NCBI GenBank assembly: GCA_964505635.1
Contig: CAZDIP010000001.1
Span: 222,412 to 286,411, forward strand
DNA from: an uncultured Candidatus Saccharibacteria bacterium
GTDB taxonomy: Bacteria; Patescibacteriota; Doudnabacteria; UBA920
DNA length: 64,000 bases
Direction: 5' to 3'
The position numbers were made by a program, and so were the translations under genes. Below, piece after piece: positions 1 through 64,000 of the stretch; positions within the stretch are counted from its first letter, which is position 1; every line of letters starts with the position of its first letter. The notes below the pieces were generated by a model. That model made no database searches, was not told where the DNA came from, and saw only the letters and a list, made by a program, of their open reading frames with translations.

Positions 1-1182
1 ATTTTAGTGCTGGCTAGTGAAGAAAGAGCAGGGGAGAAAGCACAACAAGTTGCCAATAAAATTAAACATAAGTACCAAACCGAATTTTTTAAACTTTTCA
101 TTACCGCGCACCCTGACGGATTAGAAGGTGAAATAAAAGGCAAAAGCGCTAATGCCAGCTATGCTGTAAAATCCATGCTGCCAATTTTAGATAATTTAGG
201 CATTAACCATGAGCATGTTTTGGTTTCCAATTTTGACTCCGACACAATTATTCACCCTCAATATTTTGCCAGAGTCATGTACGAATTTATATTTTCTGAC
301 AAGCCTTACCAAAAAAGCTATCAACCGATAGCAATATACAACAACAATATCTGGGACAGTCCGGCTATTGTCCGAGTCGTAAGCGTTTCTAACTCTTTTT
401 GGCAATTTACCGAAAGTTCCAGACCGGATCGGTTAAGAACTTTTTCTTCCCATACAATGACTTTAAAGGCGTTAAAAGAGGTGGGTTTTTGGAAAAAAGA
501 CATTGTTAATGAAGATGGTTATATTTATTGGCAGTGTTATTTGCATTATGAAGGCGACTACGGGGTGGTGCCGTTATTTATCCCCATAAGCCTAGATACC
601 TGTTTGGCTCAAACAACCTGGGAAACCTTAAAAAATCAATATAAACAAAAAAGACGCTGGGCTTATAATGTCGAATACTATCCCCATTTAATTATGCCTT
701 TGCTCAAAAGTAAGGCTCCTTTACACGACAGGCTCTATAAACTGTTTCAATACATGGAAGGTAATTTTAACTGGGCCACTGCCAGCTTGATGATTTCAAC
801 TTTAGGGTGGATGCCCTTGCTTATTGGTGGAAGTGATTTTAGAAACAGCGTAGTAGGTTTTAATCTGCCGCTTATGACAAAAACCCTTATGAATACTGCG
901 CTGGTTTTTTTAATCTTTAGTGTTTATATTAATATGATTCTATTGCCCCCCAGGCCAAAAAAATACGGCAAAAGCAAAACCATTGCCATGTATTTACAAT
1001 GGTTTTTGGTGCCTTTAACTTCGGTGGTTTTTGGGAGCTTACCGGCTATTGAAGCCCAAACCCGACTTATGCTAGGAAAATATTTAGAATTTTGGGTCAC
1101 TCCCAAAGCCCGCAAAGGGGAAAATACAGCGTTGTCTATGAAAGAAATGCAGTCAGCTTCAGACTTAAAAATTAGTCAATGA
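1..1182 (+). CDS. Family 2 glycosyltransferase (processive, cellulose/chitin-synthase-like), 5'-truncated at window edge, C-terminal multi-TM region
   Basis: The reading frame is open to nt 1. It has a DxD (NFDSDT), a TED-like (VNEDGY) and a QxxRW (QKRRW) motif, followed by hydrophobic C-terminal helices. Confidence 0.7.
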   Translation: MLVLASEERAGEKAQQVANKIKHKYQTEFFKLFITAHPDGLEGEIKGKSANASYAVKSMLPILDNLGINHEHVLVSNFDSDTIIHPQYFARVMYEFIFSDKPYQKSYQPIAIYNNNIWDSPAIVRVVSVSNSFWQFTESSRPDRLRTFSSHTMTLKALKEVGFWKKDIVNEDGYIYWQCYLHYEGDYGVVPLFIPISLDTCLAQTTWETLKNQYKQKRRWAYNVEYYPHLIMPLLKSKAPLHDRLYKLFQYMEGNFNWATASLMISTLGWMPLLIGGSDFRNSVVGFNLPLMTKTLMNTALVFLIFSVYINMILLPPRPKKYGKSKTIAMYLQWFLVPLTSVVFGSLPAIEAQTRLMLGKYLEFWVTPKARKGENTALSMKEMQSASDLKISQ

Positions 1183-2255
1183 GGTATCTTATTTTTTTCA
1201 CGTTAAGTTTTATTTCTTCAGCCTTACTAACCCACTGGGTCAGAAAACTGGCTTACAAATTTAATATTCTTGATCTTCCGAATGCAAACAGAAAAATCCA
1301 CAAAAAACCCATACCTTTGTTAGGAGGGTTGGGTATATTTGGATCCTTCTTTTTTATTGTATTTCTATATTTAATTTACAGTAAAGTGGATTTTTCAATT
1401 ATCCCCTTAAAATATTTTTACGGGATTTTGCTGGGGGGTGCTGTTTTAATAACCGGGGGAGCAATGGACGATAAATTTAACCTTCCCGCAAAAATCACCT
1501 GGATATTTCCAGCTCTGGCAAGCCTGATTGCCATTTATTTTGGCATAGGCGGCAATCTTACACAAATTTCTAATCCATTTGGGGGCGTGATTGATTTTAA
1601 TTTAACCCTGAACCTATTTAACTTTATAAATTTCAGTCTTGGATGGTTGGTGGTTTTTTTATGGTTAATGGGTATGATTTACACAACCAAATTCCTTGAT
1701 GGTTTAGACGGCTTAAGCAGCGGAATAAGTTTGATTGGCGGACTTACCTTGTTTGCGCTTTCATTGCTGCCGCATATCAATCAAAATATTACGGCAAGTT
1801 TAGCCATAATTTTTTGTGGAACCTTGGCAGGTTTTTTAATTTTTAACTTTCATCCAGCCTCAATTTTCTTAGGCGAAGGGGGAAGCACTTTACTGGGCTT
1901 TATTCTTGGTATACTTTCAATTATTCTAGGCGGAAAAATAGCTACCGCCCTTTTAGTAATGGGTATTCCCATACTTGATGTGGCCTGGGTTATTACAAGA
2001 CGGATTTGGTATAAAGGCAGTCCCTTTAAGGCCGACCGCAAACATTTACATTTTAGGTTACTGGATTTGGGATTTTCCCAACCTCAAGCCGTTGGAATAC
2101 TATGGTCAATATCCGGAATTTTTGGCTTTATGGCCATATTTTTACAATCTAAGGGTAAACTGATAGCTTTGGGCGGGGTTTTTGTAGTCATGCTGATTTT
2201 AGCTATTTCAGTCGTCTTGCTGTACAAACATAAGCATCCGTACATTGAAAAATAA
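1179..2255 (+). CDS. WecA/MraY-family polyprenyl-phosphate N-acetylhexosamine-1-phosphate transferase
   Basis: A polytopic membrane protein with the PIPLLGGLGIF, DDKFNL and NFINF...DGLDGLS motifs typical of the MraY/WecA family. Its start overlaps the upstream GT2 stop. Confidence 0.7.
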   Translation: MRYLIFFTLSFISSALLTHWVRKLAYKFNILDLPNANRKIHKKPIPLLGGLGIFGSFFFIVFLYLIYSKVDFSIIPLKYFYGILLGGAVLITGGAMDDKFNLPAKITWIFPALASLIAIYFGIGGNLTQISNPFGGVIDFNLTLNLFNFINFSLGWLVVFLWLMGMIYTTKFLDGLDGLSSGISLIGGLTLFALSLLPHINQNITASLAIIFCGTLAGFLIFNFHPASIFLGEGGSTLLGFILGILSIILGGKIATALLVMGIPILDVAWVITRRIWYKGSPFKADRKHLHFRLLDLGFSQPQAVGILWSISGIFGFMAIFLQSKGKLIALGGVFVVMLILAISVVLLYKHKHPYIEK

Positions 2256-2357
2256 CAATATTTATACGGTTGACTTAAACCTTTAAAACTGCTAAAATAT
2301 TAAAGTTAATTATTGACTTAGGCTGTCTACAGGTTGGGCGGCATTAATTACAAAAAG

Positions 2358-2666
2358 ATGAATTTCGCTATAATTCAAACCGGCGGAAAACAATATATTG
2401 TTAAAGCTGGTGACAAAATTCAAATAGAAAAGCTTAAATTAGGCACAGGAGACAGTGTTAAATTTGACAAGGTCTTGTTTACCTTTAACGGAAAGGATGT
2501 AGAAATCGGCAAACCTTATGTTGCCGGGTCTAAAGTTGAAGGTAAAGTAATTAAGCAAGCCAGGGCAAAAAAGATCCATGTCTTAAAATACAGGGCTAAA
2601 AGCAAATATAGGCGCAAAATCGGCCAAAGACAGTATTATACAGAAGTAGAAATTACAAAAATTTAA
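2358..2666 (+). CDS. rplU: 50S ribosomal protein L21
   Basis: The sequence MNFAIIQTGGKQYIVKAGD... is a typical L21 N-terminus with a basic C-terminus. I take the start at the internal Met of the 2334 ORF. Confidence 0.85.
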   Translation: MNFAIIQTGGKQYIVKAGDKIQIEKLKLGTGDSVKFDKVLFTFNGKDVEIGKPYVAGSKVEGKVIKQARAKKIHVLKYRAKSKYRRKIGQRQYYTEVEITKI

Positions 2667-2674
2667 AGTTTATA

Positions 2675-2705
2675 AACCGCCCATTACCAGGGCGGTTTAT
2701 TTTAT
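2675..2705. terminator. Rho-independent terminator (bidirectional, between rplU and the convergent methyltransferase gene)
   Basis: The stem aaccgccc/gggcggtt has loop attacca and is followed by a T-rich tract. Confidence 0.6.
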
Positions 2706-2709
2706 TATT

Positions 2710-3354
2710 TCAGAGCTTTGTAACTTCCCAAACTTCGCATCTTGGTAAAACATCAGCGACAAAATCCCATTCAGCATCTTTATAATTTAATTTTTTCGCA
2801 TTCAGCAAATCAACTCTTTTCATTTCACGTCTTAACAGCCTGACTTTATAACTTTTAGAACTTTTTAAATCATTGAGTAATTTTTTATAAGATTCCAGAC
2901 CATAAACAATTAAGTCGGTATAAATTAACATTCTGCCTCCACTTTTTAAAACCCTTAAAGCTTCTTGCAAATATTTTTTTCGCTCTGTATAAAAAACCAA
3001 TTTCGGATTTCCGCTCAGCAGTTTACGCTTTATAAAACCAGATAAATTCTTGACCAAAAGTTTTTTGCTTTCTCGATCCCATAACCAGTGCAAAGGGGCG
3101 GAAAAAAAATTTCCTACAATTATTTTATCAAATTCTCCTTGACCAAAAGGTAATTTTTTTGCATCGCAAATCTTGAAAGTACAAGAAAAAGTTTTTTTTG
3201 TATTCTTAAAATATTCCGCGATTTTTAGTTTAGCTCTAATAAGTCGCTGGTCGTTAACTTCTGCCAAAAAATATTCGTCCTCAGGTCTGAATTTAATATC
3301 ATATCTTAAAAAATACGGGTTTTCTCCGGCACCTAAGTCTAATATTTTTTCCAT
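2710..3354 (-). CDS. Class I SAM-dependent methyltransferase
   Basis: It has an LDLGAGENP glycine-rich SAM motif and an LKSGGRMLIYTD motif II-like segment. Confidence 0.6.
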   Translation of the reverse strand: MEKILDLGAGENPYFLRYDIKFRPEDEYFLAEVNDQRLIRAKLKIAEYFKNTKKTFSCTFKICDAKKLPFGQGEFDKIIVGNFFSAPLHWLWDRESKKLLVKNLSGFIKRKLLSGNPKLVFYTERKKYLQEALRVLKSGGRMLIYTDLIVYGLESYKKLLNDLKSSKSYKVRLLRREMKRVDLLNAKKLNYKDAEWDFVADVLPRCEVWEVTKL

Positions 3355-3966
3355 TTAAAATTCCCTTCGGCCTTCCATGGCTCTAGTTAGTGTTATTTCG
3401 TCCGCATATTCCAAATCACCACCCATAGGCAAACCACGGGCAATGCGCGTAATTGTAATGTTAGGGAGGTCGGATTTAATTCTTTTAGCCAAATGCATGG
3501 CCGTAGTTTCTCCTTCTAAAGAAGGGTTAGTAGCTAAAATGATTTCTTTAATTTGACTATTTTTTTCCTTCAATCTTACAATTAAGGACTCTATATTTAA
3601 TTTTTCAGGTCCGATCCCTTCAAGTGGATTTAAAACGCCTCCAAGCACATGGAATAATCCCCTAAAAGTACCCGCTTTGTCTATAGCTAACGCGTCCAAG
3701 GGCTCTTCCACCACGCATAAAATACTCTGTTCCCTGGTTTTATCTGAGCAAATCTCGCACGGGTCAGTTTCCACCATATTGTGGCAAATACCGCAAAACA
3801 CCACTCCGTTTTTTAAATTGCTTACTGCCGACGAAAGTTCTGCTAAATCTATATTGTCCCTTTTCAACAAAAAAAAGCCAAGTCTTTGAGCGGTTTTAGG
3901 GCCTATTCCAGGTAACTTGGAAAGCTCATTTATTAATTTTTGAAGAGAGCTTGGTAGTTTGGTCAT
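3355..3966 (-). CDS. recR: Recombination protein RecR
   Basis: It has an HhH segment (LSKLPGIGPKTAQRL), a C4 zinc finger (CGICHNM...CEIC) and a Toprim domain along the full length. Confidence 0.9.
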   Translation of the reverse strand: MTKLPSSLQKLINELSKLPGIGPKTAQRLGFFLLKRDNIDLAELSSAVSNLKNGVVFCGICHNMVETDPCEICSDKTREQSILCVVEEPLDALAIDKAGTFRGLFHVLGGVLNPLEGIGPEKLNIESLIVRLKEKNSQIKEIILATNPSLEGETTAMHLAKRIKSDLPNITITRIARGLPMGGDLEYADEITLTRAMEGRREF

Positions 3967-4001
3967 TTAAATATTTATAAATAAACCTTAATACTAATCA
4001 A

Positions 4002-5381
4002 TTATTCTGCCTGGCTCGCTGCCTGCATGACTGCTTGCGGGGAAACATCAAAAGTTTTATCCAAATTTTTAAAGGAAGTTTTATCCTGTTCAAAATATAA
4101 ATCCACCTGACCCGTAGGTCCATTTCTGTGTTTTTTTACGTGAATTTCCGCAATATTAGGACGGCGGCTGTCTTTGCCTTTATACATGTCCTCGCGGTAA
4201 ATAAACATAACAACATCTGCGTCCTGTTCAATAGAGCCAGACTCACGAAGGTCGGAAAGTTGAGGTACTTTATCGGGACGGTTTTCCACCCCGCGCGACA
4301 GCTGGGAAAGCGCCAAAACAGGAACATTTAATTCACGGGCCAAAATTTTCAAACTTCGAGAAATTTCAGAGACTTCCTGGACGCGGTTGTCAGTATTATG
4401 GCCTTCCATAAGCTGCAAATAATCAACTACAATTAGCCCCACATTATGCTCCGACTGCAGACGTCTGGCTTTGGTTCTTACTTCCATTATATTACTGCCG
4501 GCTGAGTCATCTATAAAAATTGGCGCTTCTGACAATTGCCCCATGGCTTCGCCGATTTTTTCAAAATCCTCATCGTTTAAATGGCCGGTACGTATTTTCC
4601 ACAAATTAACGTCGCTCTGTGAGGATAAAAGACGATCAACCAACTGGTCTTTGCTCATTTCCAAAGAAAAAATGCCAACCGGAATTTTTAAATTTACCCC
4701 AATATGGCGCATTATATCCAAAGCCAGGCTGGTTTTGCCCATGGAAGGACGCGCAGCCAAAACTATTAAATCGGATTTTTGCATGCCGCCAAGCAAGTTG
4801 TCCATATCAATATAGCCGGTTGACACGCCCCTCAAACTGCCCTTGTCTCTATGTAGTTCGTCTATCCTTTCAAAAGTGGAATGGAGGATTGTAGAAATTG
4901 AAATGAAATTCTGTTTTAAATGCTTTTGCGAAACACCAAATAATTTTTGTTCCGCTGCATCCAAAATATTTTCCACTTCACCCTCTTCCTTATAAGCCAG
5001 GCTGCTGATTTCCCCGGCGGTTTGTATAAGCCTTCTTAAACTGCCTTTCTTTCTTACAATAAAAGCGTAATGGACGACATTATTAGCCGAGGGCACCATA
5101 TTTACCAACTGGGTCAAATAGCTGCTGCCGCCAATAGTTTCCAAAAGTTTCTTTTCTTCAAGCAGGTTCGTAACGGTTAAAATGTCTATGGGGGTATTTT
5201 TTGAAAAAAGTTCAACTGCCGTTTCGTAAATCAGCTTATGCCTATGGTCATAAAAGTCATCTGCTGAGATTACGTCGGCAATTTTTATAATTGCGTCCCT
5301 ATCTAGCATAACGCAGCCCAAAACCGACATTTCTGCTTCGTTGTTTTGAGGAGGAACTCTCTGAACTGTAGAATTATCCAT
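4002..5381 (-). CDS. dnaB: Replicative DNA helicase DnaB
   Basis: It has an N-terminal DnaB domain, Walker A ARPSMGKTSLAL and the GLIVVDYLQLM and SQLSR motifs. The length is normal, so no intein. Confidence 0.9.
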   Translation of the reverse strand: MDNSTVQRVPPQNNEAEMSVLGCVMLDRDAIIKIADVISADDFYDHRHKLIYETAVELFSKNTPIDILTVTNLLEEKKLLETIGGSSYLTQLVNMVPSANNVVHYAFIVRKKGSLRRLIQTAGEISSLAYKEEGEVENILDAAEQKLFGVSQKHLKQNFISISTILHSTFERIDELHRDKGSLRGVSTGYIDMDNLLGGMQKSDLIVLAARPSMGKTSLALDIMRHIGVNLKIPVGIFSLEMSKDQLVDRLLSSQSDVNLWKIRTGHLNDEDFEKIGEAMGQLSEAPIFIDDSAGSNIMEVRTKARRLQSEHNVGLIVVDYLQLMEGHNTDNRVQEVSEISRSLKILARELNVPVLALSQLSRGVENRPDKVPQLSDLRESGSIEQDADVVMFIYREDMYKGKDSRRPNIAEIHVKKHRNGPTGQVDLYFEQDKTSFKNLDKTFDVSPQAVMQAASQAE

Positions 5382-5548
5382 AAAAAATAACTAGAATATT
5401 TATAGTTAATTATAACTAAAGTTAAACATTTTTAAAACAGTAAAAAAGCCCTTGTTTAAGGGCTAAACTGCATAAGTTGTGCAGAAATAGGGGACAAATA
5501 AACTCATAAAATGCTAAAATAAGAAAAATTAACACTTTATTTAATTTA

Positions 5549-5863
5549 ATGTCCTCCGAAATAAAAAACGGCGAACCAGCCGAAAAACCAGAAGCCCCGT
5601 CAATTACTTGGACAAAAACCGTTTTGGATAGGTGTGAAAGGCTAATTAATGACCCGACTGAATATAAACCAAAAACATTTTATGACCCAGTTATGCAGAC
5701 TATTGAAAATGAGTTAATACCGAGGCTAAAAATTGCGCCTTACCAAAATAAAGTTATTGTAAGAAATTTGCTTTTGGAATTTCTAAGTAAATACGAAGCA
5801 AGTTTGCCGGCAAGTGTTATTGACAAATTATCTCAGCTATCTACTGAGACAATAGAAAAGTAA
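5549..5863 (+). CDS. Hypothetical small protein
   Basis: A 104-aa ORF divergent from dnaB with no recognisable motifs. Confidence 0.35.
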   Translation: MSSEIKNGEPAEKPEAPSITWTKTVLDRCERLINDPTEYKPKTFYDPVMQTIENELIPRLKIAPYQNKVIVRNLLLEFLSKYEASLPASVIDKLSQLSTETIEK

Positions 5864-5873
5864 CAAGTAAATC

Positions 5874-7214
5874 TTACTTTTTACTTGCCTTCTGTCCTTG
5901 CGGGGTATCTTTGACTTCGTACCCCAAAGACTCGATCTTTAACCTTAATTCATCTGATTTTTGGAAGTCTTTAGCATCCCTGGCCGCCTGGCGCTCAGCT
6001 AAAAGTTTTTCAACTTTTTCTGGTAAGGGTTCTTGGACTTTTTCGTTAAAAAAATTGAGGCCAAAAACTTGATCAGGGCTAACGTTTCCATCATGCAGTT
6101 TAAAACTTAATCCAAGAGCCTTAGGTATGTTCAAATTATCATTTAACGCATCAGTAACCTCAGCGTAAACTTTATCTTCCTCATAATTATCTGTCCGTTG
6201 GGTAATCAGACGATCGGTTTTTTTAAAAGTATCTATGAGGAAGTTCATCTGCGTTTGATAGTGTGCGCCACAGAGTGTGGATCTTAATACATTTCCAGCA
6301 ATTGGATTAAATGCTTCCAGATCTTTTAAAGTATAAAAATTTCCCGCACTCTTTGCCATTTTTCTGCCATCTACCAACAAATGTTCGGAATGAAACCAAT
6401 GATGCACAAAATTACCTTTACCTAGCAAGGCTTGGCTTTGTGCTATTTCATTGGTGTGGTGGGGGAATATTAAATCTACGCCGCCTGTGTGAATGTCTGT
6501 CGGTTCGCCATTAAATGCGACTTTGTTTATAACCGAGCATTCAATATGCCAGCCCGGACGGCCTTTGCCCAAAGTTTCGTGATCCCAATATATATTTCCA
6601 TCAGTCTCTGGGTTATATGCTTTCCATAAAGCAAAATCTGACAAATTGTCTTTTTCATACTCGTCTACTGCCACACGAGCGCCAACTTTTTTGCCTTCTA
6701 TAAATTTCTCTCCAACCAGTTGGCCGTAGTCGCCAAAATCTTTTTGGTATTTTTCAATACTAAAATAAGTACTGCCGTCTTCGGCTTTATATGCATAACC
6801 CTTGTTAATTAGCTCAACAATAAACTCCTGGATTTCCGGCATCTTTTCCGTCACGCGAACAAACTCTATTTCATCTACTAACACGTTAACTTCGCGCAGG
6901 TCGCTAATAAAAGCCAAACGGTATTCTTCTGTAAAATCAAACAATTCTTTTACCCCGGCGTTTTCCCCATATTTCTCAATAGTCCCTTTTATAGTTTTGT
7001 CGTCAATATCCGTTAAATTCATAACCCAGCGTGGCTGATAGCTGTCATATTTAAGCGTACGGTAGAGCAAATCTGCCAAAATAAAACTGCGCAAATTACC
7101 AATATGGGCATAATTATATATAGTTGGACCGCAAGTATACATATTAAAATTGCGGTTTTGGGGCTTTTGAATTTCTTCGATTTCCTTTGTTAAAGTGTTG
7201 TAGAGTTTTAGCAT
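5874..7214 (-). CDS. cysS: Cysteinyl-tRNA synthetase
   Basis: It has the HIGN (HIGH-type) and KMAKS motifs, a zinc-binding Cys/His pattern and the C-terminal anticodon-binding region. Confidence 0.9.
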   Translation of the reverse strand: MLKLYNTLTKEIEEIQKPQNRNFNMYTCGPTIYNYAHIGNLRSFILADLLYRTLKYDSYQPRWVMNLTDIDDKTIKGTIEKYGENAGVKELFDFTEEYRLAFISDLREVNVLVDEIEFVRVTEKMPEIQEFIVELINKGYAYKAEDGSTYFSIEKYQKDFGDYGQLVGEKFIEGKKVGARVAVDEYEKDNLSDFALWKAYNPETDGNIYWDHETLGKGRPGWHIECSVINKVAFNGEPTDIHTGGVDLIFPHHTNEIAQSQALLGKGNFVHHWFHSEHLLVDGRKMAKSAGNFYTLKDLEAFNPIAGNVLRSTLCGAHYQTQMNFLIDTFKKTDRLITQRTDNYEEDKVYAEVTDALNDNLNIPKALGLSFKLHDGNVSPDQVFGLNFFNEKVQEPLPEKVEKLLAERQAARDAKDFQKSDELRLKIESLGYEVKDTPQGQKASKK

Positions 7215-7304
7215 AAAAGCATTATATCAAATATCAATAAAAACAACGATGGGCATTTTCTGTTTAAGCAGAAAATGCCCATCTGATATAAAGCTAAAAA
7301 TAGG

Positions 7305-9008
7305 TTAGACGATTGCCTCTAAATGACCTTTGCGTAATTTTTTTAATGCGCTTAAGGTATTTGCTTCCTCTAAAATCTTTGCCAAATGCAGGCCGCCAAT
7401 AAAGTGAGGGGAAAGTACATAGTCAACACCGTTTTCGTACAGGTACTTGCTTTCAAAATCGTTTTGCGCTGTAAAAATTGTCTTAGGCTTTCTTGGATAT
7501 TGCTTCAAAGCTGCCAAAAGACTCAGGTTATCGTCTAAGTCAGGTACGGTAGATATAATTAATTTTGCCTTATTTAAATTGATCTGTTCTTGAATATATG
7601 GATCGGCAATATCTCCGCAAATAGTAGTTATGCCCGCAAGCTCGTGTTTTAGAGCAATGTGAGGATCAAAATCTACCACAACGAGCTTATGGCTTTTGCT
7701 GCTTAACTCGTGCAAAAATCTGCTGCCTAGACGATTAGCACCCACTAAAATAACATGGCTTTTGAATCCGTCCTCATTAAAAAATTTTTCGGCATTACCA
7801 TTCCCAAAATTAAACCATCTCAAATACGGATGTAAAAAATTATATAAAGGCTTAGTGTACAAAATCATATAGGAAGAAACAGCCATTGTAATTAGACCTA
7901 TAATGGTTATCAGCCCCAAAATATCCCCGGAAACATGGCCGAGACGGTTGGCCAAAGCAATAACCACAAAGCTAAATTCACTAATTTGAGCTGTTGTAAC
8001 AGCAGCAAAAAAAGATGTTCTGGGTGTATAGCCTAAATAACCCATAATCAACATCATTAAAAAGGGCTGAACGAGTATTACAAACAAACTGAAAATCACG
8101 GCCGGCAAAAGCATAGACAACACTCCGGCAAAAGCCAGCTTAGTACCGAATACAATAAAAAATAAGATTAAGAAAAAATCCCGCAAATACTTTATGCGAG
8201 CAGAAATCTCATAATGAACCTGTGTGCTAGCCAAGCTTAAGCCAGCAACAAAGCCCCCAACTTCCAACGAAAACCCAACGGCTGGAAAAGACATAAAAGA
8301 GGCAAGGCCCAAAGCCCAGGCCAAAGCAAAAATCATAAGTAGTTCATCTGACTGGCCGAACCTGTTTAAAAATTTAGGCATTACTTTTTTACTTATCCAT
8401 GACAAAAGTAAGACTAAAATCAAAACCTTAACGCTCATAGCGAGTAAATACTGCCATGTGGGAAGACTTCTAAAAATATCAACCCCCATTTCATGCCCAC
8501 CGGCCCCGCCCAAAAACAAAAGGATAGCCAAAGCTGCAAAATCCTGAATGATTAAAAATCCTACTGTAATTCTGGCATATAAACTTTGTAAATCCTTTTT
8601 ATCCGAAAGTAATTTAACAACAATAATTGTTGAGGAAAAAGTGAGTGCGATGGCTATGTACCAAGCCGTAACATTTGAAAAACCAAAGGCAAGGCTTATT
8701 AAATAACCCAAAGCCGCAGTTAAAACCATGTGCCCTATGCCTGTATAAATCGCCACCTTACCCAATTGGCGAATTCGTTTTATATCCAATTCCAAGCCGA
8801 CCATAAACAGCAGCAAAGTTATGCCGATTTGCCCCAGTGAATCCAATACTTCCTTATGTTCAAGCTGAATATACCCCAAAGGCCCGACTATAAGCCCGGT
8901 TAAAATAAAGGCTATAACACTGGGTTGCTTAAGCCAGCTTACCAGCACGGCAATTAAGCCGGCCAAAACTAAAACCCCGGTAATTTGATAAAAAATAGTT
9001 TGATCCAA
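7305..9008 (-). CDS. CPA2 monovalent cation:proton antiporter (Kef-type) with C-terminal TrkA-N (NAD-binding) domain
   Basis: About 12 TM helices are followed by a Rossmann motif VILVGANRLGSRF. Confidence 0.75.
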   Translation of the reverse strand: MDQTIFYQITGVLVLAGLIAVLVSWLKQPSVIAFILTGLIVGPLGYIQLEHKEVLDSLGQIGITLLLFMVGLELDIKRIRQLGKVAIYTGIGHMVLTAALGYLISLAFGFSNVTAWYIAIALTFSSTIIVVKLLSDKKDLQSLYARITVGFLIIQDFAALAILLFLGGAGGHEMGVDIFRSLPTWQYLLAMSVKVLILVLLLSWISKKVMPKFLNRFGQSDELLMIFALAWALGLASFMSFPAVGFSLEVGGFVAGLSLASTQVHYEISARIKYLRDFFLILFFIVFGTKLAFAGVLSMLLPAVIFSLFVILVQPFLMMLIMGYLGYTPRTSFFAAVTTAQISEFSFVVIALANRLGHVSGDILGLITIIGLITMAVSSYMILYTKPLYNFLHPYLRWFNFGNGNAEKFFNEDGFKSHVILVGANRLGSRFLHELSSKSHKLVVVDFDPHIALKHELAGITTICGDIADPYIQEQINLNKAKLIISTVPDLDDNLSLLAALKQYPRKPKTIFTAQNDFESKYLYENGVDYVLSPHFIGGLHLAKILEEANTLSALKKLRKGHLEAIV

Positions 9009-9088
9009 TTTTGTTTCAATATGAAATATTTTTATTATTTTATCACAATCTTGTCAAAATCCCCAAATTATTGTAAAATAAGACATCT

Positions 9089-9661
9089 ATGGAATTAAGT
9101 ACCATTTTTTTTATTGGTCCCCAAGGATCAGGCAAAGGCACGCAAGCGCGGGCCTTGGCAGAGCGCCTTGGGTTTTTTTATTGGGAGATGGGGGCTATTT
9201 TAAGAGCCATGCGAAACGAAAAGGGTGATTTGGCTAAGCAAGTTACAGAACTTATTGACCAAGGATTCCTACTGACCGATGACATGCTTTTGCAGGTAGT
9301 AAAACAAAAATTATCCATGATTCCAACACAAAAAGGCGTGATTTTTGACGGTATTCCAAGGCGCTTGGGCCAAGCCCAATTTTTGCTCAACGAATTAAAA
9401 AAACAGGGGAGGAAAAATTTTGTAAGTCTGTTTGTCAACTTACCAAAAAGTGAAAGTTTGAGCAGGTTGCTGCTTCGGGCTCAAAAAGAACACAGAGCGG
9501 ACGATACTAAAGAAAAAATAGAATTCCGCTTAAAGCAATACGAGAAAGACACCCTTCCAGTCTTAGATTTTTTAAAGGAAAATACTGCTTTTTTTGAAAT
9601 TGATGGCACGCCCGGTATTGAGACGGTTAAGGAAAATATTAACAAAATTTTACAATTATAA
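9089..9661 (+). CDS. adk: Adenylate kinase (short, LID-less type)
   Basis: It has the P-loop GPQGSGKGTQA, the NMP-binding region and DGIPRR, and sits immediately upstream of map as in the spc operon. Confidence 0.85.
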   Translation: MELSTIFFIGPQGSGKGTQARALAERLGFFYWEMGAILRAMRNEKGDLAKQVTELIDQGFLLTDDMLLQVVKQKLSMIPTQKGVIFDGIPRRLGQAQFLLNELKKQGRKNFVSLFVNLPKSESLSRLLLRAQKEHRADDTKEKIEFRLKQYEKDTLPVLDFLKENTAFFEIDGTPGIETVKENINKILQL

Positions 9662-9672
9662 TTTTATACCGC

Positions 9673-10287
9673 ATGCCTAAAAGCAAAACTTTAAATTTAA
9701 TTTTGTTGGGTGATCCGGCTGCGGGCAAAGCTACCCATGCCAAATATTTATGCCAGGCATTTAATATGTACGACTTGGATATGGGCAAGGAATTAAGAAA
9801 TATTAAAGACGCTAATAAAAAAAAGAGTTTGGGTTTAGACAAAACTCTAGACAAAGGAAAATTAACGCCTACGCAAGTTGTAAGAAAAATTCTGCATGAC
9901 AAAATCCATGGTACGCCAAAAACCAAAGGCATTCTTTTTGACGGGACGCCGAAAATGATAGGCGAGGCCAAGCTGGTAGTTAAGTGGCTTAAAGCAGAAC
10001 AACGGACAAAACCTCTGGTTATTTATATGTCCATTCCCATGAAAGAAACAGTCAAAAGAATGACGGAGCGCAAAGAAGACTTTAAAGGCAAATTTTCCCG
10101 CCGCGCTGACGACGATATAAAGGCTTTGCAAAATCGGGTAAAATATTACCGCGAAAATATTTCTGAAGTTGTAAAATATTTCAAAACAATATATGAATTT
10201 AAAAAAATATCTTCCAACGCCCCGGTACCAAAAGTAAGAAAAATTTTAGTGAAATTAATATCAGATCATGCCAAAAGGATTAATTAA
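9673..10287 (+). CDS. Second NMP/adenylate kinase-like paralog
   Basis: It has the P-loop LLGDPAAGKAT and FDGTPK (a DGFPR-like motif) and lies in tandem with adk. Confidence 0.6.
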   Translation: MPKSKTLNLILLGDPAAGKATHAKYLCQAFNMYDLDMGKELRNIKDANKKKSLGLDKTLDKGKLTPTQVVRKILHDKIHGTPKTKGILFDGTPKMIGEAKLVVKWLKAEQRTKPLVIYMSIPMKETVKRMTERKEDFKGKFSRRADDDIKALQNRVKYYRENISEVVKYFKTIYEFKKISSNAPVPKVRKILVKLISDHAKRIN

Positions 10288-11029
10288 AACCCAGGAAGAA
10301 ATAGAAATTATTGCGGAGGGTGGGAAACTCATCCACAATATTTTGCATAAAACCGCCGGGCTTATTAAGCCCGGTATTTCAACCTGGGAATTAAATGAAT
10401 TCGCCGAAAGCGAAATATACAAAATAGGGGGAAGGCCGAGTTTTAAAAATTATGGCCCTAAAAAAAACCCATTTCCGGCCGGCCTTTGCACTTCGGTAAA
10501 CAACCAGGTTGTCCACGGCATTCCCTCGCGTGATGTAATTTTAAAAAACGGAGATATTATTGGCCTGGACATTGGCATGGAATATAAAGGCCTTTATACG
10601 GACACGGCTATAACCGTAGCGGTAGGAACAATTTCCGCCAAAGCGCAAAAGCTTATAGATACCACAAAAAAATGCCTTTCAGAAGCAATAAAAGCGGCCC
10701 AAAACGGCAACAAAATAGGCGATATAGCTTTTGCCACCCAAAGCACAGGGGAAAAAGCCGGCTTTAACGTAGTTAGAGATTTAGTTGGTCACGGCGTTGG
10801 CTACGACGTACACGAAGACCCGGCTGTGCCGTGTTATGGAAAAAAAGGGCAGGGAATTGAACTTAAGGAGGGCATGGTTTTAGCTATTGAACCAATGCTC
10901 ACTGAAAATGAATATTTTGTGGTCTTTGAACCCGACGGCTGGACCATTTCTACTCGCGATGGCGGCCTTTCCGCGCACTTTGAACACACCGTAGCCATAA
11001 CCAAACACGGGGCGAGGGTATTAACTTAA
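10268..11029 (+). CDS. map: Methionine aminopeptidase type I
   Basis: It has the pita-bread-fold motifs VHGIPS, GHGVG..HE and the metal ligands. Confidence 0.9.
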   Translation: MPKGLIKTQEEIEIIAEGGKLIHNILHKTAGLIKPGISTWELNEFAESEIYKIGGRPSFKNYGPKKNPFPAGLCTSVNNQVVHGIPSRDVILKNGDIIGLDIGMEYKGLYTDTAITVAVGTISAKAQKLIDTTKKCLSEAIKAAQNGNKIGDIAFATQSTGEKAGFNVVRDLVGHGVGYDVHEDPAVPCYGKKGQGIELKEGMVLAIEPMLTENEYFVVFEPDGWTISTRDGGLSAHFEHTVAITKHGARVLT

Positions 11030-11065
11030 ACTCATGAGAGTGCCCTCTAACCGTCTCTAATTGAT

Positions 11066-12844
11066 TTATTTTTTACTTTTTATTTCTTGTAAAACTAAAC
11101 TAGAAAACTCCTCCGACCCCATCTGCCCCAAATCTTTTCCATCCTGAGTTCTAACAGAAATTAAATTCGAAGACACTTCTTTTTCCCCCACAATTATTTG
11201 GTAGGGGATTTTTTGCATTGTGGCTTCGCGGATTTTTTTGCCTATGCTTTCGTTTCTTTCGTCTATTTCTATTCTTAAATTTTCATCTACTGATAGCAAT
11301 TGCTCCCTCACTTTTTTGGCGTATTGTATTTGATTTTCAGAAATTGGCAAAATTACTAACTGAACAGGGGAGAGCCATAACGGAAAACTCCCGGAATAAT
11401 GTTCAATTAACAGACCTATAAACCTCTCCATAGAGCCATAGATTACTCTGTGGATAGCGACAGGTGTTTTTCTACTGCCGTCTTCTGATACGTACTCCAA
11501 ATTAAATCTTCTAGGCTGCTGAAAATCCAGCTGAATAGTACCCATTTGCCACTCCCGTCCAAGCGCGTCTTTCATTAAAATATCCACTTTAGGCCCGTAA
11601 AAAGCACCGTCACCTTCGGCCACAACGTATTCGCGGCCAGATTTTTCTAAAATTCCCCTTAAAGATTTTTCGGCTTTATTCCAAGTTTCAACATCGCCCA
11701 TAAAACTTTCCGGCCTGGTGCCAAGACGATAACGATACTCCATGCCAAAAATCCCATAAAATAATTTTGTAATTTCAAAAACTCTCTCATACTCTTCGGC
11801 TATCATTTCCTCAGTTATAAAAATATGAGCATCGTCCTGCCGAAATTCTCTCACTCGCAATAAACCGTTTAAGGTACCGGCACGCTCGTAACGGTGAAGC
11901 ATATCTGTATCCGATAATCGCAAAGGCAAATCTTTATAGCTTCTTAGCTTGCTGCCAAAAACTACCATGGCGTTCGGGCAGTTCATTGCCTTAACTCCGT
12001 ATTCTTCATGTTCTCCCATGTTGGCCACAAACATATCGCCCCAGTAGTGCTCAAAGTGACCCGAAGTAATGTATAAATCTTTTTTATTTAAAAGCGGGGA
12101 AACAATTTCATGATACTGCCTTTTTTTATGCTCTTTTCGCCAAAAATCAATTAACTCGTTATACAAAACCACGCCCTTTGGCAGCCAGTAAGGCATTCCG
12201 GGCGAAGTCGTATGGAACATAAATAATTCTAGCTGAGGTCCCAATTTTTTGTGATCCCTTTTTTCCGCTTCTTCAAGCATTTTTAAATAGCCTTCCAATT
12301 CCTCTTTAGTTTCAAAAGCATAGCCGTAAACGCGGGTTAGCATTTTATTTTTTTCATCGCCCCGCCAGTAAGCGCCGGCCACCTTAGCTAATTTAAAAGC
12401 ATCCGGATTTATTTCCTTACTGGGATTTTCCACGTGCCCGCCTTTGCATAAGTCTATAAAGTCAGGGGAGTTATGAAAGGTAATTTTTTTACCGCCTTGC
12501 GCAAATTCATTTATAAGTTCGGTTTTATATTCATTCCACTCAAATTCTTTTAAGGCCTCTTCTTTGGAAACTTCTTTTTTTTCAAAATGAGTCCATTTCG
12601 GAATTAATTTTTTTATTTGTTTTTCAATTTTGGGCAAATCTTTTTCGGTCAGAGTATGCCCGACTATTTCAAAATCCTGATAAAAACCATCTTGTATGGC
12701 CGGGCCAATAGCGTTTTTACTGCCAGGCCAAAGCTCCCGCACAGCCGCGGCGGTTAAATGAGCCAGGGTATGGCGAATATTATGAAGTTTTTGTTCTTTA
12801 TCCATATTCTTTACAATTAATTTTTTATGTGCTAACATTTTCAA
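11066..12844 (-). CDS. thrS: Threonyl-tRNA synthetase (lacking N-terminal TGS extension)
   Basis: It has the class II motifs (HRYERAGTLNGLLRVREFRQDDAHIF) and a C-terminal anticodon-binding domain. Confidence 0.9.
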   Translation of the reverse strand: MKMLAHKKLIVKNMDKEQKLHNIRHTLAHLTAAAVRELWPGSKNAIGPAIQDGFYQDFEIVGHTLTEKDLPKIEKQIKKLIPKWTHFEKKEVSKEEALKEFEWNEYKTELINEFAQGGKKITFHNSPDFIDLCKGGHVENPSKEINPDAFKLAKVAGAYWRGDEKNKMLTRVYGYAFETKEELEGYLKMLEEAEKRDHKKLGPQLELFMFHTTSPGMPYWLPKGVVLYNELIDFWRKEHKKRQYHEIVSPLLNKKDLYITSGHFEHYWGDMFVANMGEHEEYGVKAMNCPNAMVVFGSKLRSYKDLPLRLSDTDMLHRYERAGTLNGLLRVREFRQDDAHIFITEEMIAEEYERVFEITKLFYGIFGMEYRYRLGTRPESFMGDVETWNKAEKSLRGILEKSGREYVVAEGDGAFYGPKVDILMKDALGREWQMGTIQLDFQQPRRFNLEYVSEDGSRKTPVAIHRVIYGSMERFIGLLIEHYSGSFPLWLSPVQLVILPISENQIQYAKKVREQLLSVDENLRIEIDERNESIGKKIREATMQKIPYQIIVGEKEVSSNLISVRTQDGKDLGQMGSEEFSSLVLQEIKSKK

Positions 12845-13039
12845 ACAACCTACCGGAGGTCAAGCTGATTTTGCGATCATTTCTTTTATCATCCGCTGCC
12901 GAGAAACCGAACTTCAGGCAGCAAACGAAGCAAATTTCGCAAAATCGCGCAAACGCGGGCGAGCATTCTTCCTCGGAGTTCCGGGGGGTTATAAGACTCT
13001 TAAAGGTACCGCTACCTCCGGTAGGAATCTCAAAAATTC
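12845..13039 (-). promoter_or_regulatory. Structured thrS 5' leader with 12-bp perfect long-range inverted repeat
   Basis: On the thrS strand CCTACCGGAGGT (13021-13010) and ACCTCCGGTAGG (12860-12849) lie about 150 nt apart. The second copy is 15 nt from the start codon. The interior is GC-rich and there is no ORF. Confidence 0.45.
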
Positions 13040-13738
13040 CTACTTTTTATTTTCTAAATCTATTAACTGCTCTTGCCTGTCTTTCATATTATACTTATTT
13101 AAAAGTTCCAAAGCCTTAGGCTTTGCCTCCTGTATTGCCGCGAAAACTTCTGTTTGCGGCTTTTTTAAAATTTTCAGGCATTCTGCTTTTTTTAACAATA
13201 TGCCGGTTTCTAATATTAACCTATGCCATGGCCTTAGGCTAGGCGAATTACTTTGCCTCACTAGGCTTAAAGCGGAATTAAAATCTATCAATGAATCTTC
13301 AAATCCATTTGCCGCCTTGCTAAGGGCCAAATGACCTAAAAATTCAGCTTTGGTAAAATCTTCAACCCCTTTGTCAGCTAAAACTTGTGCATAGGCTTTT
13401 TTATGTTCTTCTAAGGCCTCTAAAAGCCGGCTTAACGAATAAAAAGCATCTCCTTTGCGCAAATGCATAACTGCCAACGCATGTCCGGTTATGTGTTGCT
13501 GCTTGCAAATTTGCAAAGCCTTGTCTATTTGTTCCAGGATTTGATGCAAATATGCAGGATTATTGGTGGCTTTAAAAAATTTTTTAAAAATGTGGACTTT
13601 ATGTCCTATTCCTTCTAAATAATTTTTGAAGTCGCGGCTTTTTAAAAATTCCTTAAGCTGTTGATTAATCAAACTTTCTGCGTCAGTAATTTTTCCAGTT
13701 TCGGAAAGTATTTCAAATTGCTCAAAAATAGAACTCAT
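13040..13738 (-). CDS. Hypothetical protein
   Basis: I take the start at the internal Met (MSSIFEQ...). The extended N-terminus of the 13831 ORF reads through a stable nested hairpin and is probably non-coding. Confidence 0.4.
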   Translation of the reverse strand: MSSIFEQFEILSETGKITDAESLINQQLKEFLKSRDFKNYLEGIGHKVHIFKKFFKATNNPAYLHQILEQIDKALQICKQQHITGHALAVMHLRKGDAFYSLSRLLEALEEHKKAYAQVLADKGVEDFTKAEFLGHLALSKAANGFEDSLIDFNSALSLVRQSNSPSLRPWHRLILETGILLKKAECLKILKKPQTEVFAAIQEAKPKALELLNKYNMKDRQEQLIDLENKK

Positions 13739-14000
13739 AAAACCAAAAGACCCCGGGATTTTAACTGTAAGTCTACAGTAAAAACCCTGGGGTCTTGGAT
13801 ATAAGACCAAGACGTTTCCGTCCCAGTTCACTTAAGTGGCTCTAGAACACTTAAGTCTTTTTATGCTTTTGTCTCAAACTCCTTAGATTGGTTGTCTAAG
13901 TAGTAACGTTTGAAGAACTGAAAAAATTATAACATAAGCCAAAATAGCTGACAAGCTAAGATTTCCACAACTGGTAAAAAATATTGATTTATAAAAACTA

Positions 14001-14032
14001 TTGACATTTTATATATTATATGATATAATATG
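14001..14032 (+). promoter_or_regulatory. Consensus sigma70-type promoter with extended -10
   Basis: TTGACA (14001-06), a 17-nt spacer, then TGaTATAAT (14021-29). An AT-rich UP-like tract lies upstream and the RBS aaagaaagggggg lies before the ATG at 14078. Confidence 0.7.
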
Positions 14033-14077
14033 TAAATAGGCTGCTCCAAGGGCGGCCTAAAGAAAGGGGGGCTATTC

Positions 14078-14329
14078 ATGGCACATGGCCATGAAAACAA
14101 CCATGGCAACGGCCATGGGAATTCGCACGATGCCCACAAAGATGGGCACGGGCATAAAGAAGAATCAACAGCTTTTTTGGCAGTAAGCGCGTTTGTGCTT
14201 CTGCTGATTTGGCTGGTTGGCCGTTTGCCGGGCGACTGGCCAACCGTACTAAGATTATTTCTCGGCATAGGTTTGGCCGGCTTCTTTGCCACTCTATGGA
14301 AGGGAGGCGACGACCACGGCCACCACTAG
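14078..14329 (+). CDS. His-rich small membrane protein (putative metal-binding)
   Basis: The N-terminus HGHENNHGNGHGNSHDAHKDGHGHKEE has 9 His in 27 aa. It is followed by two predicted TM helices and a C-terminal GDDHGHH. A perfect promoter, an RBS and a terminator bound it. Confidence 0.6.
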   Translation: MAHGHENNHGNGHGNSHDAHKDGHGHKEESTAFLAVSAFVLLLIWLVGRLPGDWPTVLRLFLGIGLAGFFATLWKGGDDHGHH

Positions 14330-14362
14330 ACTCGCAATGCTGTACTCGCGAGTCTTTTTTTT
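14329..14362. terminator. Rho-independent terminator shared with the convergent dnaE
   Basis: The stem gactcgc/gcgagtc is followed by a T8 tract. Confidence 0.6.
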
Positions 14363-17300
14363 ATTCCACGTCAACTTTTAAAACTCCGGAAACTTCTTTA
14401 AGCTTGCTGATAAGCTCGGATGCGACATTTACCCGGCTTTGGGCTTTAATTTTTTTAGCATTAGGCCCGCTACCCAAAAGCAGATACACCTGAGCCTGGC
14501 CCGGAAAAGCCGTTAAAATTTGTTTTATTTCATTAAGCGCCGAGGAGTTGCTTAAATTCTGCATATGCAAAACCAAGTGCTTATTTTTTTCAACCTCTTT
14601 TAAAGCTACACTGTAAAGCTCGTCTGAGGGCAGGACCTTAATTTCTTCCGCAATTAACTTAAATTCTTCGTCTTTGTCGGAAAGCCGGCCTCTGACCTGC
14701 ACAATTTGGTCATTTGCCAAAAACGGCAAGGCCGCTTCCATCACTTTAGGAAAAACTAAAACTTCCACGCTGCCGGTGCCGTCTTCCAAGGTAAAAAAAG
14801 CCATGGGGTCATTTTTTTTAGTCAAAGTTTTTTTAAGACGGGAAATTATTCCGCCCATTACCACATTCTGGCCCAGCATATCCAAATGTAAATTTTTAAC
14901 TAAAATTAGGCCGTTCAGCACTTTACGATAATTGTCCAAAGGGTGGGCGGAAACATACATGCCTAAATGCTCTTTCTCCCAAACTAATTTTTCTTCTTTA
15001 CCTGCAGGGGGGAATGATTTTAAGGTTAATTTGCCGAAATGCATGTTTTTTCCAAACAAAGAATTTTGACCCGAATTTTCCGCTTTAAAATGTTCGCGTA
15101 CGAATTCCAAAACCTCATCGGTATTGTTTAGCAAGCTGCCGCGTTCGCCGAAGGCGTCCAAAGCTCCGGCTTTTACAAGCGCCTCCCAGGATTTTTTGTT
15201 AAAGTTTTTAACATGGCATTTTAAAAGAAAATCCTGAAGGGAAAGGAAAACGGGTGAACCATAGGCATTACTATGACGATAACTAAAATCCGCATCTGCA
15301 GATTTATTATTGTTATTGTCATTACTAACCTTGCCCTGCCTGGCCTCCATAATTCTTTGTATCACGTCGCTGCCTAAATTCTTTATGGCATTAAGTCCAA
15401 AACGAATGGTTTTTTCATCCACTACCGTAAAATCTCCCATAGATTCCCGAACATCCGGCGGTAAAACCGAAATACCCAATGCCTTACATTCTTCCACAGC
15501 TTCGTAAATTTTATCTTCATCGCCGCTTTCGGCGGTCATTAACGCCGCCATAAATTCTACCGGGTAATTTGCTTTCATGTAAGCCGTCTGGTAGGATACG
15601 ACCGAATAAGAAGCCGAGTGGGCTTTATTAAAACCATAGGCCGCGAAAGGTTCAATCCAGGTCCAAATCTGCTCGGCCTTTTGGTGGCTCCAGTTGCTGG
15701 TTTTCTGACAACCTTGAATAAATTTAATTTTTTGCTTAGCCATTTCTTCAGGAATTTTTTTACCCACCGCTTTGCGGAATTTATCCACCTCTTCCCAGGA
15801 ATACCCGGCCAAATCATGGGCAATGGTTAGCAAATCGTCCTGGTAAACCAAAATTCCATATGTCCTATGCAGTATCTTTTCAAATGCCGGATCCAGATAG
15901 TTAATCAACTTTGAATTATGCTTGCGTTTAATATAATCTTCTATAAACTGCATGGGCCCGGGACGGTACAAAGCTATCATGGCCATAATGTCAAAAACTG
16001 AGCTGGGTTTTAGTTCTTTTAAATACCTGGTCATTCCCGAAGATCCCATTTGAAACACCCCAAAAGTAAGTCCGTCGGACAAAAGTTTAAAGGTTTTTTG
16101 GTCAGGGTGGGGGAGATTATAAATATCAATTTTAATACCGTGTCTTTTTTCAACCAGATTAACTGCCGCTTCCAGAATAGAAAGATTGCGAATCCCTAGC
16201 AAATCCAGCTTTACAACTCCAATGGCTTTGGAGCTGGCATTAACATCCAAAGCATACATATCATACTGGGTAATAACCCTCTCGCCATCGGGTTCTTTTT
16301 GCAATGGCATGTAGTCGGTTAGTTGGGTAGGGGTAATAACAATGCCGGCCGCGTGAACGGAAGCATGGCGCGCGCAGCCCTCCAATTTTTTTGCAATCGT
16401 CAAAATCCGCCTGGTTTCCGGATCCTGATCGTAAATGGCTTTTAACTCGGGGGTTTTTTCAAGCGCAATGTCTAGCGTCATATGAAAGCCCTGTTTGCCG
16501 ATGGGAATCATTTTGGCAATCTGGTCACACTTGGAATAAGGCACGCCGAGGGCCCGGCCAACGTCCCTAACGGCAGCGCGAGCCATCATGGTTCCAAAGG
16601 TAATAATTTGCGCGACTTTGTCCGAGCCGTACTTTTGGGTAATATAAGCAATGGCTTCGTCGCGGCGGTTATCGGCAATATCAAGGTCAATATCGGGCGG
16701 AGTCGGCCGATGCATGGTTAAAAATCTTTCAAATGGCAGCTCGTAGTAAAGAGGGTCCACATTAGTAATACCTAAAATCCTGCCGACAATGCTGCCGGCA
16801 GCGCTGCCCCTGGTATTGGTAATGGCGCCGATATTGTGGGCGCCTTTCACCGCATCGGCCACCATTAAAAAATAAGTGTCGAATCCCTTTTTACAGATAA
16901 TATTTAACTCATAATTTATGCGCTCAATAATTTCTTCGGGCACCTGTCCGTTTTGTCCATAAATCTCTTTTGCACTTTCATGCACAATTTGATTCAAATA
17001 GGTTTGTGAATCTAGGCCGGAAGGAATTTCCACTTTTGGGAAGTAACGCTGGTCAATCTGGATTTCCAGGTCGCACATATCGGCTATTTTTTGCGTATTA
17101 TGCAAAGCTTCCGGGACGTCGTAAAATAGTTCGTGCATTTTTTCAGGCGACTTTAAAGACAGATCATAACCCCGCATATCCAAACGGTCTTGCTCTTCCA
17201 CAGTGCGTCCCGTGCCAATACATACCATCACATCCTGAGCTTCACTGTCTTCCGGGTATATGTAGTGGCAATCGGCGGTGGCGACCAAGTTTAAACTTCT

Positions 17301-17912
17301 GGATTTGGCCAACGAAATAAGGCGGTTGTTTAAAAGAGTTTCATTTGGATCTTCATGCCTGCTGTTGCGTTGAATTTCAATAAAAAATCTTCCCGGCCCG
17401 AATATACTTAAATACTTTTCCAGCGCCTGGTTCGCTTCATGGTCGGATTTCATGATAGCTTTTGCAATTTCACCCCGCTGGCAACCTGAAAGGCAGATTA
17501 AACCTTCGGAGTGGCTGGCTAGAAGATTTAAATCTATTCTTGGCTTATAGTAAAACCCTTCTAAATGAGCAGTTGTCGTAAGGTTTATTAAATTCCGGTA
17601 ACCTACTTGATTCTGAGCCAACAATGTTAAATGATAGTAAGCCGAATCAATTTTTGCCTCTTTTTCCAAAAGAGAGCGAGGAGCAACGTATGCCTCAAGG
17701 CCAATAATCGGCTTAATGCCGGCTTCTTTGCATTTATTAAAAAATTCAATGGTGCCGTACATAACACCGTGATCAGTAATAGCCAAAGCTTCCATATTAA
17801 GCTCTTTGACACGTTCAACCAAAGGGTCAATTTTAGAAAGACCATCTAATAAAGAATAGTGTGAATGGCAATGTAAGTGAGTAAACTTCATAGGCAAGCT
17901 TAATATTACCAA
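14361..17912 (-). CDS. dnaE: DNA polymerase III alpha subunit
   Basis: It has an N-terminal PHP domain (HLHCHSHYSLLDG), the pol IIIa core and an OB fold. A short low-complexity insert (NDNNNNK) sits near aa 845. The true start may be Met8 (MKFTHLH). Confidence 0.9.
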   Translation of the reverse strand: MVILSLPMKFTHLHCHSHYSLLDGLSKIDPLVERVKELNMEALAITDHGVMYGTIEFFNKCKEAGIKPIIGLEAYVAPRSLLEKEAKIDSAYYHLTLLAQNQVGYRNLINLTTTAHLEGFYYKPRIDLNLLASHSEGLICLSGCQRGEIAKAIMKSDHEANQALEKYLSIFGPGRFFIEIQRNSRHEDPNETLLNNRLISLAKSRSLNLVATADCHYIYPEDSEAQDVMVCIGTGRTVEEQDRLDMRGYDLSLKSPEKMHELFYDVPEALHNTQKIADMCDLEIQIDQRYFPKVEIPSGLDSQTYLNQIVHESAKEIYGQNGQVPEEIIERINYELNIICKKGFDTYFLMVADAVKGAHNIGAITNTRGSAAGSIVGRILGITNVDPLYYELPFERFLTMHRPTPPDIDLDIADNRRDEAIAYITQKYGSDKVAQIITFGTMMARAAVRDVGRALGVPYSKCDQIAKMIPIGKQGFHMTLDIALEKTPELKAIYDQDPETRRILTIAKKLEGCARHASVHAAGIVITPTQLTDYMPLQKEPDGERVITQYDMYALDVNASSKAIGVVKLDLLGIRNLSILEAAVNLVEKRHGIKIDIYNLPHPDQKTFKLLSDGLTFGVFQMGSSGMTRYLKELKPSSVFDIMAMIALYRPGPMQFIEDYIKRKHNSKLINYLDPAFEKILHRTYGILVYQDDLLTIAHDLAGYSWEEVDKFRKAVGKKIPEEMAKQKIKFIQGCQKTSNWSHQKAEQIWTWIEPFAAYGFNKAHSASYSVVSYQTAYMKANYPVEFMAALMTAESGDEDKIYEAVEECKALGISVLPPDVRESMGDFTVVDEKTIRFGLNAIKNLGSDVIQRIMEARQGKVSNDNNNNKSADADFSYRHSNAYGSPVFLSLQDFLLKCHVKNFNKKSWEALVKAGALDAFGERGSLLNNTDEVLEFVREHFKAENSGQNSLFGKNMHFGKLTLKSFPPAGKEEKLVWEKEHLGMYVSAHPLDNYRKVLNGLILVKNLHLDMLGQNVVMGGIISRLKKTLTKKNDPMAFFTLEDGTGSVEVLVFPKVMEAALPFLANDQIVQVRGRLSDKDEEFKLIAEEIKVLPSDELYSVALKEVEKNKHLVLHMQNLSNSSALNEIKQILTAFPGQAQVYLLLGSGPNAKKIKAQSRVNVASELISKLKEVSGVLKVDVE

Positions 17913-17969
17913 AGTGGCCGTGGTTTTGCTATACTAAAAACATACTAAACAAAAATTAGCCTTTATTGT

Positions 17970-18830
17970 ATGTCCCTTTTAAAGGAAAAAGCTTTACTGG
18001 AATTGGAAGAAGCCGAATTTTATGCCGGCCAAACATTAAACCGGTTCCCTCCTTTAATGAAATATGCGTTATACATTATTCTGCTGGGCACTATACCCGC
18101 ATATTTAATAACAAAACAGGTTTCCCGGGCCTACTGGGATAAACACTACAAGAATGCCATGGTTTCCGCTGTGCCTAGTTTTTTGGAAGCTCAGTCGCCC
18201 AAACTTTCCCCCACGACCCTAATTTCACACCAAGGCAGCTATACCGCAGTTTTGGAAATTTCAAATGAAAATATTGACCTAAGTTTGCCTGAAACTTCTT
18301 TCAAAATAGACTTTACAAATAACCTAGAACAAACTGTTTATACCTATGAGGGTAAATTATTTTTACTGCCCAATCAAAAAAAATATATAGTAGTCCCGCG
18401 CTTTCAAACCAATGAAGCTATAAAATCCGCTGATTTTAGTTTTTTACAGCAGCTTAAGTGGCAAAAGCGCCTCAGCATACCCAAAGTTAACCTGGCTGTG
18501 ATCCCGGCTACTTTTGAAAACCAAACTGAACCGGCAGCCTTTGTGATTGAAAGCGGCCTGTCTAATCAAAGTCCCTATAACATTAAACAGGCCAGATTAA
18601 CTTTTGTCGTTAAAGACGTAGATGGAAAAATTATCACAGCCAGCCAAAGGGATGAGTTTACTCTCAAGCCAAAAGAACTTAGAAGCTTCAAACAAAGCTG
18701 GCCCAACCTCTTTATACCTAACGCCTCTAAAATAGAAGTTTATGCGGAAACAAATCCGCTTGACAGAAACAATTTAGGCGTCCAAGCTCAAGATTCAACA
18801 AACGCTTCAGACCTTAGCAGGCCTAATTAA
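17970..18830 (+). CDS. Hypothetical membrane-anchored protein
   Basis: It has one N-terminal TM helix and an extracytoplasmic domain, and lies immediately upstream of the SEDS gene. Confidence 0.4.
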   Translation: MSLLKEKALLELEEAEFYAGQTLNRFPPLMKYALYIILLGTIPAYLITKQVSRAYWDKHYKNAMVSAVPSFLEAQSPKLSPTTLISHQGSYTAVLEISNENIDLSLPETSFKIDFTNNLEQTVYTYEGKLFLLPNQKKYIVVPRFQTNEAIKSADFSFLQQLKWQKRLSIPKVNLAVIPATFENQTEPAAFVIESGLSNQSPYNIKQARLTFVVKDVDGKIITASQRDEFTLKPKELRSFKQSWPNLFIPNASKIEVYAETNPLDRNNLGVQAQDSTNASDLSRPN

Positions 18831-18834
18831 AATT

Positions 18835-19935
18835 ATGCTTCATTTTTTCAGAAAATTCAGGTACGTTGATATCCCTTTGCAAATTACCACCCTGTTGCTT
18901 ATCGCAACAGGGCTTGCTGTTTTGTATAGCACTTCCCTGGCTTCCCAAAACCTGGCCTTGTTTTACAAACAACTAGTTTATGTAGGGGTTGGTCTTGGAT
19001 CTTTTATTTTTTTTAGTTTTTTTGACTACCATACTTTAGCTAAATTAAATCGCGTTATTTATCCGCTGACGATTTTGGTTTTAGCATATCTGCTGATTTT
19101 TGGAAACGTTATTCGCGGCGGTAGGCGCTGGGTAGAACTGCCGTTCTTCAACTTTCAACCGGCTGAATTTGCAAAAATTGTTGTTATCTTAGGCTTAGCT
19201 AAAATTTTGCATTTAAAACGGGGTCAAATTAATTCCTGGTCTATTTTATTATGGTCCTTGGCTTACTCTTTAATCCCTGCTGGTTTAGTAATTTTAGAAC
19301 CTGACTTAGGCTCTGCGCTGGTAATCTTAGGACTCTGGGCGAGCTTGGTAAGCATTAGCCCTATACGAAAAAAGATTATTCTTATTATTATTGCAAGCTC
19401 TCTGGTAGCCTGCGGTATTACCTGGAAATATGCTTTAAAAGACTTTCAAAAAGACAGAATCAAAGTCTTTATTAACCCCGAACTGGATCCGAGGGGGCGG
19501 GGTTATAACGTAAAACAAGCAACTATCGCGGCAGGCAGCGGTCAAATATGGGGCAGGGGACTGGGCAAGGGCTTACAAAGCCAAAATAAATTTTTGCCCG
19601 AAAGGCAAACGGATTTTATTTTTGCAGCCAGCGGCGAAGAAGTTGGTTTTGTCGGCTCAACAGCCATAGTCGGGCTCTTCGCTTTTTTATGTTTAAGGCT
19701 GCTTAATATTATGAATAAAGCGAAAGACGACCTGGGGATGTATATTGCGGGCGGGGTACTATTTCTAATTTTTATACATGCCGTTGTCAACATCGGTATG
19801 AATTTGGGTCTATTGCCGGTTACCGGCATTCCGCTGCCTTTTTTCAGCGCAGGCGGTAGTAATCTGATTATTGTATTAACTGCTCTCGGCATTGCTCAAA
19901 ATGTCAGTCTGGAATCAAAATTTTTGCGTTTTTAA
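18835..19935 (+). CDS. SEDS-family peptidoglycan polymerase (FtsW/RodA)
   Basis: A polytopic protein with the conserved GSGQIWGRGLGKG and TDFIFA motifs. Confidence 0.8.
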   Translation: MLHFFRKFRYVDIPLQITTLLLIATGLAVLYSTSLASQNLALFYKQLVYVGVGLGSFIFFSFFDYHTLAKLNRVIYPLTILVLAYLLIFGNVIRGGRRWVELPFFNFQPAEFAKIVVILGLAKILHLKRGQINSWSILLWSLAYSLIPAGLVILEPDLGSALVILGLWASLVSISPIRKKIILIIIASSLVACGITWKYALKDFQKDRIKVFINPELDPRGRGYNVKQATIAAGSGQIWGRGLGKGLQSQNKFLPERQTDFIFAASGEEVGFVGSTAIVGLFAFLCLRLLNIMNKAKDDLGMYIAGGVLFLIFIHAVVNIGMNLGLLPVTGIPLPFFSAGGSNLIIVLTALGIAQNVSLESKFLRF

Positions 19936-19958
19936 CAACAAGCTGTTATAATTTTTAT

Positions 19959-20351
19959 ATGAACTCCAAAATACCGAATAAGAGCGGAAAAAATTTCGAT
20001 TTTAACAAAGTTATTCAATGGCTGGGCTTTATGCTCAGATGCCCGATTTGCGGATTTAAATATAATTTGGATCAAACCAAAATTATAGAAAGCGAACAAA
20101 ATGAAACCGTTGACGAAGCCAGGGTACTTATTCATTCTGACTGTATAAAATGCAAAAGTTCCGTTATATTTAACGTTGAAATTCATGGGCCGGAAGTTTT
20201 TAGTGTCGGGATGGTAACCGACCTAACCAGGCAAGACAGCCGAAAATTTAAATCCCAACCTTCAATTTCGGCCAATGATGTAATAAATATTCATAAAACG
20301 TTAAAAAAATTTAAGGGAGATTTTGTTTCGGCCTTAAATCCTAAAAAATAA
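19959..20351 (+). CDS. Hypothetical zinc-ribbon protein
   Basis: The pair CPICGF...CIKCKSS gives a C4 pattern. Confidence 0.4.
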   Translation: MNSKIPNKSGKNFDFNKVIQWLGFMLRCPICGFKYNLDQTKIIESEQNETVDEARVLIHSDCIKCKSSVIFNVEIHGPEVFSVGMVTDLTRQDSRKFKSQPSISANDVINIHKTLKKFKGDFVSALNPKK

Positions 20352-20376
20352 ACACGCATTTATAGAACACATAGCC

Positions 20377-20405
20377 TTGCCAAAACAGGGCTATTTTGTT
20401 ATAAT
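20377..20405 (+). promoter_or_regulatory. Promoter for rplY
   Basis: TTGCCA, a 17-nt spacer, then TGtTATAAT. It overlaps the hairpin terminator of the upstream gene. Confidence 0.55.
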
Positions 20406-20491
20406 GGTCAAGATTTAAATTTAAGGATTTGTGAGTAAATAATCTTAATAACGATTATTATGGGCGAATCCAAACAAAGGATAAGCAGAAC

Positions 20492-21169
20492 ATGGATAAA
20501 TTAACTTTGTCCGCAAAACCGCGCGACATCAAATCTGTAAAAATAAATAAAGCTAGAAAGGAAGGCTTAATACCCGCAGTCCTATATGGCAATAAGCTGT
20601 CCAACGCAAACCTATTTTTAAATAAAGGCGAATTTGAAAAAATCTTTAAAAAGGCGGGGGAAAGCACCATAATAAATCTGGTAACAGAGGCAGACAAAAA
20701 AACGCACAACGTACTTATTCAAGAAGTCCAGCACAACTACTTAACCCACGATATTCAACATGTTGATTTTTATGAAGTTAGCATGACCGAAAAGCTGAGA
20801 GCCAAAGTGGCTTTAGAATTCGTCGGTGAGTCTACTGCGGTAAAAAATTTGGGAGGGGTTTTAGTAAGAATTTTAAATGAAATAGAAGTGGAATGTTTGC
20901 CGGTAGATTTACCCCACAACATTGAGGTAAATATAAGTGCTTTAGCGACCCTAACAGATTCAATTCATATAAAGGATTTAAAAGTTCCCGAAAAAGTTAA
21001 AATTTTATCCAGCGCTGACGAAATTGTGGTCAAAGTTCAGCCGCCCAGAGACGTGGAAGCTGAACTTTCAGCTCCGGTTGTTGAGGATGTTAGTAAGGTA
21101 GAAGGCGCGGCCGAAGAAAAACCTGCAACGGAAGAAACCAAGCCTGAGACAAAAGACAAAAAAGAATAA
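20492..21169 (+). CDS. rplY: 50S ribosomal protein L25 / general stress protein Ctc form
   Basis: It has the L25 N-domain (KPRD...GLIPAVLYG) and the Ctc-type C-terminal domain with an acidic tail. Confidence 0.8.
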   Translation: MDKLTLSAKPRDIKSVKINKARKEGLIPAVLYGNKLSNANLFLNKGEFEKIFKKAGESTIINLVTEADKKTHNVLIQEVQHNYLTHDIQHVDFYEVSMTEKLRAKVALEFVGESTAVKNLGGVLVRILNEIEVECLPVDLPHNIEVNISALATLTDSIHIKDLKVPEKVKILSSADEIVVKVQPPRDVEAELSAPVVEDVSKVEGAAEEKPATEETKPETKDKKE

Positions 21170-21191
21170 CTATGCTACAAAACCCATCCGC

Positions 21192-22028
21192 CTAGGCGGG
21201 TGGGTTTTTAATTTCCACAAAGCGCCACAAATTCCCAAAATCTTTATAAAAAATTACTTTCCAACCAGGGAAAAATTTTTTTACAAGCTTGTGTAATTCG
21301 GCTTTTTGCCTCGGATCAAACTCCAGATAAATTTTAGATTCTGGATTTAAGATTTTTGATTGAGAAAGCTGTTTCAAAAATTTTTTTATTATACGCAAAC
21401 CATTTTCTTTTACAAAAATTGCATTTTTTGGCTCGTATTTCAAACCGCTCTTTAACTTTGCGTAGTCGGTAGCAGGCACATATGGTAGATTGGCGATTAA
21501 AATGTCAAATTTTCCTTTAAAATTATTTAATAAGTCCGATAAGACGAATCGGGCCTTGACTTTATGAGCCTTGGCATTTTGTTTTGCCACTTTTAATGCC
21601 GCTTTTGATATATCGCTTGCAATAATTTGAAATTTGATATCTAAAATTTGAAATTGTCTTGCAAGGGAAACTGCTATACACCCGCTGCCAGTACCCACAT
21701 CGAGAATTTTTACTGGCTTTTTACTACTCACTAACCGCTGCTCACTAACCACTTTTTCTACCATCTCTTCTGTCTCGGGCCTGGGGATAAGCACATTCCT
21801 ATTCACTTTAAACCTAAGTCCCATAAAATCTTTATAGCCTAAAATATACGCCACAGGCTCGCCATTAAGCCTTCGCTTAACCATGCTTGATAAACTTTTT
21901 ACTTGATAACTTGATAACTTGCGCTCTGGCGCCAAATACAAAAACTCCTTAGGCTTTTTTAATACATGCGCCAAAAGGAGTTCGATTTCAATATTACTAT
22001 ATTTTTTAAAAATTTTCTTTATCGTCAC
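21192..22028 (-). CDS. prmC: Release factor glutamine N5-methyltransferase
   Basis: It has ILDVGTGSGCIA and the NLPYVP (NPPY-type) motif, and lies downstream of prfA. Confidence 0.8.
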   Translation of the reverse strand: MTIKKIFKKYSNIEIELLLAHVLKKPKEFLYLAPERKLSSYQVKSLSSMVKRRLNGEPVAYILGYKDFMGLRFKVNRNVLIPRPETEEMVEKVVSEQRLVSSKKPVKILDVGTGSGCIAVSLARQFQILDIKFQIIASDISKAALKVAKQNAKAHKVKARFVLSDLLNNFKGKFDILIANLPYVPATDYAKLKSGLKYEPKNAIFVKENGLRIIKKFLKQLSQSKILNPESKIYLEFDPRQKAELHKLVKKFFPGWKVIFYKDFGNLWRFVEIKNPPA

Positions 22029-22296
22029 CGCGGTTAAATTTGTCTCTTAAAATATCTACGAGCTTACTTTTTTCTCTAGGCAACCCTAAATGCTTAGAAC
22101 TGTTTCCCATATTTTGCCTGAAATCCGATAAATTATACCCAGTCACATGCCTAAACCAGTTGAACGCAGCCTCTTCTCCAGGCTGAGACTTAAACCCGCC
22201 TTTAGAATAATCTTCCAAAGCCTTTCTTACATAAAAACTTAGCAATAACAACTCTTTTGTGCTTAAATCAACAATATCCGCTTTTGTAAGAAGCAT
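22006..22296 (-). CDS. Hypothetical small protein inserted between prfA and prmC
   Basis: A 96-aa ORF with no motifs. Its stop overlaps the prmC start. Confidence 0.3.
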   Translation of the reverse strand: MLLTKADIVDLSTKELLLLSFYVRKALEDYSKGGFKSQPGEEAAFNWFRHVTGYNLSDFRQNMGNSSKHLGLPREKSKLVDILRDKFNRGDDKENF

Positions 22297-22411
22297 ATTT
22301 CTTGCAAAAGCTAAATTTATTCCCTGCTTATCGCCTTTTTAAAGTTGATCAAGGCTTTTGATAATATTATCCGATAATTTATCGTAAGAATCATGATCAA
22401 ATTTAGACATT

Positions 22412-23470
22412 TTATTTCTTTAACGCTTCTTTTTTTAATTCCAAATCCGCTTTTTGCAAGGCGGTTATAATGGGGGAGAGCTTGCCTTCCATTATTAAAT
22501 TAATCTGGTTAAAATTTTGGTTTATGCGGTGGTCGGTAACGCGGTCTTGGGGGAAATTATAAGTGCGGATTTTTTCACTTCTGTCGCCGGTCCCAATTTG
22601 CGACTTTGTCATATTGCGGATTTTAGCGTTCTCAATTTCCGCGAAATGCGCGGCTACGCGGGAGCGAATAACCGCTAAAGCCTTTTCGCGATTTTGCGCC
22701 TGGCTTCTTTCGTCCTGGCATTGGGCAGTTATGCCGGTTGGAATATGCAAAATGCGGATGGCGGAATAGGTAGTGTTTACGCTTTGCCCGCCGTGGCCCG
22801 AGGAAGTAGTGGCTTCTATTTTTAAGTCTTTTTGGTCAATTTTATAATCATTTTCTTCCAGTTCCGGCAAAACTGCCACGGTAATTGTTGAAGTATGGAC
22901 TCGGCCAGACTTTTCCGTTTCCGGCACCCTCTGAACTCTATGCACGCCAGACTCGTATTTAAATGCTCCATAAGCGCCACTGCCTGAAATTTCGGCAATC
23001 ACTTCTTTAAACCCGCCCGCGTCATTGCGGTTTGAAGACACCGCGTGAAGCTTGAATCCCTGTTCTTCCGCGAATTTCCCCAGCGCCCTAAAGTATTCAG
23101 CGGCAAAAAGCCCTGCTTCGTCCCCGCCAGCACCCGCCCGGATTTCCACAAGAGCGTCTTTTTCATCGTTCGGATCTTTCGGCAATAAAAATTCCTCAAT
23201 TTGTTCTTTTGTCTTAATTATCTCCGCGTTCAGCCTTTTTATTTCTTCCTCAGCCATTTGTCTAATTTCCCCGTTCTGATCCTGCAAAAGCTTTTGGTTA
23301 TCGAGAAGTTCTTTTTCGCTTAATTCATAATTCTTAATACTCGCTACTACGGGCCCTAACGCCGCCTGCCTTTTTCCCAATTTAGCCAAATCTAAACCCG
23401 CCCGGCCGCTGGACATTTCCTCGGTCAGCTGGTTATATTCGTCTAAAATTTTTTGAAAAGCCAATTCCAT
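22412..23470 (-). CDS. prfA: Peptide chain release factor 1
   Basis: It has the GGQ motif (SGHGGQSVNTT) and a PxT-type domain 2. Confidence 0.9.
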   Translation of the reverse strand: MELAFQKILDEYNQLTEEMSSGRAGLDLAKLGKRQAALGPVVASIKNYELSEKELLDNQKLLQDQNGEIRQMAEEEIKRLNAEIIKTKEQIEEFLLPKDPNDEKDALVEIRAGAGGDEAGLFAAEYFRALGKFAEEQGFKLHAVSSNRNDAGGFKEVIAEISGSGAYGAFKYESGVHRVQRVPETEKSGRVHTSTITVAVLPELEENDYKIDQKDLKIEATTSSGHGGQSVNTTYSAIRILHIPTGITAQCQDERSQAQNREKALAVIRSRVAAHFAEIENAKIRNMTKSQIGTGDRSEKIRTYNFPQDRVTDHRINQNFNQINLIMEGKLSPIITALQKADLELKKEALKK

Positions 23471-23569
23471 AAAAAGACTAAAGTATTATGTATTTAGTAT
23501 AAAGTATAAAAGGATAAAACAAAACCATCCAAAAGACTGATTAGGATGGCTTGTTAAACAATACTCTAA

Positions 23570-23836
23570 CTATTTAGTTTTAGAGACCCTGGCTTTACGG
23601 GGCTTTTTTGTTTTTGCGGCTGACTTGATAGAAGCAGCGGTAGCAGCGCGTTTTTTAAATTTGTCTATGCTGCCGGCAGTATCAAGCAATTTTTGCTTGC
23701 CGGTATAAAAAGGGTGGCACTGGCTGCAAACTTCGGTACGCAGCTCTTTTAAAGTAGACCCGGTTTGAAAACTGTTTCCGCAAGCGCAGCTCACCTGGGC
23801 GGACATATTGTATTGTGGATGAATATTTTCCTTCAT
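23570..23836 (-). CDS. rpmE: 50S ribosomal protein L31 with Lys-rich C-terminal extension
   Basis: The sequence MKENIHPQY...CxC...[12 protein letters not shown] is a typical L31. Confidence 0.8.
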
Positions 23837-23936
23837 AAAAACTATTTTTTGCCTGAATTATGCCAAAAATTCACAGGAATAAATTTGGAAATACTGTAAA
23901 CTCAAGGCTTTAATACTTACAGTATTTTAAGGCTTC

Positions 23937-23965
23937 TTGCCTTTTTCGTCAAGAGGTGTTATAAT
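23937..23965 (+). promoter_or_regulatory. Promoter for rpsB-tsf
   Basis: TTGCCT, a 17-nt spacer, then TGtTATAAT. A leader of about 115 nt carrying a hairpin follows. Confidence 0.5.
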
Positions 23966-24082
23966 TTTTGTAATATTAATTAAGCACACCCTAAAATCTT
24001 TCCTGTTTTAAAAGCCTGAGGGCTATTTTAAAATCAAGATGGGGTGGAAGCATCCTAAATTCTAGGATAAGGAAGGAAATTT

Positions 24083-24796
24083 ATGAAAGATATAAGTCTT
24101 TTAGACTTGCTCAAAAGCGGCGCGCATTTCGGCCATACCACTTCCAGATGGAATCCGAAAATGAAACCCTATATTTTTACTACTCGCAACAACATACATA
24201 TTCTGGACTTGGAAAAAACCCGTATCTGCCTTTTAAAAGCCATGGAGTTTGCAAAACAACTTAGCTCCAAAGGCGGCAGCGTTTTGTTTGTAGGCACTAA
24301 AAAACAGACCAAAGAGATAATAAAACAGGCTGCTTTAAACTCAAATAGCCCGTTCGTAAATGTCCGTTGGCTCGGAGGAACTTTTACCAACTTTAGGACC
24401 ATTCAAAAAACCATAAGGAAATTAGAACGTCTGGAAAATTTAAAAGCCTCGGGTGACTTAGAAAGCCGCTACACTAAAAAAGAAGCCTTAATGATAATAA
24501 GAGAGATAGAAAAACTAAAAAAGCTTTTTGAAGGCATACAAAACATGAAAAAATTGCCGGAAGCCATTTTTGTAACCGATGTCAAACATGATTCAATAGC
24601 CGTTAAAGAAGCTAAAAAAAGCGGGGTAAAAATCATAGGCATAGTAGATAGCAATTCCAGCCCCGAATATGTTGATTACCCAATACCCTGCAACGACGAC
24701 GCAACAAAAGCCATTGAACTTTTGAGCAACGCTATGTCAGAAGCCGTTACCGAAGGTAATCAAACCCAAGTGGTCGTAAAAGAAGAAACCAAATAA
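24083..24796 (+). CDS. rpsB: 30S ribosomal protein S2
   Basis: It shows full-length S2 similarity (GAHFGH, rpsB-tsf gene order). Confidence 0.9.
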   Translation: MKDISLLDLLKSGAHFGHTTSRWNPKMKPYIFTTRNNIHILDLEKTRICLLKAMEFAKQLSSKGGSVLFVGTKKQTKEIIKQAALNSNSPFVNVRWLGGTFTNFRTIQKTIRKLERLENLKASGDLESRYTKKEALMIIREIEKLKKLFEGIQNMKKLPEAIFVTDVKHDSIAVKEAKKSGVKIIGIVDSNSSPEYVDYPIPCNDDATKAIELLSNAMSEAVTEGNQTQVVVKEETK

Positions 24797-24828
24797 TTAA
24801 GGAGCTTGTATTTTAATTAAATAAACAT

Positions 24829-25422
24829 ATGTCTAACGATATTTTAAAAGAGATTCGGGAACTAACAGGGGCCGGGATTCTGGAAATAAAAAACGCCCTA
24901 AGCGAAAGCGGGCAAAATAAAGAAAAGGCGATTGAGCTTTTAAGAAAAAAAGGCGCGCTAAAAGCCGGAAAAAAAGCCGACAGGGTAGCCAAAGAGGGGA
25001 TTGTGGAAAGTTATATTCACCCCGGCGGAAGAGTTGGCGTGTTGCTGGAATTAAATTGCGAAACTGACTTTGTGGCCAGAACTGACGATTTTAAACAGCT
25101 TGCCAAAGACCTAGTCATTCATATTGCGGCTGCTAACCCGATTTATGTCCAAATTTCTGACGTTCCGGCTGAAGTCATAGAAAAAGAGAAAGAAATTTAT
25201 AAAGAACAAGCCAAGGCTGACGGCAAAGCTAAATCTGATGATATAATAAATAAAATGCTGGAAGGCAAGATTGCCAAATATTACGAAGAAGCCTGTTTAA
25301 TGGAGCAACCTTTCGTAAAAAACCCGGATATAAAAGTTAAAGACCTGCTTGCCCAGGCCATTTCTAAAACCGGAGAAAATTTGGTTGTTAAAAGATTTGC
25401 GAGATTTATCTTGGGTAACTAA
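24829..25422 (+). CDS. tsf: Elongation factor Ts (short form)
   Basis: It has the UBA-like N-terminus LRELTGAGILEIKNAL and lies downstream of rpsB. Confidence 0.85.
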   Translation: MSNDILKEIRELTGAGILEIKNALSESGQNKEKAIELLRKKGALKAGKKADRVAKEGIVESYIHPGGRVGVLLELNCETDFVARTDDFKQLAKDLVIHIAAANPIYVQISDVPAEVIEKEKEIYKEQAKADGKAKSDDIINKMLEGKIAKYYEEACLMEQPFVKNPDIKVKDLLAQAISKTGENLVVKRFARFILGN

Positions 25423-25484
25423 AAACAATTAACAAATAACTACCGCCCTTTTAGGGCTATAAGTTATTGGCCTTAGGTTGACGC

Positions 25485-26294
25485 TTGAGTTATCAAATGC
25501 TGCCAAATCTTATATTTCTGTTTTCAATTCTGGGAATTATCCTTCTGATTTTAAGGCGCTTGCCTCAAGCCGATAAAATTAACGAGCCAGAAACAGTAAC
25601 GCCCGAAAAACTCCTGTTCGCCAAGGGTTTGCCTGCCGAAGCCATCTCTAAAACCAAGGGTGCCATAAAATTATGGCTGAAAAAAATTTGGAATTTTATT
25701 TTAGAAGCAAAAGACCTAAAGCCTGCTAACCCCGTTGGGTATAGAATCAAGCAAATTTTCCACGCAAGCCGACCGGTCAAGCAACACAAGACAGATATAA
25801 GCCTTACCCAACCACAACAACAGGCACCTAGGCAAGATGAGGCATATTTTTTTGAACTGATAAAAACCCAGCCTAAAAATTTATCCAACTATAACTTGCT
25901 TGGAAAATATTATCTGGAAAATCAAAATTTTGCCGATGGTAAAGACATATACTTATACTTAAGCAACCACGAGCCCACGAATCCTGAATACTTGGGCAGG
26001 TTAGCATACAGCTGTTACAAGCTTGGGCAGTACGAACAAGCAGCGGATTACTATTCTAAATCTTTGGCTCTTGATTCAATCCAGCCAAACCGCTATTATA
26101 ACTTGGGTATTTGCATGCAGCATTTGGACAAAAACCAGGAAGCGATTGAGCCGTTTTATAAAGCCCTAGAACTGGATCCCCAAAACCCAAAATTTATAAA
26201 TACCCTGGCTAAAGCTTATGAAAAAATGAGTGAAAACGACAAAGCAGAAAAACTTTTTTTAAAGCTCAGGCAAATACAAACAAGTGAAGAATAA
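25485..26294 (+). CDS. TPR-repeat protein with N-terminal TM anchor
   Basis: It has an N-terminal hydrophobic helix and several TPR-like repeats (YYNLGICMQ, FYKALELDP). Confidence 0.5.
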   Translation: MSYQMLPNLIFLFSILGIILLILRRLPQADKINEPETVTPEKLLFAKGLPAEAISKTKGAIKLWLKKIWNFILEAKDLKPANPVGYRIKQIFHASRPVKQHKTDISLTQPQQQAPRQDEAYFFELIKTQPKNLSNYNLLGKYYLENQNFADGKDIYLYLSNHEPTNPEYLGRLAYSCYKLGQYEQAADYYSKSLALDSIQPNRYYNLGICMQHLDKNQEAIEPFYKALELDPQNPKFINTLAKAYEKMSENDKAEKLFLKLRQIQTSEE

Positions 26295-26315
26295 ATAAAC
26301 CCGCCAACTTTTGGT

Positions 26316-26391
26316 GCCGATGTAGCTCAGCTGGTAGAGCATCTCCATGGTAAGGAGAAGGTCTCCGGTTCAATCCCGGACATCGGCTCCA
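26316..26391 (+). tRNA. tRNA-Thr (GGU), CCA encoded
   Basis: A canonical cloverleaf: acceptor GCCGATG/CATCGGC, anticodon loop ATGGTAA, T-loop TTCAATC. An 8-bp long-range inverted repeat flanks it (cccgccaa 26301 / ttggcggg 26397). Confidence 0.9.
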
Positions 26392-26471
26392 GAAAATTGG
26401 CGGGTTTTTGTTTTTGTTGTATAATTCATTCATACGGCTCGCATGCCAAATAAACTTTAATTTTATAAAAT

Positions 26472-26990
26472 ATGGAGAATAATGATTTATTTCATAAAAA
26501 ATATTTGGGTGAATTCGTATACGGCGCAATGGACGGCACAGTTACGACTTTTGCCGTTGTGGCTGGCTCCATAGGCGCTTCTTTAAGCCCGACTATTGTT
26601 TTAATTTTAGGTTTTGCGAACCTTTTCGCGGACGGCTTTTCCATGGCCGCTTCCAACTACCTTTCTACTCAATCAAAAAACGATCTGCAAAACATTCAGG
26701 AAGAAAGTCCAATAAAAACCGCTCTGGCAACTTTTGTTTCTTTTATAACAGTAGGTTTTATACCTTTGTTTTCATTTGTAGTGTCGGCTACTAACTCAAA
26801 TACTGACAAGTGGACATTTAAACTTTCCATAATTTTAACCGGTGTTGCTTTTTTGCTAATAGGATTTGTGAAAGGTAAAGTCTCCGGCCGAGGGCCGGTT
26901 CGTTCCGCTTTGGAAACGCTTTTAATTGGCATGCTCGCGGCAAGCATAGCCTATGGCGTTGGAGTTTACCTTAGAATGCTTGTTGGGTAG
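26472..26990 (+). CDS. VIT1/CCC1-family (DUF125) membrane protein, putative Fe/Mn transporter
   Basis: It has the GAMDG motif and several TM segments. Confidence 0.6.
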
Positions 26991-26994
26991 TCAT

Positions 26995-27038
26995 ATTACC
27001 AAAATTAAAATACCGCAATGCTTGCGGTATTTTAATTT
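26995..27038. terminator. Bidirectional hairpin terminator (VIT gene / tRNA-Tyr)
   Basis: The stem taccgcaa/ttgcggta is flanked by A and T runs. Confidence 0.55.
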
Positions 27039-27123
27039 TGGTGGGCGGTGCAGGACTCGAACCTGCGAAGCCGTAAGGCACCTGATTTACAGTCAGGTGT
27101 AATTGCCGCTATACGAACCGCCC
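27039..27123 (-). tRNA. tRNA-Tyr (GUA), type II with long variable arm, CCA encoded
   Basis: The reverse complement gives acceptor GGGCGGT/ACCGCCC, anticodon loop CTGTAAA, a 14-nt variable arm and T-loop TTCGAGT. Confidence 0.85.
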
Positions 27124-27926
27124 ATACTTGTAAATTTTTTAAGTCTCTCTTCGTGTTTTTTGTTCTTAAAACCTATCTCGGTGATATATTTATTTATGTC
27201 CGATTTTCTGGTTAAGTATACACTATGTACACTAATTTTGGAAGGGCTGAAGTTTAGGTTTAAAAATGCCTGTCTAACATCCGCGAGCAGAAGTTTTGAA
27301 AGGTTGGAAAAAGAAATTTGTACCCCTTTATGCATTTTATAGACCGATCCGTCCGTATCGATTAAACCCCTTAAAACAGATTTTAAATATACTTTCCTCT
27401 TAAAAATCCAGGCAGGTATTTTAACCTGTGATTTGGTTTTATTATGAGCCATCCCTTGCCCTAAAAGCCATTTAACCGCTACTGAAGAGCCAAAATACAC
27501 AACTTGGTCGCCCCTTTTAGTGATAATTGTTTTTGGCTTTGAATTAAATACCTTTTTCATTAATTCTGAAACATGCGGGGCATACTTATCTTTTGTGCCT
27601 AACGTAACCGTGACTTGGGTTTTAGTAATATGACCGTCTCCTAAAATTATGCCTATTAATTCAGCTAAATCGCCGGAATATTTTTTTGGCAAAATAATAT
27701 TTTTATTTATATTATTATATCCGGCTTTTTTATCACGTAAAGTTTTTATATTTAGCCTAACTAATCTGTCATAAACGCTATTCTCTGCTAAGTCTAATAT
27801 TTTTGCAATCTCGTTTATGGCTTTATTTTGTTTGACATATAGAAATACAAGCTGTTGCTTGTTTTTTAAACATTCTTGTCTTGTCCATTTTCTGGCCATA
27901 TTTAGATAATATGTAAAAATTGACAT
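27093..27926 (-). CDS. LAGLIDADG homing endonuclease with N-terminal HTH domain (free-standing)
   Basis: It has two LAGLIDADG motifs (LIGIILGDGHI, LRGLIDTDGSV) and an N-terminal HTH (AINEIAKILDLAENSVYDRL). The 3' end overlaps the first 31 nt of tRNA-Tyr. Confidence 0.75.
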   Translation of the reverse strand: MSIFTYYLNMARKWTRQECLKNKQQLVFLYVKQNKAINEIAKILDLAENSVYDRLVRLNIKTLRDKKAGYNNINKNIILPKKYSGDLAELIGIILGDGHITKTQVTVTLGTKDKYAPHVSELMKKVFNSKPKTIITKRGDQVVYFGSSVAVKWLLGQGMAHNKTKSQVKIPAWIFKRKVYLKSVLRGLIDTDGSVYKMHKGVQISFSNLSKLLLADVRQAFLNLNFSPSKISVHSVYLTRKSDINKYITEIGFKNKKHEERLKKFTSMGGSYSGNYT

Positions 27927-28077
27927 TTCGTCAAATTTTTAATTAACCACTTCGGTATATTAATATCTTTCCTCTACTGACTCGTTTTGCATACAAAGAA
28001 AGCCATCCTGCCTAAAGTCCAGAGTGTGTTAAATTTTCTACAAAATATTATCTCTTACATTCTAAATCCTAAATTTT

Positions 28078-29334
28078 TTACGTTCCTTCCTGCCATGAGG
28101 CCAAATACTTTTTTTGCGCCGGGGTGAGTTCGTCTATTTTTATGTTCATAGCCACAAGCTTTAACCTTGAAACTTTCTCGTCAATTTCTTTGGGCACATC
28201 GTGCACTTTACCTTTTTCAAGTTCTTGATGATGCTTAGCCAGCCATTCGCACATTAAGGCCTGGTCGGCAAAACTTAAATCCATAACAGCGCTTGGGTGG
28301 CCTTCGGCTGCGGCCAAGTTCATTAAACGGCCTTCGCCAATAAGATAGATCTTTCGTCCATCTTTCACGGAGTATTCATGAAGATTAGGCCTTACTTCCT
28401 TATCGCTTGTCGCTAATCGCTCTAAATCTTTCTGATTTATTTCCACATTAAAATGCCCGCTATTGCCTAAAATAGCCCCGTCTTTCATAACAGCCATATG
28501 CTCTTTTACAATTACGTCCTTATTGCCCGTGACTGTAATAAAGACATCGCCCAAGCGCGCGGCTTTAAGCATTGGCATAACTTCAAAACCATCCATGGCA
28601 GCCTGGAGAGCGGGGAGAGGGTCAATTTCTGTTACTATAACTTTTGCGCCCATACCTTTAGCCCTTAAAGCAATGCCTTTTCCGCAATAACCATAACCAG
28701 CCACAACCACAGTCTTGCCGGCAAGTAAAATATTGGTTGCCCTAAATAAGCTGTCTAAGGTAGACTGGCCGGTACCGTAATAGTTGTCGAACATGTGCTT
28801 AGTCGGCGTGTCGTTTATTGCTACTACCGGAAATTTTAATTTACCGTCTTTAGCCATAGCTTTAAGGCGTATAACTCCGGTGGTAGTCTCTTCCTGGCCG
28901 GAAAAAATTTCTTTAAGCTGGCTTTTGCGTTCTTTATGAAGGACAGAAATTAAGTCCGCGCCGTCGTCTACTATAATTTGCGGGTGGAAGTTTAAAACCT
29001 TGTTCACGCACCAATAGTATTTTTCATCGCTAATGCCGCGCCAGGCAAAAACGTTTATGCCTTCTTCAGCCAAAGCCGCGGCTACATCGTCCTGGGTGGA
29101 AAGGGGATTAGAACCGCATAGCGCGACTATAGCGCCGCCTGCTTTTAGAGCTTTCATTAACACCGCGGTTTCTTTGGTTACATGCAAACAACAGGCAATT
29201 GTCAGGCCTTTGAAAGGCTGCTCTTTAGCAAATTCTTTTTTTACAATTTCTAAAACCGGCATTTCTTTTTCTGCAAGCGCGATTTTCATTTTACCCTGCT
29301 TGGCAAGAGAAGGATCTTTTACTTTAGATGACAT
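28078..29334 (-). CDS. ahcY: Adenosylhomocysteinase
   Basis: It shows full-length SAHH similarity, with an NAD-binding GxGxxG (VVAGYGYCGKG) and conserved catalytic segments. Confidence 0.9.
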   Translation of the reverse strand: MSSKVKDPSLAKQGKMKIALAEKEMPVLEIVKKEFAKEQPFKGLTIACCLHVTKETAVLMKALKAGGAIVALCGSNPLSTQDDVAAALAEEGINVFAWRGISDEKYYWCVNKVLNFHPQIIVDDGADLISVLHKERKSQLKEIFSGQEETTTGVIRLKAMAKDGKLKFPVVAINDTPTKHMFDNYYGTGQSTLDSLFRATNILLAGKTVVVAGYGYCGKGIALRAKGMGAKVIVTEIDPLPALQAAMDGFEVMPMLKAARLGDVFITVTGNKDVIVKEHMAVMKDGAILGNSGHFNVEINQKDLERLATSDKEVRPNLHEYSVKDGRKIYLIGEGRLMNLAAAEGHPSAVMDLSFADQALMCEWLAKHHQELEKGKVHDVPKEIDEKVSRLKLVAMNIKIDELTPAQKKYLASWQEGT

Positions 29335-29337
29335 AAA

Positions 29338-30378
29338 TTATATTTTACTATTTTTTAATGCTTGTAAATATTCTTGGGTTATACCTGGGCACAACATTCT
29401 AATTAGTGAAAAAGTTTTTTCTTCATACTCCGCCCAATCAGCCTGTTTAACTGCCGTCTGAGGCGCAGATAAAAATTCAGAAGCTTTTTTTAGCCAGACG
29501 TCATAGGGCCTCATGTAGGCCTCTTTGTCATACCACCCAAAAATACCTTCTTTACGCAAGGCTGACAGACTTAGCAAAGCAACATCCACGTTTTTTAATT
29601 CCAGCCCTTCCGCCCCCTGGCTATTGTTTGCCAAGTATACCAGACCCTTTGTTTTTTTAACATCTAGCCGGTCGGTAGGCGGCTGCCAAACTAAATAGGA
29701 AACAGACTCGCTTTTTACCGCCCCGGGATTTGTGGCAGTATTTTCGTACAGAGAATCTACAAGAATCAATTCGACGTCTTTTAAAAGATGACGGCTAACA
29801 GCTTCGGGGTACTTAAAAAGGCTATCCTTTATATCCCGCGCCCCGTCACGCAAAGCTTTAATTCCGCTAATAGGTTTAACAACGAAACTTCGACCGCTCT
29901 TTTCTTCCTTATAGGAATTCCCGGGTCTGGGAATAAGCATATCCACGCCAAACTGATTGACCAAGACCTCTGTCTCCCTTCTGACGGTTTCGTTCCACTT
30001 TTGAGAGGCTTCCATGTCTCTGCCGTAATCTAAAGCAAATTTCAAACCAGAACCGGCCGCCAAAGAAGCTGCGCCGGCAGCCAAACCTGACGCAAATCTC
30101 CTACGGTTTACCGGATTGCGTGAATGTTCTTCCGATTTTACTTCGGCAATTTGATTAGATCTTAAAAGCAAGCGCTCGGACTGCTCTGGGGTAAGACTGC
30201 CGCGGTTAGATTCAACAAATTTTTTAAAACGCCCTCTAACCTTTGACTCTATAAGCTTTCCGGATGTTGCTTTTAATATGTTGCCCAAATAATCAGACTG
30301 CGGCTTAGTGCTTGGATTTGCTTTTTTTGGCAAGTCTTCATCTGGCTCTTCATCAAGTTGATATATTTTTTCAGACAT
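29338..30378 (-). CDS. Hypothetical protein
   Basis: A 346-aa protein with an internal RRRFASGLAAGAASLAAG stretch and no recognised domain. Confidence 0.35.
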   Translation of the reverse strand: MSEKIYQLDEEPDEDLPKKANPSTKPQSDYLGNILKATSGKLIESKVRGRFKKFVESNRGSLTPEQSERLLLRSNQIAEVKSEEHSRNPVNRRRFASGLAAGAASLAAGSGLKFALDYGRDMEASQKWNETVRRETEVLVNQFGVDMLIPRPGNSYKEEKSGRSFVVKPISGIKALRDGARDIKDSLFKYPEAVSRHLLKDVELILVDSLYENTATNPGAVKSESVSYLVWQPPTDRLDVKKTKGLVYLANNSQGAEGLELKNVDVALLSLSALRKEGIFGWYDKEAYMRPYDVWLKKASEFLSAPQTAVKQADWAEYEEKTFSLIRMLCPGITQEYLQALKNSKI

Positions 30379-30566
30379 AAATACTTAATAAATATAGCAT
30401 TTTTCATGCGAAAAACCAATTTTACACATAAATAGATATATTGATTTATATTATACTTTATGTTAAAATATTCAAAGTAAGCTTTCATATTTGCCTGCAT
30501 TAGCTTCCGCCAAAGCGGACAGGCATCCGGTAGGAAAAAGGTTTTGTTCGCCCCGTCACTTTTCTG

Positions 30567-30756
30567 GCCAGCTTAGCTCATCTGGTAGAGCAACGGTTTT
30601 ACCTGCCCGCCAGTCGCCGAGTGCCGATGTAGCTCAGTTGGTAGAGCAACGGTTTTGTAAACCGTAGGTCGTCGGTTCAAACCCGACCATCGGCTCCAGG
30701 CGATCGGCAGGCGGGTAAACCGTAGGTGGCCGGTTCGAGTCCGGCAGCTGGCTCCA
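30567..30756 (+). tRNA. Split/intron-containing tRNA-Thr-like gene (outer), reconstructed anticodon UGU, CCA encoded
   Basis: Acceptor GCCAGCT (30567-73) / AGCTGGC (30746-52); D-arm 30576-91; anticodon stem ACGGT (30593-97) / ACCGT (30719-23); T-arm GCCGG-TTCGAGT-CCGGC (30729-45). A 114-nt insertion at 30601-30714 lies between anticodon positions 34 and 35. Joining the two parts restores the loop TTT|GTAA. Confidence 0.6.
30623..30698 (+). tRNA. tRNA-Thr (UGU), intact, nested inside the outer tRNA's insertion, CCA encoded
   Basis: Acceptor GCCGATG/CATCGGC, D-arm GCTCAGTTGGTAGAGC, anticodon loop TTTGTAA, T-arm GTCGG-TTCAAAC-CCGAC. Confidence 0.9.
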
Positions 30757-30889
30757 CTGCTTCGTCCGCCTAAGGCGGACTACGCAGTGCAAGCACATCG
30801 TTTTAAAGGATCAAGCGATGTAAATAAGACTGCCTGACGCCCAGGCAATCTGTACTAATCACTATTCACTAACAACTAATCGCTAGAAT

Positions 30890-31057
30890 ATGTCTCAAGA
30901 TCATTTACTTAACATGGAGTGCTCGGTTTGCCACAATATTAATTACCAAACCAAGCGCAACAAAAAAAGTTTGGGCGCGCAAAACAAAAAGCGCCTTGAA
31001 TTGCAAAAATATTGTAAGCACTGCAAAAAAAAGACTTTACACAAGGAAACGAAATAG
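30890..31057 (+). CDS. rpmG: 50S ribosomal protein L33
   Basis: A 55-aa ORF below the ORF-track cutoff. It has the pattern CSVCHNINYQTKRNKK...LELQKYCKHCKKKTLHKETK (C4 zinc ribbon, KNK, LELKKYC..TLH.E.K). Confidence 0.8.
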   Translation: MSQDHLLNMECSVCHNINYQTKRNKKSLGAQNKKRLELQKYCKHCKKKTLHKETK

Positions 31058-31133
31058 TTTAACTAATGACCGATAATTAATAACTTATAACTGGTTGCTT
31101 GTTATAAATTATAAGTTATCGGTTTATTACTTG

Positions 31134-31158
31134 GGGGGCGTCGTATAATGGTAGTATC
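31134..31158 (+). other. 5' tRNA-like fragment (acceptor strand + D-arm), near-duplicate of the tRNA-Trp 5' end
   Basis: GGGGGCG-TC-GTATAATGGTAGTAT matches the Trp sequence GGGGGGT-TC-GTATAACGGTAGTAC. Its acceptor strand GGGGGCG is complementary to CGCCCCT at 31408-14. Confidence 0.5.
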
Positions 31159-31241
31159 CGCCGACGCTAAAGCTGTAGCGGACAAGCAGCGGTCTCCGCC
31201 CCGCCTTTACAAACTTAAATATTATCTCCACGGCATCTGGT

Positions 31242-31315
31242 GGGGGGTTCGTATAACGGTAGTACAATGGTCTCCAAAACCATTTGCGAGGGTTCGACTC
31301 CTTCACCCCCTGCCA
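31242..31315 (+). tRNA. tRNA-Trp (CCA), CCA encoded
   Basis: Acceptor GGGGGGT/ACCCCCT (1G-72U), 3-bp D-stem, anticodon stem ATGGT/ACCAT with loop CTCCAAA, T-arm GAGGG-TTCGACT-CCTTC. Confidence 0.85.
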
Positions 31316-31390
31316 AACGCCGCGGAGCTATATTTCGGCCAATAAACCAAAACCGATTGCGTGCTTGCCCGACGAAGTCTTAACGAAGTC

Positions 31391-31418
31391 GGGGGTTCAA
31401 TTCCTACCGCCCCTGCCA
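31391..31418 (+). other. 3' tRNA-like fragment (T-arm + acceptor 3' strand + discriminator + CCA)
   Basis: GGGGG-TTCAATT-CCTAC-CGCCCCT-G-CCA, with one T-stem mismatch. It pairs with the 5' fragment at 31135-41. Confidence 0.5.
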
Positions 31419-31420
31419 AA

Positions 31421-31450
31421 AAAGTCCCGCTTAGCTGCGGGTCTTTTTTG
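31421..31450. terminator. Rho-independent terminator closing the rpmG-tRNA cluster
   Basis: An A-run, then stem cccgc/gcggg with loop ttagct, then a T6 tract. Confidence 0.6.
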
Positions 31451-31512
31451 TATACCCTTGTGGGTGTTCAAAACTTTTAATGTTATAATTTAATAAAGCA
31501 AATTTAACAAAA

Positions 31513-31995
31513 ATGATTAAAGCAATTTTGTCTGATTTCTCAGAGACAATTCTATTCCCAAAAAATATAAAAAATCATCATAATCTCAACGGCTTACACC
31601 ATGAACTAATGAGAGAGTATGGCGAATACAATGCTTGGGATTATTTTGTAATTAACGAGGAGTTGCTTAATTTTTACCAATCTCTTAAACCACAGTTGCC
31701 GTTATATGTTTTTACAACAGATACTGTCCAAGACCAACCACAAATAAAAGAACGGTTACTGGAAATTTTTGATGATGTTATTTCAGCTAAAGTCTATAAG
31801 ATTGACAAAAAAACACCTGAGGCTTATCAATTCATAGCACAAAAAATAAATCAAAACTCAGAGGAAATTTTATTTATTGATGATAGAGAAATTAATTTAG
31901 AACCTGCTACAAAGGCAGGGTTTCAAACACTACAATACATAGATAACGAGCAGTTGGTTAAAGATATTAAAAAACTAATTAACAGCCAAACTTAA
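31513..31995 (+). CDS. HAD-superfamily hydrolase
   Basis: A small protein with a C-terminal LFIDD motif (HAD motif IV). Confidence 0.45.
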   Translation: MIKAILSDFSETILFPKNIKNHHNLNGLHHELMREYGEYNAWDYFVINEELLNFYQSLKPQLPLYVFTTDTVQDQPQIKERLLEIFDDVISAKVYKIDKKTPEAYQFIAQKINQNSEEILFIDDREINLEPATKAGFQTLQYIDNEQLVKDIKKLINSQT

Positions 31996-32146
31996 CGCTG
32001 CTAACTCGATTTCTAACTCTTCAAGGCTCACAGTTCTAACCACATCCCACAGCCCTGCCATAAAAAACCTATCGGTTACCCGCATAGGTTTTTTATGATG
32101 GAATCTTTAACAAATGCTATAATATATAAAATAATTAATAATAATT

Positions 32147-32557
32147 ATGCAAATAAATTATTGGGCAGTAATTGTTTCGGCCATTGCTTCCATGGTCATA
32201 GGCAGCATTTGGTACGGGCCTTTGTTCGGCAAAATCTTTATGCGCGCCATTGGCATGGACCAGTGGAGCAAAGAGCGGCAGGAAGCGCAAAAAAAGAAAA
32301 TGGGCGTAACCTACTTTGTGCAGTTTGTCGCCAGCATGGTTATGTTTTACGCGCTCGCGCGGTTTATGCATGCTTCCGACGGTTTGGATATTAATGGGGG
32401 GATAAACGTGGCGCTGTGGACATGGGTTGGATTTGTAGCCCCGGTTAAACTCGGGGATGCTATTTGGGGCGGTAAAATGGTCATGTTTTGGCTCGGAGCC
32501 GGCAATATGCTTTTAACCCTTTTGGCCGCTGGCGTTATTTTAGGCGCCTGGCAATAA
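32147..32557 (+). CDS. Small integral membrane protein (DUF1761-like)
   Basis: Four predicted TM helices. The overlapping ORFs at 32095 and 32135 are frame artefacts. Confidence 0.5.
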   Translation: MQINYWAVIVSAIASMVIGSIWYGPLFGKIFMRAIGMDQWSKERQEAQKKKMGVTYFVQFVASMVMFYALARFMHASDGLDINGGINVALWTWVGFVAPVKLGDAIWGGKMVMFWLGAGNMLLTLLAAGVILGAWQ

Positions 32558-32573
32558 AAAGAGGCGTTATTTT

Positions 32574-32603
32574 AAAGGCTCACACGGAGTGAGCCTTTAA
32601 AAA
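32574..32603. terminator. Palindromic terminator element, copy 1 of a repeated motif
   Basis: ttttaaaggctcacaCggagtgagcctttaaaa. Copy 2 at 61328 differs by 1 nt. Confidence 0.55.
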
Positions 32604-32648
32604 TGCCTTAAATTTGGCTGTTTTTTAAGCAAGGGTTATAATGCCGAT

Positions 32649-32897
32649 ATGGGAAAAATGAAAAAAAGCAAAGGTTTTATCCTTTTGGCTCTTTTACTTG
32701 CAGTCTTAATTTTAGCCGTGTTTTTTAGTTTGTATTTTAGGCCTAAAGATAAAATAAAAAATCAGGGGTCGGCGGCAAAAAAAGCGCAAGAAAATCTCCA
32801 GGAAAGCAAAAAAGACCTTGACCAATATCAAACTAAAATTAACGAGGAATTAAAAACTCAGGATTCAGAAAGCAAATTTAATTCAGCTCAATATTAA
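32649..32897 (+). CDS. Small membrane-anchored hypothetical protein
   Basis: It has an N-terminal TM helix and a charged coiled C-terminus. Confidence 0.4.
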   Translation: MGKMKKSKGFILLALLLAVLILAVFFSLYFRPKDKIKNQGSAAKKAQENLQESKKDLDQYQTKINEELKTQDSESKFNSAQY

Positions 32898-32900
32898 ATT

Positions 32901-33542
32901 ATGAAAGAAACAGGGTTATACCAAACAATTGGCAGAGAAAGTTTGGCGGAAAAAGTTCGTGATATGAACTTAGAAGACTATTACGCCTGCCAATATTTTG
33001 GCCGTCATTTGCCGGAATGGGAAAAATTAAAGCCAGAGGCCATAATTATAGCTCCGCAAGCAGCAACTGTTTACCAACCGCTAATAAAAAAAATGTGGCA
33101 AGGTCTTTATAATTTTAAAACTGTTCCTAAATTTTTTAATATTGACCCAAATGCGCTGGTAAAAAATTTACAACTGCCGAAACATCCCGGATTAAAAAAT
33201 ATTTACAGGGCTTTAATATTTGATGACAGCAGTAAATTAAAGAAACAAAATGAACTGCCAACACAATTCCAACCTAATGATAATTTAAGAATATCGTTAG
33301 ACAACCCTTCACTGATTAATATTGCTTTATTTTTACATCAAAACGGGGTAAAAGAAATATGGATGGACTGGGGAAAAAATTTATGGCACCCTGGTTCCCA
33401 AGCAATTTTACAAAGAAAAGTAAACAAAGATCAACTTGAGTTAGTACCTAACAGTAATAGACCTGAAGCTTTAAGGACATCAAAAAAAATGAGAGAACTG
33501 GCGGATCTTACAATAAAAATGCTTAATAACAAAATAATTTAA
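32901..33542 (+). CDS. Hypothetical protein
   Basis: A 213-aa ORF with no motifs. Confidence 0.35.
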   Translation: MKETGLYQTIGRESLAEKVRDMNLEDYYACQYFGRHLPEWEKLKPEAIIIAPQAATVYQPLIKKMWQGLYNFKTVPKFFNIDPNALVKNLQLPKHPGLKNIYRALIFDDSSKLKKQNELPTQFQPNDNLRISLDNPSLINIALFLHQNGVKEIWMDWGKNLWHPGSQAILQRKVNKDQLELVPNSNRPEALRTSKKMRELADLTIKMLNNKII

Positions 33543-33579
33543 TAATAATGCTTCTGTATTTTTATACTATCAATATTTT

Positions 33580-35325
33580 ATGCAGCCCTTGACTAAAGAA
33601 ACATTTAAAATATTTACAAAGCACGCGGATAAATACCGGCGGTTTTTTGTGTTAACCGCGTTGGGAATAATGCTGGCCAGTTTGGCGGCTTTGGCACAGC
33701 CAATAATATATAAAGAATTTTTTGACCAGTTAAACGCGGGAGCGGAAAAAACAATTCTAATTAAGCTGCTTATTTACATTTTTTTGGCCGCTTGGGTGGA
33801 ATGGTCTTTTTGGCGCGTGGGAACCTTTATTTTTGCCAAAAGCCAGTCAAAAGTAAAGGCGGATTTAGCGGTTACGTGTTTTAACTATTTACAAAACCAT
33901 TCTTTGAGTTTTTTTAGCAGTAAATTTGTGGGCAGTTTGGTCAGGAAGGTAAATAAATACGACCGGGCTTTTGAGGACATTACCGACAACTTTTTTTGGA
34001 ATATCGGCAATACGGCCTTTAATATTTTGGCCCTTACGGCAATTACCGCTTACTATTATCCGAGCATTGGTTTAATGATATTTATTTGGAGCGTAATTTA
34101 CGTTTATGCGATACAGAAGTTAAATAAAAAAATCCTGCCCATGCGGATAGAACGGTCGGAAGCCGACACTAAACAAACCGGATTTTTAGCCGATGTAACC
34201 ACGAATAATATTAATTTAAAATTATTTAACTCCCAAAAAACCGAGGGCGTGGCTTTTTCAAAATTGCAAAACGTGCTTCATGAATTGCGCTGGAGAGTAT
34301 GGCGGTTTGCTCTTTCTATTGAGGCTTTGCAGGGAGCCCTAATGATTATTTTAGAATTTGTGGTTATGTATTACGCTATTTCTTTATGGTCAAAAGGCGG
34401 GATGTCAGTCGGCGGATTTGTGCTAATTAATTCCTACCTGTTTGTTATTTACAGAAGGCTTTGGGAATTAGGCAGGCAAAGCATGAGAGTCTACGAGCAT
34501 ATTGCCGATGCCAACGAAATGACGGAAATTTTGCTGACCCCGCACGAGACTACAGACATAACCGGCGCGGCAGAACTTAAAACCAAAACAGGGGAGATTG
34601 AATTCAAAAAGGTGGGTTTTACCTACCACAAGGGCCTTTCAGTTTTGGAAAATTTTAATCTTAAAATAGCGGGCAGGGAAAGAGTTGCTTTGGTGGGCCC
34701 TTCAGGCGGGGGAAAATCCACCATTACCAAACTGCTTTTTAGATTTTACGACATAAACCGGGGCGAAATCAACATTGACCGACAAAATATTTCCACAGTA
34801 ACCCAAAATTCTTTAAGGCAAGCTATTGCTTTGGTCCCCCAAGAACCGATTTTATTTCACAGAAGCCTTATGGAAAATATTCGCTATGGCAACCCCGGTG
34901 CTTCTGATAACGAAGTTTTAGAAGCCGCCAAAATGGCTCATGCCCACGAATTTATTTCCCAATTCCCCGAAGGCTACCACACCCTAGTTGGAGAAAGAGG
35001 AGTAAAACTTTCAGGTGGCGAACGCCAACGGGTTGCCATAGCCCGGGCAATTTTAAAAAATTCCCCGATTTTAGTGTTGGACGAAGCGACTTCGTCTTTA
35101 GACAGCGAAAGCGAACAACTAATACAAGAAGCCTTAAAAACCTTAATGCAGAAAAAAACCGTGGTAGTTATCGCGCATAGACTTTCCACTATCATGCAAA
35201 TGGATAGGATTGTGGTTATAGAAAACGGAAGAATTTTGGAACAGGGCAAGCACGAAGAACTTTTAAAAATTAAGCAAGGCTTATACCAAAAACTTTGGGA
35301 AATCCAGGCAGGCAGTTTCAACTAA
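33580..35325 (+). CDS. ABC exporter, fused permease-ATPase (MsbA-like)
   Basis: Six N-terminal TM helices; Walker A GPSGGGKST; signature LSGGERQRVAIARA; Walker B ILVLDEATS. Confidence 0.85.
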   Translation: MQPLTKETFKIFTKHADKYRRFFVLTALGIMLASLAALAQPIIYKEFFDQLNAGAEKTILIKLLIYIFLAAWVEWSFWRVGTFIFAKSQSKVKADLAVTCFNYLQNHSLSFFSSKFVGSLVRKVNKYDRAFEDITDNFFWNIGNTAFNILALTAITAYYYPSIGLMIFIWSVIYVYAIQKLNKKILPMRIERSEADTKQTGFLADVTTNNINLKLFNSQKTEGVAFSKLQNVLHELRWRVWRFALSIEALQGALMIILEFVVMYYAISLWSKGGMSVGGFVLINSYLFVIYRRLWELGRQSMRVYEHIADANEMTEILLTPHETTDITGAAELKTKTGEIEFKKVGFTYHKGLSVLENFNLKIAGRERVALVGPSGGGKSTITKLLFRFYDINRGEINIDRQNISTVTQNSLRQAIALVPQEPILFHRSLMENIRYGNPGASDNEVLEAAKMAHAHEFISQFPEGYHTLVGERGVKLSGGERQRVAIARAILKNSPILVLDEATSSLDSESEQLIQEALKTLMQKKTVVVIAHRLSTIMQMDRIVVIENGRILEQGKHEELLKIKQGLYQKLWEIQAGSFN

Positions 35326-35376
35326 TATTTCAAGTTGTAAAAATTTATGTTATAATAAATTAATAATAAGATCCCA

Positions 35377-35865
35377 TTGAAAAAAAATTTCATCAAAAAT
35401 CAATCAGGCTTTACTTTAATTGAATTGCTTATTGTCATAGCCATTATTGGTGTACTAATCGGCATTATTGCGGTAGCCTTAAACAACGCGCGTATTCGTT
35501 CCCGTGACGCGAAAAGAGCAGGGGACATGAGGCAAATGATTACGGCGCTGGAACAATACTATATTCAAAACGGTACGTATCCAACGGGTACAGGCTCAGT
35601 GTCTGTGGATGGGGTCATGTTAAGCGACCCTTTAGCCATGGATTCGGCGCTTGAACCATTTATACCGAACTACACCCCGATTATGCCCATAGCCCCTTCC
35701 CCGGCTGACGAAAATTGCTCGGCAGATCAAATTAGGGGTGGCAATAGCTACTGGTACGATGCGGCAATAGACGGCTTAACTTATACCTTAACTTTTTGCT
35801 TGGGCAAAGAAAGCGGAAGCTGGCAGGCAGGCATTAGAGTAGCCACACCAAGCGGAGTTCAATAA
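35377..35865 (+). CDS. Type IV pilin / pseudopilin-like protein
   Basis: It has a prepilin leader with cleavage-site motif G|FTLIELLIVIAIIGVL. Confidence 0.75.
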   Translation: MKKNFIKNQSGFTLIELLIVIAIIGVLIGIIAVALNNARIRSRDAKRAGDMRQMITALEQYYIQNGTYPTGTGSVSVDGVMLSDPLAMDSALEPFIPNYTPIMPIAPSPADENCSADQIRGGNSYWYDAAIDGLTYTLTFCLGKESGSWQAGIRVATPSGVQ

Positions 35866-36008
35866 CGTTCAAATTTATTAAATCCGGTAAATAATGTCTT
35901 ACCGACAGTTTTTGTAATGCTATTGATTTATTGGCAATAATTTAATAAAATAATACCTGGTTAACAAAAAAAATTTTAGTCTAGTAATGTATTCCTTCAT
36001 GTTCTTTT

Positions 36009-37475
36009 ATGTCTAATGACTCCGTGATTTTACGTTTTTCAAATGTTAGCTTTGAATACGACATCCACAAGCAAACTTTGGACGCCGTAAGTTTTTCTGT
36101 GCGCTCAGGTAGCAAATTCGCGCTTATGGGGCAGAATGGGGCGGGAAAGTCTACGCTCTTTAGCTTAATTACCAAAGAAAAAGCTCCCACCGAAGGGGAA
36201 ATCCACATAACCCCGCGCGACGTAAGCATAGCCATAGCCAGGCAGGTTATGCCGGAAGAAATGAAGGAATTAACAGTCCGCGACTATTTTGCTACTGCTT
36301 TTTCCGAAAAAAGATACAATTTAGACAAGCTAATTGCCGAAATTTTGGAGGTAGTTAACTTAAAAGCTCCTTTGGACAAAATAGTAAAAGCCTTTTCCGG
36401 CGGTCAGCAAGCCAGGCTTTTACTTGCCCACGCGCTCATTCAAAACCCGGACATTTTACTGCTTGACGAACCGACAAACAATTTAGACCAAGCGGGAATA
36501 GAGCATTTAACCGCGTTTTTAATAATGTATGAAAAAACGGTTTTAGTAATTTCCCACGACGCGGACTTTTTAAACGCGTTTACCGACGGGGTTTTGTATT
36601 TAGACGTACATACCCACAAAGTAGAACAATACGCCGGCAATTACTTTGACGTGGTTGAAGAAATAAAAGCCAGGGTAGAACGCGAAAATTTGCAAAACGC
36701 CCGTATGCAGGCGCAAATAAAAGAAAAGCGCGAGCAGGCCGAAGTTTTTGCCCACAAGGGCGGAAAACTTAGAGCGGTTGCAAAAAGAATGCGCGAGTCA
36801 GCCGAAGAAGCGGAAGAAAATATTATTGAGGTCAGACGCGAAGACAAAACCATCCGCGAATTTGAAATCCCAGTTCAGGAATATGACCCGTTCTTTGACG
36901 GAAAAATTCTTACCCTAACTTCGGTAACCGCGTTTGTAGACCACGAACCGGCGGAAAAAGAAATAGAAATGGTTATTAGAAAAAACCAGCATTTGTTAAT
37001 TGAAGGACCAAACGGGATAGGAAAAAGTACTTTTATAAATAACTTAGCAACAGGGCAAGCAAAAGGCGCCACTATCGCCAAAGACATTGTGGTAGGTTAC
37101 TACAGACAGGACTTTTCCGGATTAAACTACGAGCAAACCGCTTTTGACGCACTTTTGGAAGTGATGCAAAAAAAAGACGAGCATTTATTGCGCTCAACCG
37201 CGGCCGGGTTTTTGCTGGACGGCAAACTGTTAGGCCAGCAAATTAAATTTTTGTCTGAAGGACAAAAAGGACTTTTAGCCTTTTGTCAGTTAGTGCTCAT
37301 GAAACCAGGTCTGCTAATTTTAGACGAGCCAACTAACCACATAAATTTCCGCCACTTGCCAATAATTGCCAAAGCGCTTAACAATTACCAAGGCGCTATG
37401 GTAATGGTCAGCCACATCCCTGACTTTGTCAACCAAATACGCATAGACACCAACCTAGACCTAAGCTCGCTGTAA
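36009..37475 (+). CDS. ABC-F family ATPase (tandem ABC domains, no TM)
   Basis: Two Walker A sites (GQNGAGKST, GPNGIGKST), two signatures (FSGGQQARLLLA, LSEGQKGLLAF) and an inter-domain linker. Confidence 0.8.
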   Translation: MSNDSVILRFSNVSFEYDIHKQTLDAVSFSVRSGSKFALMGQNGAGKSTLFSLITKEKAPTEGEIHITPRDVSIAIARQVMPEEMKELTVRDYFATAFSEKRYNLDKLIAEILEVVNLKAPLDKIVKAFSGGQQARLLLAHALIQNPDILLLDEPTNNLDQAGIEHLTAFLIMYEKTVLVISHDADFLNAFTDGVLYLDVHTHKVEQYAGNYFDVVEEIKARVERENLQNARMQAQIKEKREQAEVFAHKGGKLRAVAKRMRESAEEAEENIIEVRREDKTIREFEIPVQEYDPFFDGKILTLTSVTAFVDHEPAEKEIEMVIRKNQHLLIEGPNGIGKSTFINNLATGQAKGATIAKDIVVGYYRQDFSGLNYEQTAFDALLEVMQKKDEHLLRSTAAGFLLDGKLLGQQIKFLSEGQKGLLAFCQLVLMKPGLLILDEPTNHINFRHLPIIAKALNNYQGAMVMVSHIPDFVNQIRIDTNLDLSSL

Positions 37476-37634
37476 ACCCCGCACCACTTTTATCAAATTT
37501 CAGCTACCGTCAAATTTAACATTTGATAAATTTTTGATAGTAAACAGCTCTGTTTAAAAGTGCGAGGGGTAAAGCGGGCTTTTTCGTAGATCCTCCGTAG
37601 CTTTAGCAAAGGAGGATTTGTTATACTAAATAAT

Positions 37635-38327
37635 ATGAAATACAAAAATGTCTTAGCGGCTCTTGCTATACCTATCGGGCTACTTAGCATGACTTTGCTT
37701 TACTCTTTAATTTGGCGCTTATTTAATTTACCCAAAGAACAGGAGCTGATTCAAATAATCACCGAATTTTTTAACCGCTACGGTCTGTGGGTGGTTTTAA
37801 TATCTAGTATTATTGAAGGCGCGTTAATTGTTGGTAACTATTTCCCCGGAGGGGTTGTTGTATTTTTAGGTGTAATTGCAGCAGGGCATAATATATCAAA
37901 AATAGTTCTAACAGTTGCCGTTGTTGTTATAGGGTTTTTTATTGGCTACCTGCTTGATTATTTTATGGGAAAATACGGATGGTACAAAATGCTGATTAAG
38001 TTTGGTTTGAAAGAGCAACTGGAAAAAGCAAAATTAAAACTTTCCAAACAAAGCTTTAGCGCAATTTTTTTAAGTTATTGGGAACCAAATTTAGGCTCTG
38101 TTACTGCCACTGCCGCGGGTATTTTAAATATTCCTTTGCCAAAATTTCTTTTTCAATCTCTAATTGGTCTGGTTGTGTGGGATGCTTTTTGGGGAACCTT
38201 AGTCGCGTCTTTAGGAAAGCAAGCACTAAATTTAGTTACCAATTTATCCTATATTATCCCAATCGTGGCAATTTGGATACTTTTAATTTTAGTAAAGCAG
38301 CGTTTTTTTAAAAAAGTTGACACTTAG
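37635..38327 (+). CDS. DedA/SNARE-associated family membrane protein
   Basis: A polytopic protein with the DedA-like segment EGALIVGNYFPGG. A hairpin in the leader sequesters the SD region. Confidence 0.55.
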   Translation: MKYKNVLAALAIPIGLLSMTLLYSLIWRLFNLPKEQELIQIITEFFNRYGLWVVLISSIIEGALIVGNYFPGGVVVFLGVIAAGHNISKIVLTVAVVVIGFFIGYLLDYFMGKYGWYKMLIKFGLKEQLEKAKLKLSKQSFSAIFLSYWEPNLGSVTATAAGILNIPLPKFLFQSLIGLVVWDAFWGTLVASLGKQALNLVTNLSYIIPIVAIWILLILVKQRFFKKVDT

Positions 38328-38384
38328 TGTACATTCGTTTACTCTAATATTAAGAATGTATTTTTAATTCTTTTCATTATTACT

Positions 38385-39521
38385 ATGCAGCCGCTTGCCA
38401 ATAAAATCCGTCCCACATCACTGGATACTTACATTGGCCAGGAACATTTAGTGGGGGGAGGGAAACCTTTAAAGCTTGCTATAGAAAACAAGCATCTTTT
38501 TTCATTTATTTTGTGGGGACCTCCGGGGGTAGGTAAGACCACTTTGGCTAGAATATATGCTAAGGCGGTTAATGCGGAGTATCACGAACTTTCTGCGGTT
38601 TCAGCGGGCAAAGATGATATTAGAAAAATTGTGGAAAAACCGCCTATGCTGAGTCAGCCAAAGATTTTGTTTTTAGACGAAATCCACCGCTTCAACAAAG
38701 CCCAGCAGGATTTTTTACTACCCTTTGTGGAAAAAGGGGACTTGTATTTAATTGGCGCGACCACTGAAAACCCAAGCTTCGAAGTTATTCCGGCTCTGCT
38801 TTCCCGTTGCCGTGTGTTTGTGTTAAATGAGCTAAATGATGAAGAAATAAAAAAAGTCATAGAGTCCGCAAATCTAAAGATTAATAAACAATCAAAGGAA
38901 TGGCTTATTGCCATGGCAAATGGCGACGCCCGTCAGGCGCTGACAGTTATTGATAATTGCCAAGAGCTGTACGGCGAAATAAATTTAGACAATTTAAAAA
39001 ATACCCTTCAGTCTAAATTTCTGCGCTACGACAAGGCCGGGGAAGAACACCATAATACCATTAGCGCGTTTATAAAATCTATGCGCGCCAGCCAACCCGA
39101 CGCGGCGCTTTACTATTTGGCTCGTATGGTAGAGGCGGGGGAAGACCCTTTGTTTATAGCCAGGCGTATGGTGGTGTTTGCCTCAGAAGATATAGGCCTT
39201 ATTCAGCCAACGGCTTTGGTAGTGGCTAATGCGGTATTTGAAGCGTGTCAAAAAATTGGCTATCCCGAGTGCGCCATAAATTTAGCTCACGGCGCAGCCT
39301 ACCTGGCAAGCTGTAAAAAAGACCGCTCCAGTTACGAGGCTTATTTAAAAGCCTTAGATGATGTTAAACAATACGGCAACTTACCGGTACCTCTAAACAT
39401 AAGAAACGCGCCCACCAAGCTTATGAAGGAATTAGGTTATGGCAAGGGCTATGAAAAATACCCCGAAAACAATAATTATCTCCCCGAAAAACTTAAAGGG
39501 GAAAAATATTTAAAACCTTAA
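38385..39521 (+). CDS. rarA: Replication-associated recombination protein A (AAA+ ATPase)
   Basis: It has Walker [12 protein letters not shown], Walker B LFLDEIHR and the MgsA C-terminal domains. Confidence 0.85.
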
Positions 39522-39527
39522 GCTTAA

Positions 39528-39561
39528 TTCGACTGGACAATTCGCGCGAATTGTCCAGTCG
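39528..39561. terminator. Perfect 15-bp palindrome hairpin after rarA
   Basis: cgactggacaattcg-cg-cgaattgtccagtcg. It is the first of four consecutive strong hairpins in this convergent spacer. Confidence 0.55.
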
Positions 39562-39815
39562 AAAATCCATAAAATTAAAACGCCCGATTTATACTCTAGA
39601 CATAACGGGCGTTTTAATCAGGTTTACTCTGGATTCCGGCCTTCCGCCGGTTGGCGGAAGGCCGCGGGATGACATGTTGGCCTTGAATTACGAAACTCAA
39701 TATTGTTCGACTTTCCGCCAAAGGCGGACAGGTAAGGAGAATGATATCGAGTAATTAAGCCAAAATTTTAGATTCTCCACAAGTTCGAAAACTAAAATTT
39801 TTCTGTTTCGTGTAT

Positions 39816-41306
39816 TTAACCCCTAGGCTGACTTAAAGGCATTGGCTGGCCCGGGTCTATAACAGAGGGTTCTTTAATTAATTCTTTAATTAAAGGTACA
39901 ACAACCGAGGAGCGGTAAGAAGGAAAGTCAGTAGGTGCATCTAAAATAGGGAAGACTAAAGCCGGCACTAAAATTTCATAGCCCTCTTTACCCGGTTCAT
40001 TTTTCCACATTTTCATTAACTCTCTTTTGGGCGTGCCTAGTTTTAGTGTCGTCCCAGGCGCGGAATTTTCGTAATACGGGTAATAAATATTATTGCCGCC
40101 GGCTTCCGCGATTTTTAGAATTCTTTCCCAGTTAGTTTCAGCCGGATATTCGGAAGATTCGTAAACCTGGTTATAAAGTTCGTAAACCCCGGAAACTTTT
40201 TTTACTCTGGCATTTACGCTCACCATAAGCCCGCTTATGTTGCCTGACTGGTCGTAAGCGGTTTGGCCGTTTATAACAACCGGGTAAATAACCGTTAAGA
40301 CATCGGGTATCCAGGCTACAGATTTGTCCGGCGCAATTTGGTAATCCCTAAACCACTGTTTTTGCACCACAGATTTGCCGTAACCGCTTTTGTTAATGCC
40401 GTATTGGCTTAAGAAGCCATCGGCAATCGCAATTGTTTCTTCGTCGGAAGGTAGCTCGGAAATATTCAGTCGGTAGCGGTTATAGCAAGCTTCGTCCTGG
40501 CACATTCTGTCCGGTGTCTGCCATCTAAACCAATTTTCGTTTATATTAACACTACCTTCCTTAAAATTGAGGTTAACCATATACCCGAAATCCCTGTCCT
40601 CGGTTAAAGTCAGCATTTCTATATAAGGATTTTGCAAATTTTTAAGGTTAAATGCCGGTACAGAAAAATTCTTTACTATAGAAGCTAAATTTGGGTTTGA
40701 ACCAAAACCTTTTACGCGGCGCATAACTGCCAAATTCTCGTCCTCAAGTTCAACTTTTTCGCCCGCGTACGCAAATTTAAAATTATCGTACACCGGCAAA
40801 ATAGACATATCACCCCCGCCGCCGCTTTGCGGTCTGGCCTTTAAAGCTCCGTCAGATACGGCCGCTGTATTTTGCGCAAAACCGCCTCCGCCTCCTACGC
40901 CCCCTCCGCCCAGACCTTCACGCCCTCCGCCCGGGACTAATTCAGCCAATGAACCAAAAGCTAAAGGTTGTAATTTTGCACCTTTCTCTGCCGCGTACTC
41001 ATAACCGATATTTTTATTTTGTAAGTAGTTTACCCCGGCAATAACCGCTATAGCCAGTACGGCAAAAGCCGGTACTAAAAATTTAAAGCTAAAACGGCTG
41101 GTATTTGCCGCCCTTTCGCCAGAAAGCTGTTCGGCTTTAAGTAAAATTTTCCTGCGCAGAATTTCCGCGAAAATTGGGTCAAACTTTGTATCAGGTGCGC
41201 TTTTAAGCATTTGGCTTAACAGATCTTTTAATTCATTTTCATGTTTCATAAATTCAGAATCGTAATTATACAATTCCTGTAAGATTTGATTAACTTTCTC
41301 GTTCAT
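39816..41306 (-). CDS. Putative anti-sigma factor (single TM, large extracytoplasmic domain, Gly-rich linker)
   Basis: It lies immediately downstream of an ECF sigma gene. It has an N-terminal cytoplasmic segment of about 70 aa, then a TM helix, then a GGGREGLGGGGVGGGGG linker. Confidence 0.45.
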   Translation of the reverse strand: MNEKVNQILQELYNYDSEFMKHENELKDLLSQMLKSAPDTKFDPIFAEILRRKILLKAEQLSGERAANTSRFSFKFLVPAFAVLAIAVIAGVNYLQNKNIGYEYAAEKGAKLQPLAFGSLAELVPGGGREGLGGGGVGGGGGFAQNTAAVSDGALKARPQSGGGGDMSILPVYDNFKFAYAGEKVELEDENLAVMRRVKGFGSNPNLASIVKNFSVPAFNLKNLQNPYIEMLTLTEDRDFGYMVNLNFKEGSVNINENWFRWQTPDRMCQDEACYNRYRLNISELPSDEETIAIADGFLSQYGINKSGYGKSVVQKQWFRDYQIAPDKSVAWIPDVLTVIYPVVINGQTAYDQSGNISGLMVSVNARVKKVSGVYELYNQVYESSEYPAETNWERILKIAEAGGNNIYYPYYENSAPGTTLKLGTPKRELMKMWKNEPGKEGYEILVPALVFPILDAPTDFPSYRSSVVVPLIKELIKEPSVIDPGQPMPLSQPRG

Positions 41307-41443
41307 AAAATTATTTAGTTATTTTGAATTATAAAACCTATGACTTCTTGATTTTAACCACTCCGAACGGAGTGAGGAGTCTCTTGCAAAAGCAATTCTT
41401 CGCTTCGCTCTGAATGGTTTTATGATTCAATTTAAATTAATAT

Positions 41444-42010
41444 TTAGGTTATCGGTTTTACTAGCAACAAATAAAGTAAAGCCATGGGCACTTTAGACTG
41501 TAAAAATTTTAAACTTCGACCAAACTGCATTTTACTCGCCGCTTCGCTCTTGCCCAAAATTTCGGCAATTTCCTTAAAGCTTAAGCCGTCCCACACACGC
41601 ATTATAATTAAATCCCTTTGTTCGCTGTCTAACGTGTCGAGCAATTTTTGCACCTTTTCCATTTCCATTTTAATACCAACCTCTTTGGAAATATTTTGGG
41701 AAGACGGATGACCTAACGCATCATCAATAGGGGATTGGTCCTTATTGGAGCGAAAATGATCAAATAGGGTGTTTCTGGCAATGGTGTAAAGCCAGGTGTT
41801 AAAAGCGCTTTTTTTTGGATTATAGCTTTGAATTCTTTCCAAAGCCTTCATAAACACCACGCTTGTTAAGTCTTCGACGGTTTGCTTATGCTGGGTGCGA
41901 TAATAAAGAAAGTCATAAATTTTCTTTACATAAGCGTCATAAATAACCTCAAATTGCCCTAACTGCCCCTTTTGGCAGCTAATAATTGCCTCATTTATAC
42001 TGGAATTCAT
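41444..42010 (-). CDS. ECF-type RNA polymerase sigma factor
   Basis: It has sigma70 region 2 (VEDLTSVVFMKALERI...FNTWLYTIARN) and a region 4 HTH (LSFKEIAEILGKSEAASKMQFGRSLK). Confidence 0.8.
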   Translation of the reverse strand: MNSSINEAIISCQKGQLGQFEVIYDAYVKKIYDFLYYRTQHKQTVEDLTSVVFMKALERIQSYNPKKSAFNTWLYTIARNTLFDHFRSNKDQSPIDDALGHPSSQNISKEVGIKMEMEKVQKLLDTLDSEQRDLIIMRVWDGLSFKEIAEILGKSEAASKMQFGRSLKFLQSKVPMALLYLLLVKPIT

Positions 42011-42126
42011 ATTTTTTTAGACTTATAATCTTGCAAGTATTATAGCTCATTTTCTTGTGTTAACAGTAATTTATACGCTAAAATTAGTAAAAAGTAACAT
42101 TTTTATTAGCATCCGTTTAGAGCCAT

Positions 42127-42600
42127 ATGAATGAGGTTTTAAAATTTCTTGCCATAAATAAAATTAGCTACAAGCTTTTTGAACACCAAGCGGTATTCAC
42201 CAATGAAGAATCGGGTAAAATAAATATTCCAGAAGTTAAAGACAATGCCAAAAACTTATTTTTACGCAACAACAATAAAACCCAATATTATCTGGTAACC
42301 TTAAGGCACAATAAGCGCGCGGACTTAAAAAATTTTGCCTTAAAATTGGGCGAGAAAAAATTAAGTTTTGGCTCGCCCGAGGACTTAAGAAACATTTTAG
42401 GCCTTACTCCCGGCTCGGTTTCCCCTTTTGGGCTTTTAAATGATCGGAAAAAGCGCGTTAAATTTTATTTTGATAAAGACTTTTTTGAAAAAGAAAAAAT
42501 TTGCGTACATCCTAACATAAACACCGGGACTATTATACTTAATATAGCTGATTTTAATAAAATAATTGAGATTTTGGGATATGAGATTTATGAATTTTAA
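42127..42600 (+). CDS. YbaK/ProX-family aminoacyl-tRNA trans-editing deacylase
   Basis: A single-domain protein of about 157 aa with the YbaK-like conserved segments NLFL...HPNINT. Confidence 0.6.
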   Translation: MNEVLKFLAINKISYKLFEHQAVFTNEESGKINIPEVKDNAKNLFLRNNNKTQYYLVTLRHNKRADLKNFALKLGEKKLSFGSPEDLRNILGLTPGSVSPFGLLNDRKKRVKFYFDKDFFEKEKICVHPNINTGTIILNIADFNKIIEILGYEIYEF

Positions 42601-43618
42601 AAATAAAAAAATTTTGTTTAGTCTGCTTGCGAGCTTACTTTTAGCCGCTTCCTGCGCAAATGATAGTGAACCGGTTAATAAGGAAAACCTGGAAATAAAA
42701 TCGGATATTTTAGAGACCAAACAGGAACAGTTAAAAACTGTTAATATGGTTTCTCTGGAATTTTTAATGTCAAAAACCTTTGACGGCAGGGATTTAACTT
42801 TGGGCGAAGTTTTAAGCGACAATCAATATTACACCCGCTATTATATAACTTACAAAAGCGGGGAGCTGACCATTTCCGGCATAATGAATGTGCCAAAAGG
42901 CACGCCTCCAAAAGGAGGCTGGCCAATTTTGTTTTTAAACCACGGGCATATAGATACAAAAATCTACACAAACGGTCGCGGCCTTAAGCGCGAGCAGGAC
43001 TATTTGGCAAAACAAGGGTTTGCGGTACTTCACAGCGACTACAGAAACCACGCCCAAAGCGACAAAGACCCTAACGAAGAATACAACTTTAGGCTTGGCT
43101 ATACCGAAGACGTAATTAACGCGGTTTTGGCGGTTAAAAACAGCACCCTAGAAAACATCAACAAAGAAAAAATCGGGATGCTCGGCCATAGCATGGGTGG
43201 AGGGATAACTCAAAATATTTTAGTAACAAAACCCGGCTTAATAAAAGCCGCCGTACTTTACGCGCCGGTTAGCGGCAAAGCGGCCGACAGTTTCGAGCGC
43301 TGGACAGTAAAAAGGCCGGAAATTGCCCAAACCATAAAAGAAAAATATGAGGCACCGGAGGAAAACCCCGAATTTTGGGAAAAAATTTCCGCCGAAACTT
43401 ATTTTAAAAATATAACCGAACCTATGTTATATTTTCACGGAACTTCCGACAAAGACGTACCCATTGAATGGAGCCAAAAAACGGTTAGTTTGCTGGAGTC
43501 TTTGAAAAAAAATGTTAAGCTGGTAAAATATCAAAATCAGCCCCACGAATTTACCCCGCCAACTTGGAATGATTTTATGGAAAAAACTGCTAATTTTTTT
43601 AAAAATAATTTAAACTAA
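42590..43618 (+). CDS. Secreted lipoprotein alpha/beta hydrolase (S9/dienelactone hydrolase-like)
   Basis: It has lipobox LLAASC, the nucleophile elbow GHSMGG and a C-terminal Asp/His. The start is taken at the internal Met. Confidence 0.65.
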   Translation: MNFKNKKILFSLLASLLLAASCANDSEPVNKENLEIKSDILETKQEQLKTVNMVSLEFLMSKTFDGRDLTLGEVLSDNQYYTRYYITYKSGELTISGIMNVPKGTPPKGGWPILFLNHGHIDTKIYTNGRGLKREQDYLAKQGFAVLHSDYRNHAQSDKDPNEEYNFRLGYTEDVINAVLAVKNSTLENINKEKIGMLGHSMGGGITQNILVTKPGLIKAAVLYAPVSGKAADSFERWTVKRPEIAQTIKEKYEAPEENPEFWEKISAETYFKNITEPMLYFHGTSDKDVPIEWSQKTVSLLESLKKNVKLVKYQNQPHEFTPPTWNDFMEKTANFFKNNLN

Positions 43619-43634
43619 TTCTTAAACCAATATT

Positions 43635-45050
43635 ATGGAAATGGAAAACCAAGTATTAATTAATAAACCATCTAAGTTATGGCTGCTAGCGTTATTACTG
43701 CCCGCTCTGGCTATATATTTTATTTTTTACTCAAACTCAAACAAACCTTTGGGATATTTAAGCAGCGACATAAAGCTTAATGCCTACATTAAGTCAGGAA
43801 AATTAGCCGGCGTAGCGGCAACTATACCTTTCATAAAATCGGCCAGCGAAAATTACTACTTAAGCTTGGCAGTAGACTTAAGCCGAAACGACAAATTTTC
43901 GCCTGAAGAATGGGTGATAAAAAATATCCCCGTAAAACCTCAGAAAGATTGGTTTTCCAACCTGGCTTTTAAAACCAACGCTGAGCTAAAAAGCCCTCAA
44001 AAAGTCAGGGTGGTTTTAAGTAAAAAGCTAATTTCCGACAATTCCTATAACGAATTTATAAAGGGAGATGACGCGGTGGAAACAAATGTCTCGATGACTG
44101 AGCAACCACTTGATGAAATTTTTGGCAGTGAAAATACAAACTTGCCGGAAGAGTCAATGAAACAGGGGACAGGGGATTTAAGCCCCCAAAATGCCCAGTC
44201 GGCATTAAGTTCGGTGCCGGATTTTAGGCAAAGACCGGCTGAATGCGCGCCAACTGTGGCGGCAAACGGCCTTTACAGCCTGGCTTTTAAGAACGGCGCG
44301 GCAGACAAGCTACCCCAAAACCCCCAGGACATGATAGACGGGCTGAAAGAGGACTTAAAGTGGACTTTTAAAAACGGGGTTTTGCCGGACGATTTTGTAG
44401 CCGGCAAAAACAAATACGCTGTAACCCACGGCCTGCCCATTAAGACTGAAAAAATTGGCGACAAAGATGGCCGGGGGACTTTGGAGGACATAAAAAAGGC
44501 TTTACAAAACCAGGCGGCCGTGGAAATGCGCATAAGATTCGCGGACGAAAATTTAAAAGCTGTCGGCGGCCATATAGTTTCCATAGTCTCAGTCAGGGAA
44601 GTAAACAGGAACACTTTTATTGACATCCACGACCCGGCCAGTCCCACAGGCACGGATACTTACGAAGTTTCGGCCAATGAAATTTTAAATTACCCATACC
44701 ACGACGGAAGTACGGTTATAGGCTGGGGCTTTTCCCAAGTATGGGAAGGCGCGCCTATGGGCGGGCAGTTAGAGCCAATGACAGAAGCAGAATTGCGCGC
44801 GATACGCGAATTTGCCGGAGAGAAAAAAACCATTAAGGCGCTTAACGTAAACGGCAAATATATCCCTTTAACCGAGGTAAGGATAGGCAAGGGCGAACAC
44901 TGCGACGGGCCAAAAGAGCAGTATCCTCACTGGCACTCTACAAACGGGATCGGCGTGACTGCCACTGACGGTACCAAACTGCCTGACAACGACGGCTGCG
45001 GCTATGGTAAAGAAAAGGACGTGCCGGTGGTAGACGTACAAGTCCCTTAA
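43635..45050 (+). CDS. Hypothetical secreted/membrane-anchored protein
   Basis: It has an N-terminal TM helix and no recognised domain. Confidence 0.4.
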   Translation: MEMENQVLINKPSKLWLLALLLPALAIYFIFYSNSNKPLGYLSSDIKLNAYIKSGKLAGVAATIPFIKSASENYYLSLAVDLSRNDKFSPEEWVIKNIPVKPQKDWFSNLAFKTNAELKSPQKVRVVLSKKLISDNSYNEFIKGDDAVETNVSMTEQPLDEIFGSENTNLPEESMKQGTGDLSPQNAQSALSSVPDFRQRPAECAPTVAANGLYSLAFKNGAADKLPQNPQDMIDGLKEDLKWTFKNGVLPDDFVAGKNKYAVTHGLPIKTEKIGDKDGRGTLEDIKKALQNQAAVEMRIRFADENLKAVGGHIVSIVSVREVNRNTFIDIHDPASPTGTDTYEVSANEILNYPYHDGSTVIGWGFSQVWEGAPMGGQLEPMTEAELRAIREFAGEKKTIKALNVNGKYIPLTEVRIGKGEHCDGPKEQYPHWHSTNGIGVTATDGTKLPDNDGCGYGKEKDVPVVDVQVP

Positions 45051-45059
45051 AGTCCAGTT

Positions 45060-46088
45060 ATGAAAAAATTAAAAAAGCTATTGGAAACCTTTAACTATCA
45101 ATTACCAAAACAGTTAATTGCCCAAAAACCGACTGACCCACGCGACAGCGCAAGGCTTTTGGTATATAACAGATCGCTAAATACAATACAGTTCGATACT
45201 TTTTTTAACCTGCATAAATATTTACCAAAGGGTGCGGTTTTGGTATTTAACCAAACCAGAGTAATACCGGCCCGCTTGCCTTTATACAAACAAACCGGGG
45301 GCAGGGTAGACACTCTATATATAGGTCATGATAAAAAATACCTAAAAGTTTTAGCCAACAAAAATTTACCCATTAAAACAAAACTTCACATAGCTCGCGG
45401 CCGCGAGCTATGTGAAGTGGTAAAAAAACATAAAGGCACTTATTTCCTAAAGCCGAGTTTAAAAATTTCTGATTTTAAGATTATAATTTCTAAATATGGG
45501 CTTACCCCGCTGCCGCCGTATATAAAAAACTCACCCTTAACGGAAAAACAAAGGCGTAGCGCTTACCAAACAATGTTTGCTAAATCAGGGGCGTCTGTAG
45601 CAGCCCCGACTGCCAGCCTGCACTTCACTCCCAGAGTAGTTAAAAAACTTAAACAAGCAAAAATTGACCTTAAATTCGTAAGGCTGGACGTTAATTTAGG
45701 AACTTTCGCGCCGCTTAAAGAAAGCCAAATAAAAAACAAAAAACTTCATTCAGAAAACTATTTTATAGACTTAAAAACCGCAAAATTTATTACAAAGGCA
45801 AAAAAGCAGGGACGGCCTATAATTGCGGCAGGTACGACTGTAGCCAGAACTTTGGAAACCTACACTTTAAACAAACAACTTTCCGGCTCAACAGAACTTT
45901 TCATTCGTCCTCCTTACCAATTTAAAATAGTTGACGGGCTTATAACCAATTTTCATGTACCCCAAAGCAGCTTACTAATGTTAGTCGGAGCATTAATAGG
46001 AAAAGATAAACTACTGGAAATTTATGGGTTGGCAATAAAAAATAGATTTAGATTTTTTTCTTTTGGTGATGGTATGTTAATAATTTAA
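45060..46088 (+). CDS. queA: S-adenosylmethionine:tRNA ribosyltransferase-isomerase
   Basis: It shows full-length QueA similarity (VFNQTRVIPARL, LPPYI, AAPTASLHF, TNFHVPQSSLLML, FFSFGDGMLI). Confidence 0.85.
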   Translation: MKKLKKLLETFNYQLPKQLIAQKPTDPRDSARLLVYNRSLNTIQFDTFFNLHKYLPKGAVLVFNQTRVIPARLPLYKQTGGRVDTLYIGHDKKYLKVLANKNLPIKTKLHIARGRELCEVVKKHKGTYFLKPSLKISDFKIIISKYGLTPLPPYIKNSPLTEKQRRSAYQTMFAKSGASVAAPTASLHFTPRVVKKLKQAKIDLKFVRLDVNLGTFAPLKESQIKNKKLHSENYFIDLKTAKFITKAKKQGRPIIAAGTTVARTLETYTLNKQLSGSTELFIRPPYQFKIVDGLITNFHVPQSSLLMLVGALIGKDKLLEIYGLAIKNRFRFFSFGDGMLII

Positions 46089-46276
46089 GCTTAAATAAGC
46101 CAAAAAGTACGCTGTTTTACACAATTTAAACTAAATTATTAAAAACCCTTGACACTTTATAAAAAAAGCCTTGATTTTATTGGGTTTTTTGTTAAAATAA
46201 AACTAGATTTAAATAAAACAACTAATTTATCCCATTTGACCAAGTCGTTAAATTGGGGGAAAAAGGAAACCAAACA

Positions 46277-46549
46277 ATGACCAAGTCAGAAATTTTGCAA
46301 GGTTTAGCCGACAAATTAGGCAAAACCCGCAAAGAAGTCAGTGAATTTATGGACGCCATGGTAGATATGGCTTATACAGTAACCAAGAAAGAAGGCGAAT
46401 TTACCATCCCCGGCTTAGGCAAACTCTTAAAAAAACACCGCCTGGCTAGAATGGGTCGCAATCCTGCAACAGGCCAGCAAATCCAAATTCCCGCTAAGAC
46501 TGTCATTAAATTTAGAGTACTTAAGGCTGCCAAAGACGCCATATTATAA
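46277..46549 (+). CDS. hup: DNA-binding protein HU
   Basis: It has MTKSEIL... and the arm GRNPATGQQIQIPAKTV. A hairpin plus T-run terminator follows at 46565-46600. Confidence 0.85.
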   Translation: MTKSEILQGLADKLGKTRKEVSEFMDAMVDMAYTVTKKEGEFTIPGLGKLLKKHRLARMGRNPATGQQIQIPAKTVIKFRVLKAAKDAIL

Positions 46550-46644
46550 TATATAGCTTTTTGCAAAACCCTGTCCCAATTTATCGGGACAGGGTTTTTT
46601 GTGGTATAATGAATTACGACAGAAAACAAAAATGAAAAAATATC

Positions 46645-47085
46645 ATGAAAACAACTTTAAAAAAACTGCAATTGGAAACTAAAAAGCAGTTTGAGTTGGT
46701 TGATTTAACTTCCCACATTCAAATTGAGGTGGTTGAATCTGGTATTAACAACGGTATAGTGACCGTTTTTTCACCGCATACCACCGCTGGTATTAGGCTT
46801 AACCATAACGAACCGCTTTTAATTCAAGATTTCATGAAAACCCTTTACAGACTGGTGCCGGTTGACGTCAGCTATAGCCATGACTTGTTTGAGGTTAGAC
46901 AAAACGTCGCAGCCAACGAAAGAAGCAACGGACACGCTCATGTAAAAACTTTTTTAATAGGCAGCTCAGAAAGCTTGATCATTGACAAGGGCCATATTCT
47001 TCTCGGACAAAAACAAAGTATATTTTTTGTAGAAATGGACGGGGGCAGGGACAGGGAAGTATATATACGGCTTTTAGGAATATAA
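46645..47085 (+). CDS. YjbQ/UPF0047-family protein
   Basis: It has the HTTAGI motif and matches the family in length. A terminator follows at 47093-47121. Confidence 0.55.
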   Translation: MKTTLKKLQLETKKQFELVDLTSHIQIEVVESGINNGIVTVFSPHTTAGIRLNHNEPLLIQDFMKTLYRLVPVDVSYSHDLFEVRQNVAANERSNGHAHVKTFLIGSSESLIIDKGHILLGQKQSIFFVEMDGGRDREVYIRLLGI

Positions 47086-47149
47086 ATTTTTTAAACAGAG
47101 CGCTAAGGCTCTGTTTTTTTGTGTCATTTTTTCTGCTATTATATATACT

Positions 47150-48001
47150 ATGCGAAAAAAGATTATAATTTTACTTTTTATAATCCTGGCAATTTTTTTA
47201 ACTGCTAGGCTAAATAAATATTTAATCCAAAAGCGGGCTAGACAAGAGGCTTATAATGCGGCTTTAAATAAAAAAGCTGAGGAAATTTCGCTAAAATTTC
47301 TGGAAGGGTGGAATAATACAGATATGGCTGAATATTTGGAACAGCAGGGTGTTTTAAAAAAAGACGAATTTTTAAAAAGCATCAGAGATTTTAACAACCT
47401 CAGCGATTGGGCTTTTTTACCAAAACAGGCGCAAGGCAATTTACAAGGTTTCCTATACCCCGATACCTACCGTTTTTTTAAAAATATTACCGACCGCTCG
47501 CAAACAACCGCCCAGGAAGCAGGAGAGGACGTAATAAAAAAACTTTTAAATAATTTTAAGGCAAAACTTCCGTCTAATGCCGAAATTAAAGCCAAAGAAC
47601 AGGGTTTAAGCCTTTACCAAGCCGTTATTTTGGCCTCCATTGTGGAAAAAGAAGCGAATAATTTCCCTAACGAAAAAGCCACCATTGCCGGAATATTTTA
47701 TAACAGGCTTAATATTGGCATGCCGCTGCAAAGCGACGCGACCGTAAATTATGCGACAGGCAAAAGCGAAGCCAGTCCCAGTTTGGTTGATTTAGAAATA
47801 AATTCGCCGTATAATACTTATAAGCACAAGGGTCTGCCGCCAACACCCATTTGCAACCCTTCCACAGCCTCTATAAACGCGGTTCTAAATCCTATTGATT
47901 CAGAATTTTTATATTATCTCCACGACCAAAAAACCGGCGAGCCGTATTACGCCCAAACCCACGAAGAGCATATACAAAATAAGTTTAAATATTTAAAATA
48001 A
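47150..48001 (+). CDS. mltG: Endolytic murein transglycosylase MltG/YceG family
   Basis: It has an N-terminal TM helix and the YceG-like catalytic region (LQSDATVNYA...YNTYKHKGLPPTPICNPS). Confidence 0.7.
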   Translation: MRKKIIILLFIILAIFLTARLNKYLIQKRARQEAYNAALNKKAEEISLKFLEGWNNTDMAEYLEQQGVLKKDEFLKSIRDFNNLSDWAFLPKQAQGNLQGFLYPDTYRFFKNITDRSQTTAQEAGEDVIKKLLNNFKAKLPSNAEIKAKEQGLSLYQAVILASIVEKEANNFPNEKATIAGIFYNRLNIGMPLQSDATVNYATGKSEASPSLVDLEINSPYNTYKHKGLPPTPICNPSTASINAVLNPIDSEFLYYLHDQKTGEPYYAQTHEEHIQNKFKYLK

Positions 48002-48006
48002 ATTAT

Positions 48007-48381
48007 ATGAACAGGGAAAAAGAAACAGGCTTTGTTAACGATTGTGAATTTTTTTTTGAATTTCCTAACGCGCAAATTAAAGCAAGCGCGGAAGACTTCC
48101 TTAAAAATCAGCTTAAACAAAGTATAGAAACTTTAGCTCATGGGGTAGATAATCACCAAGATATAATATTACATGCTTCAAACGTGGTCATACAACAAGA
48201 CCCAAAAAGGCCTGAGGGTTTAAAAATTGCTTTTAGAGTTAAACCAAACCACCTTAATCCTAAACAGCTCGAAAGCACATTGCTTGATATGCTTCATTCC
48301 CAAGGCTTTGAACTAAACAAGCTTAGCGGAACGGAAGAAACCTACGAAGTTGTTAACGGTGAAATCACAAACCTAAATTAG
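48007..48381 (+). CDS. Hypothetical protein
   Basis: A 124-aa ORF with no motifs. Confidence 0.35.
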   Translation: MNREKETGFVNDCEFFFEFPNAQIKASAEDFLKNQLKQSIETLAHGVDNHQDIILHASNVVIQQDPKRPEGLKIAFRVKPNHLNPKQLESTLLDMLHSQGFELNKLSGTEETYEVVNGEITNLN

Positions 48382-49305
48382 TAAAGAACTGATAAAATTT
48401 CTGTTTCCATTCAAAAAATCTAAAATAGGCATTTCTTTTTTACCCTCCAAGTGGAGGGTTTTTATTTTTAGTGCCGTGTTTTTTCCGCACACCACAAAAC
48501 CGTCTTCCATAACACCGCCGCTTGTTTGTATAAGCGAGGACTGGTGGGGATTGTACTGAATGGACATATCGGTAATTTTTAAAGTTTTACCCTGCCAGGT
48601 AGTCCAAACTCCGGGCCAGGGGTAAAAAGCGCGAAACTGATTATAAATTTCCTGGGCGGTTTTTTGCCAGTTTATTCTGCCGTCAGCCTTGGCAATAATT
48701 TTTGTGTAAGTCGCGGCTCCTTCGTCCTGGGGCAGGGGAGTAATTTTACCTGAAGTGTAATCTTCAATAACTTTGTTAATAACGTTTGCGGATTTGTAGG
48801 CAAGTTTTTCAGAAAGCGTTATAAAATTATCATCAGCTTCTATAGGCAGGGTTTCCGAAAAAAGCCAGGGTCCGTGGTCAACTTTTTCGTCCAAAATAAA
48901 TATGGAGGTGCCGGTTTCCATATCTCCATTTAATAAAGCGTACTGAATAGGGGAGGGACCGCGATACTTTGGCAAAACCGAAAAATGTACATTAATGGTT
49001 TTATATTTTGGCAAGTTAATTATTTCGAGAGGCAAAATTTGGCCGTAAGAAACCACCACAAAAATATCCGCCCCAAAATTTAGCAATTCATTGTAAAACT
49101 GCTTATTACCCTTAACCTTCTCCGGTTTTAATATTTTTAACTTTATTTCATTGGCTAAAACGCTGACAGGGGACTCCTGAATTTCCTGCTTCCTGCCAAC
49201 TTTTCCATCCGGCTGCGTAACCACTGCCAAAATTTCGTGCTGTTTTGCAAGCGCTTCTAGTATAGGCAACGCTACATTAGACGTACCAAAAAATACTATT
49301 TTCAT
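48373..49305 (-). CDS. fmt: Methionyl-tRNA formyltransferase
   Basis: It has the formyltransferase N-domain (HFSVLPKYRGPSPIQ, SLLP motif) and a C-terminal domain. Confidence 0.9.
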   Translation of the reverse strand: MKIVFFGTSNVALPILEALAKQHEILAVVTQPDGKVGRKQEIQESPVSVLANEIKLKILKPEKVKGNKQFYNELLNFGADIFVVVSYGQILPLEIINLPKYKTINVHFSVLPKYRGPSPIQYALLNGDMETGTSIFILDEKVDHGPWLFSETLPIEADDNFITLSEKLAYKSANVINKVIEDYTSGKITPLPQDEGAATYTKIIAKADGRINWQKTAQEIYNQFRAFYPWPGVWTTWQGKTLKITDMSIQYNPHQSSLIQTSGGVMEDGFVVCGKNTALKIKTLHLEGKKEMPILDFLNGNRNFISSLLI

Positions 49306-49528
49306 ATGAATCGCTGATTACTCACTGATAGCAAAGCGGATGTTACGATAACTTAACACAACCCTGTCATTCCGGAATTTTTATATTGTTATTAAAAATG
49401 TCCGAAATCTATTTAATACTCGGTGCTGGATCCCGGACATTTTTTGCTACGATAAATCTCAATTCAAAAAATTCCGATATACCAGAGTGTTTATTCATTA
49501 CTCTCTAACTATAACAAAAATCCTGATA

Positions 49529-49557
49529 TTGACAAAACCGCTTATTTATAATAAAAT
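49529..49557 (+). promoter_or_regulatory. Candidate promoter for the 53-aa ORF
   Basis: TTGACA, a 17-nt spacer, then TAAAAT. It lies about 90 nt upstream of the RBS. Confidence 0.4.
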
Positions 49558-49647
49558 ATTGCGACCTATAGAAAAAAATTGGTGTATGATTGGGGTTTGC
49601 TGGTGGTGATTCCTAGAGGACCTTGAACAAAAAAACAAGGAGATTTT

Positions 49648-49809
49648 ATGTTTAACTTCACTAGGACCGGTTGGTACCGACGGGAGGCTTGGCTGATAAA
49701 GAAAATGGATCGACTGTCATTAGAAGGATGGGTATTTATATCTTTCCTGTGGACTGACGGTCAAATCGAGGCCTACTTCCGGCGCAAAGCAACCAAAAAA
49801 CCCAAGTAA
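49648..49809 (+). CDS. Small hypothetical protein (53 aa) with own RBS and terminator
   Basis: An AAGGAGA site lies 7 nt upstream of the ATG. The product is MFNFTRTGWYRREAWLIKKMDRLSLEGWVFISFLWTDGQIEAYFRRKATKKPK. A perfect hairpin gcgggagcatatgctcccgc plus T8 follows at 49817-49847. Confidence 0.55.
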   Translation: MFNFTRTGWYRREAWLIKKMDRLSLEGWVFISFLWTDGQIEAYFRRKATKKPK

Positions 49810-49844
49810 CCCCATCGCGGGAGCATATGCTCCCGCTTCTTTTT

Positions 49845-50399
49845 TTATTTCACAATCTTTCTTAAAATTTCCGCCTCAATCCTGCAGTCGGTAAGACCGT
49901 CGTGGCGGCTTTGGGACTTAATTTTAAACTTCCGCATTAAATCTTCCAAACTAAATCCGGTAAATTTTTTATTATTTTTAAGCTGGTTTTTTAAAGCCAA
50001 ATGCGCATAAAAAAACGCCCAAAGGTTAAAGTAGTGGTAATCAAACTGCCATTTTAAATTATGTTTATAGTAGGCGGCCCGTAAAAAATCCATATCCACG
50101 GGCCCGCCGTAATAGCTTAAAATTACCCGCTGGGGATTAAACTGTTTGTTAAATTCTTTTAGTACATCTTTAAGCGGGGGAGCGGCATTTAGCCATTCTT
50201 TTTTTACGCCATTTATCCGCATAGACTCCCTGTCTCTTAACTGCCATTTAAGAGGTTTTATGTAAGCATTAAAAACCGCTTTTTCGTTTAAAGTCTTTTT
50301 GTCTAAAAGCACGGCCGAAAGCTGAATTATTTCCTGCCGAAAAGAGTCCAGGCCTGTGGTTTCCAGATCTACCAGTAATAAATCTTTATAAAAATTCAT
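49845..50399 (-). CDS. DEDDh 3'-5' exonuclease (DnaQ/RNase T-like), catalytic residues intact
   Basis: It has Exo I DLETTG, Exo II GGPVDMDFL and Exo III HDGLTD. Confidence 0.7.
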   Translation of the reverse strand: MNFYKDLLLVDLETTGLDSFRQEIIQLSAVLLDKKTLNEKAVFNAYIKPLKWQLRDRESMRINGVKKEWLNAAPPLKDVLKEFNKQFNPQRVILSYYGGPVDMDFLRAAYYKHNLKWQFDYHYFNLWAFFYAHLALKNQLKNNKKFTGFSLEDLMRKFKIKSQSRHDGLTDCRIEAEILRKIVK

Positions 50400-50400
50400 A

Positions 50401-50937
50401 TCAAGCTTCTTTAATTATTTTTCTAAATATTTCGGCCTCAAGGCGCACTTTTTCCATTGCATCGTTTGGATGTTTTTGCTTTAAATTAAAATGGTCTAAA
50501 AATGTATTAAAGGTAGGCATTTTTTTTAAACCGTAATTTAATGTGTAAATATACCCCAAGGTCCATAGCTCTATAACATGGGAACCATAGTCAAACGGCA
50601 CCAAGGCTTTTTTAAATGCGGCCTTTAAAAACAAGATATTGGCCACATTATGGGTTGCCAATAAAAAATTACTGCCCAATTTATTGTGAAATTGTTTTAC
50701 TACATCGTAGACTTTTGCGCTTTTTTTTAAAACATTATATTCAATTCCAAGCAATTTGGAATGCTGATTTATAACGGCATCCAAATAACTTACTCGCACA
50801 AACGAATTGAAGTTGGCCTTTTCCAAAAGATTGTCTTTATCAAGCAGAACTGCTGAAAGCTGGATAACCGAATCCTTATCGGTGTCCTGTCCGGTTGTGG
50901 TAACTTCAAAAAATAATAGATCTTTAATAAATTTCAT
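50401..50937 (-). CDS. DEDDh exonuclease paralog with degenerate active site (likely inactive)
   Basis: It is parallel to the neighbouring gene, but Exo I reads FFEVTTTG (D to E, E to T) and Exo II reads HNVANILFL (terminal D lost). The start is taken at MKFIKDLL. Confidence 0.55.
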   Translation of the reverse strand: MKFIKDLLFFEVTTTGQDTDKDSVIQLSAVLLDKDNLLEKANFNSFVRVSYLDAVINQHSKLLGIEYNVLKKSAKVYDVVKQFHNKLGSNFLLATHNVANILFLKAAFKKALVPFDYGSHVIELWTLGYIYTLNYGLKKMPTFNTFLDHFNLKQKHPNDAMEKVRLEAEIFRKIIKEA

Positions 50938-51015
50938 AAGCAGTAATCTCAAATATACAAATCTTTCCAAATATACAAATTTAAATGCATTGCCTGATTT
51001 GTATATTTGCGAACA

Positions 51016-51495
51016 CTACTTTATCAACTCTTCACCCTGAGTATATTTTTTTATCAAATCAATAATTAAAATTCCGTTAATATGGTCAATTTCATGCTGC
51101 GCCACTCTGGAAACCCAGCCGTCGTCGGTTATGGTTATTTTTTCCCCTAAGTTGTTCTGCCCTTCAATAGTTACTTTTTTTGGCCTTTTAACCATGCCGT
51201 ATACTCCGGGAATAGAAAGGCAGCCTTCTTCGATTTCTACCCTTTTGAAACTTTTGGATTTAATTTTAGGGTTGTAAAGCGCAAAAGTAGGGATTCCCGA
51301 TTTTTCCAGGTTAATAATTACCAGTTTGACTGGTTTTCCAACCTGTGGCGCTGCCAAGCCAATACCATCTGAGTTACGCACCGTGTCTATCATGTCTTTG
51401 GTTAATTTCTTGATTTCCGAAGACAAAGGAAAAACCACAGGCTCTGTTTTAGCCCGTAGCACCGGATCCGGGTATTTTTTAATTGGTAAAGTCAT
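51016..51495 (-). CDS. def: Peptide deformylase
   Basis: It has the GIGLAAPQ, EGCLS and HEIDH metal-binding motifs. Confidence 0.9.
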   Translation of the reverse strand: MTLPIKKYPDPVLRAKTEPVVFPLSSEIKKLTKDMIDTVRNSDGIGLAAPQVGKPVKLVIINLEKSGIPTFALYNPKIKSKSFKRVEIEEGCLSIPGVYGMVKRPKKVTIEGQNNLGEKITITDDGWVSRVAQHEIDHINGILIIDLIKKYTQGEELIK

Positions 51496-51509
51496 AACAC
51501 AAAAGATTA

Positions 51510-51932
51510 TTATACTATTTGCGGATCAGACGGTTCATCCTCAACTTCAACACCGCCTAAAAAAGTAATATCTCCTTCTTGTATTTGATCTGCCGCCCCT
51601 GAATTCCAACCAGGCGGATTTTCAAAATTCGATTCTTTTTTTTCTTTCTCATTAATTTTTTTTTCCATATTATTTTTCTTAATTAAATAAGCAAAAAGTT
51701 TACCTGGGGTTTGGGCATTTTTATTTTCCAAAATTTCTCCCATCAATTTTCTTAAAAAATTATGATCGTAAGTTACTGCCATTTTTAAATAAAAACCAAA
51801 ATGTTTTTTGTCATTCAACTTAACGCTAAGCTCTTCGGCCAGTAAATGAGCAGGGGAGTGGAGATATTTATTTGCCTTAGATTTTTTTTGTACTCTTTCC
51901 GAGGCTTTGGCAATTTTACCTAGAGATTCCAT
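51510..51932 (-). CDS. Hypothetical protein
   Basis: A 140-aa ORF that is Lys/Glu-rich, with no motifs. Confidence 0.35.
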   Translation of the reverse strand: MESLGKIAKASERVQKKSKANKYLHSPAHLLAEELSVKLNDKKHFGFYLKMAVTYDHNFLRKLMGEILENKNAQTPGKLFAYLIKKNNMEKKINEKEKKESNFENPPGWNSGAADQIQEGDITFLGGVEVEDEPSDPQIV

Positions 51933-52000
51933 AATCGGATTATATACGATTTAATTAAAAAAAGCTATTAAAACCCGCGGTTTTAAGCTATAATTGCTTT

Positions 52001-53311
52001 ATGACCACATTTGAAGTTGCCGAACTTAAAATTACCGCGATAACAAAAGCAGAATTTCTTACAACAGTTTTGCGGCGAATTAAAAATAACCAAAAAACCT
52101 GGGTTACCACTTTATACTCTGAATTTTTATATGCATCTATAAAAGACAAAAAAAATCTTGAGATGCTAAATAAAGCAGATATAGCCCTGCCTGACGGCAT
52201 TGGTATTTTTTGGGCACATAAATTTTTAAGCTTGTCCTTAAGTGCAAAGTCACGTTACGGCAAAATTTTACAAGGCCTGTGGCAGGTATTGGTTACTCTA
52301 TATAAATTTTCGCTTCCCGAAGCTTTTGGAGGAACCAAGGGAGAAATTAGCGGATCAAGAGAACGGATCCCCGGCTCAGAACTTATTTGGGATTTGGCAA
52401 GACTTGCGCAAGAAAATAACCTTTCAATTTATCTATTAGGGGGATTTGGCAATACGCCGAAGCTTGCGGCAAATACTCTAATATCTAAATATCCCGATAT
52501 TCAAATTGCCGGATATTCTACTAAAAACCCTGATGATAAAGATATTATTGCAGATCTAAAATCGGCAAATCCCGACATTCTCCTTGTTGCCTACGGCCCT
52601 ATAAGGCAAGAGGCCTGGATATATGCAAATCTAAACAATTTGCCCGCTAAACTGGTTATTGGCCTTGGAGGCACTTTTGATTATTTGGCCAAAAAACGCC
52701 TAAAAGCGGCCAAATTTATAAGCCATGCGGGCTTTGAATGGCTATTTAGATTAATTACCCAGCCTTACAGGCTGAAACGGATTTTCCAGGCCACCTTAGG
52801 TTTAATAGCACTCTTAGCGGAATACAAACTTTTTAACAGCTTGCCCTACAGGCAAAACGCGGTAGCTGTAATTATTAACAAGCAACGTAAAATTTTCGTC
52901 GGACTAAGGAATGAAAAAAATAAACAAGACGACAAACAACCTCACTGGCAATTGCCGCAGGGAGGAATTGAGGAAGGCGAGGATTTCATGCAGGCGGCAA
53001 AAAGAGAAGCTTTGGAGGAAACCGGCATAACTTCTTTAAAATTTATTTTTAAATCAGCCAGTCAAAATTCTTACCTCTGGCCTTTAGGCCATAGCAAAAA
53101 ATATAAAGGCCAGAATCAGCATATTTTTTACTTTTTGTTTACCGGACAGGAAACGGAAGTTAATTTGCATTACCACGACTCGCATGAATTTATGAGTTAT
53201 AAGTGGATCGGACCGGATAAACTATACGAGACTATCCATGACTACAGAAAAAACTTGATAAAAATAGTATTAAACGATTTGAAGGAAATGTCACAAAAAG
53301 CTATAATATAA
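52001..53311 (+). CDS. Fusion protein: WecG/TagA-family (GT26) glycosyltransferase + C-terminal Nudix hydrolase
   Basis: The N-terminal ~250 aa carry the GT26 hallmarks (LPDGIGIFWA, AYGPIRQE). The C-terminal ~150 aa carry a Nudix box GGIEEGEDFMQAAKREALEETGI. Confidence 0.6.
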   Translation: MTTFEVAELKITAITKAEFLTTVLRRIKNNQKTWVTTLYSEFLYASIKDKKNLEMLNKADIALPDGIGIFWAHKFLSLSLSAKSRYGKILQGLWQVLVTLYKFSLPEAFGGTKGEISGSRERIPGSELIWDLARLAQENNLSIYLLGGFGNTPKLAANTLISKYPDIQIAGYSTKNPDDKDIIADLKSANPDILLVAYGPIRQEAWIYANLNNLPAKLVIGLGGTFDYLAKKRLKAAKFISHAGFEWLFRLITQPYRLKRIFQATLGLIALLAEYKLFNSLPYRQNAVAVIINKQRKIFVGLRNEKNKQDDKQPHWQLPQGGIEEGEDFMQAAKREALEETGITSLKFIFKSASQNSYLWPLGHSKKYKGQNQHIFYFLFTGQETEVNLHYHDSHEFMSYKWIGPDKLYETIHDYRKNLIKIVLNDLKEMSQKAII

Positions 53312-53345
53312 AGGAAATCATCTGCAAAACTTTTTTTAACTATTC

Positions 53346-54875
53346 TTGTCAATTTTTATGGTTCGTACCCGCTTCGCTCCCTCACCAACCGGTTTCGTAC
53401 ACATTGGCAGCTTAAGAACTGCCTTATTTTCCTATTTATTTGCTAGGCATAACCATGGCAAACACCTGTTGCGGATTGAGGACACTGACCAAAATCGCTA
53501 CGTTAAGGGTGCGGTGGAAAATTTACTCAAGGTAATGAGCCGGGTGGGTATTGAATTTGATGAGGGTTATTATTTAAACTCAAAAGGAGAACTGGAAGAA
53601 AAAGGGGGATATGCCCCTTATTTGCAATCCAAACGTCTAAGCATTTACCAAACAGCCGCCCAAAAATTAATTGCTGAAAAGAAGGCTTATTATTGCTTTT
53701 GCAGCCAAGAACGCCTAGATGAATTGCGCAAAGAACAGATGGCTTTAAAAAAACCAGCCATGTATGACCGCCTTTGCCGTAATTTAACCCCTGCTCAGAT
53801 AGAATCCAAGCTTAAAGAAATGCGAGATCAAAAAAAATCTCCGGTAATCCGTTTTGCCATTCCTTTGGAGGGCGAAACTACAGTAAATGATCTGATTTAT
53901 GGAAAAATTACCTATGATCACAAAGTTTTGGATGACCAAGTAATTATAAAATCAGACGGCTTTCCAACCTATCACTTAGCAGTAGTAGTAGACGACCACG
54001 AAATGCAAATTTCCCATGTTATCCGCGGCGAAGAATGGTTGCCCTCTACCCCCAAACACATTTTAATTTACAAGGCTTTTGGCTGGCAGCCCACAGCCTT
54101 TGCCCACTTGCCTTTAATTTTAAACTCTGACAAGTCCAAACTTTCCAAAAGACAGGGTGATGTAGCGGTTGAAGATTTTTTAGCCGACGGTTATTTAAAA
54201 GAAGCCTTAATAAACTTTGTCGCTTTTTTGGGTTGGAACCCAAAAACTTCGCAGGAAATTTTTAGCATTGAGCAGCTGGTTGAAGAATTTGACTTAAGCA
54301 AGGTTAACAAATCTGGGGCAGTATTTGATACAAACAAACTGGACTGGCTAAACAGCCAATACATTAGACAAATGGGTATTGCCGAGCTCACGAATTTGCT
54401 TCTGCCTTTTTGGCAAAAATATTGGACTGAAAAAAATATTATTTTTGATAAAACAGCCTTAACGCACAAATATTTTGAAAAGATTGCGGAATTAGAAAAA
54501 GACAGATTAAAAAAACTTTCTGAAATAGGGGAGAGTACCGAGTATTTTTTTGTTTTGCCTGATTATTTAAACGAGCTTCTGGTTTGGAAAAAATCAAACC
54601 GTGAAAAAACAAAAGAAATTTTAGATCAACTAATTAAAATGTTTAGCGGTTTTGAATTAAAAAATTTTAATAAGAAAGTTTTGGAGCCAAAATTAAAAGA
54701 ATTTATTGTTGAAAAAAATTTAGATAACGGTTCGGTTTTGTGGCCTCTCAGAGTCGCCCTTACGGGCCTAGAAAAAAGTCCGGGTCCTTTTGAAGTGGCG
54801 GAGGTTTTAGCCTTTGGTTTGGGAAAAGAAGAAATACTTTCCCGCTTAAATATGGCCATAAAAAAATTACAATAA
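53346..54875 (+). CDS. gltX: Glutamyl-tRNA synthetase
   Basis: It has HIGH-type PSPTGFVHIGSLRTA, KLSKRQG (KMSKS) and a C-terminal anticodon-binding domain. Confidence 0.9.
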   Translation: MSIFMVRTRFAPSPTGFVHIGSLRTALFSYLFARHNHGKHLLRIEDTDQNRYVKGAVENLLKVMSRVGIEFDEGYYLNSKGELEEKGGYAPYLQSKRLSIYQTAAQKLIAEKKAYYCFCSQERLDELRKEQMALKKPAMYDRLCRNLTPAQIESKLKEMRDQKKSPVIRFAIPLEGETTVNDLIYGKITYDHKVLDDQVIIKSDGFPTYHLAVVVDDHEMQISHVIRGEEWLPSTPKHILIYKAFGWQPTAFAHLPLILNSDKSKLSKRQGDVAVEDFLADGYLKEALINFVAFLGWNPKTSQEIFSIEQLVEEFDLSKVNKSGAVFDTNKLDWLNSQYIRQMGIAELTNLLLPFWQKYWTEKNIIFDKTALTHKYFEKIAELEKDRLKKLSEIGESTEYFFVLPDYLNELLVWKKSNREKTKEILDQLIKMFSGFELKNFNKKVLEPKLKEFIVEKNLDNGSVLWPLRVALTGLEKSPGPFEVAEVLAFGLGKEEILSRLNMAIKKLQ

Positions 54876-54951
54876 CTTGCGAAGTTGCTGAGTTAAATAA
54901 TCGCGTAGAAATTTTTGCATAAAAACCCCGAATTATGGTATAATTTTTGTA

Positions 54952-56322
54952 ATGTTTTCTTTTTCTGAAACAAAAATTTTAAGACAAAAGCCCGAGTCCG
55001 ACAAAAAAAAACTTTTGGGCGTGCTTTTGTTTTTTATAATGATATTCTTTGGCTCCAACCTGCTGGTTTTAGCTCAACAAGAATCGCCGACAGCGGAAAA
55101 AAATACGCCTGATCCCAATGTAGAAAAGCTTAACAGCCAAAGGGATCAAAACCAAAAAAAGTTGGAAGAGCTGAACAAACAAATTAAAAATTTTACCCAG
55201 CAAATTCAGGAAACTCAAAAAAAATCCAGCTCCCTGCAAAATGAATTGTTTATTTATGAAAGACAGATAGCCACCACACAATTGCAAATTGAAGCTAAAC
55301 AAACCCAAATAGAAGACACCGGATTGCAAATTACTGAGCTACAAAAACTTATAGAACAACGCTCCAGCGACATAGCGGAAAACAAAAAAATTCTGGCTCA
55401 ACTAATAATCCAATTAAACGAGTTTGATGCGGCTTATGGACTTAAAGCCACGATCGGTTCAGATAATTTGTCAGATTTCCTGGATCAAATACAATATACA
55501 CAAAACTTTCAGGAAAAAATTTACCAGCTTGTCCAGCGAATCAAAGAAATAAAAGCGCGCCTGGAAAAACAACAAGCTGAACTTAAAATTCATTTAGAAA
55601 ATTTAAAGGAGCTGCAAAATCAGCTGGAGATCGCCAAGGAATCTTTAAACGTTCAAAGAAGTCAAAAGCAACAGCTTTTAAACCAAACACGCGGGGTGGA
55701 ACGTAACTTTCAAAAACTTTTGGCTGCAAGCAAAAAAGAACAGGACGACCTGCAGAAAGAAATTGCGGATTTGGACGCCCAAATCAGAGAAAAGCTGGGT
55801 AAAAAAACTATTGCTGCTCAAAAAGGAGTCTTAGCCTGGCCAATGGATGGTATTCTTACTCAAAAATACGGAAATACCGGATTTACTGCTTTAGGCTATA
55901 ACTTTCATAATGGAATTGACGTAGCGGCCCCGGCGGCTCAGCCTATATACGCCGCTGCGGATGGTGAAATTATTAACACAGACTCCAGTAACCAATCATT
56001 CGGCAATTGGGTAGCTATTATACACTATATTTCCACAAAAAAAGGCTCAAGTCAAATTATAACTATGTATGCTCAAATGCGAAGCTTTAGAGTCATGGTT
56101 GGACAAGAGGTATCCCAGGGTGACTTAATTGGCTACGAAGGCAATACCGGAAATACCACGCGTAAATTATACGGCCCAGAAAGAGGGTATCATATTCATT
56201 TCGGCGTGTACGATGCGGAGGGTTTCGGCGTAAATCCCGGTAAATATTCAAACATTTACGGGGCCTATAAAGTGCCTTATGGCTATACTTATAACCCCAT
56301 GGACTTTCTGGGCAGCGAATAA
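54952..56322 (+). CDS. M23-family peptidase with N-terminal coiled-coil (EnvC/LytM-like)
   Basis: It has an N-terminal TM helix and long coiled-coil, then an M23 domain (HNGIDVAAP...HIHFGVY). Confidence 0.75.
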   Translation: MFSFSETKILRQKPESDKKKLLGVLLFFIMIFFGSNLLVLAQQESPTAEKNTPDPNVEKLNSQRDQNQKKLEELNKQIKNFTQQIQETQKKSSSLQNELFIYERQIATTQLQIEAKQTQIEDTGLQITELQKLIEQRSSDIAENKKILAQLIIQLNEFDAAYGLKATIGSDNLSDFLDQIQYTQNFQEKIYQLVQRIKEIKARLEKQQAELKIHLENLKELQNQLEIAKESLNVQRSQKQQLLNQTRGVERNFQKLLAASKKEQDDLQKEIADLDAQIREKLGKKTIAAQKGVLAWPMDGILTQKYGNTGFTALGYNFHNGIDVAAPAAQPIYAAADGEIINTDSSNQSFGNWVAIIHYISTKKGSSQIITMYAQMRSFRVMVGQEVSQGDLIGYEGNTGNTTRKLYGPERGYHIHFGVYDAEGFGVNPGKYSNIYGAYKVPYGYTYNPMDFLGSE

Positions 56323-56327
56323 AAAAC

Positions 56328-57386
56328 ATGAAAACTAAAATAAAAAAATATTTTCTTATTATCAGTCTTTTGCAACTTTGTTTGGTTTGGGCTAATTTTG
56401 CCTTCGCTCAAACAGGCGCCACGGACGATGCCGACTCACCCGACTACCGTCAATTTAAAGTGGAAGAGAGCATAAAAAAATATTTATGCACCCCTTCGGA
56501 AGCCAACGTAACACAACCCGGTTATAACGATTTATACCCCGATAACGCCCAAAACCAAGCCAGCGGAGATTTATACAACTGTATTAATCGTCTATATAAA
56601 TTTGCCATTGCCATTGGCACGAGCATTGGGGTATTTTTTATAGTTTTAGCAGGCTATGTTTATATTGATGCGGGCGGAAACGAAGAATCAATAACAAAAG
56701 CTAAAAGTATCTTAACCAGTACTATTGCGGCCATGGTTATTTTATTTTCAGGTTATATTTTACTTAAAGCTATTAACCCTGAGTTAGTACAATTTAAACC
56801 TATCCAACCTAAAAGCATTCTAAACCTTACCGTGCCGACGGAAAGCCAAAATACAAACAACCAATACTCCACGCCGCTTAGCAATAACTTAAAAGAAGCG
56901 GCTCAAAAAATTTTAAACTTAGATGGCAAAGGCATAAATATAAATAAAACATCATGCGATTGTACAAACAACTGCCCAATTAACACCCTTCAAAGCATAG
57001 CAGCCGGCAATCTACCGCAAAAAGACGGCAGTGGCAGCAGTTGCAATACAGGAAAAGTTTCTGACGTAAGCCTAAGCATGCTAAATGCTATTTTATACGC
57101 CCAAAGCCTGGGTTCTAATTTTAATTTAGGTTCCATAACCGGTGGGCACCACAGTCAAGACAGTCTTCATTACCAGGGCAAAGCTTTGGACGTTACCCCA
57201 ATACCGCAAGTTAGTAATGAGCAATCAAAATTAGTTGCAGCCCTCAGATCCAGCGGAGCAAAAATAATAGCTTTGGAATGCTTGTTAAATGGTTCTAACC
57301 AATATTTAATTTTTGGTAAAGACGTAAATGATTCAGACCCAAGATGCATGGGCAAACCAAATTACCATATACACGCCTCTTGGTAA
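56328..57386 (+). CDS. Secreted M15-family (VanY-like) D-Ala-D-Ala peptidase-like protein
   Basis: It has a signal/TM segment and the zinc motif SLHYQGKALD (SxHxxGxAxD) with a downstream HIH. Confidence 0.6.
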   Translation: MKTKIKKYFLIISLLQLCLVWANFAFAQTGATDDADSPDYRQFKVEESIKKYLCTPSEANVTQPGYNDLYPDNAQNQASGDLYNCINRLYKFAIAIGTSIGVFFIVLAGYVYIDAGGNEESITKAKSILTSTIAAMVILFSGYILLKAINPELVQFKPIQPKSILNLTVPTESQNTNNQYSTPLSNNLKEAAQKILNLDGKGININKTSCDCTNNCPINTLQSIAAGNLPQKDGSGSSCNTGKVSDVSLSMLNAILYAQSLGSNFNLGSITGGHHSQDSLHYQGKALDVTPIPQVSNEQSKLVAALRSSGAKIIALECLLNGSNQYLIFGKDVNDSDPRCMGKPNYHIHASW

Positions 57387-57838
57387 CAAGCTAATCTCAT
57401 TTACCCATATAGCTTTAATGTTAAATATATACCGACCCTTTTAGGGTCGGTTTTAATTTAAAAGAAAACTCCCCTGTTTAATCTACCAAAAAGGGGAGAG
57501 CAATACACATATGCGATTATTTATTTAATTTGTACTTTTAAATTTGCACGATAAAGAATTTTAAAAAGTAAATACTTATTATTTACTTTAATAACTAAAA
57601 CTAAAATAGGTGGTATTCATAAAACTGATAAATAATAATATCAATTAAAAAAGTTTAAGTTGCTTAATAGGCGAATGCTTATCTTAATTATAAGCACATT
57701 GATACCAGTTAATATGACAAGAGTAAAATCTTTATATTATATTCTATGTCGCACAAGGTACATTGTGCGACATAATAGATATTTCAAAATTTGCTTTTCC
57801 CCACCCAGCTTTGTTTAGCTGGACTTTACTTCACCTTA

Positions 57839-59038
57839 TTAAATACTTCTAAAATTTCTGAGTTTTATAACCAACTCCCTTAAAACTAAAAGCACATAAT
57901 CCAGTTCAGCTTTTTTTGTAAATCTACCTAAAGTAATCCTGATTGAAGAATTAGCTTGCTGCGTAGTTTTTCCAATTGCTGTTAAAACGTGAGATGGATC
58001 CTTAGATTCAGAATCGCAAGCGCTTTTAGTACCAATGCTTATTCCGCTTGCATCAAAATATATCTGCAAGGCCTCCCCTTCAACACCTACTATGCTAAAA
58101 TTTATATTATTTGGAAGCCTTAAAACTCCAGGCCCATTTAAACTCACTCCGTTAATGCCTGAAATTTGTTTTATAAAATAATCCCGCAACTTGTACAAAC
58201 GGTAATTTTCTTTATCGCGGTTTATTTGAGCCAATCTAAGGGCTTCAACAAGTCCCACAATACCCGCCACGTTTTCAGTACCGCTGCGAAAACCTCTTTC
58301 CTGTCCCCCTCCAAAAATTATAGGATTTAAATTTAATCCGTTCCTTACAAATAAAAAGCCAGATTGTTTTGGACCATAAATTTTGCTCCCATTGACTGAC
58401 ATTAAATCAACATTGAGCTTTTGGGCATTTAAATCCAAATACCCTGCCGCCTGACATGCATCGGTATGAAAAGCCACAGGAATCATTTTATTTTTATTAC
58501 GACGGCTGTTCTCTATATTAATTATTTTTCCTATTTCAAGAATCGGTAAAATAGTTCCGATCTCATTATTTGCATACATGACTGACACCAAAAAGGTGTC
58601 TTTTCGCAAAGCGTTTTTTACCTGTAAGGCGCTGACAAAACCAAATTTATCAGGTTGCAAATAAGTAACCTTTAAACCCTGTCTCTCCAACTCTTCGCAA
58701 GGCTCTAAAACCGAGCTATGTTCAGTTTTAGTAGTTACAATGTGTCCCCCTTTCCCGCCAAGGAAATTTTTAGCCAGTCCAAATATTGCCAAGTTATTAC
58801 TCTCTGTTCCGCCCGCGGTAAAAATTATTTCTTCCGACCTGCAGTTTAAAATTTTTGAGGTTTTTTCACGCGCTAAATTTATCGCGTCCCTGGCCTCTCT
58901 CCCCTGCGCATATAAAGCGGAAGGGTTCCCATACTGCTTTTTTAAGAATGGAAGCATGGTTTTAAAAACATTTTCATCCAGTGGCGTCGCAGCAGCGTTG
59001 TCTAAATAAATCTCTCTTTTTATATTACTTAGTTTCAT
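57839..59038 (-). CDS. Cysteine desulfurase (class V aminotransferase, NifS/IscS-like)
   Basis: It has a PLP-lysine region SVNGSKIYGPK and an N-terminal conserved NAAATPLD. Confidence 0.8.
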   Translation of the reverse strand: MKLSNIKREIYLDNAAATPLDENVFKTMLPFLKKQYGNPSALYAQGREARDAINLAREKTSKILNCRSEEIIFTAGGTESNNLAIFGLAKNFLGGKGGHIVTTKTEHSSVLEPCEELERQGLKVTYLQPDKFGFVSALQVKNALRKDTFLVSVMYANNEIGTILPILEIGKIINIENSRRNKNKMIPVAFHTDACQAAGYLDLNAQKLNVDLMSVNGSKIYGPKQSGFLFVRNGLNLNPIIFGGGQERGFRSGTENVAGIVGLVEALRLAQINRDKENYRLYKLRDYFIKQISGINGVSLNGPGVLRLPNNINFSIVGVEGEALQIYFDASGISIGTKSACDSESKDPSHVLTAIGKTTQQANSSIRITLGRFTKKAELDYVLLVLRELVIKLRNFRSI

Positions 59039-59128
59039 GTTATTTAAAATGCGCCGAATAAATAAGGCGCGAAGGTAAGTTTTTAATACTAACTTATATA
59101 ACCGATCCAGTCAACCTCATTTGACCAG

Positions 59129-59542
59129 TTAGCGGCCGGATTTACGGAATCCGGCAGCCACAGCCTCTGTCTCAGTTTTAAAACACTGTTCCGGCTTAAC
59201 TGTTTTATAAAATGCCCCTCCCTGCACATGATATATTTTTCCCCCGGAAGATGAAATATTGCCCTTAACAACACATTCGGTTCCCGAAGTTATTAAAGAT
59301 TCCATGCTGCTGGAAGCTGTACCTAAAACCTTATTATCTACTGTTGTTTCTTGCTGTTCTGAAGTTTTTGCCTTTAAGCTTTGATTTGTGTTATAATTAT
59401 TAAGTAAAGAAGGTTTGTTCCGTCTTGTTTTTTCATAGCTGCCGACCCCGTAACCGACTAAAAAAACTACTACAAAACCGGCAATTATCGCCGCTTTGTT
59501 TTTATTTTCAATTATCCACTCTCTACATTCCAAATAAGTCAT
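59129..59542 (-). CDS. Membrane-anchored small protein with C-terminal IYHxxGxxxY...CFxTExEAxxAGxRxS motif
   Basis: It has an N-terminal TM helix, a Ser/Thr-rich linker and a conserved-looking C-terminal module (GGKIYHVQGGAFYKTVKPEQCFKTETEAVAAGFRKS). Confidence 0.45.
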   Translation of the reverse strand: MTYLECREWIIENKNKAAIIAGFVVVFLVGYGVGSYEKTRRNKPSLLNNYNTNQSLKAKTSEQQETTVDNKVLGTASSSMESLITSGTECVVKGNISSSGGKIYHVQGGAFYKTVKPEQCFKTETEAVAAGFRKSGR

Positions 59543-59590
59543 CGCTGATATTATATCACTTATTTATATCAAAAAGCTAAAACATAAATA

Positions 59591-60931
59591 ATGCAATACG
59601 CTTTTATTTTAGGGAGGGTTTACACATTATCCGTTGCCGAAATTATTGCGGTAATGGAAAAAACAGATCCGACTTTAGGTTTGGATGGTTCGCCTATTCA
59701 AATAATTGAGGCTTCAGAAGAAGTGCTAATTATAGAAACACAGAAGCCTCTACAAGCAGAGAAAATACAAAAAAGGCTTGGAGGCGTTATTAAAATTCTA
59801 GAAGTTGTTGATGTTTTAAAAAAACGCGACGGCGACTCAATTAATTTTACCCTTAAACACTATTTCAAACCCAGTGTTTTAAAAAAAAGTTTTCTTAAAG
59901 AATATAAAGGAAAAATTCAAATCGGGCTAAGCGTTTACCTGCTGGACATGGATTTGGCCAAACGCTCCCCTATCCTAAAATTTGAACAAAATAAAAAAGA
60001 AGTTACTGCTTTTGGCGAACCAAAACGCATTGGCATGATGATAAAAAAAACCTTAACCGAAGGGGGTTTTAGCGTAAGACTGGTTTTGCCAGAATTTAAT
60101 TCCCTGTCCTTAGCCTCCGTATCTGTAACAAAAAATTTACTTTTACAAAAGGGGGCGGAAATTTGTATTTTAGCCGGAAAAGATAAAGTCTACACGGCCA
60201 AGACATTAATAGTTCAAGATTTTGAAGACTATGGCCGCAGAGATTACCAGAGGCCAGCCAGGGACGAAAAACAAGGCATGATTCCACCAAAAGTCGCTCA
60301 AATTATGATTAATCTTTCCGGTTGCAAAAATTCAGATACCATCTTAGATCCTTTCTGCGGTATTGGCACAATTATTCAGGAAGGTTTGCTGTTGGGTTTT
60401 CGCATGATTGGTTCGGACATTAACAAAAAGGCAATTAAAGGAAGCGAACAAAATCTGGAATGGTTCCGTAATCGCTATAAGATTGCCCCAGGAAAATACG
60501 GAGTGGAAACTTGCGATGCCACTGAGGTAGCGGCACTTATTGAAAAATCCGGGACCTTTGTAAACGCAATAGTTACCGAATGCACTTTAGGTCCGCTATA
60601 TAGCGAGTACCCATCAAAAACCGAAGTTGAACATAATTTTGTTAGCTTAACAGAACTTTACAAAAAAAGCTTTGTGGAATTTTCAAAGTTCCTTCCCCAA
60701 AAAGCCAGGATAGTCATGTGCATACCGGCTTACAAAAAAACCCGCACAGATTACGAGATGATAAATAATCTTGACTTTTTCGAAGAATTAGGTTATACTT
60801 TTATAGATTTAATTCCTCAAAAATTCTCCAAGCAATTTAAATTTTTGCGTTTAACGGAAAGGCAAACCGCCGTTTATGACCGCAAAGACCAGATTGTTGC
60901 CAGGGAAATAGTAATTTTAGAAAAGAATTAA
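59591..60931 (+). CDS. Putative RNA (guanine-N2/adenine-N6) methyltransferase, UPF0020/Trm11-like
   Basis: It has a DPFCGIGTI SAM-binding motif in the C-terminal half and an uncharacterised N-terminal domain. Confidence 0.55.
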   Translation: MQYAFILGRVYTLSVAEIIAVMEKTDPTLGLDGSPIQIIEASEEVLIIETQKPLQAEKIQKRLGGVIKILEVVDVLKKRDGDSINFTLKHYFKPSVLKKSFLKEYKGKIQIGLSVYLLDMDLAKRSPILKFEQNKKEVTAFGEPKRIGMMIKKTLTEGGFSVRLVLPEFNSLSLASVSVTKNLLLQKGAEICILAGKDKVYTAKTLIVQDFEDYGRRDYQRPARDEKQGMIPPKVAQIMINLSGCKNSDTILDPFCGIGTIIQEGLLLGFRMIGSDINKKAIKGSEQNLEWFRNRYKIAPGKYGVETCDATEVAALIEKSGTFVNAIVTECTLGPLYSEYPSKTEVEHNFVSLTELYKKSFVEFSKFLPQKARIVMCIPAYKKTRTDYEMINNLDFFEELGYTFIDLIPQKFSKQFKFLRLTERQTAVYDRKDQIVAREIVILEKN

Positions 60932-61026
60932 ATCTGTTTAAAAGATATACAAATAACAAGTAATGTATAACTAATAACGGTTATAAATTATCACTTATAG
61001 GTTATTAGTTTTTAACGGAGTAAACA

Positions 61027-61308
61027 ATGGCTCATAAAAAAGCAGGCGGTAGTACTAGTTTAGGCCGCGACTCAGTTTCCAAACGCCTGGGTGTAAAAAT
61101 TTTCGGCAACCAGGTTATAAAAAAAGGCCAAATTATCGTTCGTCAACACGGTAGCAAATTCCATGCCGGTAAGAACGTAAAAATGGGCGGCGATTCAACG
61201 CTTTATGCGTTAACCGATGGCAAAGTCAGTTTTCAAAAAAAACAAGTCAAAAAATTCCATGGCAACCTCAGAACAACTCGCATAGTCAATATTGTTCCTC
61301 AGAAGTAA
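61027..61308 (+). CDS. rpmA: 50S ribosomal protein L27
   Basis: [16 protein letters not shown]...IVRQHG..FHAGKNV is a typical L27. Confidence 0.9.
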
Positions 61309-61327
61309 AGATTGCCTATATCAACAA

Positions 61328-61362
61328 TTTTAAAGGCTCACATGGAGTGAGCCTTTAAAATT
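61328..61362. terminator. Palindromic terminator element, copy 2 (bidirectional rpmA/pyrG)
   Basis: ttttaaaggctcacaTggagtgagcctttaaaa. Confidence 0.55.
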
Positions 61363-63043
61363 ACTTTGATTTTTGCAATTTTGATATTGCCTTTATGAAT
61401 CCGTTAAAAAGCGGATGCGGATTCAGAGGCCGGGACTGAAATTCTGGATGAAACTGGCTCCCAACAAAAAATGGATGATTTTGAATTTCAATTATTTCCA
61501 CCAACTTACCGTCCGGCGTAGTACCGGCGATTATTAACCCGGCTTTTACCATACGCTCCCGGTAAGCATTATTAAATTCATAACGATGGCGATGCCGTTC
61601 AGAAATTTTGGCTTTGCCGGTTTTTTGTATTAAGCCGGAATGCAGATAAAGTTTTTCTGTCAAAGTCCCCCTGCCAATCACACAGTCCCAGGCTCCAAGG
61701 CGCATGGTTGCCCCATATTCCCTGTTTAAAAGCTTTTTTTCCTGATCAGGCATAATGTGGATTACCGGATGCGGATTATCGTCGTCCACTTCCGTGGTAT
61801 TCGCGCCTTTAAGGCCCGCCACATTTCTGGCAAATTCTATAGTCGCCATCTGCATCCCATAACATAAACCTAAATATGGGACTTTATTCTCCCTAGCATA
61901 TTTTATGGTTTCCACCATCCCTTCCGTTCCCCTTTTGCCAAAGCCTCCTGGTACTACAATGCCGTCATAACCTTTTAAAATGGCTTTAGCGCCCTGTTTT
62001 TCCACCTTTACCGAGTCTATCCAGGTTAAAACCGGCTTCACCTTATTGGCCCAAGCCGCGTGCTTTATGGATTCTATAACCGAAACATAGGAATCAGACA
62101 ATTGAAATTTTCCTACACCAAAATATTTCCCAACCACCGCTATTTTTACTTCCTTCTTTACTGTTTTTATTGTCCTGACCAATTTTTTCCAATCTTTTAA
62201 ATCTTTTTTCCTGGGCTTAAACCCAAATTTTTCCAAAATCAACTCCCCTGCCCTTTGATTTTCCAAAATAACCGGTACTTCGTATATGCTAAAGACGTCG
62301 GGATTAGAAAGGACGTATTTTTTATCCACGTTGCAAAACAAAGCCACGCGCTCTTTACGCCTGTCGTCAATTGGAACGCTGCTGCGGCCGACAATTATGT
62401 CCGGCTCAATTCCCATACTGTTTAAAACTCTCACTGACTGCTGCACGGGCTTGGACTTCATTTCACCCAAATAAGAAGGAATTGGCAAATAAGCCACATG
62501 AATGTGCACAACCGCGTTTGGATCTCTTAGCTTCATAATTCTAGTCGCTTCAAAAAATATTCCGTTCTGGTACTCCCCTACCGTACCGCCCAGTTCCACT
62601 AAGCAAAAATCATACCCCTTGCCCGCGGCCTGCCAACGTCGGATAATCTCATCTGTAACATGAGGGATGGCTTCCACATCTTCCCCGCCGTATTCAAAAG
62701 CCCTCTCTTTACGCAAGACTTCAGCATAAATCTGCCCTGTGGTCACATAATTAGCACGTTTTATGGGTTCGCCAATAAAACGCTCATAATGCCCTAAGTC
62801 CTGGTCGGTTTCAATCCCGTCGGTGGTTACAAACACCTCCCCGTGTTCCTGAGGCCGTATAGTGCCGGCATCCTGATTTAAATACATATCTACCTTTACC
62901 GCGCTAACCCTGTAGCCCTTAGCTTTTAAAATCGCGCCCATAGAGGCTGAGGTAATGCCTTTGCCAATGCCGGAAATAACCCCGCCGGAGATAAAAATAA
63001 ATTTGGTGTTTTGATTTTTTTTTGATTGTACTTGGTGAGGCAT
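61361..63043 (-). CDS. pyrG: CTP synthase
   Basis: It has an N-terminal synthetase domain and a C-terminal glutamine amidotransferase domain (GLCYGMQ). Confidence 0.9.
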   Translation of the reverse strand: MPHQVQSKKNQNTKFIFISGGVISGIGKGITSASMGAILKAKGYRVSAVKVDMYLNQDAGTIRPQEHGEVFVTTDGIETDQDLGHYERFIGEPIKRANYVTTGQIYAEVLRKERAFEYGGEDVEAIPHVTDEIIRRWQAAGKGYDFCLVELGGTVGEYQNGIFFEATRIMKLRDPNAVVHIHVAYLPIPSYLGEMKSKPVQQSVRVLNSMGIEPDIIVGRSSVPIDDRRKERVALFCNVDKKYVLSNPDVFSIYEVPVILENQRAGELILEKFGFKPRKKDLKDWKKLVRTIKTVKKEVKIAVVGKYFGVGKFQLSDSYVSVIESIKHAAWANKVKPVLTWIDSVKVEKQGAKAILKGYDGIVVPGGFGKRGTEGMVETIKYARENKVPYLGLCYGMQMATIEFARNVAGLKGANTTEVDDDNPHPVIHIMPDQEKKLLNREYGATMRLGAWDCVIGRGTLTEKLYLHSGLIQKTGKAKISERHRHRYEFNNAYRERMVKAGLIIAGTTPDGKLVEIIEIQNHPFFVGSQFHPEFQSRPLNPHPLFNGFIKAISKLQKSK

Positions 63044-63132
63044 AAAACTCTTTAATATTCGAGCTTGTCGAGAATCTAAAAATTTTAAACTTCCCGACTC
63101 TCCGCTCAGGCGGATCGCTTGAAAAATAATAA

Positions 63133-63987
63133 TTATTTTGTAAATTTAAAAGTTGAAAGTATTTTTTTCCATTCCAAATGAGGTGGAAAAATTTCACCGT
63201 TAAAATCAGGATTAGTCCAGTCAACACCGTTAGATCTAAAATAAAACCAAAATAAGTCCTGCTTATTGATTAAAAAATACTCATATGAAAGAATTCCTTC
63301 AAATAATCCTGATTGGATAAAATAAAATTTATTTTCACCCAAAGAAATAATCTTAAACATATCTAATGACTTAGGATGAAGTCCGCTCCCATCAAAAATA
63401 ACACTGTCCAAAATTATTTCTTTAAATGATTGATCTGTGGGAATAACCTTATGCCTTACAGTCAAAAACAAGTCGTTATTTGGCTCCAAGCTTAACAAGG
63501 TAATAATTGGCACAGAAGGTTGATTGGAATTTTCCAAATCAATAAATTCTTGATATTTACTTGGGTATTTAAACTCAAACCCCAGTTCCTCATTTCTATA
63601 AGTTTTCCAGTCTTTTACGTCTTTTTCATCCGTCAGATTGGCCATATCTGTCCTATTAATTTCCCAATTTTGCTGAGTTTTACTTTCAAAATCCATTACT
63701 TCAAAACCATAAGTGTCAGTGCCTTCAAGATTGCTTGTTTTAAGCAAAACAAATTGGTTGTTATTAAGCCAAAAGCCGTTGTCAAAGCCGCAAGCCGTGC
63801 CGCAAAACCTAAGCCTGCCTTGTTCCGCTTTTATATTGGAAAACAAAATCACGTAAGAATCCGGCTCCCCAAAACTGCTTAAACATACGCCGCGCTCCCC
63901 ATTCGGGCTATTAGCCAGCACGCCCGGGTAGCCATTAAAAGCTTTTTTACAACTATTTGAGTCTGTAAAAATGGTTTTCCCGGCCAA
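63133..63987 (-). CDS. Hypothetical protein
   Basis: A 284-aa ORF. The N-terminal Met lies 13 nt from the window end. Confidence 0.35.
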   Translation of the reverse strand: MAGKTIFTDSNSCKKAFNGYPGVLANSPNGERGVCLSSFGEPDSYVILFSNIKAEQGRLRFCGTACGFDNGFWLNNNQFVLLKTSNLEGTDTYGFEVMDFESKTQQNWEINRTDMANLTDEKDVKDWKTYRNEELGFEFKYPSKYQEFIDLENSNQPSVPIITLLSLEPNNDLFLTVRHKVIPTDQSFKEIILDSVIFDGSGLHPKSLDMFKIISLGENKFYFIQSGLFEGILSYEYFLINKQDLFWFYFRSNGVDWTNPDFNGEIFPPHLEWKKILSTFKFTK

Positions 63988-64000
63988 ATCATATTTTAAA

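What the first reader, a model, noticed from the sequence alone, without database searches (positions are those of the whole stretch)
31134..31418. tRNA-Trp(CCA) bracketed by the 5' and 3' halves of a second tRNA-like gene
A 25-nt segment (31134-58, GGGGGCG-UC-GUAUAAUGGUAGUAU) duplicates the acceptor strand and D-arm of the downstream tRNA-Trp at 17 of 18 positions in the D-arm. A 28-nt segment 75 nt after tRNA-Trp (31391-31418, GGGGG-UUCAAUU-CCUAC-CGCCCCU-G-CCA) is a T-arm plus acceptor 3' strand plus CCA. Its acceptor strand is exactly complementary to the upstream fragment, including the same 1G-72U wobble that tRNA-Trp uses. A complete tRNA-Trp with its flanks (31159-31390) therefore sits where the outer gene's anticodon arm should be. 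This mirrors the tRNA-Thr case 0.5 kb upstream. Two adjacent instances suggest a shared mechanism, either insertion or replacement of a tRNA gene inside itself, or an unusual processing architecture. The outer copy has one T-stem mismatch and no evident anticodon arm, so it may be less functional than the Thr case.
Basis: seen in the sequence. Interest (0 to 1): 0.72.

Follow-up and report, generated by a model that had tools for sequence, protein, structure and literature searches.

The report
Dead tRNA-Trp shell around working copy
The two tRNA-like pieces are the remains of an older tryptophan tRNA gene, split when a small DNA cassette carrying a replacement tRNA-Trp gene landed in its anticodon; the same nesting recurs across related ultra-small bacteria, often beside a selfish-looking nuclease gene.

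Summary
The window comes from a Patescibacteria (Doudnabacteria-like) genome.

The outer gene survives as four pieces: 31134-31156, 31187-31197, 31347-31363 and 31394-31418. Joined, they form a tRNA-Trp(CCA) cloverleaf that is 72/74 identical to the intact tRNA-Trp of relatives.

Three insertions interrupt it:
- two 30-nt GC-rich hairpin elements, in the D stem and the T stem;
- a 149-nt cassette inside the anticodon, carrying the intact tRNA-Trp (31242-31315), which is a different allele.

The outer copy is almost certainly a dead shell. No known bacterial mechanism would remove three inserts, two of which lie inside stems. The shell also carries an uncompensated G·A mismatch. Outer copies in relatives decay in different ways, and an intact inner tRNA is always present.

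Nested or flanking fragments of tRNA-Trp and tRNA-Thr occur in roughly a fifth of syntenic relatives, sometimes in several layers. In nine contexts an 81-92-aa GIY-YIG nuclease ORF directly abuts an intact tRNA-Trp, usually inside such a shell. I infer serial invasion by cassettes that carry their own replacement tRNA. The insertion mechanism is not shown.

The parts
31134..31156 (+). Outer (older) tRNA-Trp, piece 1: acceptor 5' strand, positions 8-9 and most of the D arm (gene positions 1-23).
   Evidence: 100% match to positions 1-23 of the intact tRNA-Trp of L001/L004. Unique in the window.
31157..31186 (-). 30-nt GC-rich hairpin element (ins1), inserted in the 3' strand of the D stem. On the minus strand it reads CTTGTCCGCTACAGCTTTAGCGTCGGCGGA.
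   Evidence: nhmmer E=5.5e-6 to the hairpin family with the conserved core GAAGCTTTAGCGAAG. A homologous element sits at the same position in L047.
31187..31197 (+). Outer tRNA-Trp, piece 2: CAGCGGTCTCC. This is the end of the D stem, the anticodon stem 5' strand and the loop through the second C of the anticodon.
   Evidence: Identical to positions 24-34 of the L004 tRNA-Trp. Aligned with the same piece in L047, L005, L057 and L002.
31198..31241 (+). Left flank of the inserted cassette: GCCCCGCC, an AT-rich stretch, then the leader CTCCACGGCATCTGGT.
   Evidence: Homologous to the left flanks in L047 and L005. The first bases match the left arm of the CCCCGCC hairpin found at the same anticodon site in L001, L083 and L094. 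CTCC-CGGC pairs with GCCG-GGAG in the right flank.
31242..31315 (+). Inner, intact tRNA-Trp(CCA): the working gene. It is allele 'B' (GGGGGGT...ACCCCCT).
   Evidence: ARAGORN. Rfam tRNA 59 bits, E 1e-11. The same allele occurs un-nested in L012 and L018. It shows compensatory stem changes relative to the L047 inner gene.
31316..31346 (+). Right flank of the cassette: AACGCCGCGGAG...TTTCGGCCAATAAA.
   Evidence: Aligns with the GCTTCGGCGG(G/A)CA(G/A)G end of the cassette in L047, L057 and L002. It is degenerate in the window.
31347..31363 (+). Outer tRNA-Trp, piece 3: CCAAAACCGATTGCGTG. This is the anticodon CCA, the anticodon stem 3' strand, the variable loop and the first 3 nt of the T stem.
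   Evidence: 16/17 identical to positions 33-49 of the L004 tRNA-Trp. The single difference creates a G-A mismatch in the anticodon stem.
31364..31393 (+). 30-nt hairpin element (ins3) inserted in the T stem: CTTG-CCCGAC-GAAGTCTTAACGAAG-TCGGG.
   Evidence: The perfect 6-bp stem pattern is unique in the window. It is a weak member of the hairpin family, with close copies in L006 93-120 and L009 2710-2737.
31394..31418 (+). Outer tRNA-Trp, piece 4: rest of the T arm, acceptor 3' strand, discriminator G and CCA.
   Evidence: Positions 49-74 are 96% identical to the L004 tRNA-Trp. Unique in the window.
31426..31449 (+). Intrinsic-terminator-like hairpin plus T run, directly after the outer 3' end. 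This is the original terminator of the locus.
   Evidence: Terminators lie at the equivalent place after the intact gene in L032 and after the outer 3' piece in L047.
30567..30756 (+). Sister case. The outer tRNA-Thr(TGT) (30567-30600 plus 30715-30756) is split inside the anticodon by a 114-nt cassette that carries the inner tRNA-Thr(TGT) at 30623-30698.
   Evidence: ARAGORN -io. Fold z-score -5.2. The outer halves are 100% identical to the intact genes of L003 and L031. The cassette flanks are shared with L014 and L032.
30493..30559 (+). Outermost, third-layer remnant of a still older tRNA-Thr. It comprises acceptor and D-arm pieces around a hairpin at 30506-30523, then GGTTTTGT, then the cassette flank TCGCCCCGTCAC.
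   Evidence: The same flank (CTCGCCCCGTCAC) bounds a nested layer in L031.

Best explanation
**What it is (shown).** The region 31134-31418 is the orthologous, older tRNA-Trp gene of this Doudnabacteria-like genome, and it is no longer one gene. It is cut into four pieces by three insertions. Two are 30-nt GC-rich hairpin elements, in the D stem and the T stem. The third is a 149-nt cassette inside the anticodon that carries a complete tRNA-Trp of a different allele, with its own paired leader and trailer.

**How the locus works now (inferred).** The locus is probably transcribed from an upstream promoter to the original terminator at 31426-31449. The inner tRNA would be cut out by the normal tRNA-processing enzymes. 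The outer pieces would be only leader and trailer sequence and would not yield a tRNA.

**How it arose (inferred).** The cassette belongs to a family of short elements with GC-rich inverted ends. These land in the loops of tRNA genes in this bacterial group. A copy that carries an intact, co-oriented tRNA of the same identity can land in the single essential gene without killing the host, because it brings the replacement with it. The split halves of the old gene flank the insert. They could then act as homology arms that copy the insert into any intact tRNA-Trp allele by recombination.

In several relatives the same kind of nest still holds a small GIY-YIG nuclease gene immediately upstream of the inner tRNA-Trp. 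I therefore think the window's cassette is a version that has lost its nuclease gene. Repeated rounds of invasion would leave the layered shells seen here at tRNA-Thr and in relatives.

The enzyme and the chemistry of insertion are not established.
For: **Anatomy**
- The four pieces joined give a tRNA-Trp(CCA) cloverleaf. It is 72/74 identical to the intact gene of L004/L030 and 61/74 identical to the inner gene.
- The break is inside the anticodon, with complementary breakpoints.

**Recurrence**
- L047, L005, L057 and L002 share the same breakpoint and homologous insert ends but carry different inner tRNAs.
- L047 also has the same hairpin at the same D-stem position.
- Among 74 syntenic loci, 6 have Trp nests and 6 have Thr nests. 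About 13 more have only a 5' or only a 3' fragment.
- L031 and the window's Thr locus have several layers.
- The alleles nest reciprocally. B lies inside A in the window; A lies inside a shell with a B-type acceptor strand in L006.

**The outer gene is dispensable**
- Every interrupted copy has an intact copy with the same anticodon.
- Outer copies are truncated or mismatched in L002, L005, L006, L014, L032 and L057.

**Element-like features**
- The junction GGTTTTG|CCTGYCCGCC occurs 8 times, in tRNA-Thr on the top strand and in tRNA-Trp on the bottom strand.
- The hairpin family has many copies in both orientations.
- The Thr cassette flanks are 36/37 identical in all three pairwise comparisons among W, L014 and L032. 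Their rpmG genes are only 70-75% identical at the nucleotide level.

**Nuclease link**
- A GIY-YIG ORF lies inside the L006 nest (Pfam E 3e-15).
- In all 9 contexts examined (L006, L083, L084, L088, L090, L094, L096, L097, L098) the ORF ends between -15 and +17 nt from an intact tRNA-Trp. These span four kinds of gene neighbourhood.
- Six have a clear tRNA-Trp 5' fragment plus a CCCCGCC hairpin upstream of the ORF; L084 has a more broken version.
- L094 and L096 are complete nests: 5' fragment, hairpin, ORF, intact tRNA, 3' fragment.
- The window's left junction GGTCTCCgCCCCGCCT matches the hairpin junction of L001, L083 and L094.

**Not an artefact**
- The same architecture appears in independent assemblies from different studies.
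Against: - No nuclease, transposase or integrase gene lies in or near the window's nest. Thirty window ORFs scanned were housekeeping, apart from a LAGLIDADG ORF beside tRNA-Tyr.
- The apparent target duplications are inconsistent: 1-2 nt in the window and L047, 4 nt (TCCA) for the CCCCGCC hairpin, and about 10 nt in L094. No single transposition chemistry fits these.
- In L094 and L047 the inner and outer sequences are identical. A site-specific nuclease would therefore also cut the inner copy, unless immunity works in some other way.
- The outer pieces in the window are almost unmutated: 2/74 changes for Trp and 0/76 for Thr. The Thr cassette flanks are better conserved than the tRNA they enclose. 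This could mean recent insertion or gene conversion, but it could also hint at an unrecognised function.
- No clean empty-site versus filled-site pair with conserved flanks was obtained.
- No expression data are available.
Confidence: 0.78

Rival explanations
1. The nest is a functional architecture. The outer tRNA-Trp is a real gene whose inserts, including a whole tRNA, are removed from the RNA by an unknown splicing or processing pathway. One transcript would then give two tRNAs.
For: The outer pieces are nearly intact in sequence and fold back into a cloverleaf when joined. The Thr nest folds as a perfect nested cloverleaf. The Thr cassette flanks are very well conserved. Introns in tRNA genes are common in Patescibacteria (PMC13011429).
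Against: - Three separate inserts would have to be removed, two of them inside stems.
- No group I intron or other Rfam hit was found, and the non-tRNA part of the insert is only 44+31 nt.
- The folds show no bulge-helix-bulge motif.
- The outer anticodon stem has an uncompensated G-A mismatch.
- Outer copies in relatives lack acceptor strands or carry further inserts, yet keep the same cassette.
- The outer gene would duplicate the anticodon of the intact inner gene.
Confidence: 0.04
2. The pieces are classical attachment-site scars. A phage or integrative element used a tyrosine integrase to integrate into tRNA-Trp, duplicating part of the gene, and the element was later almost entirely deleted.
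For: tRNA genes are the usual integration sites, and partial copies are common scars (PMC9897764). Some relatives do show only 3' fragments that start in the T loop or anticodon loop (L004, L013, L029, L030, L024). That pattern fits integrase-type duplication.
Against: - In the window the flanking pieces are complementary parts of one gene (1-35 upstream, 34-74 downstream). They are not a direct repeat of the same segment.
- No identity block is shared between the two junctions.
- The intact copy is a different allele along its whole length.
- No integrase lies nearby.
- A 5' fragment upstream is not what 3'-restoring integration produces.
Confidence: 0.05
3. The nest arose by local duplication and decay without any mobile element. 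For example, a tandem triplication of tRNA-Trp was followed by loss of the 3' half of the first copy and the 5' half of the third.
For: In L047 and L094 the outer pieces are identical to the inner gene, as expected after in-genome duplication. L088 shows tandem pseudo-copies.
Against: - Two independent deletions would have to end at the same anticodon nucleotide, and the same breakpoint recurs in five genomes.
- In the window, L002, L006 and L096 the inner and outer genes are different alleles.
- The insert ends are conserved and are shared with the Thr nests.
Confidence: 0.08
4. The nest is an assembly artefact: a metagenome assembler mis-joined two strain variants of tRNA-Trp.
For: The window is probably from a metagenome-assembled genome. 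Two alleles (A and B) do circulate in the clade.
Against: The junctions contain unique non-tRNA sequence and hairpin elements rather than simple variant joins. The same architecture is found in independent assemblies from other studies and samples: L047, L005, L057 and L002 for Trp, and L014, L032 and L046 for Thr.
Confidence: 0.02

Closest known systems
Partial tRNA genes left by integrative elements (attL/attR scars; Williams 2002; PMC9897764)
   Same: tRNA gene fragments lie next to an intact copy. The cause is insertion of foreign DNA that compensates for the damage it does to an essential tRNA gene.
   Different: In attachment-site scars the element restores only the displaced 3' part, leaving one partial direct repeat kilobases away, and an integrase is present. 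Here a whole replacement gene sits inside the old gene, with fragments on both sides, within about 290 nt and with no integrase.
Free-standing GIY-YIG homing endonuclease SegB in the phage T4 tRNA gene cluster (PMC2330249)
   Same: A small GIY-YIG nuclease gene lies next to tRNA genes. The proposed spread is by cleavage of the allele that lacks it, followed by recombinational copying of the nuclease gene together with adjacent tRNA sequence.
   Different: SegB sits between intact genes and leaves no split gene. Here the ORF (in relatives) lies inside a broken tRNA-Trp together with a full replacement copy. The protein is an 81-92-aa UPF0213-type catalytic domain only, and no cleavage activity is known for it.
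Group I introns in tRNA anticodon loops of Patescibacteria (PMC13011429)
   Same: Same phylum, same target (the anticodon loop of tRNA genes) and the same detection problem for standard tRNA finders.
   Different: Group I introns restore the gene by self-splicing and need a ribozyme of roughly 200 nt or more. This insert has no ribozyme and restores function by carrying a second gene.
Short palindromic repeat elements inserted into genes (REP/BIME, Rickettsia palindromic elements, Correia/MITEs). Recalled from general knowledge, not tested against a database.
   Same: The elements are 30 nt long, GC-rich and hairpin-forming, with no coding capacity. They occur in many copies in both orientations and are tolerated inside gene sequence.
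   Different: The copies here share a conserved core with differing, mutually complementary stems. They are concentrated in tRNA gene loops, and some enclose an entire tRNA gene.
Archaeal intron-containing, split and permuted tRNA genes (PMC4090602)
   Same: The tRNA genes are interrupted at the D, anticodon and T regions, and the halves pair through the acceptor stem.
   Different: The archaeal genes are the only copy and are repaired at the RNA level through bulge-helix-bulge motifs and a splicing endonuclease. None of those features is present here.

Membership tests
Integrase-type tRNA attachment-site scar | The same tRNA segment is present as a direct repeat at both ends of the insert (core identity block). 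| tested here: not met
   The outer pieces are complementary parts (1-35 and 34-74) and share at most CC.
Integrase-type tRNA attachment-site scar | A tyrosine or serine integrase gene is present and the inserted element is kilobases long. | tested here: not met
   The insert is 149 nt. Neighbouring ORFs are rpmG, a HAD hydrolase, DUF1761, AdoHcyase and similar.
Group I intron in a tRNA gene | A ribozyme core is detectable and of sufficient length. | tested here: not met
   No Intron_gpI hit even at E<=10. The non-tRNA part of the insert is 44+31 nt.
Group I intron in a tRNA gene | The interrupted gene is the functional copy for that anticodon. | tested here: not met
   An intact tRNA-Trp(CCA) lies inside the insert. 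The outer gene has two further inserts in stems.
Archaeal-type (bulge-helix-bulge) tRNA intron or split tRNA | A bulge-helix-bulge motif (3-nt bulge, 4-bp helix, 3-nt bulge) lies at each exon-insert junction. | tested here: not met
   The predicted folds give continuous helices or simple hairpins at the junctions. Two junctions lie inside stems.
Archaeal-type (bulge-helix-bulge) tRNA intron or split tRNA | A splicing endonuclease and an RNA ligase are encoded in the genome. | not testable with these tools
   Only 64 kb of the genome is available. None of the 30 ORFs scanned is such an enzyme.
Short palindromic repeat / MITE-like element (for ins1, ins3 and the cassette ends) | Short, non-coding, with inverted-repeat or hairpin structure. 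| tested here: met
   30 nt each, with stems TCCGC/GCGGA and CCCGAC/GTCGGG.
Short palindromic repeat / MITE-like element (for ins1, ins3 and the cassette ends) | Multiple related copies at unrelated sites and in both orientations. | tested here: met
   More than 20 nhmmer hits in 375 kb, on both strands and in several genomes, including window 37590-37616. The end motif CCTGYCCGCC occurs 14 times.
Short palindromic repeat / MITE-like element (for ins1, ins3 and the cassette ends) | A target-site duplication of fixed length and a cognate transposase. | tested here: inconclusive
   There is no consistent duplication. The elements sit 3' of TG. No transposase was found in the part of the window that was scanned.
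Homing-endonuclease-driven element (intronless homing) | A nuclease gene lies within or next to the inserted DNA. | tested here: not met
   For the window: tblastn with the GIY-YIG and ORF220 proteins finds nothing. In relatives the feature is met: L006, L083, L094 and L096 carry a GIY-YIG ORF inside the nest.
Homing-endonuclease-driven element (intronless homing) | The nuclease cleaves the uninterrupted target allele, and the insert disrupts that site. | not testable with these tools
   This needs a biochemical cleavage assay.

The most novel reading that the evidence does not exclude
Patescibacterial tRNA genes (Trp, Thr and perhaps others) are serially overwritten by a previously undescribed class of selfish cassette. 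The cassette avoids the need for splicing by carrying its own intact copy of the tRNA gene it disrupts, sometimes together with a minimal GIY-YIG nuclease. It uses the two halves of the broken gene as universal homology arms to home into any intact allele. Successive invasions would leave layered shells, of which 31134-31418 is one.
Probability: 0.4. Interest if true: 0.8.

Novelty: new variant of a known kind. Interest (0 to 1): 0.62.

Why it matters
- **A different way to invade an essential gene.** If the inference holds, this is an alternative to self-splicing introns and inteins and to integrases that restore the 3' end. The mobile DNA brings a whole replacement gene and leaves the old one as a shell.
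- **Rapid tRNA turnover in reduced genomes.** It would explain why tRNA loci in these very small genomes change so quickly between close relatives. It would also explain how different tRNA-Trp alleles replace one another laterally.
- **A testable role for an uncharacterised protein family.** It assigns a concrete hypothesis to the widespread UPF0213 mini GIY-YIG proteins.
- **Annotation.** Standard tRNA finders miss the shells. With intron options switched on, they can miscall the shells or build chimeras between neighbouring genes.

Tried and rejected
- **Rfam scans.** A scan of 30000-32000 at E<=10 and of the whole window at gathering threshold found only the four ordinary tRNAs. No intron or other RNA family was detected.
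- **ARAGORN with introns allowed.** It finds the outer Thr but not the outer Trp, because of the extra inserts. It also produces chimeras between adjacent similar tRNAs in relatives, so it cannot be used alone.
- **IS608-like TTAC target.** The minus strand of the Thr anticodon loop reads TTAC at the break. I dropped this idea because the recurrent junction is TG|CYTG-hairpin and no Y1 transposase was seen.
- **Bulge-helix-bulge reading of the junctions.** Not supported by the folds.
- **Scan of viral contigs for GGTTTTGCCTGYCCGCC.** It gave nine hits, all in coding DNA and none near a tRNA gene (ARAGORN found none), so I take them as chance matches.
- **Exact-protein look-up of the window's L33.** Intended to find near-identical strains and test presence/absence variation; the protein is not on record.
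- **Empty-site versus filled-site alignments** (L007/L006, L032/L047). The gene ends are at orthologous places, but the flanks are too diverged for a clean demonstration.
- **Group I intron check of the long inserts in Thr(GGT) of L054 and L060.** No Rfam hit at gathering threshold.
- **Literature searches** for nested tRNA genes, tRNA remnants in Patescibacteria and GIY-YIG with tRNA-Trp. No description of this arrangement was found.
- **Not covered.** Only 30 of about 67 window ORFs were scanned against Pfam.
Full report
**Context**

The window is a chromosomal stretch of a Patescibacteria genome. The L33 (rpmG) gene at 30890-31057 lies between the two tRNA loci. Its closest relatives are in metagenome-assembled genomes labelled Doudnabacteria, Saccharibacteria or Patescibacteria.

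The gene order tRNA-Thr(TGT), rpmG, tRNA-Trp(CCA) is conserved in nearly all of 73 related loci fetched from genome and metagenome collections. Thirty window ORFs scanned against Pfam are housekeeping genes.

**Checking the observation**

They are unique in the window and have zero chance expectation.
- Their acceptor strands pair perfectly, including G1-U72.
- An intact tRNA-Trp lies between them.

Comparison with relatives shows the outer gene is more complete than described. It survives as four pieces:

| Piece | Coordinates |
|---|---|
| 1 | 31134-31156 |
| 2 | 31187-31197 |
| 3 | 31347-31363 |
| 4 | 31394-31418 |

Joined, the pieces give a 74-nt sequence that ARAGORN calls tRNA-Trp(CCA). 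It is 72/74 identical to the intact tRNA-Trp shared by L004 and L030, and 61/74 identical to the inner gene. The supposedly missing anticodon arm is present but split. The supposed T-stem mismatch disappears once the insert at 31364-31393 is recognised.

**What interrupts the outer gene**

1. *Hairpin at 31157-31186.* This 30-nt GC-rich hairpin lies in the 3' strand of the D stem. It belongs to a family with the conserved core GAAGCTTTAGCGAAG (nhmmer E 5.5e-6).
2. *Cassette at 31198-31346.* This 149-nt cassette lies inside the anticodon. The 5' part of the outer gene ends at C35 and the 3' part starts at C34. The cassette consists of a 44-nt left flank, the intact inner tRNA-Trp (31242-31315) and a 31-nt right flank. 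The parts of the two flanks next to the tRNA pair with each other.
3. *Hairpin at 31364-31393.* This second 30-nt hairpin lies in the T stem.

The only predicted terminator follows the outer 3' end. The only predicted promoter upstream of the tRNA loci lies before the Thr locus (a weaker promoter-like match at 30909-30937 falls inside rpmG). The inner tRNAs are therefore probably transcribed through the shells.

**Is the outer gene functional?**

Everything tested argues against it:
- Three inserts would have to be removed, two of them from within stems.
- There is no ribozyme and no bulge-helix-bulge motif.
- One of the two substitutions creates an uncompensated G-A pair in the anticodon stem.
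- Outer copies in relatives are in various states of decay. Acceptor strands are lost in L005 and L057. The halves are mismatched in L002 and L006. L002, L032 and L057 carry extra inserts.
- In all loci an intact tRNA with the same anticodon accompanies the broken one.
- The inner gene shows compensatory stem changes between genomes, as a working tRNA should.

**Recurrence in relatives**

- L047, L005, L057 and L002 have the break at the same anticodon position with homologous insert ends, but different inner tRNAs.
- L047 also carries the homologous hairpin at the same D-stem site.
- L001, the closest relative (rpmG 84% nucleotide identity), shares the outer allele, but it is broken differently. 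The replacement gene sits in the D loop and a pair of CCCCGCC hairpins sits in the anticodon loop.
- The alleles nest reciprocally. The window has B inside A; L006 has A inside a shell with a B-type acceptor strand.

The Thr locus behaves the same way:
- The window has an intact-looking outer tRNA-Thr split by a 114-nt cassette, plus a third, outermost remnant.
- L014 and L032 have the same cassette. The flanks are 36/37 identical in all three pairwise comparisons, although rpmG is only 70-75% identical and the inner tRNAs 87-92%. Their outer genes are decayed.
- L031 has at least three layers, including a tRNA-Thr(GGT) inserted in a T loop.

Across the 74 loci there are 6 Trp nests, 6 Thr nests, and about 13 further loci with fragments on one side only.

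**Clues to the mechanism**

*First clue: a shared element end and target.* The element end CCTGYCCGCC abuts GGTTTTG eight times. This occurs on the sense strand of tRNA-Thr and on the antisense strand of tRNA-Trp. Both anticodon arms contain CGGTTTTG on those strands. This explains why these two neighbouring genes are both hit. The cargo tRNA is co-oriented with the host gene in both cases. That is what survival of the host would require.

*Second clue: the inserts behave like repeated palindromic elements.* The small hairpins occur in many copies, in both orientations and in several genomes.

*Third clue: a linked nuclease gene.* The L006 nest contains an 82-aa GIY-YIG ORF. In all nine contexts I examined (L006, L083, L084, L088, L090, L094, L096, L097, L098) the ORF ends between 15 nt inside and 17 nt upstream of an intact tRNA-Trp. 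These contexts span four kinds of gene neighbourhood.
- Six of the nine have a clear tRNA-Trp 5' fragment followed by a CCCCGCC...GGCGGGG palindrome just upstream of the ORF; L084 has a more broken version with two hairpins.
- L094 and L096 are complete nests with the nuclease gene inside.
- The window's left junction, GGTCTCCgCCCCGCCT, matches the junction of that palindrome in L001, L083 and L094.

I therefore regard the window's cassette as a version that has probably lost its nuclease gene. The protein is of the uncharacterised UPF0213 type.

Other nuclease-like genes hug tRNA genes in this clade. One is a LAGLIDADG ORF overlapping the 5' end of tRNA-Tyr in the window. Another is the ORF220 family, which ends at the 5' end of tRNA-Trp, Thr or Tyr genes in relatives.

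**Interpretation**

*Shown:*
- The region is a broken older tRNA-Trp gene enclosing a different, intact tRNA-Trp gene plus two hairpin elements.
- The arrangement recurs in relatives with shared junctions.
- The shells decay.
- A GIY-YIG gene family is tightly linked to tRNA-Trp and to such shells.

*Inferred:*
- The cassettes are, or were, mobile.
- They can enter an essential single-copy tRNA gene because they carry a replacement.
- The gene halves serve as homology arms for spread.
- The nuclease drives this process.
- Loss of the nuclease gene and re-invasion produce the layers.

*Unresolved:*
- The insertion chemistry. The apparent target duplications are inconsistent.
- How the inner copy would escape a site-specific nuclease.
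- Why the Thr cassette flanks are more conserved than the tRNA they enclose.

**Comparison with known systems**

The nearest known things are:
- integrase attachment-site scars in tRNA genes (PMC9897764);
- the free-standing GIY-YIG endonuclease SegB in the T4 tRNA cluster (PMC2330249);
- group I introns in patescibacterial tRNA genes (PMC13011429);
- palindromic repeat elements;
- archaeal interrupted tRNA genes (PMC4090602).

The window fails the defining tests for attachment-site scars, group I introns and bulge-helix-bulge introns. It meets the structural tests for small palindromic elements. It only indirectly resembles homing-endonuclease elements.

Full-text searches found no description of tRNA genes nested in tRNA genes in bacteria.

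**Verdict**

The specific feature is a non-functional relic. It is a clear example of an apparently undescribed and recurrent way in which tRNA genes are replaced in Patescibacteria.

Noticed in passing
window 27096-27926 (-), next to tRNA-Tyr 27039-27123 (-): A 277-aa ORF with two LAGLIDADG motifs (Pfam LAGLIDADG_3, E 1.8e-12). It reads into the first 30 nt of the tRNA-Tyr gene. It looks like a free-standing homing-endonuclease gene placed right at a tRNA gene. It has no sequence relative in the PDB.
   Followed up: partly
L017 3238-3900, L025 3174-3899, L040, L051-L058, L039, L056, L060: A family of ORFs of about 220 aa has an N-terminal helix-turn-helix and one LAGLIDADG-like motif (LYWGEGSK). 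In 10 or more loci the ORF ends exactly at or inside the 5' end of a tRNA-Trp, Thr or Tyr gene. Pfam gives no confident hit.
   Followed up: partly
L006 547-795; L083, L084, L088, L090, L094, L096, L097 (ORF at about 1201-1750 in each locus): In all 9 contexts examined, 81-92-aa UPF0213-type GIY-YIG ORFs sit immediately upstream of an intact tRNA-Trp. They are usually preceded by a tRNA-Trp 5' fragment, a CCCCGCC...GGCGGGG palindrome and TCCAAAACC. A more distant subfamily sits just downstream of tRNA-Trp (L001 3704-3940, L061 2340-2576) or between tRNA-Tyr and tRNA-Thr (L054 669-860).
   Followed up: yes
window 31157-31186, 31364-31393, 37590-37616; simpler copies at 30506-30523, 30765-30779, 39643-39658, 39714-39732; many loci: A family of GC-rich hairpins shares the conserved core CG(A/T)AGCTTTAGCGAAG. 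The stems differ between copies but stay complementary (TCCGCC/GGCGGA, TCCTCC/GGAGGA, CACCC/GGGTG, CCCGAC/GTCGGG and others). Copies occur in both orientations, often right after tRNA-Thr or at gene ends. It is unclear whether this is an RNA motif, a protein-binding site or a REP-like element.
   Followed up: partly
window 30493-30756: The Thr locus has three layers: an outermost decayed 5' remnant, an intact-looking outer gene split in the anticodon, and the inner gene. The 37 nt of cassette flank are 36/37 identical in all three pairwise comparisons with L014 and L032. That is better conserved than the enclosed tRNA (87-92%) or rpmG (70-75%).
   Followed up: partly
window 26300-26410: tRNA-Thr(GGT) sits between the inverted repeats CCCGCCAAcTTTT and AAAATTGGCGGG, followed by a T run, so the tRNA lies in the loop of a terminator-like hairpin. 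In several relatives this tRNA lies in the Thr-Tyr-Thr cluster next to rpmG. In the window it is about 4 kb away, which may indicate a relocated cassette.
   Followed up: no
L054 965-1252, L052 979-1266, L060 1170-1423; L009 2420-2704: tRNA-Thr(GGT) is interrupted directly after the anticodon by about 200-230 nt. The 5' exon ends in T and the insert ends in G, and no intact copy is nearby. These are probably true group I introns, although Rfam gives no hit at gathering score. ARAGORN also reports a tRNA-Tyr with a 199-nt insert in L009.
   Followed up: partly
L004 3390-3516, L030 3320-3413, L013 3400-3693, L029 3300-3434: A GC-rich element of about 100 nt lies downstream of tRNA-Trp. It begins with an inverted copy of the T arm (TAGGAATCGAA; seen in L004, L013 and L030) and ends with a direct copy of the T-loop-to-CCA segment. 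It is duplicated in L013. It could be an integration scar or a small tRNA-derived RNA gene.
   Followed up: no
window 31069-31123: A long AT-rich hairpin with arms of about 23 bp lies between rpmG and the outer tRNA-Trp. It is conserved in L001, and analogous AT-rich hairpins occupy the same place in L002, L006 and L047.
   Followed up: no

Follow-up and report, generated by a model that had tools for sequence, protein, structure and literature searches.

The genes for peptide deformylase (def) and methionyl-tRNA formyltransferase (fmt) are normally adjacent in bacteria. Here we analyze the def–fmt cluster of an ultra-small bacterium of the Doudnabacteria (CPR), contained in a 64-kb stretch of DNA that was analyzed as a whole and is called the window below. 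As in the canonical def–fmt operon of Escherichia coli and many other bacteria, the same two genes occur in the same order and on the same strand, and they evidently still form one cluster. The difference lies in one or two DnaQ-like genes inserted between them throughout the Doudnabacteria; in the window genome and about 70 related species these are an exonuclease predicted to be active and its strongly conserved, dead copy. A minority of genomes moreover add an oppositely transcribed passenger, and in these fmt is probably disconnected from the promoter upstream.

The closest described relatives of the inserted genes, named exo1 and exo2 in this work, are the DnaQ (Pol III ε) and PolC-type exonuclease domains (PF00929), whose fold both share, although only exo1 has the full D-E-D-H-D set. 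The best solved matches of the pair are Thermotoga maritima 2p1j and E. coli ε, and the best NCBIfam models are those for PolC, dnaQ and “3'-5' exonuclease”, with all scores against named NCBIfam families far below the curated cut-offs. For the Pol III ε models, exo1 scores 49.7 against TIGR00573 (cut-off 71.5) and 35.6 against TIGR01406 (cut-off 222.7), while exo2 scores 28.2 against TIGR00573 (cut-off 71.5). Both proteins lack the C-terminal tail through which ε binds the PHP domain of Pol III α: the final helix of the exonuclease domain closes both chains, which are 184 aa (exo1) and 178 aa (exo2) long, compared with 243 aa for E. coli ε (chain 5fku_D). The genomic setting of dnaQ is also unlike theirs between def and fmt.

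The homodimeric DEDDh exoribonucleases RNase T and oligoribonuclease (Orn) belong to the same superfamily as exo1 and exo2. RNase T works as a dimer, with substrate binding and catalysis contributed by different subunits, and by analogy could serve as a model for a heterodimer with one active and one inactive subunit. In E. coli, RNase T-type trimming is used where tRNA genes encode CCA, a situation also found for the tRNA genes of the window. The similarity of both enzymes to the exo1 profile is weak (4e-5 for RNase T and 3.5e-4 for Orn in the PDB); in NCBIfam, the Orn model NF003765 reaches 18.3 bits against a cut-off of 106, and no RNase T model is among the matches listed.

Dead paralogues under strong selection often mark unrecognized regulatory or scaffolding functions. 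Prozymes are catalytically dead paralogue partners, for instance of trypanosomatid AdoMetDC and deoxyhypusine synthase (PMC5201418, PMC3663545). The concept of a duplicate that loses catalysis yet stays under selection is shared by exo2 beside its active paralogue exo1. However, prozymes belong to unrelated enzyme families, an activation of exo1 by exo2 would be conjectural, and some exo2-like genes have no exo1 next to them. The small passenger gene of the window resembles DUF4177 (PF13783), a family without established function for which the reports consist of a bacteriocin-like claim (PMC11322243) and a listing as an RNA-binding candidate (bioRxiv 10.1101/2025.03.21.644579).

Gene order in the window and across Doudnabacteria

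All genes of the cluster lie on the minus strand. def (51016-51495) and fmt (48373-49305) were identified by their Pfam matches to Pep_deformylase (1e-47) and to Formyl_trans_N (1.6e-36) and Formyl_trans_C (1.6e-25), respectively. The 1,710 bp between them hold exo2 (50401-50937) and exo1 (49845-50399), with 1 nt between the exo2 stop and the exo1 ATG; coordinates and domain matches agree with a reading made beforehand from the sequence only, which had placed a tandem exonuclease pair in a gap of about 1.7 kb. The first gene of the conserved cluster, up140 (51510-51932), comprises a conserved core of ~92 aa followed by a 45-aa acidic tail specific to the window genome. Pfam and PDB searches gave no match for up140, whose sole match is a weak one to the NCBIfam SCCmec ssDNA-binding protein (E 0.0056).

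The distribution of the cluster was examined by tblastn of the window proteins in 80 species-level Doudnabacteria loci, with 8.5 kb visible per locus. The order up140–def–exo2–exo1–fmt is present in ~67 of the 80 loci, fmt following exo1 in 64; a homologue of up140 stands directly upstream of def in 78/80, and def identity across loci ranges from 46 to 82%. Across Doudnabacteria, def and fmt are normally separated, and the window genome is not peculiar in this respect. Eight loci (L065, 66, 68, 69, 70, 74, 75 and 76) carry a lone exo2-like gene, with gaps of 0-1 nt to def and fmt. These single-copy genes are also inactive as judged from their residues, and in a neighbor-joining (NJ) tree they form the sister group of the exo2 clade. 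The close relative L082 has a PDDEXK_3 fragment and two DUF378 genes ahead of exo1 in place of exo2. The exo2 stop and the exo1 start lie at most 10 nt apart in 17/63 loci, but distances of 60-130 nt are frequent and the longest is 477 nt; translational coupling of the two genes is therefore not general.

An intact exonuclease beside a putative pseudo-exonuclease

exo1 matches PF00929 with 80.9 bits (cut-off 24) over profile positions 3-164 of 164, and is predicted to be an active DEDDh 3'-5' exonuclease. Its nearest solved relatives are the PolC-type exonuclease 2p1j (2.4e-14) and E. coli ε (1.6e-10), and alignment to the former shows that D11, E13, D102, H166 and D171 are all kept. These five residues are invariant in the family alignment and in at least 63 loci, in keeping with the complete Exo I/II/III motifs that the sequence-only reading had assigned to one of the two genes.

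exo2 also belongs to this fold (PF00929, 34.4 bits, cut-off 24), and a profile–profile alignment with the exo1 family (hhalign) gave a probability of 99.9% and an E-value of 4.8e-33. We placed its start at the ATG at 50937 (178 aa, MKFIKD…) and rejected the TTG at 50970, because nearly all of the 120 homologues listed begin in the corresponding way. In the window copy all five catalytic positions are replaced (D11→E, E13→T, D102→N100, H166→N158 and D171→K163), and alignment to 2p1j concurs. The second copy had been described as degenerate on the basis of a substituted Exo I Glu and Exo II Asp: the loss is real, but its extent was underestimated. The alignment that had been suggested as a check thus leaves only one of the two genes with its catalytic residues. 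Across the 63 paired loci, the gene at the exo2 position never has the full catalytic set, whereas the gene at the exo1 position reads DED-HD in 63/63. The replacements at the exo2 position vary by subclade (ETN·NK, QEN·HK, DEK·AR and others).

Despite this loss, exo2 is strongly conserved. We found 377 homologues, of which the 120 listed share 61-81% identity (local alignments) and are nearly all 178 aa long; pN is 0.14-0.20 against a saturated pS of 0.72-0.98. Mean pairwise identity is 59% for exo2 versus 50% for exo1, exo2 is better conserved than exo1 in 57/59 loci and than fmt in 52/59, and its median identity to the window copy is 67%, versus 69% for def. Because purifying selection is strong and conservation exceeds that of exo1, exo2 is best regarded as a pseudo-enzyme with a function, not as a gene in decay, and the earlier designation as a probable pseudo-enzyme holds: judged by its residues, exo2 is a catalytically dead pseudo-exonuclease maintained under strong purifying selection. 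It sits inside def–fmt, which ranks among the most conserved gene pairs of bacteria, across a whole CPR lineage, evolving more slowly than its active sister, and since the genomes are minimal its retention is costly. The predicted monomer model of exo2 is poor (pLDDT 49).

Possible roles of exo2

We consider it somewhat better than an even bet that the locus is a Doudnabacteria def–fmt operon with a duplicated exonuclease, in which exo2 is a non-catalytic partner of exo1 and the small 53-aa gene discussed below is a separate passenger. An ancestral DnaQ/ε-like DEDDh exonuclease gene would have lodged between def and fmt and then been duplicated; exo1 would have stayed an active 3'-5' exonuclease, while exo2 would have lost the entire metal-binding and catalytic centre and been retained under purifying selection. 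The DnaQ fold of exo2 could still bind a partner protein or the 3' end of a nucleic acid, making it a non-catalytic substrate-binding or scaffold subunit, and a role as non-catalytic partner or 3'-end-binding subunit appears the most likely one. Where exo1 is present, the two proteins may form a heteromer with one active site, by analogy with dimeric RNase T. Such a pair would represent a naturally occurring heteromeric DEDDh nuclease with a single active site.

The eight lineages that keep an inactive exo2-like gene without an adjacent exo1 count against this partnership; they imply either that exo2 is independent of exo1 or that exo1 lies elsewhere in those genomes. The long exo2–exo1 spacing of many loci and the replacement of exo2 ahead of exo1 in L082 also count against the partnership. 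In a rival reading, exo2 acts without exo1 and, itself non-catalytic, is linked to Def and Fmt: it might bind the single-stranded 3' end of an RNA such as initiator tRNA, or bridge the two enzymes, and exo1 would be an unrelated exonuclease that happens to share the operon. We give this reading a clearly smaller but still appreciable chance. It accounts for the def–exo2-like–fmt arrangement of the eight lineages, with its 0-1 nt gaps and no exo1 between, and for the placement of the single-copy genes in the NJ tree; the constant neighbor of def is exo2, not exo1, and is as conserved as def itself. All four tRNA genes in the window (4/4) encode CCA, which makes the handling of tRNA 3' ends relevant here. 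On the other hand, nothing in the exo2 sequence connects it with Def, Fmt, the ribosome or tRNA. The closest relatives are DNA proofreading exonucleases of the DnaQ/PolC type, not RNase T or Orn, and the proximity of genes in streamlined genomes is a weak sign of a common function.

A more specific proposal, that exo2 gave up catalysis to become a hitherto unrecognized accessory factor in translation initiation or the formyl-methionine cycle, binding a 3' end such as that of initiator tRNA or coupling Def and Fmt, seems unlikely to us, although it would explain why exo2 lies between def and fmt in every lineage, is conserved to the degree of def and persists without a local exo1. If exo2 does work with Def and Fmt, it would be a new component of N-terminal formylation and initiation biology. 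As a general observation, operon membership in a reduced genome need not imply a function shared with def and fmt.

A small gene convergent with exo1

On the plus strand, at 49648-49809, lies a gene for a 53-aa protein. Its 57-aa homologue P0122, from L082, shares 60% identity with it, with a pN of 0.216 against a saturated pS of 0.77, and further homologues, in L019, L032 and L011, are located and oriented in the same way. In all, the gene was found in 5/92 sequences examined, and in 5/5 occurrences it abuts the 3' end of exo1 and is convergent with it.

A DUF4177-type profile built without the 53-aa protein matches it with 27.1 bits (E 1.6e-10, Z=1), a score reached by 0/1000 shuffles, the members of that profile having been retrieved by one that included the window protein. 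Three of the members (P0123, P0131 and P0132) score above the Pfam cut-off. Pfam PF13783 itself (cut-off 25 bits) matches neither the window protein nor P0122, and the relatives from L019, L032 and L011 reach 12.7-18.9 bits, under that cut-off. The protein also has the …L(N/D)xLGxEGWExV…(F/L)KR signature of the family, which includes PEG 446 of Clostridium tyrobutyricum and YjzH of Bacillus subtilis, and is shorter than the 65-position Pfam model. Its AlphaFold2 (AF2) model (pLDDT 91.9) is β-α-β-β (E2-6, H13-25, E29-36, E39-47), the topology of one helix and three β-strands described for DUF4177 (PMC11322243); compared with solved structures, the model gave no significant match. The gene is genuine and conserved at the protein level, as the sequence-only reading had supposed, and its product is predicted to be a small soluble DUF4177-like βαββ protein, a compact addition to this uncharacterized family.

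The expression signals noted from the outset for this ORF were also found. The promoter (TTGACA-17-TAAAAT, 49529-49557, plus strand) matches the consensus at 11/12 positions. Only 4 sites in the 64-kb window, this one included, match at 11/12 or better, compared with an expected number of 1.6±1.1. The promoter falls in a 31-nt block that is 100% identical in L082 despite the saturation of synonymous sites. A Shine-Dalgarno sequence (AAGGAGA, 49637-49643), read from the sequence, has its GGAG end 5 nt 5' of the ATG, and the GGAG is also present in L082. The intrinsic terminator (49817-49846) consists of a hairpin with a G+C-rich stem of 8-9 bp, GCGGGAGC-ATAT-GCTCCCGC at 49817-36, followed by TTCTTTTTTT; in L082 the stem is kept and the loop is different. 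This terminator lies 8 nt from the exo1 stop codon, and the hairpin is not a canonical exo1 terminator because the minus strand has no T-run. In the whole 4.2-kb region, neither promoter-like matches (16 vs 12.4±4.0) nor terminator-like matches (8 vs 4.3±2.7) are clearly enriched. With a promoter, Shine-Dalgarno and terminator of its own, the 53-aa gene would form a separate transcription unit. As this case shows, strong expression signals can be a correct guide to genuine micro-genes that lack annotation.

The two exonucleases and the convergent small gene had been proposed to form a regulatory or toxin–antidote-like module. We regard a toxin–antidote or other regulatory or defence module as highly improbable. 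The strong, conserved expression signals of the small gene and its constant place next to the exo1 3' end speak for it, as does a generic CRISPR-associated DEDDh model of PADLOC that matches exo1 (3.8e-23) and exo2 (1.4e-09), although this match concerns only the generic DEDDh domain. However, the exonuclease pair (~67/80 loci) and the small gene (5/92 sequences) do not travel together: more than 90% of loci have the pair without the small gene, in fixed housekeeping synteny, and unrelated cargo fills the same slot elsewhere. Type II toxin–antitoxin systems are pairs of co-directional, co-transcribed genes that are inherited together and have a patchy, mobile distribution, whereas here the exonucleases are clade-wide and syntenic and the small gene is convergent with its own promoter, outside the operon. 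Nor does the predicted soluble βαββ, DUF4177-like protein have a match to a toxin, antitoxin or defence family in Pfam, NCBIfam or PADLOC, and in the same searches the exonucleases matched only the generic DEDDh domain. The view that exo2 is the relic of a gene in decay, that the 53-aa ORF arose by chance between genes, or both, could draw on the absence of any catalytic residue from exo2, on the lack of a Pfam match for the ORF itself and on a word-index search without homologue and a metagenome scan with a chance match only, but is already refuted by the selection and conservation data (377 exo2 homologues held at 178 aa with pN far under a saturated pS and more conserved than active exo1; for the ORF, a 60%-identical homologue with pN 0.22 vs pS 0.77, conserved promoter and terminator, 27 bits with 0/1000 shuffles as high, and a pLDDT of 91.9).

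A variable slot between exo1 and fmt

In 54 loci, exo1 and fmt lie at most 197 nt apart; in another 10 the distance is 324-772 nt and the gap contains unrelated ORFs. In L090 the slot holds a 295-aa gene, and in L082 a 45-nt repeat of the 3' end of exo1 flanks a gene of 254 aa. In some slots, unrelated cargo lies behind a promoter that starts with the same TTGACAAAAC motif; fmt and the promoter are 87% identical between L032 and L039, whose cargo is unrelated. The 53-aa gene is a separate, lineage-specific passenger, one of several alternatives in this variable slot. In genomes with a passenger, transcription of fmt probably starts at a promoter of its own instead of continuing from exo1. In the window, a candidate for this promoter is a site facing fmt (TTGTCA-16-TATAGT, TG-extended, 49508-49535, minus strand), which is a consensus match only, and whose -35 box overlaps the -35 of the small-gene promoter.

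A lesser possibility, also unlikely, is that the exo1–fmt junction serves as a dedicated exchange site, at which recombination in the 3' end of exo1 would replace one passenger by another while the promoter stays in place.

Gene organization between def and fmt

Five consecutive genes occupy the minus strand from 48373 to 51932: a 140-aa ORF, here called up140 (51510–51932), the peptide deformylase gene def (51016–51495; Pep_deformylase, 1e-47), two tandem DnaQ-like paralogues, exo2 (50401–50937) and exo1 (49845–50399), and the methionyl-tRNA formyltransferase gene fmt (48373–49305; Formyl_trans_N, 1.6e-36; Formyl_trans_C, 1.6e-25). Both paralogues match Pfam RNase_T (PF00929), exo2 with 34.4 bits and exo1 with 80.9 bits against a cut-off of 24. 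The def–fmt gap measures 1,710 bp and also holds, between exo1 and fmt, a plus-strand 53-aa ORF (49648–49809). The arrangement described in the sequence-only reading is thus confirmed at the coordinates given there. In the mechanical ORF list, exo2 begins with a TTG codon at 50970; since nearly all of the 120 listed exo2 homologues (out of 377) begin with MKFIKD… and are 178 aa long, the start was assigned to the ATG at 50937. The exo1 ATG lies 1 nt from the exo2 stop codon.

Conservation of the arrangement across the clade

Scanning one genome per species gave 80 loci, nearly all of which carry a Doudnabacteria or Patescibacteria label. The order up140–def–exo2–exo1–fmt was recovered in about 67 of them by tblastn and ORF analysis, with fmt following exo1 in 64. 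Eight loci (L065, L066, L068, L069, L070, L074, L075 and L076) have just one gene in the def–fmt interval, with gaps of 0–1 nt. All eight single genes are exo2-like and predicted to be inactive, with D→N replacements in both Exo II and Exo III, and four also show E→Q and H→R; in a neighbour-joining tree they adjoin the exo2 clade. Across paired and single-copy loci, the constant feature is thus that def and fmt enclose a DnaQ-fold gene whose active site is dead; in most lineages the active paralogue accompanies it. The def–exo–fmt arrangement is best read as a clade-wide operon rather than a local insertion. Neither the Doudnabacteria exonuclease pair nor an exonuclease gene within a def–fmt operon is described in the literature searched; what is seen here is a dead DEDDh exonuclease paralogue that has become fixed between def and fmt in a CPR lineage.

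The contigs of the closest exo2 relatives (L083 and L084) end in a repeat about 100 nt past exo2 and are uninformative on exo1 linkage. In two outgroup Patescibacteria, L078 and L080, the DEDDh gene is intact and lies in different genomic contexts. The exo2–exo1 spacer, usually 0 to about 130 nt, reaches 442–477 nt in L008 (4538–4979) and L009 (4538–5014), and may be a second insertion site.

Homologues of up140 lie directly upstream of def in 78 of the 80 loci (at about 3000–3500 in L001–L079). They share a conserved core of about 92 aa (…LHSPxHLLADEL…HFGFYLKMA…KTPGKLFAYLIKK), to which the window copy adds a 45-aa acidic C-terminal tail. Searches of Pfam, and of the PDB with a profile, gave no match; the sole NCBIfam match is weak (SCCmec ssDNA-binding protein, E 0.0056).

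Catalytic residues of the two paralogues

Alignment of exo1 with 2p1j, the solved PolC-type exonuclease of T. maritima, places D11/E13 (Exo I), D102 (Exo II) and H166/D171 (Exo III) at the catalytic positions. None of the five varies, either across a 17-sequence family alignment or among the exo1-position genes of 63 paired loci. The exo1 and exo2 families are clearly related by profile–profile comparison (99.9% probability, E 4.8e-33, 179 columns), which assigns E11, T13, N100, N158 and K163 of exo2 to the same positions; a separate profile alignment of exo2 with 2p1j gave the same replacements. The loss first noted for the Exo I Glu and the Exo II Asp is therefore real, but it was underestimated, as all five positions are gone.

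The nearest kin of both proteins are DnaQ/ε and PolC-type exonucleases, but both score below every curated NCBIfam cut-off. Both also lack the C-terminal tail of ε, and they resemble RNase T and oligoribonuclease only weakly. Going by sequence, either DNA or RNA may be the substrate. Exact-sequence look-ups of the window exo1, exo2 and 53-aa proteins retrieved no record.

Exo2 as a conserved pseudo-enzyme

The five former catalytic positions vary between exo2 subclades (ETN·NK, QEN·HK, DEK·AR and others), a pattern that appears to be one of relaxed constraint at a dead active site. The rest of the protein is under constraint: the 120 listed homologues are mostly about 70–80% identical with an ORF length fixed at 178 aa, and pN is 0.14–0.20 with synonymous sites saturated (pS 0.72–0.98). 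Mean pairwise identity is 59% for exo2 vs 50% for exo1; in 57 of 59 genomes exo2 has diverged less than exo1, and in 52 of 59 less than fmt. Together, the homologues, fixed length, low pN and high conservation argue for a functional pseudo-enzyme that is not decaying, and the earlier view of the degenerate copy as a pseudo-enzyme thus holds. A pseudogene was rejected given the 377 homologues, the low pN against saturated pS and the stronger conservation than that of exo1. An AF2 model of exo2 built from a shallow 22-sequence alignment was unusable (pLDDT 49).

Exo2 would serve, by virtue of the fold it has kept, as a binder or scaffold without catalysis and, where exo1 is present, could form with it a heteromer containing a single active site. 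In dimeric DEDDh nucleases, binding and catalysis come from different subunits; these enzymes offer a model for such a heteromer, and “prozyme”-type dead paralogues a second model for exo2. The main rival explanation gives exo2 a role linked to Def and Fmt and independent of exo1. It is favored by the eight single-copy lineages and by the constant position of exo2 next to def. The four tRNA genes of the window (26316–26391, 27039–27123, 30623–30698 and 31242–31315) all encode their 3'-CCA, so tRNA 3' maturation presumably relies on trimming rather than CCA addition; this makes exonucleolytic handling of tRNA 3' ends plausible and is circumstantial support for a role of exo2 independent of exo1.

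The 53-aa gene and its DUF4177 likeness

The small ORF is preceded by a promoter-like TTGACA-17-TAAAAT on the plus strand (49529–49557; 11/12 match), one of only four sites of at least 11/12 in the 64-kb window (expected 1.6±1.1), and by an AAGGAG ribosome-binding site on the same strand (49637–49642), 5 nt before the ATG. It is followed by a G+C-rich plus-strand hairpin (49817–49836) and TTCTTTTTTT. A word-index homologue search with the 53-aa protein found nothing, and one with a 4-sequence alignment only P0121, while an exhaustive profile search retrieved P0122, a 57-aa protein of 60% identity. On JGI contig L082 the P0122 gene likewise runs toward the 3' end of exo1, whose identity to the window copy is 77%. 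Between window and L082, pN is 0.216 and pS 0.77 for the small gene, similar to the values of the adjoining exo1 (0.143 and 0.744); a 31-nt promoter-containing block (TTGACAAAACCGCTTATTTATAATAAAATAT) is 100% identical, and the terminator stem is retained with a different loop. More distant homologues occupy the same place and orientation in L019 (also 53 aa), L032 and L011.

The relatives in L019, L032 and L011 give sub-threshold matches to Pfam DUF4177, and the further proteins retrieved by the small-protein profile are bona fide DUF4177 members. A profile made from those members only scores the window protein at 27.1 bits, against a maximum of 7.3 bits for 1000 shuffles. The AlphaFold model is a confident β-α-β-β fold (pLDDT 91.9); Foldseek against the PDB gave no match at E < 0.1, and a PDB profile search nothing. 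We know of no established function for DUF4177. The family is the subject of only two reports, one making a bacteriocin-like claim (PMC11322243), with the same topology as predicted here, and the other proposing an RNA-binding candidate (bioRxiv 10.1101/2025.03.21.644579). The 53-aa protein is a new short DUF4177 member.

The ORF and its expression signals, as noted in the sequence-only reading, are borne out by the 60% identical homologue, the pN and pS values and the kept promoter, with protein-level conservation extending to L019, L032 and L011; it is thus a genuine gene. A spurious ORF was rejected on its homologues, low pN/pS, profile score and confident model. In the intergenic region, no Rfam family reached its gathering score and relaxed matches were all far below threshold, so an RNA gene or riboswitch was dropped. 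A metagenome match in L081 (24 residues, 54% identity) was attributed to chance, the contig being unrelated and having no ORF resembling the small protein.

A variable slot at the exo1–fmt junction

The exonuclease pair is clade-wide, and the small gene was found in 5 of 92 sequences when its HMM was run against all their ORFs (the window, L082, L019, L011 and L032). The exo1–fmt distance is at most 197 nt in 54 of 64 loci, and the ten loci with 324–772 nt hold varied content. The slot corresponds to 49306–49844 in the window and to about 5100–5900 in L001, L003, L008, L009, L011, L017, L019, L032, L034 and L039. It contains DUF4177-like genes in three loci, small membrane-like proteins in L001, L008, L009 and L017, a 112-aa protein in L039 and same-strand genes of 158–245 aa in L003 and L034; L090 has a 295-aa gene (5264–6151). 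L032 and L039 are 87% identical over the fmt 5' end and promoter (TTGACAAAACTCTCTC…GATATTTTT) and carry unrelated cargo, and a promoter beginning TTGACAAAAC recurs before different cargo in L009, L019, L032, L039, L082 and the window. In L082, exo1 and the small gene are separated by an inserted 254-aa gene (528–1292). A 45-nt stretch of the exo1 3' end, repeated in direct orientation, lies on either side of it (461–505 and 1295–1339; 84% identity) and points to recombination or duplication as the route of its insertion there. Upstream of exo1, L082 carries a PDDEXK_3 fragment and two DUF378 genes, not exo2.

This varied cargo marks the junction as a hot spot of small-gene turnover, in which the 53-aa gene is a passenger rather than a module component. 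The toxin–antidote-like module once envisaged loses its support, and a toxin–antitoxin or defence module was rejected, in view of the convergent orientation, the separate promoter, the soluble fold and the lack of any toxin, antitoxin or defence match beyond the generic DEDDh model, the only one returned by PADLOC. The data thus show a housekeeping cluster encoding one active and one dead DnaQ-fold protein, and an independent micro-gene in a variable slot.

The small gene is transcribed toward exo1, and on the minus strand its hairpin lacks a T-run. Facing fmt is a TG-extended promoter-like site on the minus strand (49535→49508), its -35 overlapping that of the small gene; given this site and the missing minus-strand T-run, fmt probably has at least some transcription of its own, judging from consensus matches only. 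The back-to-back -35 overlap at 49529–49535 reads ATTGACAA.

Neighboring genes

Apart from the mechanism of exo2, the findings amount to ordinary gene-neighborhood variation. A 124-aa ORF (48007–48381, plus strand) directly follows yceG and is convergent with fmt, overlapping its 3' end by 9 nt; no protein family matches it, and similarity elsewhere is limited to a weak hit (27%) in a single related locus, L027. The corresponding fmt–yceG spacer of L090 is 125 nt long and has no gene. Divergent from the up140–def cluster is a fusion of a WecG/TagA-type glycosyltransferase and a NUDIX hydrolase (52001–53311, plus strand), also present in the relatives L083, L085, L090 and L065. Elsewhere in the window, two sigma-70 sites lie 50 nt apart on opposite strands (13954, minus; 14001, plus), one a perfect 12/12 TTGACA-17-TATAAT and the other 11/12, near the 3' side of the gene for DnaE (14361–17912, minus strand; 1183 aa, Pol III α with a PHP domain).

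Follow-up and report, generated by a model that had tools for sequence, protein, structure and literature searches.

The closest described relative of the N-terminal half of the protein considered here is TagA/TarA of Thermoanaerobacter italicus (5WB4, 5WFG, 7MPK, 7N41), in which N39 is a ligand of the ManNAc 3′-OH, R221 and R224 bind the UDP diphosphate, and the C-terminal tail is a membrane-binding element (PMC8784642, the source of all TagA residue roles used below). For the C-terminal half, the nearest described enzymes are E. coli RppH (NudH/YgdP) and the asymmetric Ap4A hydrolase of plant/alphaproteobacterial type, as in Lupinus angustifolius (1F3Y/1JKN; IalA/InvA group). RppH binds NDPs and NTPs, which are slow substrates, and forms a hydrogen bond to pyrimidines through S32 of its cleft (PMC7144940, from which the roles of the RppH residues are taken). 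Complexes of RppH with DapF have been structurally solved (4S2Y, 6D13, 6D1Q, 6VCK; PMC6061855). The Ap4A hydrolases of the lupin group are standalone, acidic and soluble, with a V-x-F-K cleft. UDP-sugar pyrophosphatases form a separate Nudix clade (PMC5389931), and GDP-mannose mannosyl hydrolase (Gmm/WcaH/NudD), which is linked to polysaccharide synthesis within a surface-glycan cluster, belongs to another clade, cleaves at the sugar carbon (PMC5389931) and has no glycosyltransferase fusion. A search of a literature library found no paper describing a fusion of a GT26 glycosyltransferase with a Nudix domain, in line with the initial annotation, which had regarded the fusion as uncharacterised, and the one paper on the candidate phyla radiation (CPR) found to mention TagO deals with the host's gene.

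In the window, i.e. the whole 64 kb stretch of DNA analysed, these two types of enzyme are encoded by a single open reading frame on the forward strand. The frame starts with ATG, is continuous and contains no internal stops. Residues 1–262 correspond to a GT26 (WecB/TagA/CpsF) glycosyltransferase and residues 283–436 to a canonical Nudix hydrolase. The gene and its parts are as follows:

52001..53311, + strand: fused ORF, GT26 glycosyltransferase plus RppH-type Nudix, 436 aa plus stop
52001..52228, + strand: GT26 core, N-terminal part (aa 1–76), with T37, the motif Y39-S40-E41-F42 and D65-G66
52229..52360, + strand: family-specific 44-aa insert (aa 77–120) in the TagA H4–H5 loop, a gap against TagA residues 76/82
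52361..52705, + strand: GT26 core, C-terminal part (aa 121–235), with G147-G148, R202-Q203 and D227
52706..52846, + strand: TagA-type C-terminal tail, with E246, W247, R250, R257 and R260
52847..53308, + strand: RppH/NudH-type Nudix domain (aa 283–436), from profile, structure and residue matches
52961..53029, + strand: Nudix box (aa 321–343), a strict match to GX5EX7REUXEEXGU

Both domain calls of the initial annotation were upheld by matches above curated cutoffs. Pfam Glyco_tran_WecG (PF03808) covers residues 120–261 (E = 2.6e-39, 135 bits against a cutoff of 27.4), and NUDIX (PF00293) covers residues 283–414 (E = 2.2e-19, 70 bits against a cutoff of 21). Moreover, the GT26 family profile TIGR00696 (wecG_tagA_cpsF) scored 106 bits, with a cutoff of 69. 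The motifs quoted earlier, LPDGIGIFWA and AYGPIRQE, are present and contain D65 and Q203, respectively, and the description of the Nudix box as canonical holds under the strict pattern. An AF2 model of the whole protein has a pLDDT of 93.7 and a pTM of 0.89.

Foldseek comparison of this model with TagA (7MPK/5WB4) gave a target TM of 0.91 and an rmsd of 2.2–2.5 Å, so that the GT26 half is assigned to the TagA (GT-E) fold, at a sequence identity of ~24%. D65 is the equivalent of the TagA catalytic base, Q203 of Q167, R202-Q203 of K166-Q167 and D227 of D191. In the tail, E246, W247, R250, R257 and R260 correspond to TagA E210, W211, R214, R221 and R224, with the pattern E-W-x2-R...R-x2-R common to both proteins. 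Equivalents of TagA D65, Q167, D191, E210, W211, R214, R221 and R224 are kept in 104/104 homologues. The GT26 half has the complete TagA catalytic set: the Asp base, the Gln and Asp in contact with the UDP-sugar and, in the tail that closes over the UDP diphosphate, Glu-Trp and three Arg. The peripheral-membrane, metal-independent inverting mechanism on a polyprenyl-PP-HexNAc acceptor is presumably the same as in TagA/TarA.

The differences from TagA/TarA, apart from the Nudix extension at the C-terminus, concern sugar recognition and the H4–H5 loop. Where TagA reads T-P-N-A-E, the fused protein has Y39-S40-E41-F42 after T37. The TagA N39 position is Tyr in 104/104 long-form sequences, while 10/11 short-form fusions have Asn there. 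Only half of the ligand pair behind TagA/TarA sugar specificity is kept, namely Q167 (as Q203). The scores obtained with the NCBIfam equivalog models for TarA (NF041710, 94.7 bits against a cutoff of 350) and WecG (NF002980, 71.4 bits against 323) fell far below their cutoffs. Because the Asn that reads the ManNAc 3′-OH is replaced by an invariant Tyr, a UDP-sugar different from UDP-ManNAc probably serves as donor, and the general expectation that GT26 enzymes use UDP-ManNAc(A)-type donors may not hold here. The position of the uracil-stacking Tyr137 also varies in the fused family. The 44-aa insert is modelled as an amphipathic helix at 85–104 followed by a disordered stretch at 110–120; W94/Q95 are near-invariant among the homologues, and the short-form fusions lack the insert altogether. 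Positions q80–89, near the beginning of the insert, show constraint in fused forms but are relaxed or deleted in Nudix-less forms, and distal junction-helix positions are likewise constrained in fused forms only, although both comparisons are confounded by phylogeny.

The Nudix box, GGIEEGEDFMQAAKREALEETGI, is the sole strict Nudix box in the window. For the domain as a whole, the RppH equivalog model NF001938 (NCBIfam) was passed marginally, by 3 bits (119.2 bits against a cutoff of 116), and the other four RppH equivalog models scored below their cutoffs. The best match among PDB sequences was the lupin Ap4A hydrolase 1F3Y (E about 2e-18 to 2.8e-19, 35% identity over the domain), with which the motifs YR-N, WQ-PQGG, GQ-Q and EF--W-W are shared. 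E. coli RppH is also among the closest PDB sequences and superimposes with a target TM of 0.84 at ~24% identity; the subfamily fold, the Mg2+ and phosphate ligands and the basic charge are held in common. Gmm (1RYA), also of Nudix fold, is a distant match (target TM 0.57, 19% identity), and UDP-glucose/UDP-sugar Nudix hydrolases were absent among the NCBIfam, PDB-sequence and Foldseek matches. As a word-indexed homologue search with the Nudix domain alone gave 5 weak matches, an exhaustive search of representatives was used instead.

At the residue level, R284, N286, Q320, E336, E339 and E340 correspond to E. coli RppH R8, N10, Q37, E53, E56 and E57, and Y358, Q371, Q373, E396 and R416 to Y77, Q95, Q97, E120 and K140. 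Equivalents of RppH R8, N10, Q37, E53, E57, Q95, Q97 and E120 are kept in 104/104 homologues, those of E56 and Y77 in 103/104, and the K140 position is R or K in all 104; single substitutions (E339G, E327 variants) are seen in a few members. The base cleft differs from that of RppH. The window protein has H413 and Y415 where RppH has V137 and F139, and across the 104 sequences the RppH cleft is not retained, with V137 replaced by H in 95/104, F139 by E in 72/104 and S32 by Y in 81/104, while the R27 position is R in 78/104. The resulting H-P-E-R cleft of the fused domain also differs from the V-x-F-K of the Ap4A hydrolases. An H-P-x-R variant occurs in standalone Nudix genes unrelated to glycosyltransferases as well, e.g. 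one flanked by genes for a T2SS ATPase and RecJ (P0174). Fused Nudix domains are basic (median pI 8.7), as is E. coli RppH (9.65), whereas acidic standalone relatives have a pI of 5.4; this contrast would favour a Nudix that binds polyanions, but CPR proteomes are basic in general, which confounds the comparison and keeps it from being decisive.

Profile, fold and residue matches together place the Nudix half in the branch of RppH and the plant and bacterial Ap4A hydrolases, and not in that of the UDP-sugar hydrolases. Since the nucleobase cleft for the second RNA nucleotide is changed, recognition of RNA or Ap4A may differ from that in E. coli RppH. The roles suggested by the initial annotation, hydrolysis of released UDP or of a nucleotide-sugar and proofreading of the lipid-PP intermediate, keep their place as possibilities but are not the default reading, because the domain is of RppH/NudH type (NF001938, 1F3Y and RppH matches) and the UDP-sugar clade is a separate one.

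The two halves are rigidly joined. In the AF2 model, one continuous helix (aa 255–279), the end of the TagA tail, runs without a linker into the first Nudix strand, with a pLDDT of 96–98 across the junction. A spacing of 24 residues between R260 and R284 is found in 104/104 long-form sequences; a mixed alignment of short and long forms shows it in 12/14 rows. The distal part of the tail helix (aa 261–279) is very hydrophobic (mean Kyte–Doolittle 1.17) with a low hydrophobic moment. The ~25-residue helix has an active-site anchor residue at either end, which would put the two ~35 Å apart if the helix is straight. Simple tethering to the membrane would not require a rigid junction whose length stays invariant down to 28% identity; this hints that the Nudix domain is directly coupled, functionally or allosterically, to the site of the glycosyltransferase.

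The fusion is a widespread CPR architecture and not a rare one. Both Pfam domains are present in each of the 120 best homologues, which measure about 425–530 aa and were drawn from independent NCBI, JGI, ENA and Logan assemblies. Among GTDB species representatives, at least 503 relatives were found, and both domains are in one ORF at 57/79 loci. Several CPR lineages are represented, namely Doudnabacteria, Falkowbacteria and the Parcubacteria group, and the short-form fusions, at 28–38% identity, come under the names Falkowbacteria, Parcubacteria or Patescibacteria. Public records name the fused proteins only “WecB/TagA/CpsF family glycosyltransferase”, an annotation that conceals half of the protein. 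As to whether the fusion is conserved or split in relatives, a point raised by the initial annotation, the answer is fused in these 57 representative loci and in all best homologues, and split once. In the latter case (L087), the only true split form among the loci examined, the GT26 gene ends in a stop codon and is followed by a ~150 nt spacer, a separate Nudix gene and then gltX. Two apparent standalone Nudix genes were rejected as truncated or mis-called fused genes, P0141 being open to the contig edge through FKVFRSMPYR and P0131 having a GT26 tail in-frame directly upstream. P0126, which sits on a contig of 1 kb, is ambiguous and was not accepted as a split form.

About 20 relatives have no Nudix domain. 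These forms are clean: at most loci no more than ~60 bp separate the GT26 stop codon from the start of gltX, and no remnant of a Nudix domain is present. In a crude neighbour-joining tree of the GT26 part they are nested among the fused forms, and the GT26 catalytic set is unchanged where Nudix is lost.

The genomic setting was assigned from the following features of the window:

1179..2255, + strand: Glycos_transf_4 protein closest to WecA (WecA 99 bits, below the 326 cutoff; MraY 50 bits)
51907..51935, + strand: promoter-like site, 10/12 consensus matches, weak and consensus-only
53346..54875, + strand: gltX (glutamate–tRNA ligase), 34 bp downstream of the fused ORF with no terminator between
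54952..56322, + strand: coiled-coil M23 peptidase (EnvC/DipM-like), third operon gene, conserved in 66/80 loci
56328..57386, + strand: T4SS-pilin-like membrane protein, fourth operon gene, conserved in 52/80 loci
57431..57451, no strand: strong bidirectional terminator-like hairpin, 9 bp stem with 6 GC pairs

The fused gene heads a conserved operon of GT26-Nudix, gltX, M23 peptidase and pilin-like protein, and is not part of a glycan cluster. The promoter-like site sits in a 68-bp divergent intergenic region upstream of the fused ORF, and the hairpin is the first after the four-gene block. gltX is the next gene in 74/80 loci, and it comes after the short-form, split and Nudix-less versions as well; the conserved neighbourhood comprises gltX, the M23 peptidase gene and def/fmt/exonuclease genes. 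The GT2 and WecA-like genes to which the initial annotation had linked the fusion are real (at 7–2255), but they lie 50 kb away, unclustered with the fused gene, and none similar was found within 8 kb in 79 related loci, so that a glycan cluster with these genes was rejected. The product of the WecA-like gene is a candidate maker of the polyprenyl-PP-HexNAc acceptor.

As a whole, the observations are tentatively attributed to a membrane-held Nudix domain of RppH/NudH type joined to a GT26 linkage-unit enzyme. We rate this explanation slightly below an even balance, and with it the view of the gene product as a genuine bifunctional peripheral-membrane enzyme characteristic of Patescibacteria (CPR). 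The GT26 half would add the second sugar to the polyprenyl-PP-HexNAc primer of a cell-wall glycopolymer linkage unit, the primer being made by a WecA/TagO-like enzyme. The Nudix half would be catalytically active, most likely with the ancestral RppH/NudH chemistry, i.e. removal of terminal phosphate or pyrophosphate from 5′-polyphosphorylated RNA ends, Np4-capped RNA or free (di)nucleoside polyphosphates. The fusion may have been born from neighbouring operon genes, and would keep the Nudix domain on the inner side of the membrane, in an unchanging position beside the glycosyltransferase. Turnover of nucleotides or RNA ends could in this way be tied to envelope synthesis, by analogy with E. 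coli RppH and its physical association with DapF, an enzyme of the cell wall; in the fused protein the two partners are covalently linked, with GT26 in the place of DapF. The glycosyltransferase itself would be independent of Nudix, since Nudix has been lost repeatedly. Conversely, it is possible, if doubtful, that the rigid helix reflects real catalytic or allosteric coupling, with a repurposed RppH-derived Nudix acting on UDP, a UDP-sugar, a polyprenyl-PP intermediate or UDP-sugar-capped RNA, or with an alarmone-gated glycosyltransferase. For the activity of the Nudix domain, a membrane-held RppH/NudH-type function is the best guess, and hydrolysis of UDP or UDP-sugars its main rival.

According to this rival, which we consider rather unlikely, the Nudix domain is mechanistically integrated and, beside the GT26 site, breaks down by hydrolysis either the UDP that is formed (UDP to UMP + Pi) or excess UDP-sugar donor, thereby relieving product inhibition or setting flux, as Golgi nucleoside diphosphatases do for glycosyltransferases. 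The helix that carries R257/R260, the equivalents of the UDP-diphosphate-binding TagA R221/R224, does continue into the Nudix domain with invariant spacing, but its two anchor residues would be the above ~35 Å apart. E. coli RppH binds and slowly hydrolyses NDPs and NTPs, contacts pyrimidines through S32 (PMC7144940) and has its cleft remodelled in the fused family with H, E and Y; the H-P-x-R cleft is, however, shared with standalone Nudix genes such as P0174, known UDP-sugar Nudix hydrolases form a clade apart from the closest relatives (Ap4A hydrolases and RppH), and the polyphosphate-binding residues suited to chains of at least three phosphates are all retained. The fusion is kept down to 28% identity across CPR lineages, and fused forms alone show constraint at positions near the beginning of the GT26 insert and on the distal junction helix, a pattern confounded by phylogeny. 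Against this stand the many clean losses of Nudix in which the GT26 catalytic set is unchanged.

Some Nudix enzymes hydrolyse isoprenoid diphosphates, and the domain could act on a lipid-linked diphosphate at the membrane surface, converting undecaprenyl-PP to Und-P + Pi at the cytoplasmic face or acting on an aberrant polyprenyl-PP-sugar in proofreading or recycling. The very hydrophobic distal part of the tail helix (aa 261–279) leads straight into the Nudix domain, and because this tail is a membrane-binding element in TagA (PMC8784642), R284/N286 should sit near the bilayer; given the high pLDDT, however, the helix is perhaps simply packed between the two domains. Loss of the hydrophobic nucleobase pedestal would fit this reading, but the residues that take its place are polar or charged (His, Glu) and not lipid-friendly, and the nucleotide contacts of the Y77 and R27 type are retained. 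As the domain moreover lacks sequence or fold similarity to prenyl-diphosphate Nudix enzymes and has its best matches in nucleotide-binding RppH and Ap4A hydrolases, we regard this reading as improbable.

About as little credit is given to a Nudix domain that is a non-catalytic sensor of an alarmone such as Ap4A or (p)ppGpp and regulates glycopolymer priming by gating closure of the TagA tail. A rigid link of fixed length to the tail helix that must close over the donor would suit such a sensor, and RppH-type domains bind (p)ppGpp and NTPs. However, the complete or near-complete conservation of all catalytic glutamates and Mg2+ ligands across 104 sequences favours catalysis over binding alone, the few single substitutions mentioned above (E339G, E327 variants) notwithstanding. 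Finally, an artefact joining two genes by frameshift or misassembly, for which the separate halves in L087 might be adduced, can be practically dismissed in view of hundreds of independent assemblies with a single ORF and an indel-free junction (120/120 homologues, 57/79 loci and identical junction length in 104/104), the continuous frame in the window and the junction pLDDT of 96–98.

The preferred reading, a membrane-held RppH/NudH-type Nudix joined to GT26, bears on a group that makes up a large share of bacterial diversity. The CPR/Patescibacteria have minimal genomes, and their envelope biochemistry is almost uncharacterised experimentally. Because the GT26 enzyme is encoded in one of the most conserved CPR housekeeping operons, usually as one chain with an RppH-type pyrophosphatase, the fused protein is a candidate core component of cell-wall glycopolymer synthesis. 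It is likewise a candidate for a natural “Rosetta-stone” connection that joins nucleotide or RNA-end metabolism to the making of the envelope, an echo of the RppH–DapF pair of E. coli. If the Nudix domain acts on UDP, UDP-sugars or lipid-PP, it would constitute a new mode of control for a lipid-linked glycosyltransferase, and if catalytic or allosteric coupling is real, an undescribed glycosyltransferase–Nudix control module would be near-universal in CPR cell-envelope synthesis. If, on the other hand, the Nudix domain is the organism's RppH, a membrane-anchored start of RNA decay would be built into a cell-wall enzyme.

The uninterrupted 436-aa reading frame at 52001-53311 (+) is matched by the Pfam profiles Glyco_tran_WecG (aa 120-261, E = 2.6e-39) and NUDIX (aa 283-414, E = 2.2e-19). 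In NCBIfam it exceeds the cutoff of the GT26 superfamily model, and its C-terminal half scores 119.2 bits against the RppH equivalog NF001938 (cutoff 116). The match to the Nudix box pattern at aa 321-343 is strict, and no other strict box occurs within the 64 kb window. Thus, the initial annotation described the domain content accurately. The possibility it raised of a frameshift or assembly error joining two genes is excluded by homologues of the same architecture in independent assemblies: the best 120 matches in a collection of 5.8 billion proteins, from NCBI, JGI, ENA and Logan assemblies, all measure ~425-530 aa and contain the two Pfam domains. A scan in which each GTDB species was represented by a single genome found at least 503 relatives, and separate HMMs for each half, run against 79 fetched loci, placed both domains within one ORF in 57. 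The junction also speaks against an artefact, as the spacing from R260 to R284 is exactly 24 residues in 104/104 aligned family members. In an AF2 model built from the family alignment (pLDDT 93.7, pTM 0.89) the glycosyltransferase domain passes into the first strand of the Nudix domain through one helix, aa 255-279; the link between the two is rigid. The last five residues, QKAII (53294-53308), are modelled at high confidence, and many of the 104 aligned long-form sequences end in EKAII (17), EKGII (12) or the variants KKTII, QKGII, KKAII and QKAII. This conserved pentapeptide could act as a tag for docking or for degradation.

The solved protein nearest to the N-terminal half in sequence and fold is TagA/TarA (7MPK, E = 4e-26; Foldseek target TM 0.91). 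Structural and mutational work on TagA identified D65 as the probable base, N39 and Q167 as ManNAc-specific ligands, Y137 as stacking on the uracil, D191 as a ribose contact, and E210, W211, R214, R221 and R224 as part of a C-terminal tail closing over the donor (PMC8784642). The equivalents of D65, Q167, D191, E210, W211, R214, R221 and R224 are invariant across 104 homologues. In contrast, N39 is replaced by Tyr in 104/104, inside a T-x-Y-S-E-F motif, and the flexible H4-H5 loop of the family, unlike that of TagA, carries an insert of 44 residues (aa 77-120) that forms an amphipathic helix and then a disordered segment. As the GT26 half also widely misses the NCBIfam TarA and WecG equivalog cutoffs, the protein is a GT26 enzyme whose catalytic apparatus is intact but which is not assignable as a TagA orthologue. 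The sugar donor is likely other than UDP-ManNAc.

Among solved proteins, the Nudix half is best matched in sequence by lupin Ap4A hydrolase (1F3Y, E = 2.8e-19) and then by E. coli RppH, for which fold comparison gave a target TM of 0.84. With residue roles taken from PMC7144940, the equivalents of RppH R8, N10, Q37, E53, E56, E57, Y77, Q95, Q97 and E120 are 99-100% conserved in 104 homologues, the K140 position is R or K without exception, and the R27 position is Arg in 78/104. Strong purifying selection acts on both catalytic centres of the fused protein. The cleft in which RppH sandwiches the second nucleotide of the RNA (PMC7144940) is altered relative to the E. coli enzyme, with His for V137 (95/104), Glu for F139 (72/104) and Tyr for S32 (81/104). 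This H-P-x-R variant is not exclusive to the fusion, as it is present in some standalone Nudix proteins, one of them encoded between a T2SS ATPase and RecJ on a contig of non-CPR appearance. Fused Nudix domains are basic, whereas standalone relatives are acidic. Nudix hydrolases of UDP-sugars are a clade of their own (PMC5389931), and none occurred among the matches of the Nudix half.

The exhaustive Nudix-domain search (3032 matches at E<=1e-3) uncovered a second GT26-Nudix class of ~390-420 aa, with a complete Pfam WecG profile, a canonical T-P-N-P-E motif and no insert. A search seeded with one of these short forms brought up chiefly fused proteins, 28-38% identical and carrying the labels Patescibacteria, Parcubacteria group and Falkowbacteria. 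The junction is shared: in an alignment of 11 short-form and 3 long-form fusions it measures 24 residues in 12/14 rows and 25 in the other two. Conservation in relatives, for which the initial annotation contemplated fused or split genes, is partial, as the same insert-bearing GT26 stops where the domain ends in 22 of the 79 loci. Of these 22, 20 have gltX directly behind, mostly within ~60 bp (192 and 274 bp in two), with no detectable Nudix remnant; the remaining two are cut by contig ends. The GT26 enzyme does not need the Nudix domain, which is dispensable. A crude, phylogenetically confounded NJ tree of the GT26 domain places the fused short forms at its base and the Nudix-less forms, as two clades and about ten singletons, among fused ones, which implies repeated Nudix loss. 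A similarly crude and confounded site comparison of fused and unfused forms highlights q80-89 and q270-271. A true split was found on one metagenomic contig (L087), where ~150 nt containing several stops in frame lie between the stop codon at the GT26 3' end and a separate Nudix gene, and gltX comes next. Two other seemingly standalone Nudix matches proved to be truncated fused genes. At one of these, L086:241-723 (Nudix match P0131, Logan SRR28385528), a GT26 tail lies in-frame directly upstream of the Nudix and a stop codon breaks the GT26 core farther upstream; either this low-coverage contig contains a sequencing error or the glycosyltransferase half of the fused gene is decaying. The simplest history starts from an ancestral GT26, nudix and gltX operon, in which the fusion took place early in the evolution of CPR and was followed by domain losses. 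Regarding taxonomy, the label "uncultured Candidatus Saccharibacteria" on many loci appears to be a generic TPA label. Two typical CPR-type loci with the order LigT, GT26, gltX come from MAGs assigned to non-CPR phyla (L075, JBLMZH010000049.1, Acidobacteriaceae; L079, DASPNG010000043.1, Binatia), most likely through bin contamination rather than horizontal transfer.

The next gene downstream is gltX in 74/80 loci, followed by a coiled-coil M23 peptidase (66/80) and a T4SS-pilin-like membrane protein (52/80). Upstream and divergent lie a 140-aa protein, def, two exonucleases, fmt and YceG/MltG. The features concerned are:

49845-50399 (-), RNase_T/DnaQ-like 3'-5' exonuclease, first of two tandem paralogues between def and fmt (the pair conserved in 58/80 loci)
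50401-50970 (-), second tandem paralogue
51510-51932 (-), divergent 140-aa protein, positionally conserved in 50/80 loci
56328-57386 (+), fourth operon gene, with a T4SS-pilin-like transmembrane segment (PF18895)
57431-57451, first strong terminator-like site, after the fourth gene

The 140-aa protein has no Pfam or NCBIfam match. The profile match of the second exonuclease is weak and incomplete, and this copy may be degenerate. The C-terminal region of the fourth gene product shows a faint Hedgehog-N/LAS-metallopeptidase-like match (HH_signal, E = 0.01), and the product may be a membrane-anchored cell-wall peptidase. No terminator-like site is found in the 34-bp gap ahead of gltX in the window, and the order GT26-Nudix, gltX, M23 is retained at a short-form fusion whose Nudix is 35% identical to that of the window. 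The surroundings are those of housekeeping and cell-wall remodelling rather than of a polysaccharide cluster. Genes for a GT2 and a WecA-like enzyme, which the initial annotation placed in one pathway with the fused gene, are present but 50 kb distant, and do not form a cluster with it; the WecA-like enzyme could plausibly provide the acceptor lipid.

A LigT-like 2H phosphoesterase (PF02834/PF13563), from a family of RNA-end or cyclic-phosphate enzymes, lies directly upstream of GT26 on the same strand in 10/22 Nudix-less loci (L066, L069, L071, L072 and L074-L079; e.g. L069:3773-4375), and in only 2/57 fused loci (L048, L057). This could reflect lineage synteny or a second RNA-end enzyme tied to this GT26. 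A 923-aa leucyl-tRNA synthetase-like protein (P0193, ENA contig of 20969 bp), comprising a tRNA-synt_1 N-terminal part and a LeuRS editing domain, has three RppH-like Nudix domains embedded. Aminoacyl-tRNA synthetases are known Ap4A producers, and both this protein and the near-universal adjacency of Nudix and gltX hint that such synthetases and this Nudix type are repeatedly linked. A close standalone RppH-type Nudix (L080:6001-6489, P0133, GCA_964327615.1; 43% identity) shares 4 bp with the end of an operon of gpmI, M23 peptidase, CtpB-like S41 protease and YibQ-like deacetylase; proximity to an EnvC-like M23 peptidase thus recurs outside CPR too.

At the cytoplasmic face of the membrane, the GT26 half would probably attach the second linkage-unit sugar to polyprenyl-PP-HexNAc. 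For the Nudix half we tentatively prefer retained RppH/NudH chemistry, based on the subfamily assignment with its complete polyphosphate-ligand set, the basic charge of the fused domains, and the repeated loss of the Nudix with GT26 unchanged. The main rival, hydrolysis of UDP or a UDP-sugar beside the GT26 site, is rather unlikely, given a Nudix half that matches no UDP-sugar hydrolases; still, it draws on the invariant junction length, the UDP-diphosphate-binding Arg pair on the connecting helix, the remodelled nucleobase cleft and the NDPase activity measurable in E. coli RppH. Hydrolysis of lipid-PP is improbable for a domain with this RppH-type ligand set, and so is a purely regulatory sensor, with the catalytic centre so conserved. 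Under RppH/NudH chemistry, the Nudix domain would hydrolyse 5'-polyphosphorylated or Np4-capped RNA ends, or free dinucleoside polyphosphates, and fusion would place the domain at the membrane and couple it stoichiometrically to envelope synthesis, in parallel to the structurally solved E. coli RppH-DapF complex (PMC6061855). In summary, this is a widespread uncharacterised architecture assembled from two well-known families, and its interest would be higher if the two activities turn out to be coupled.
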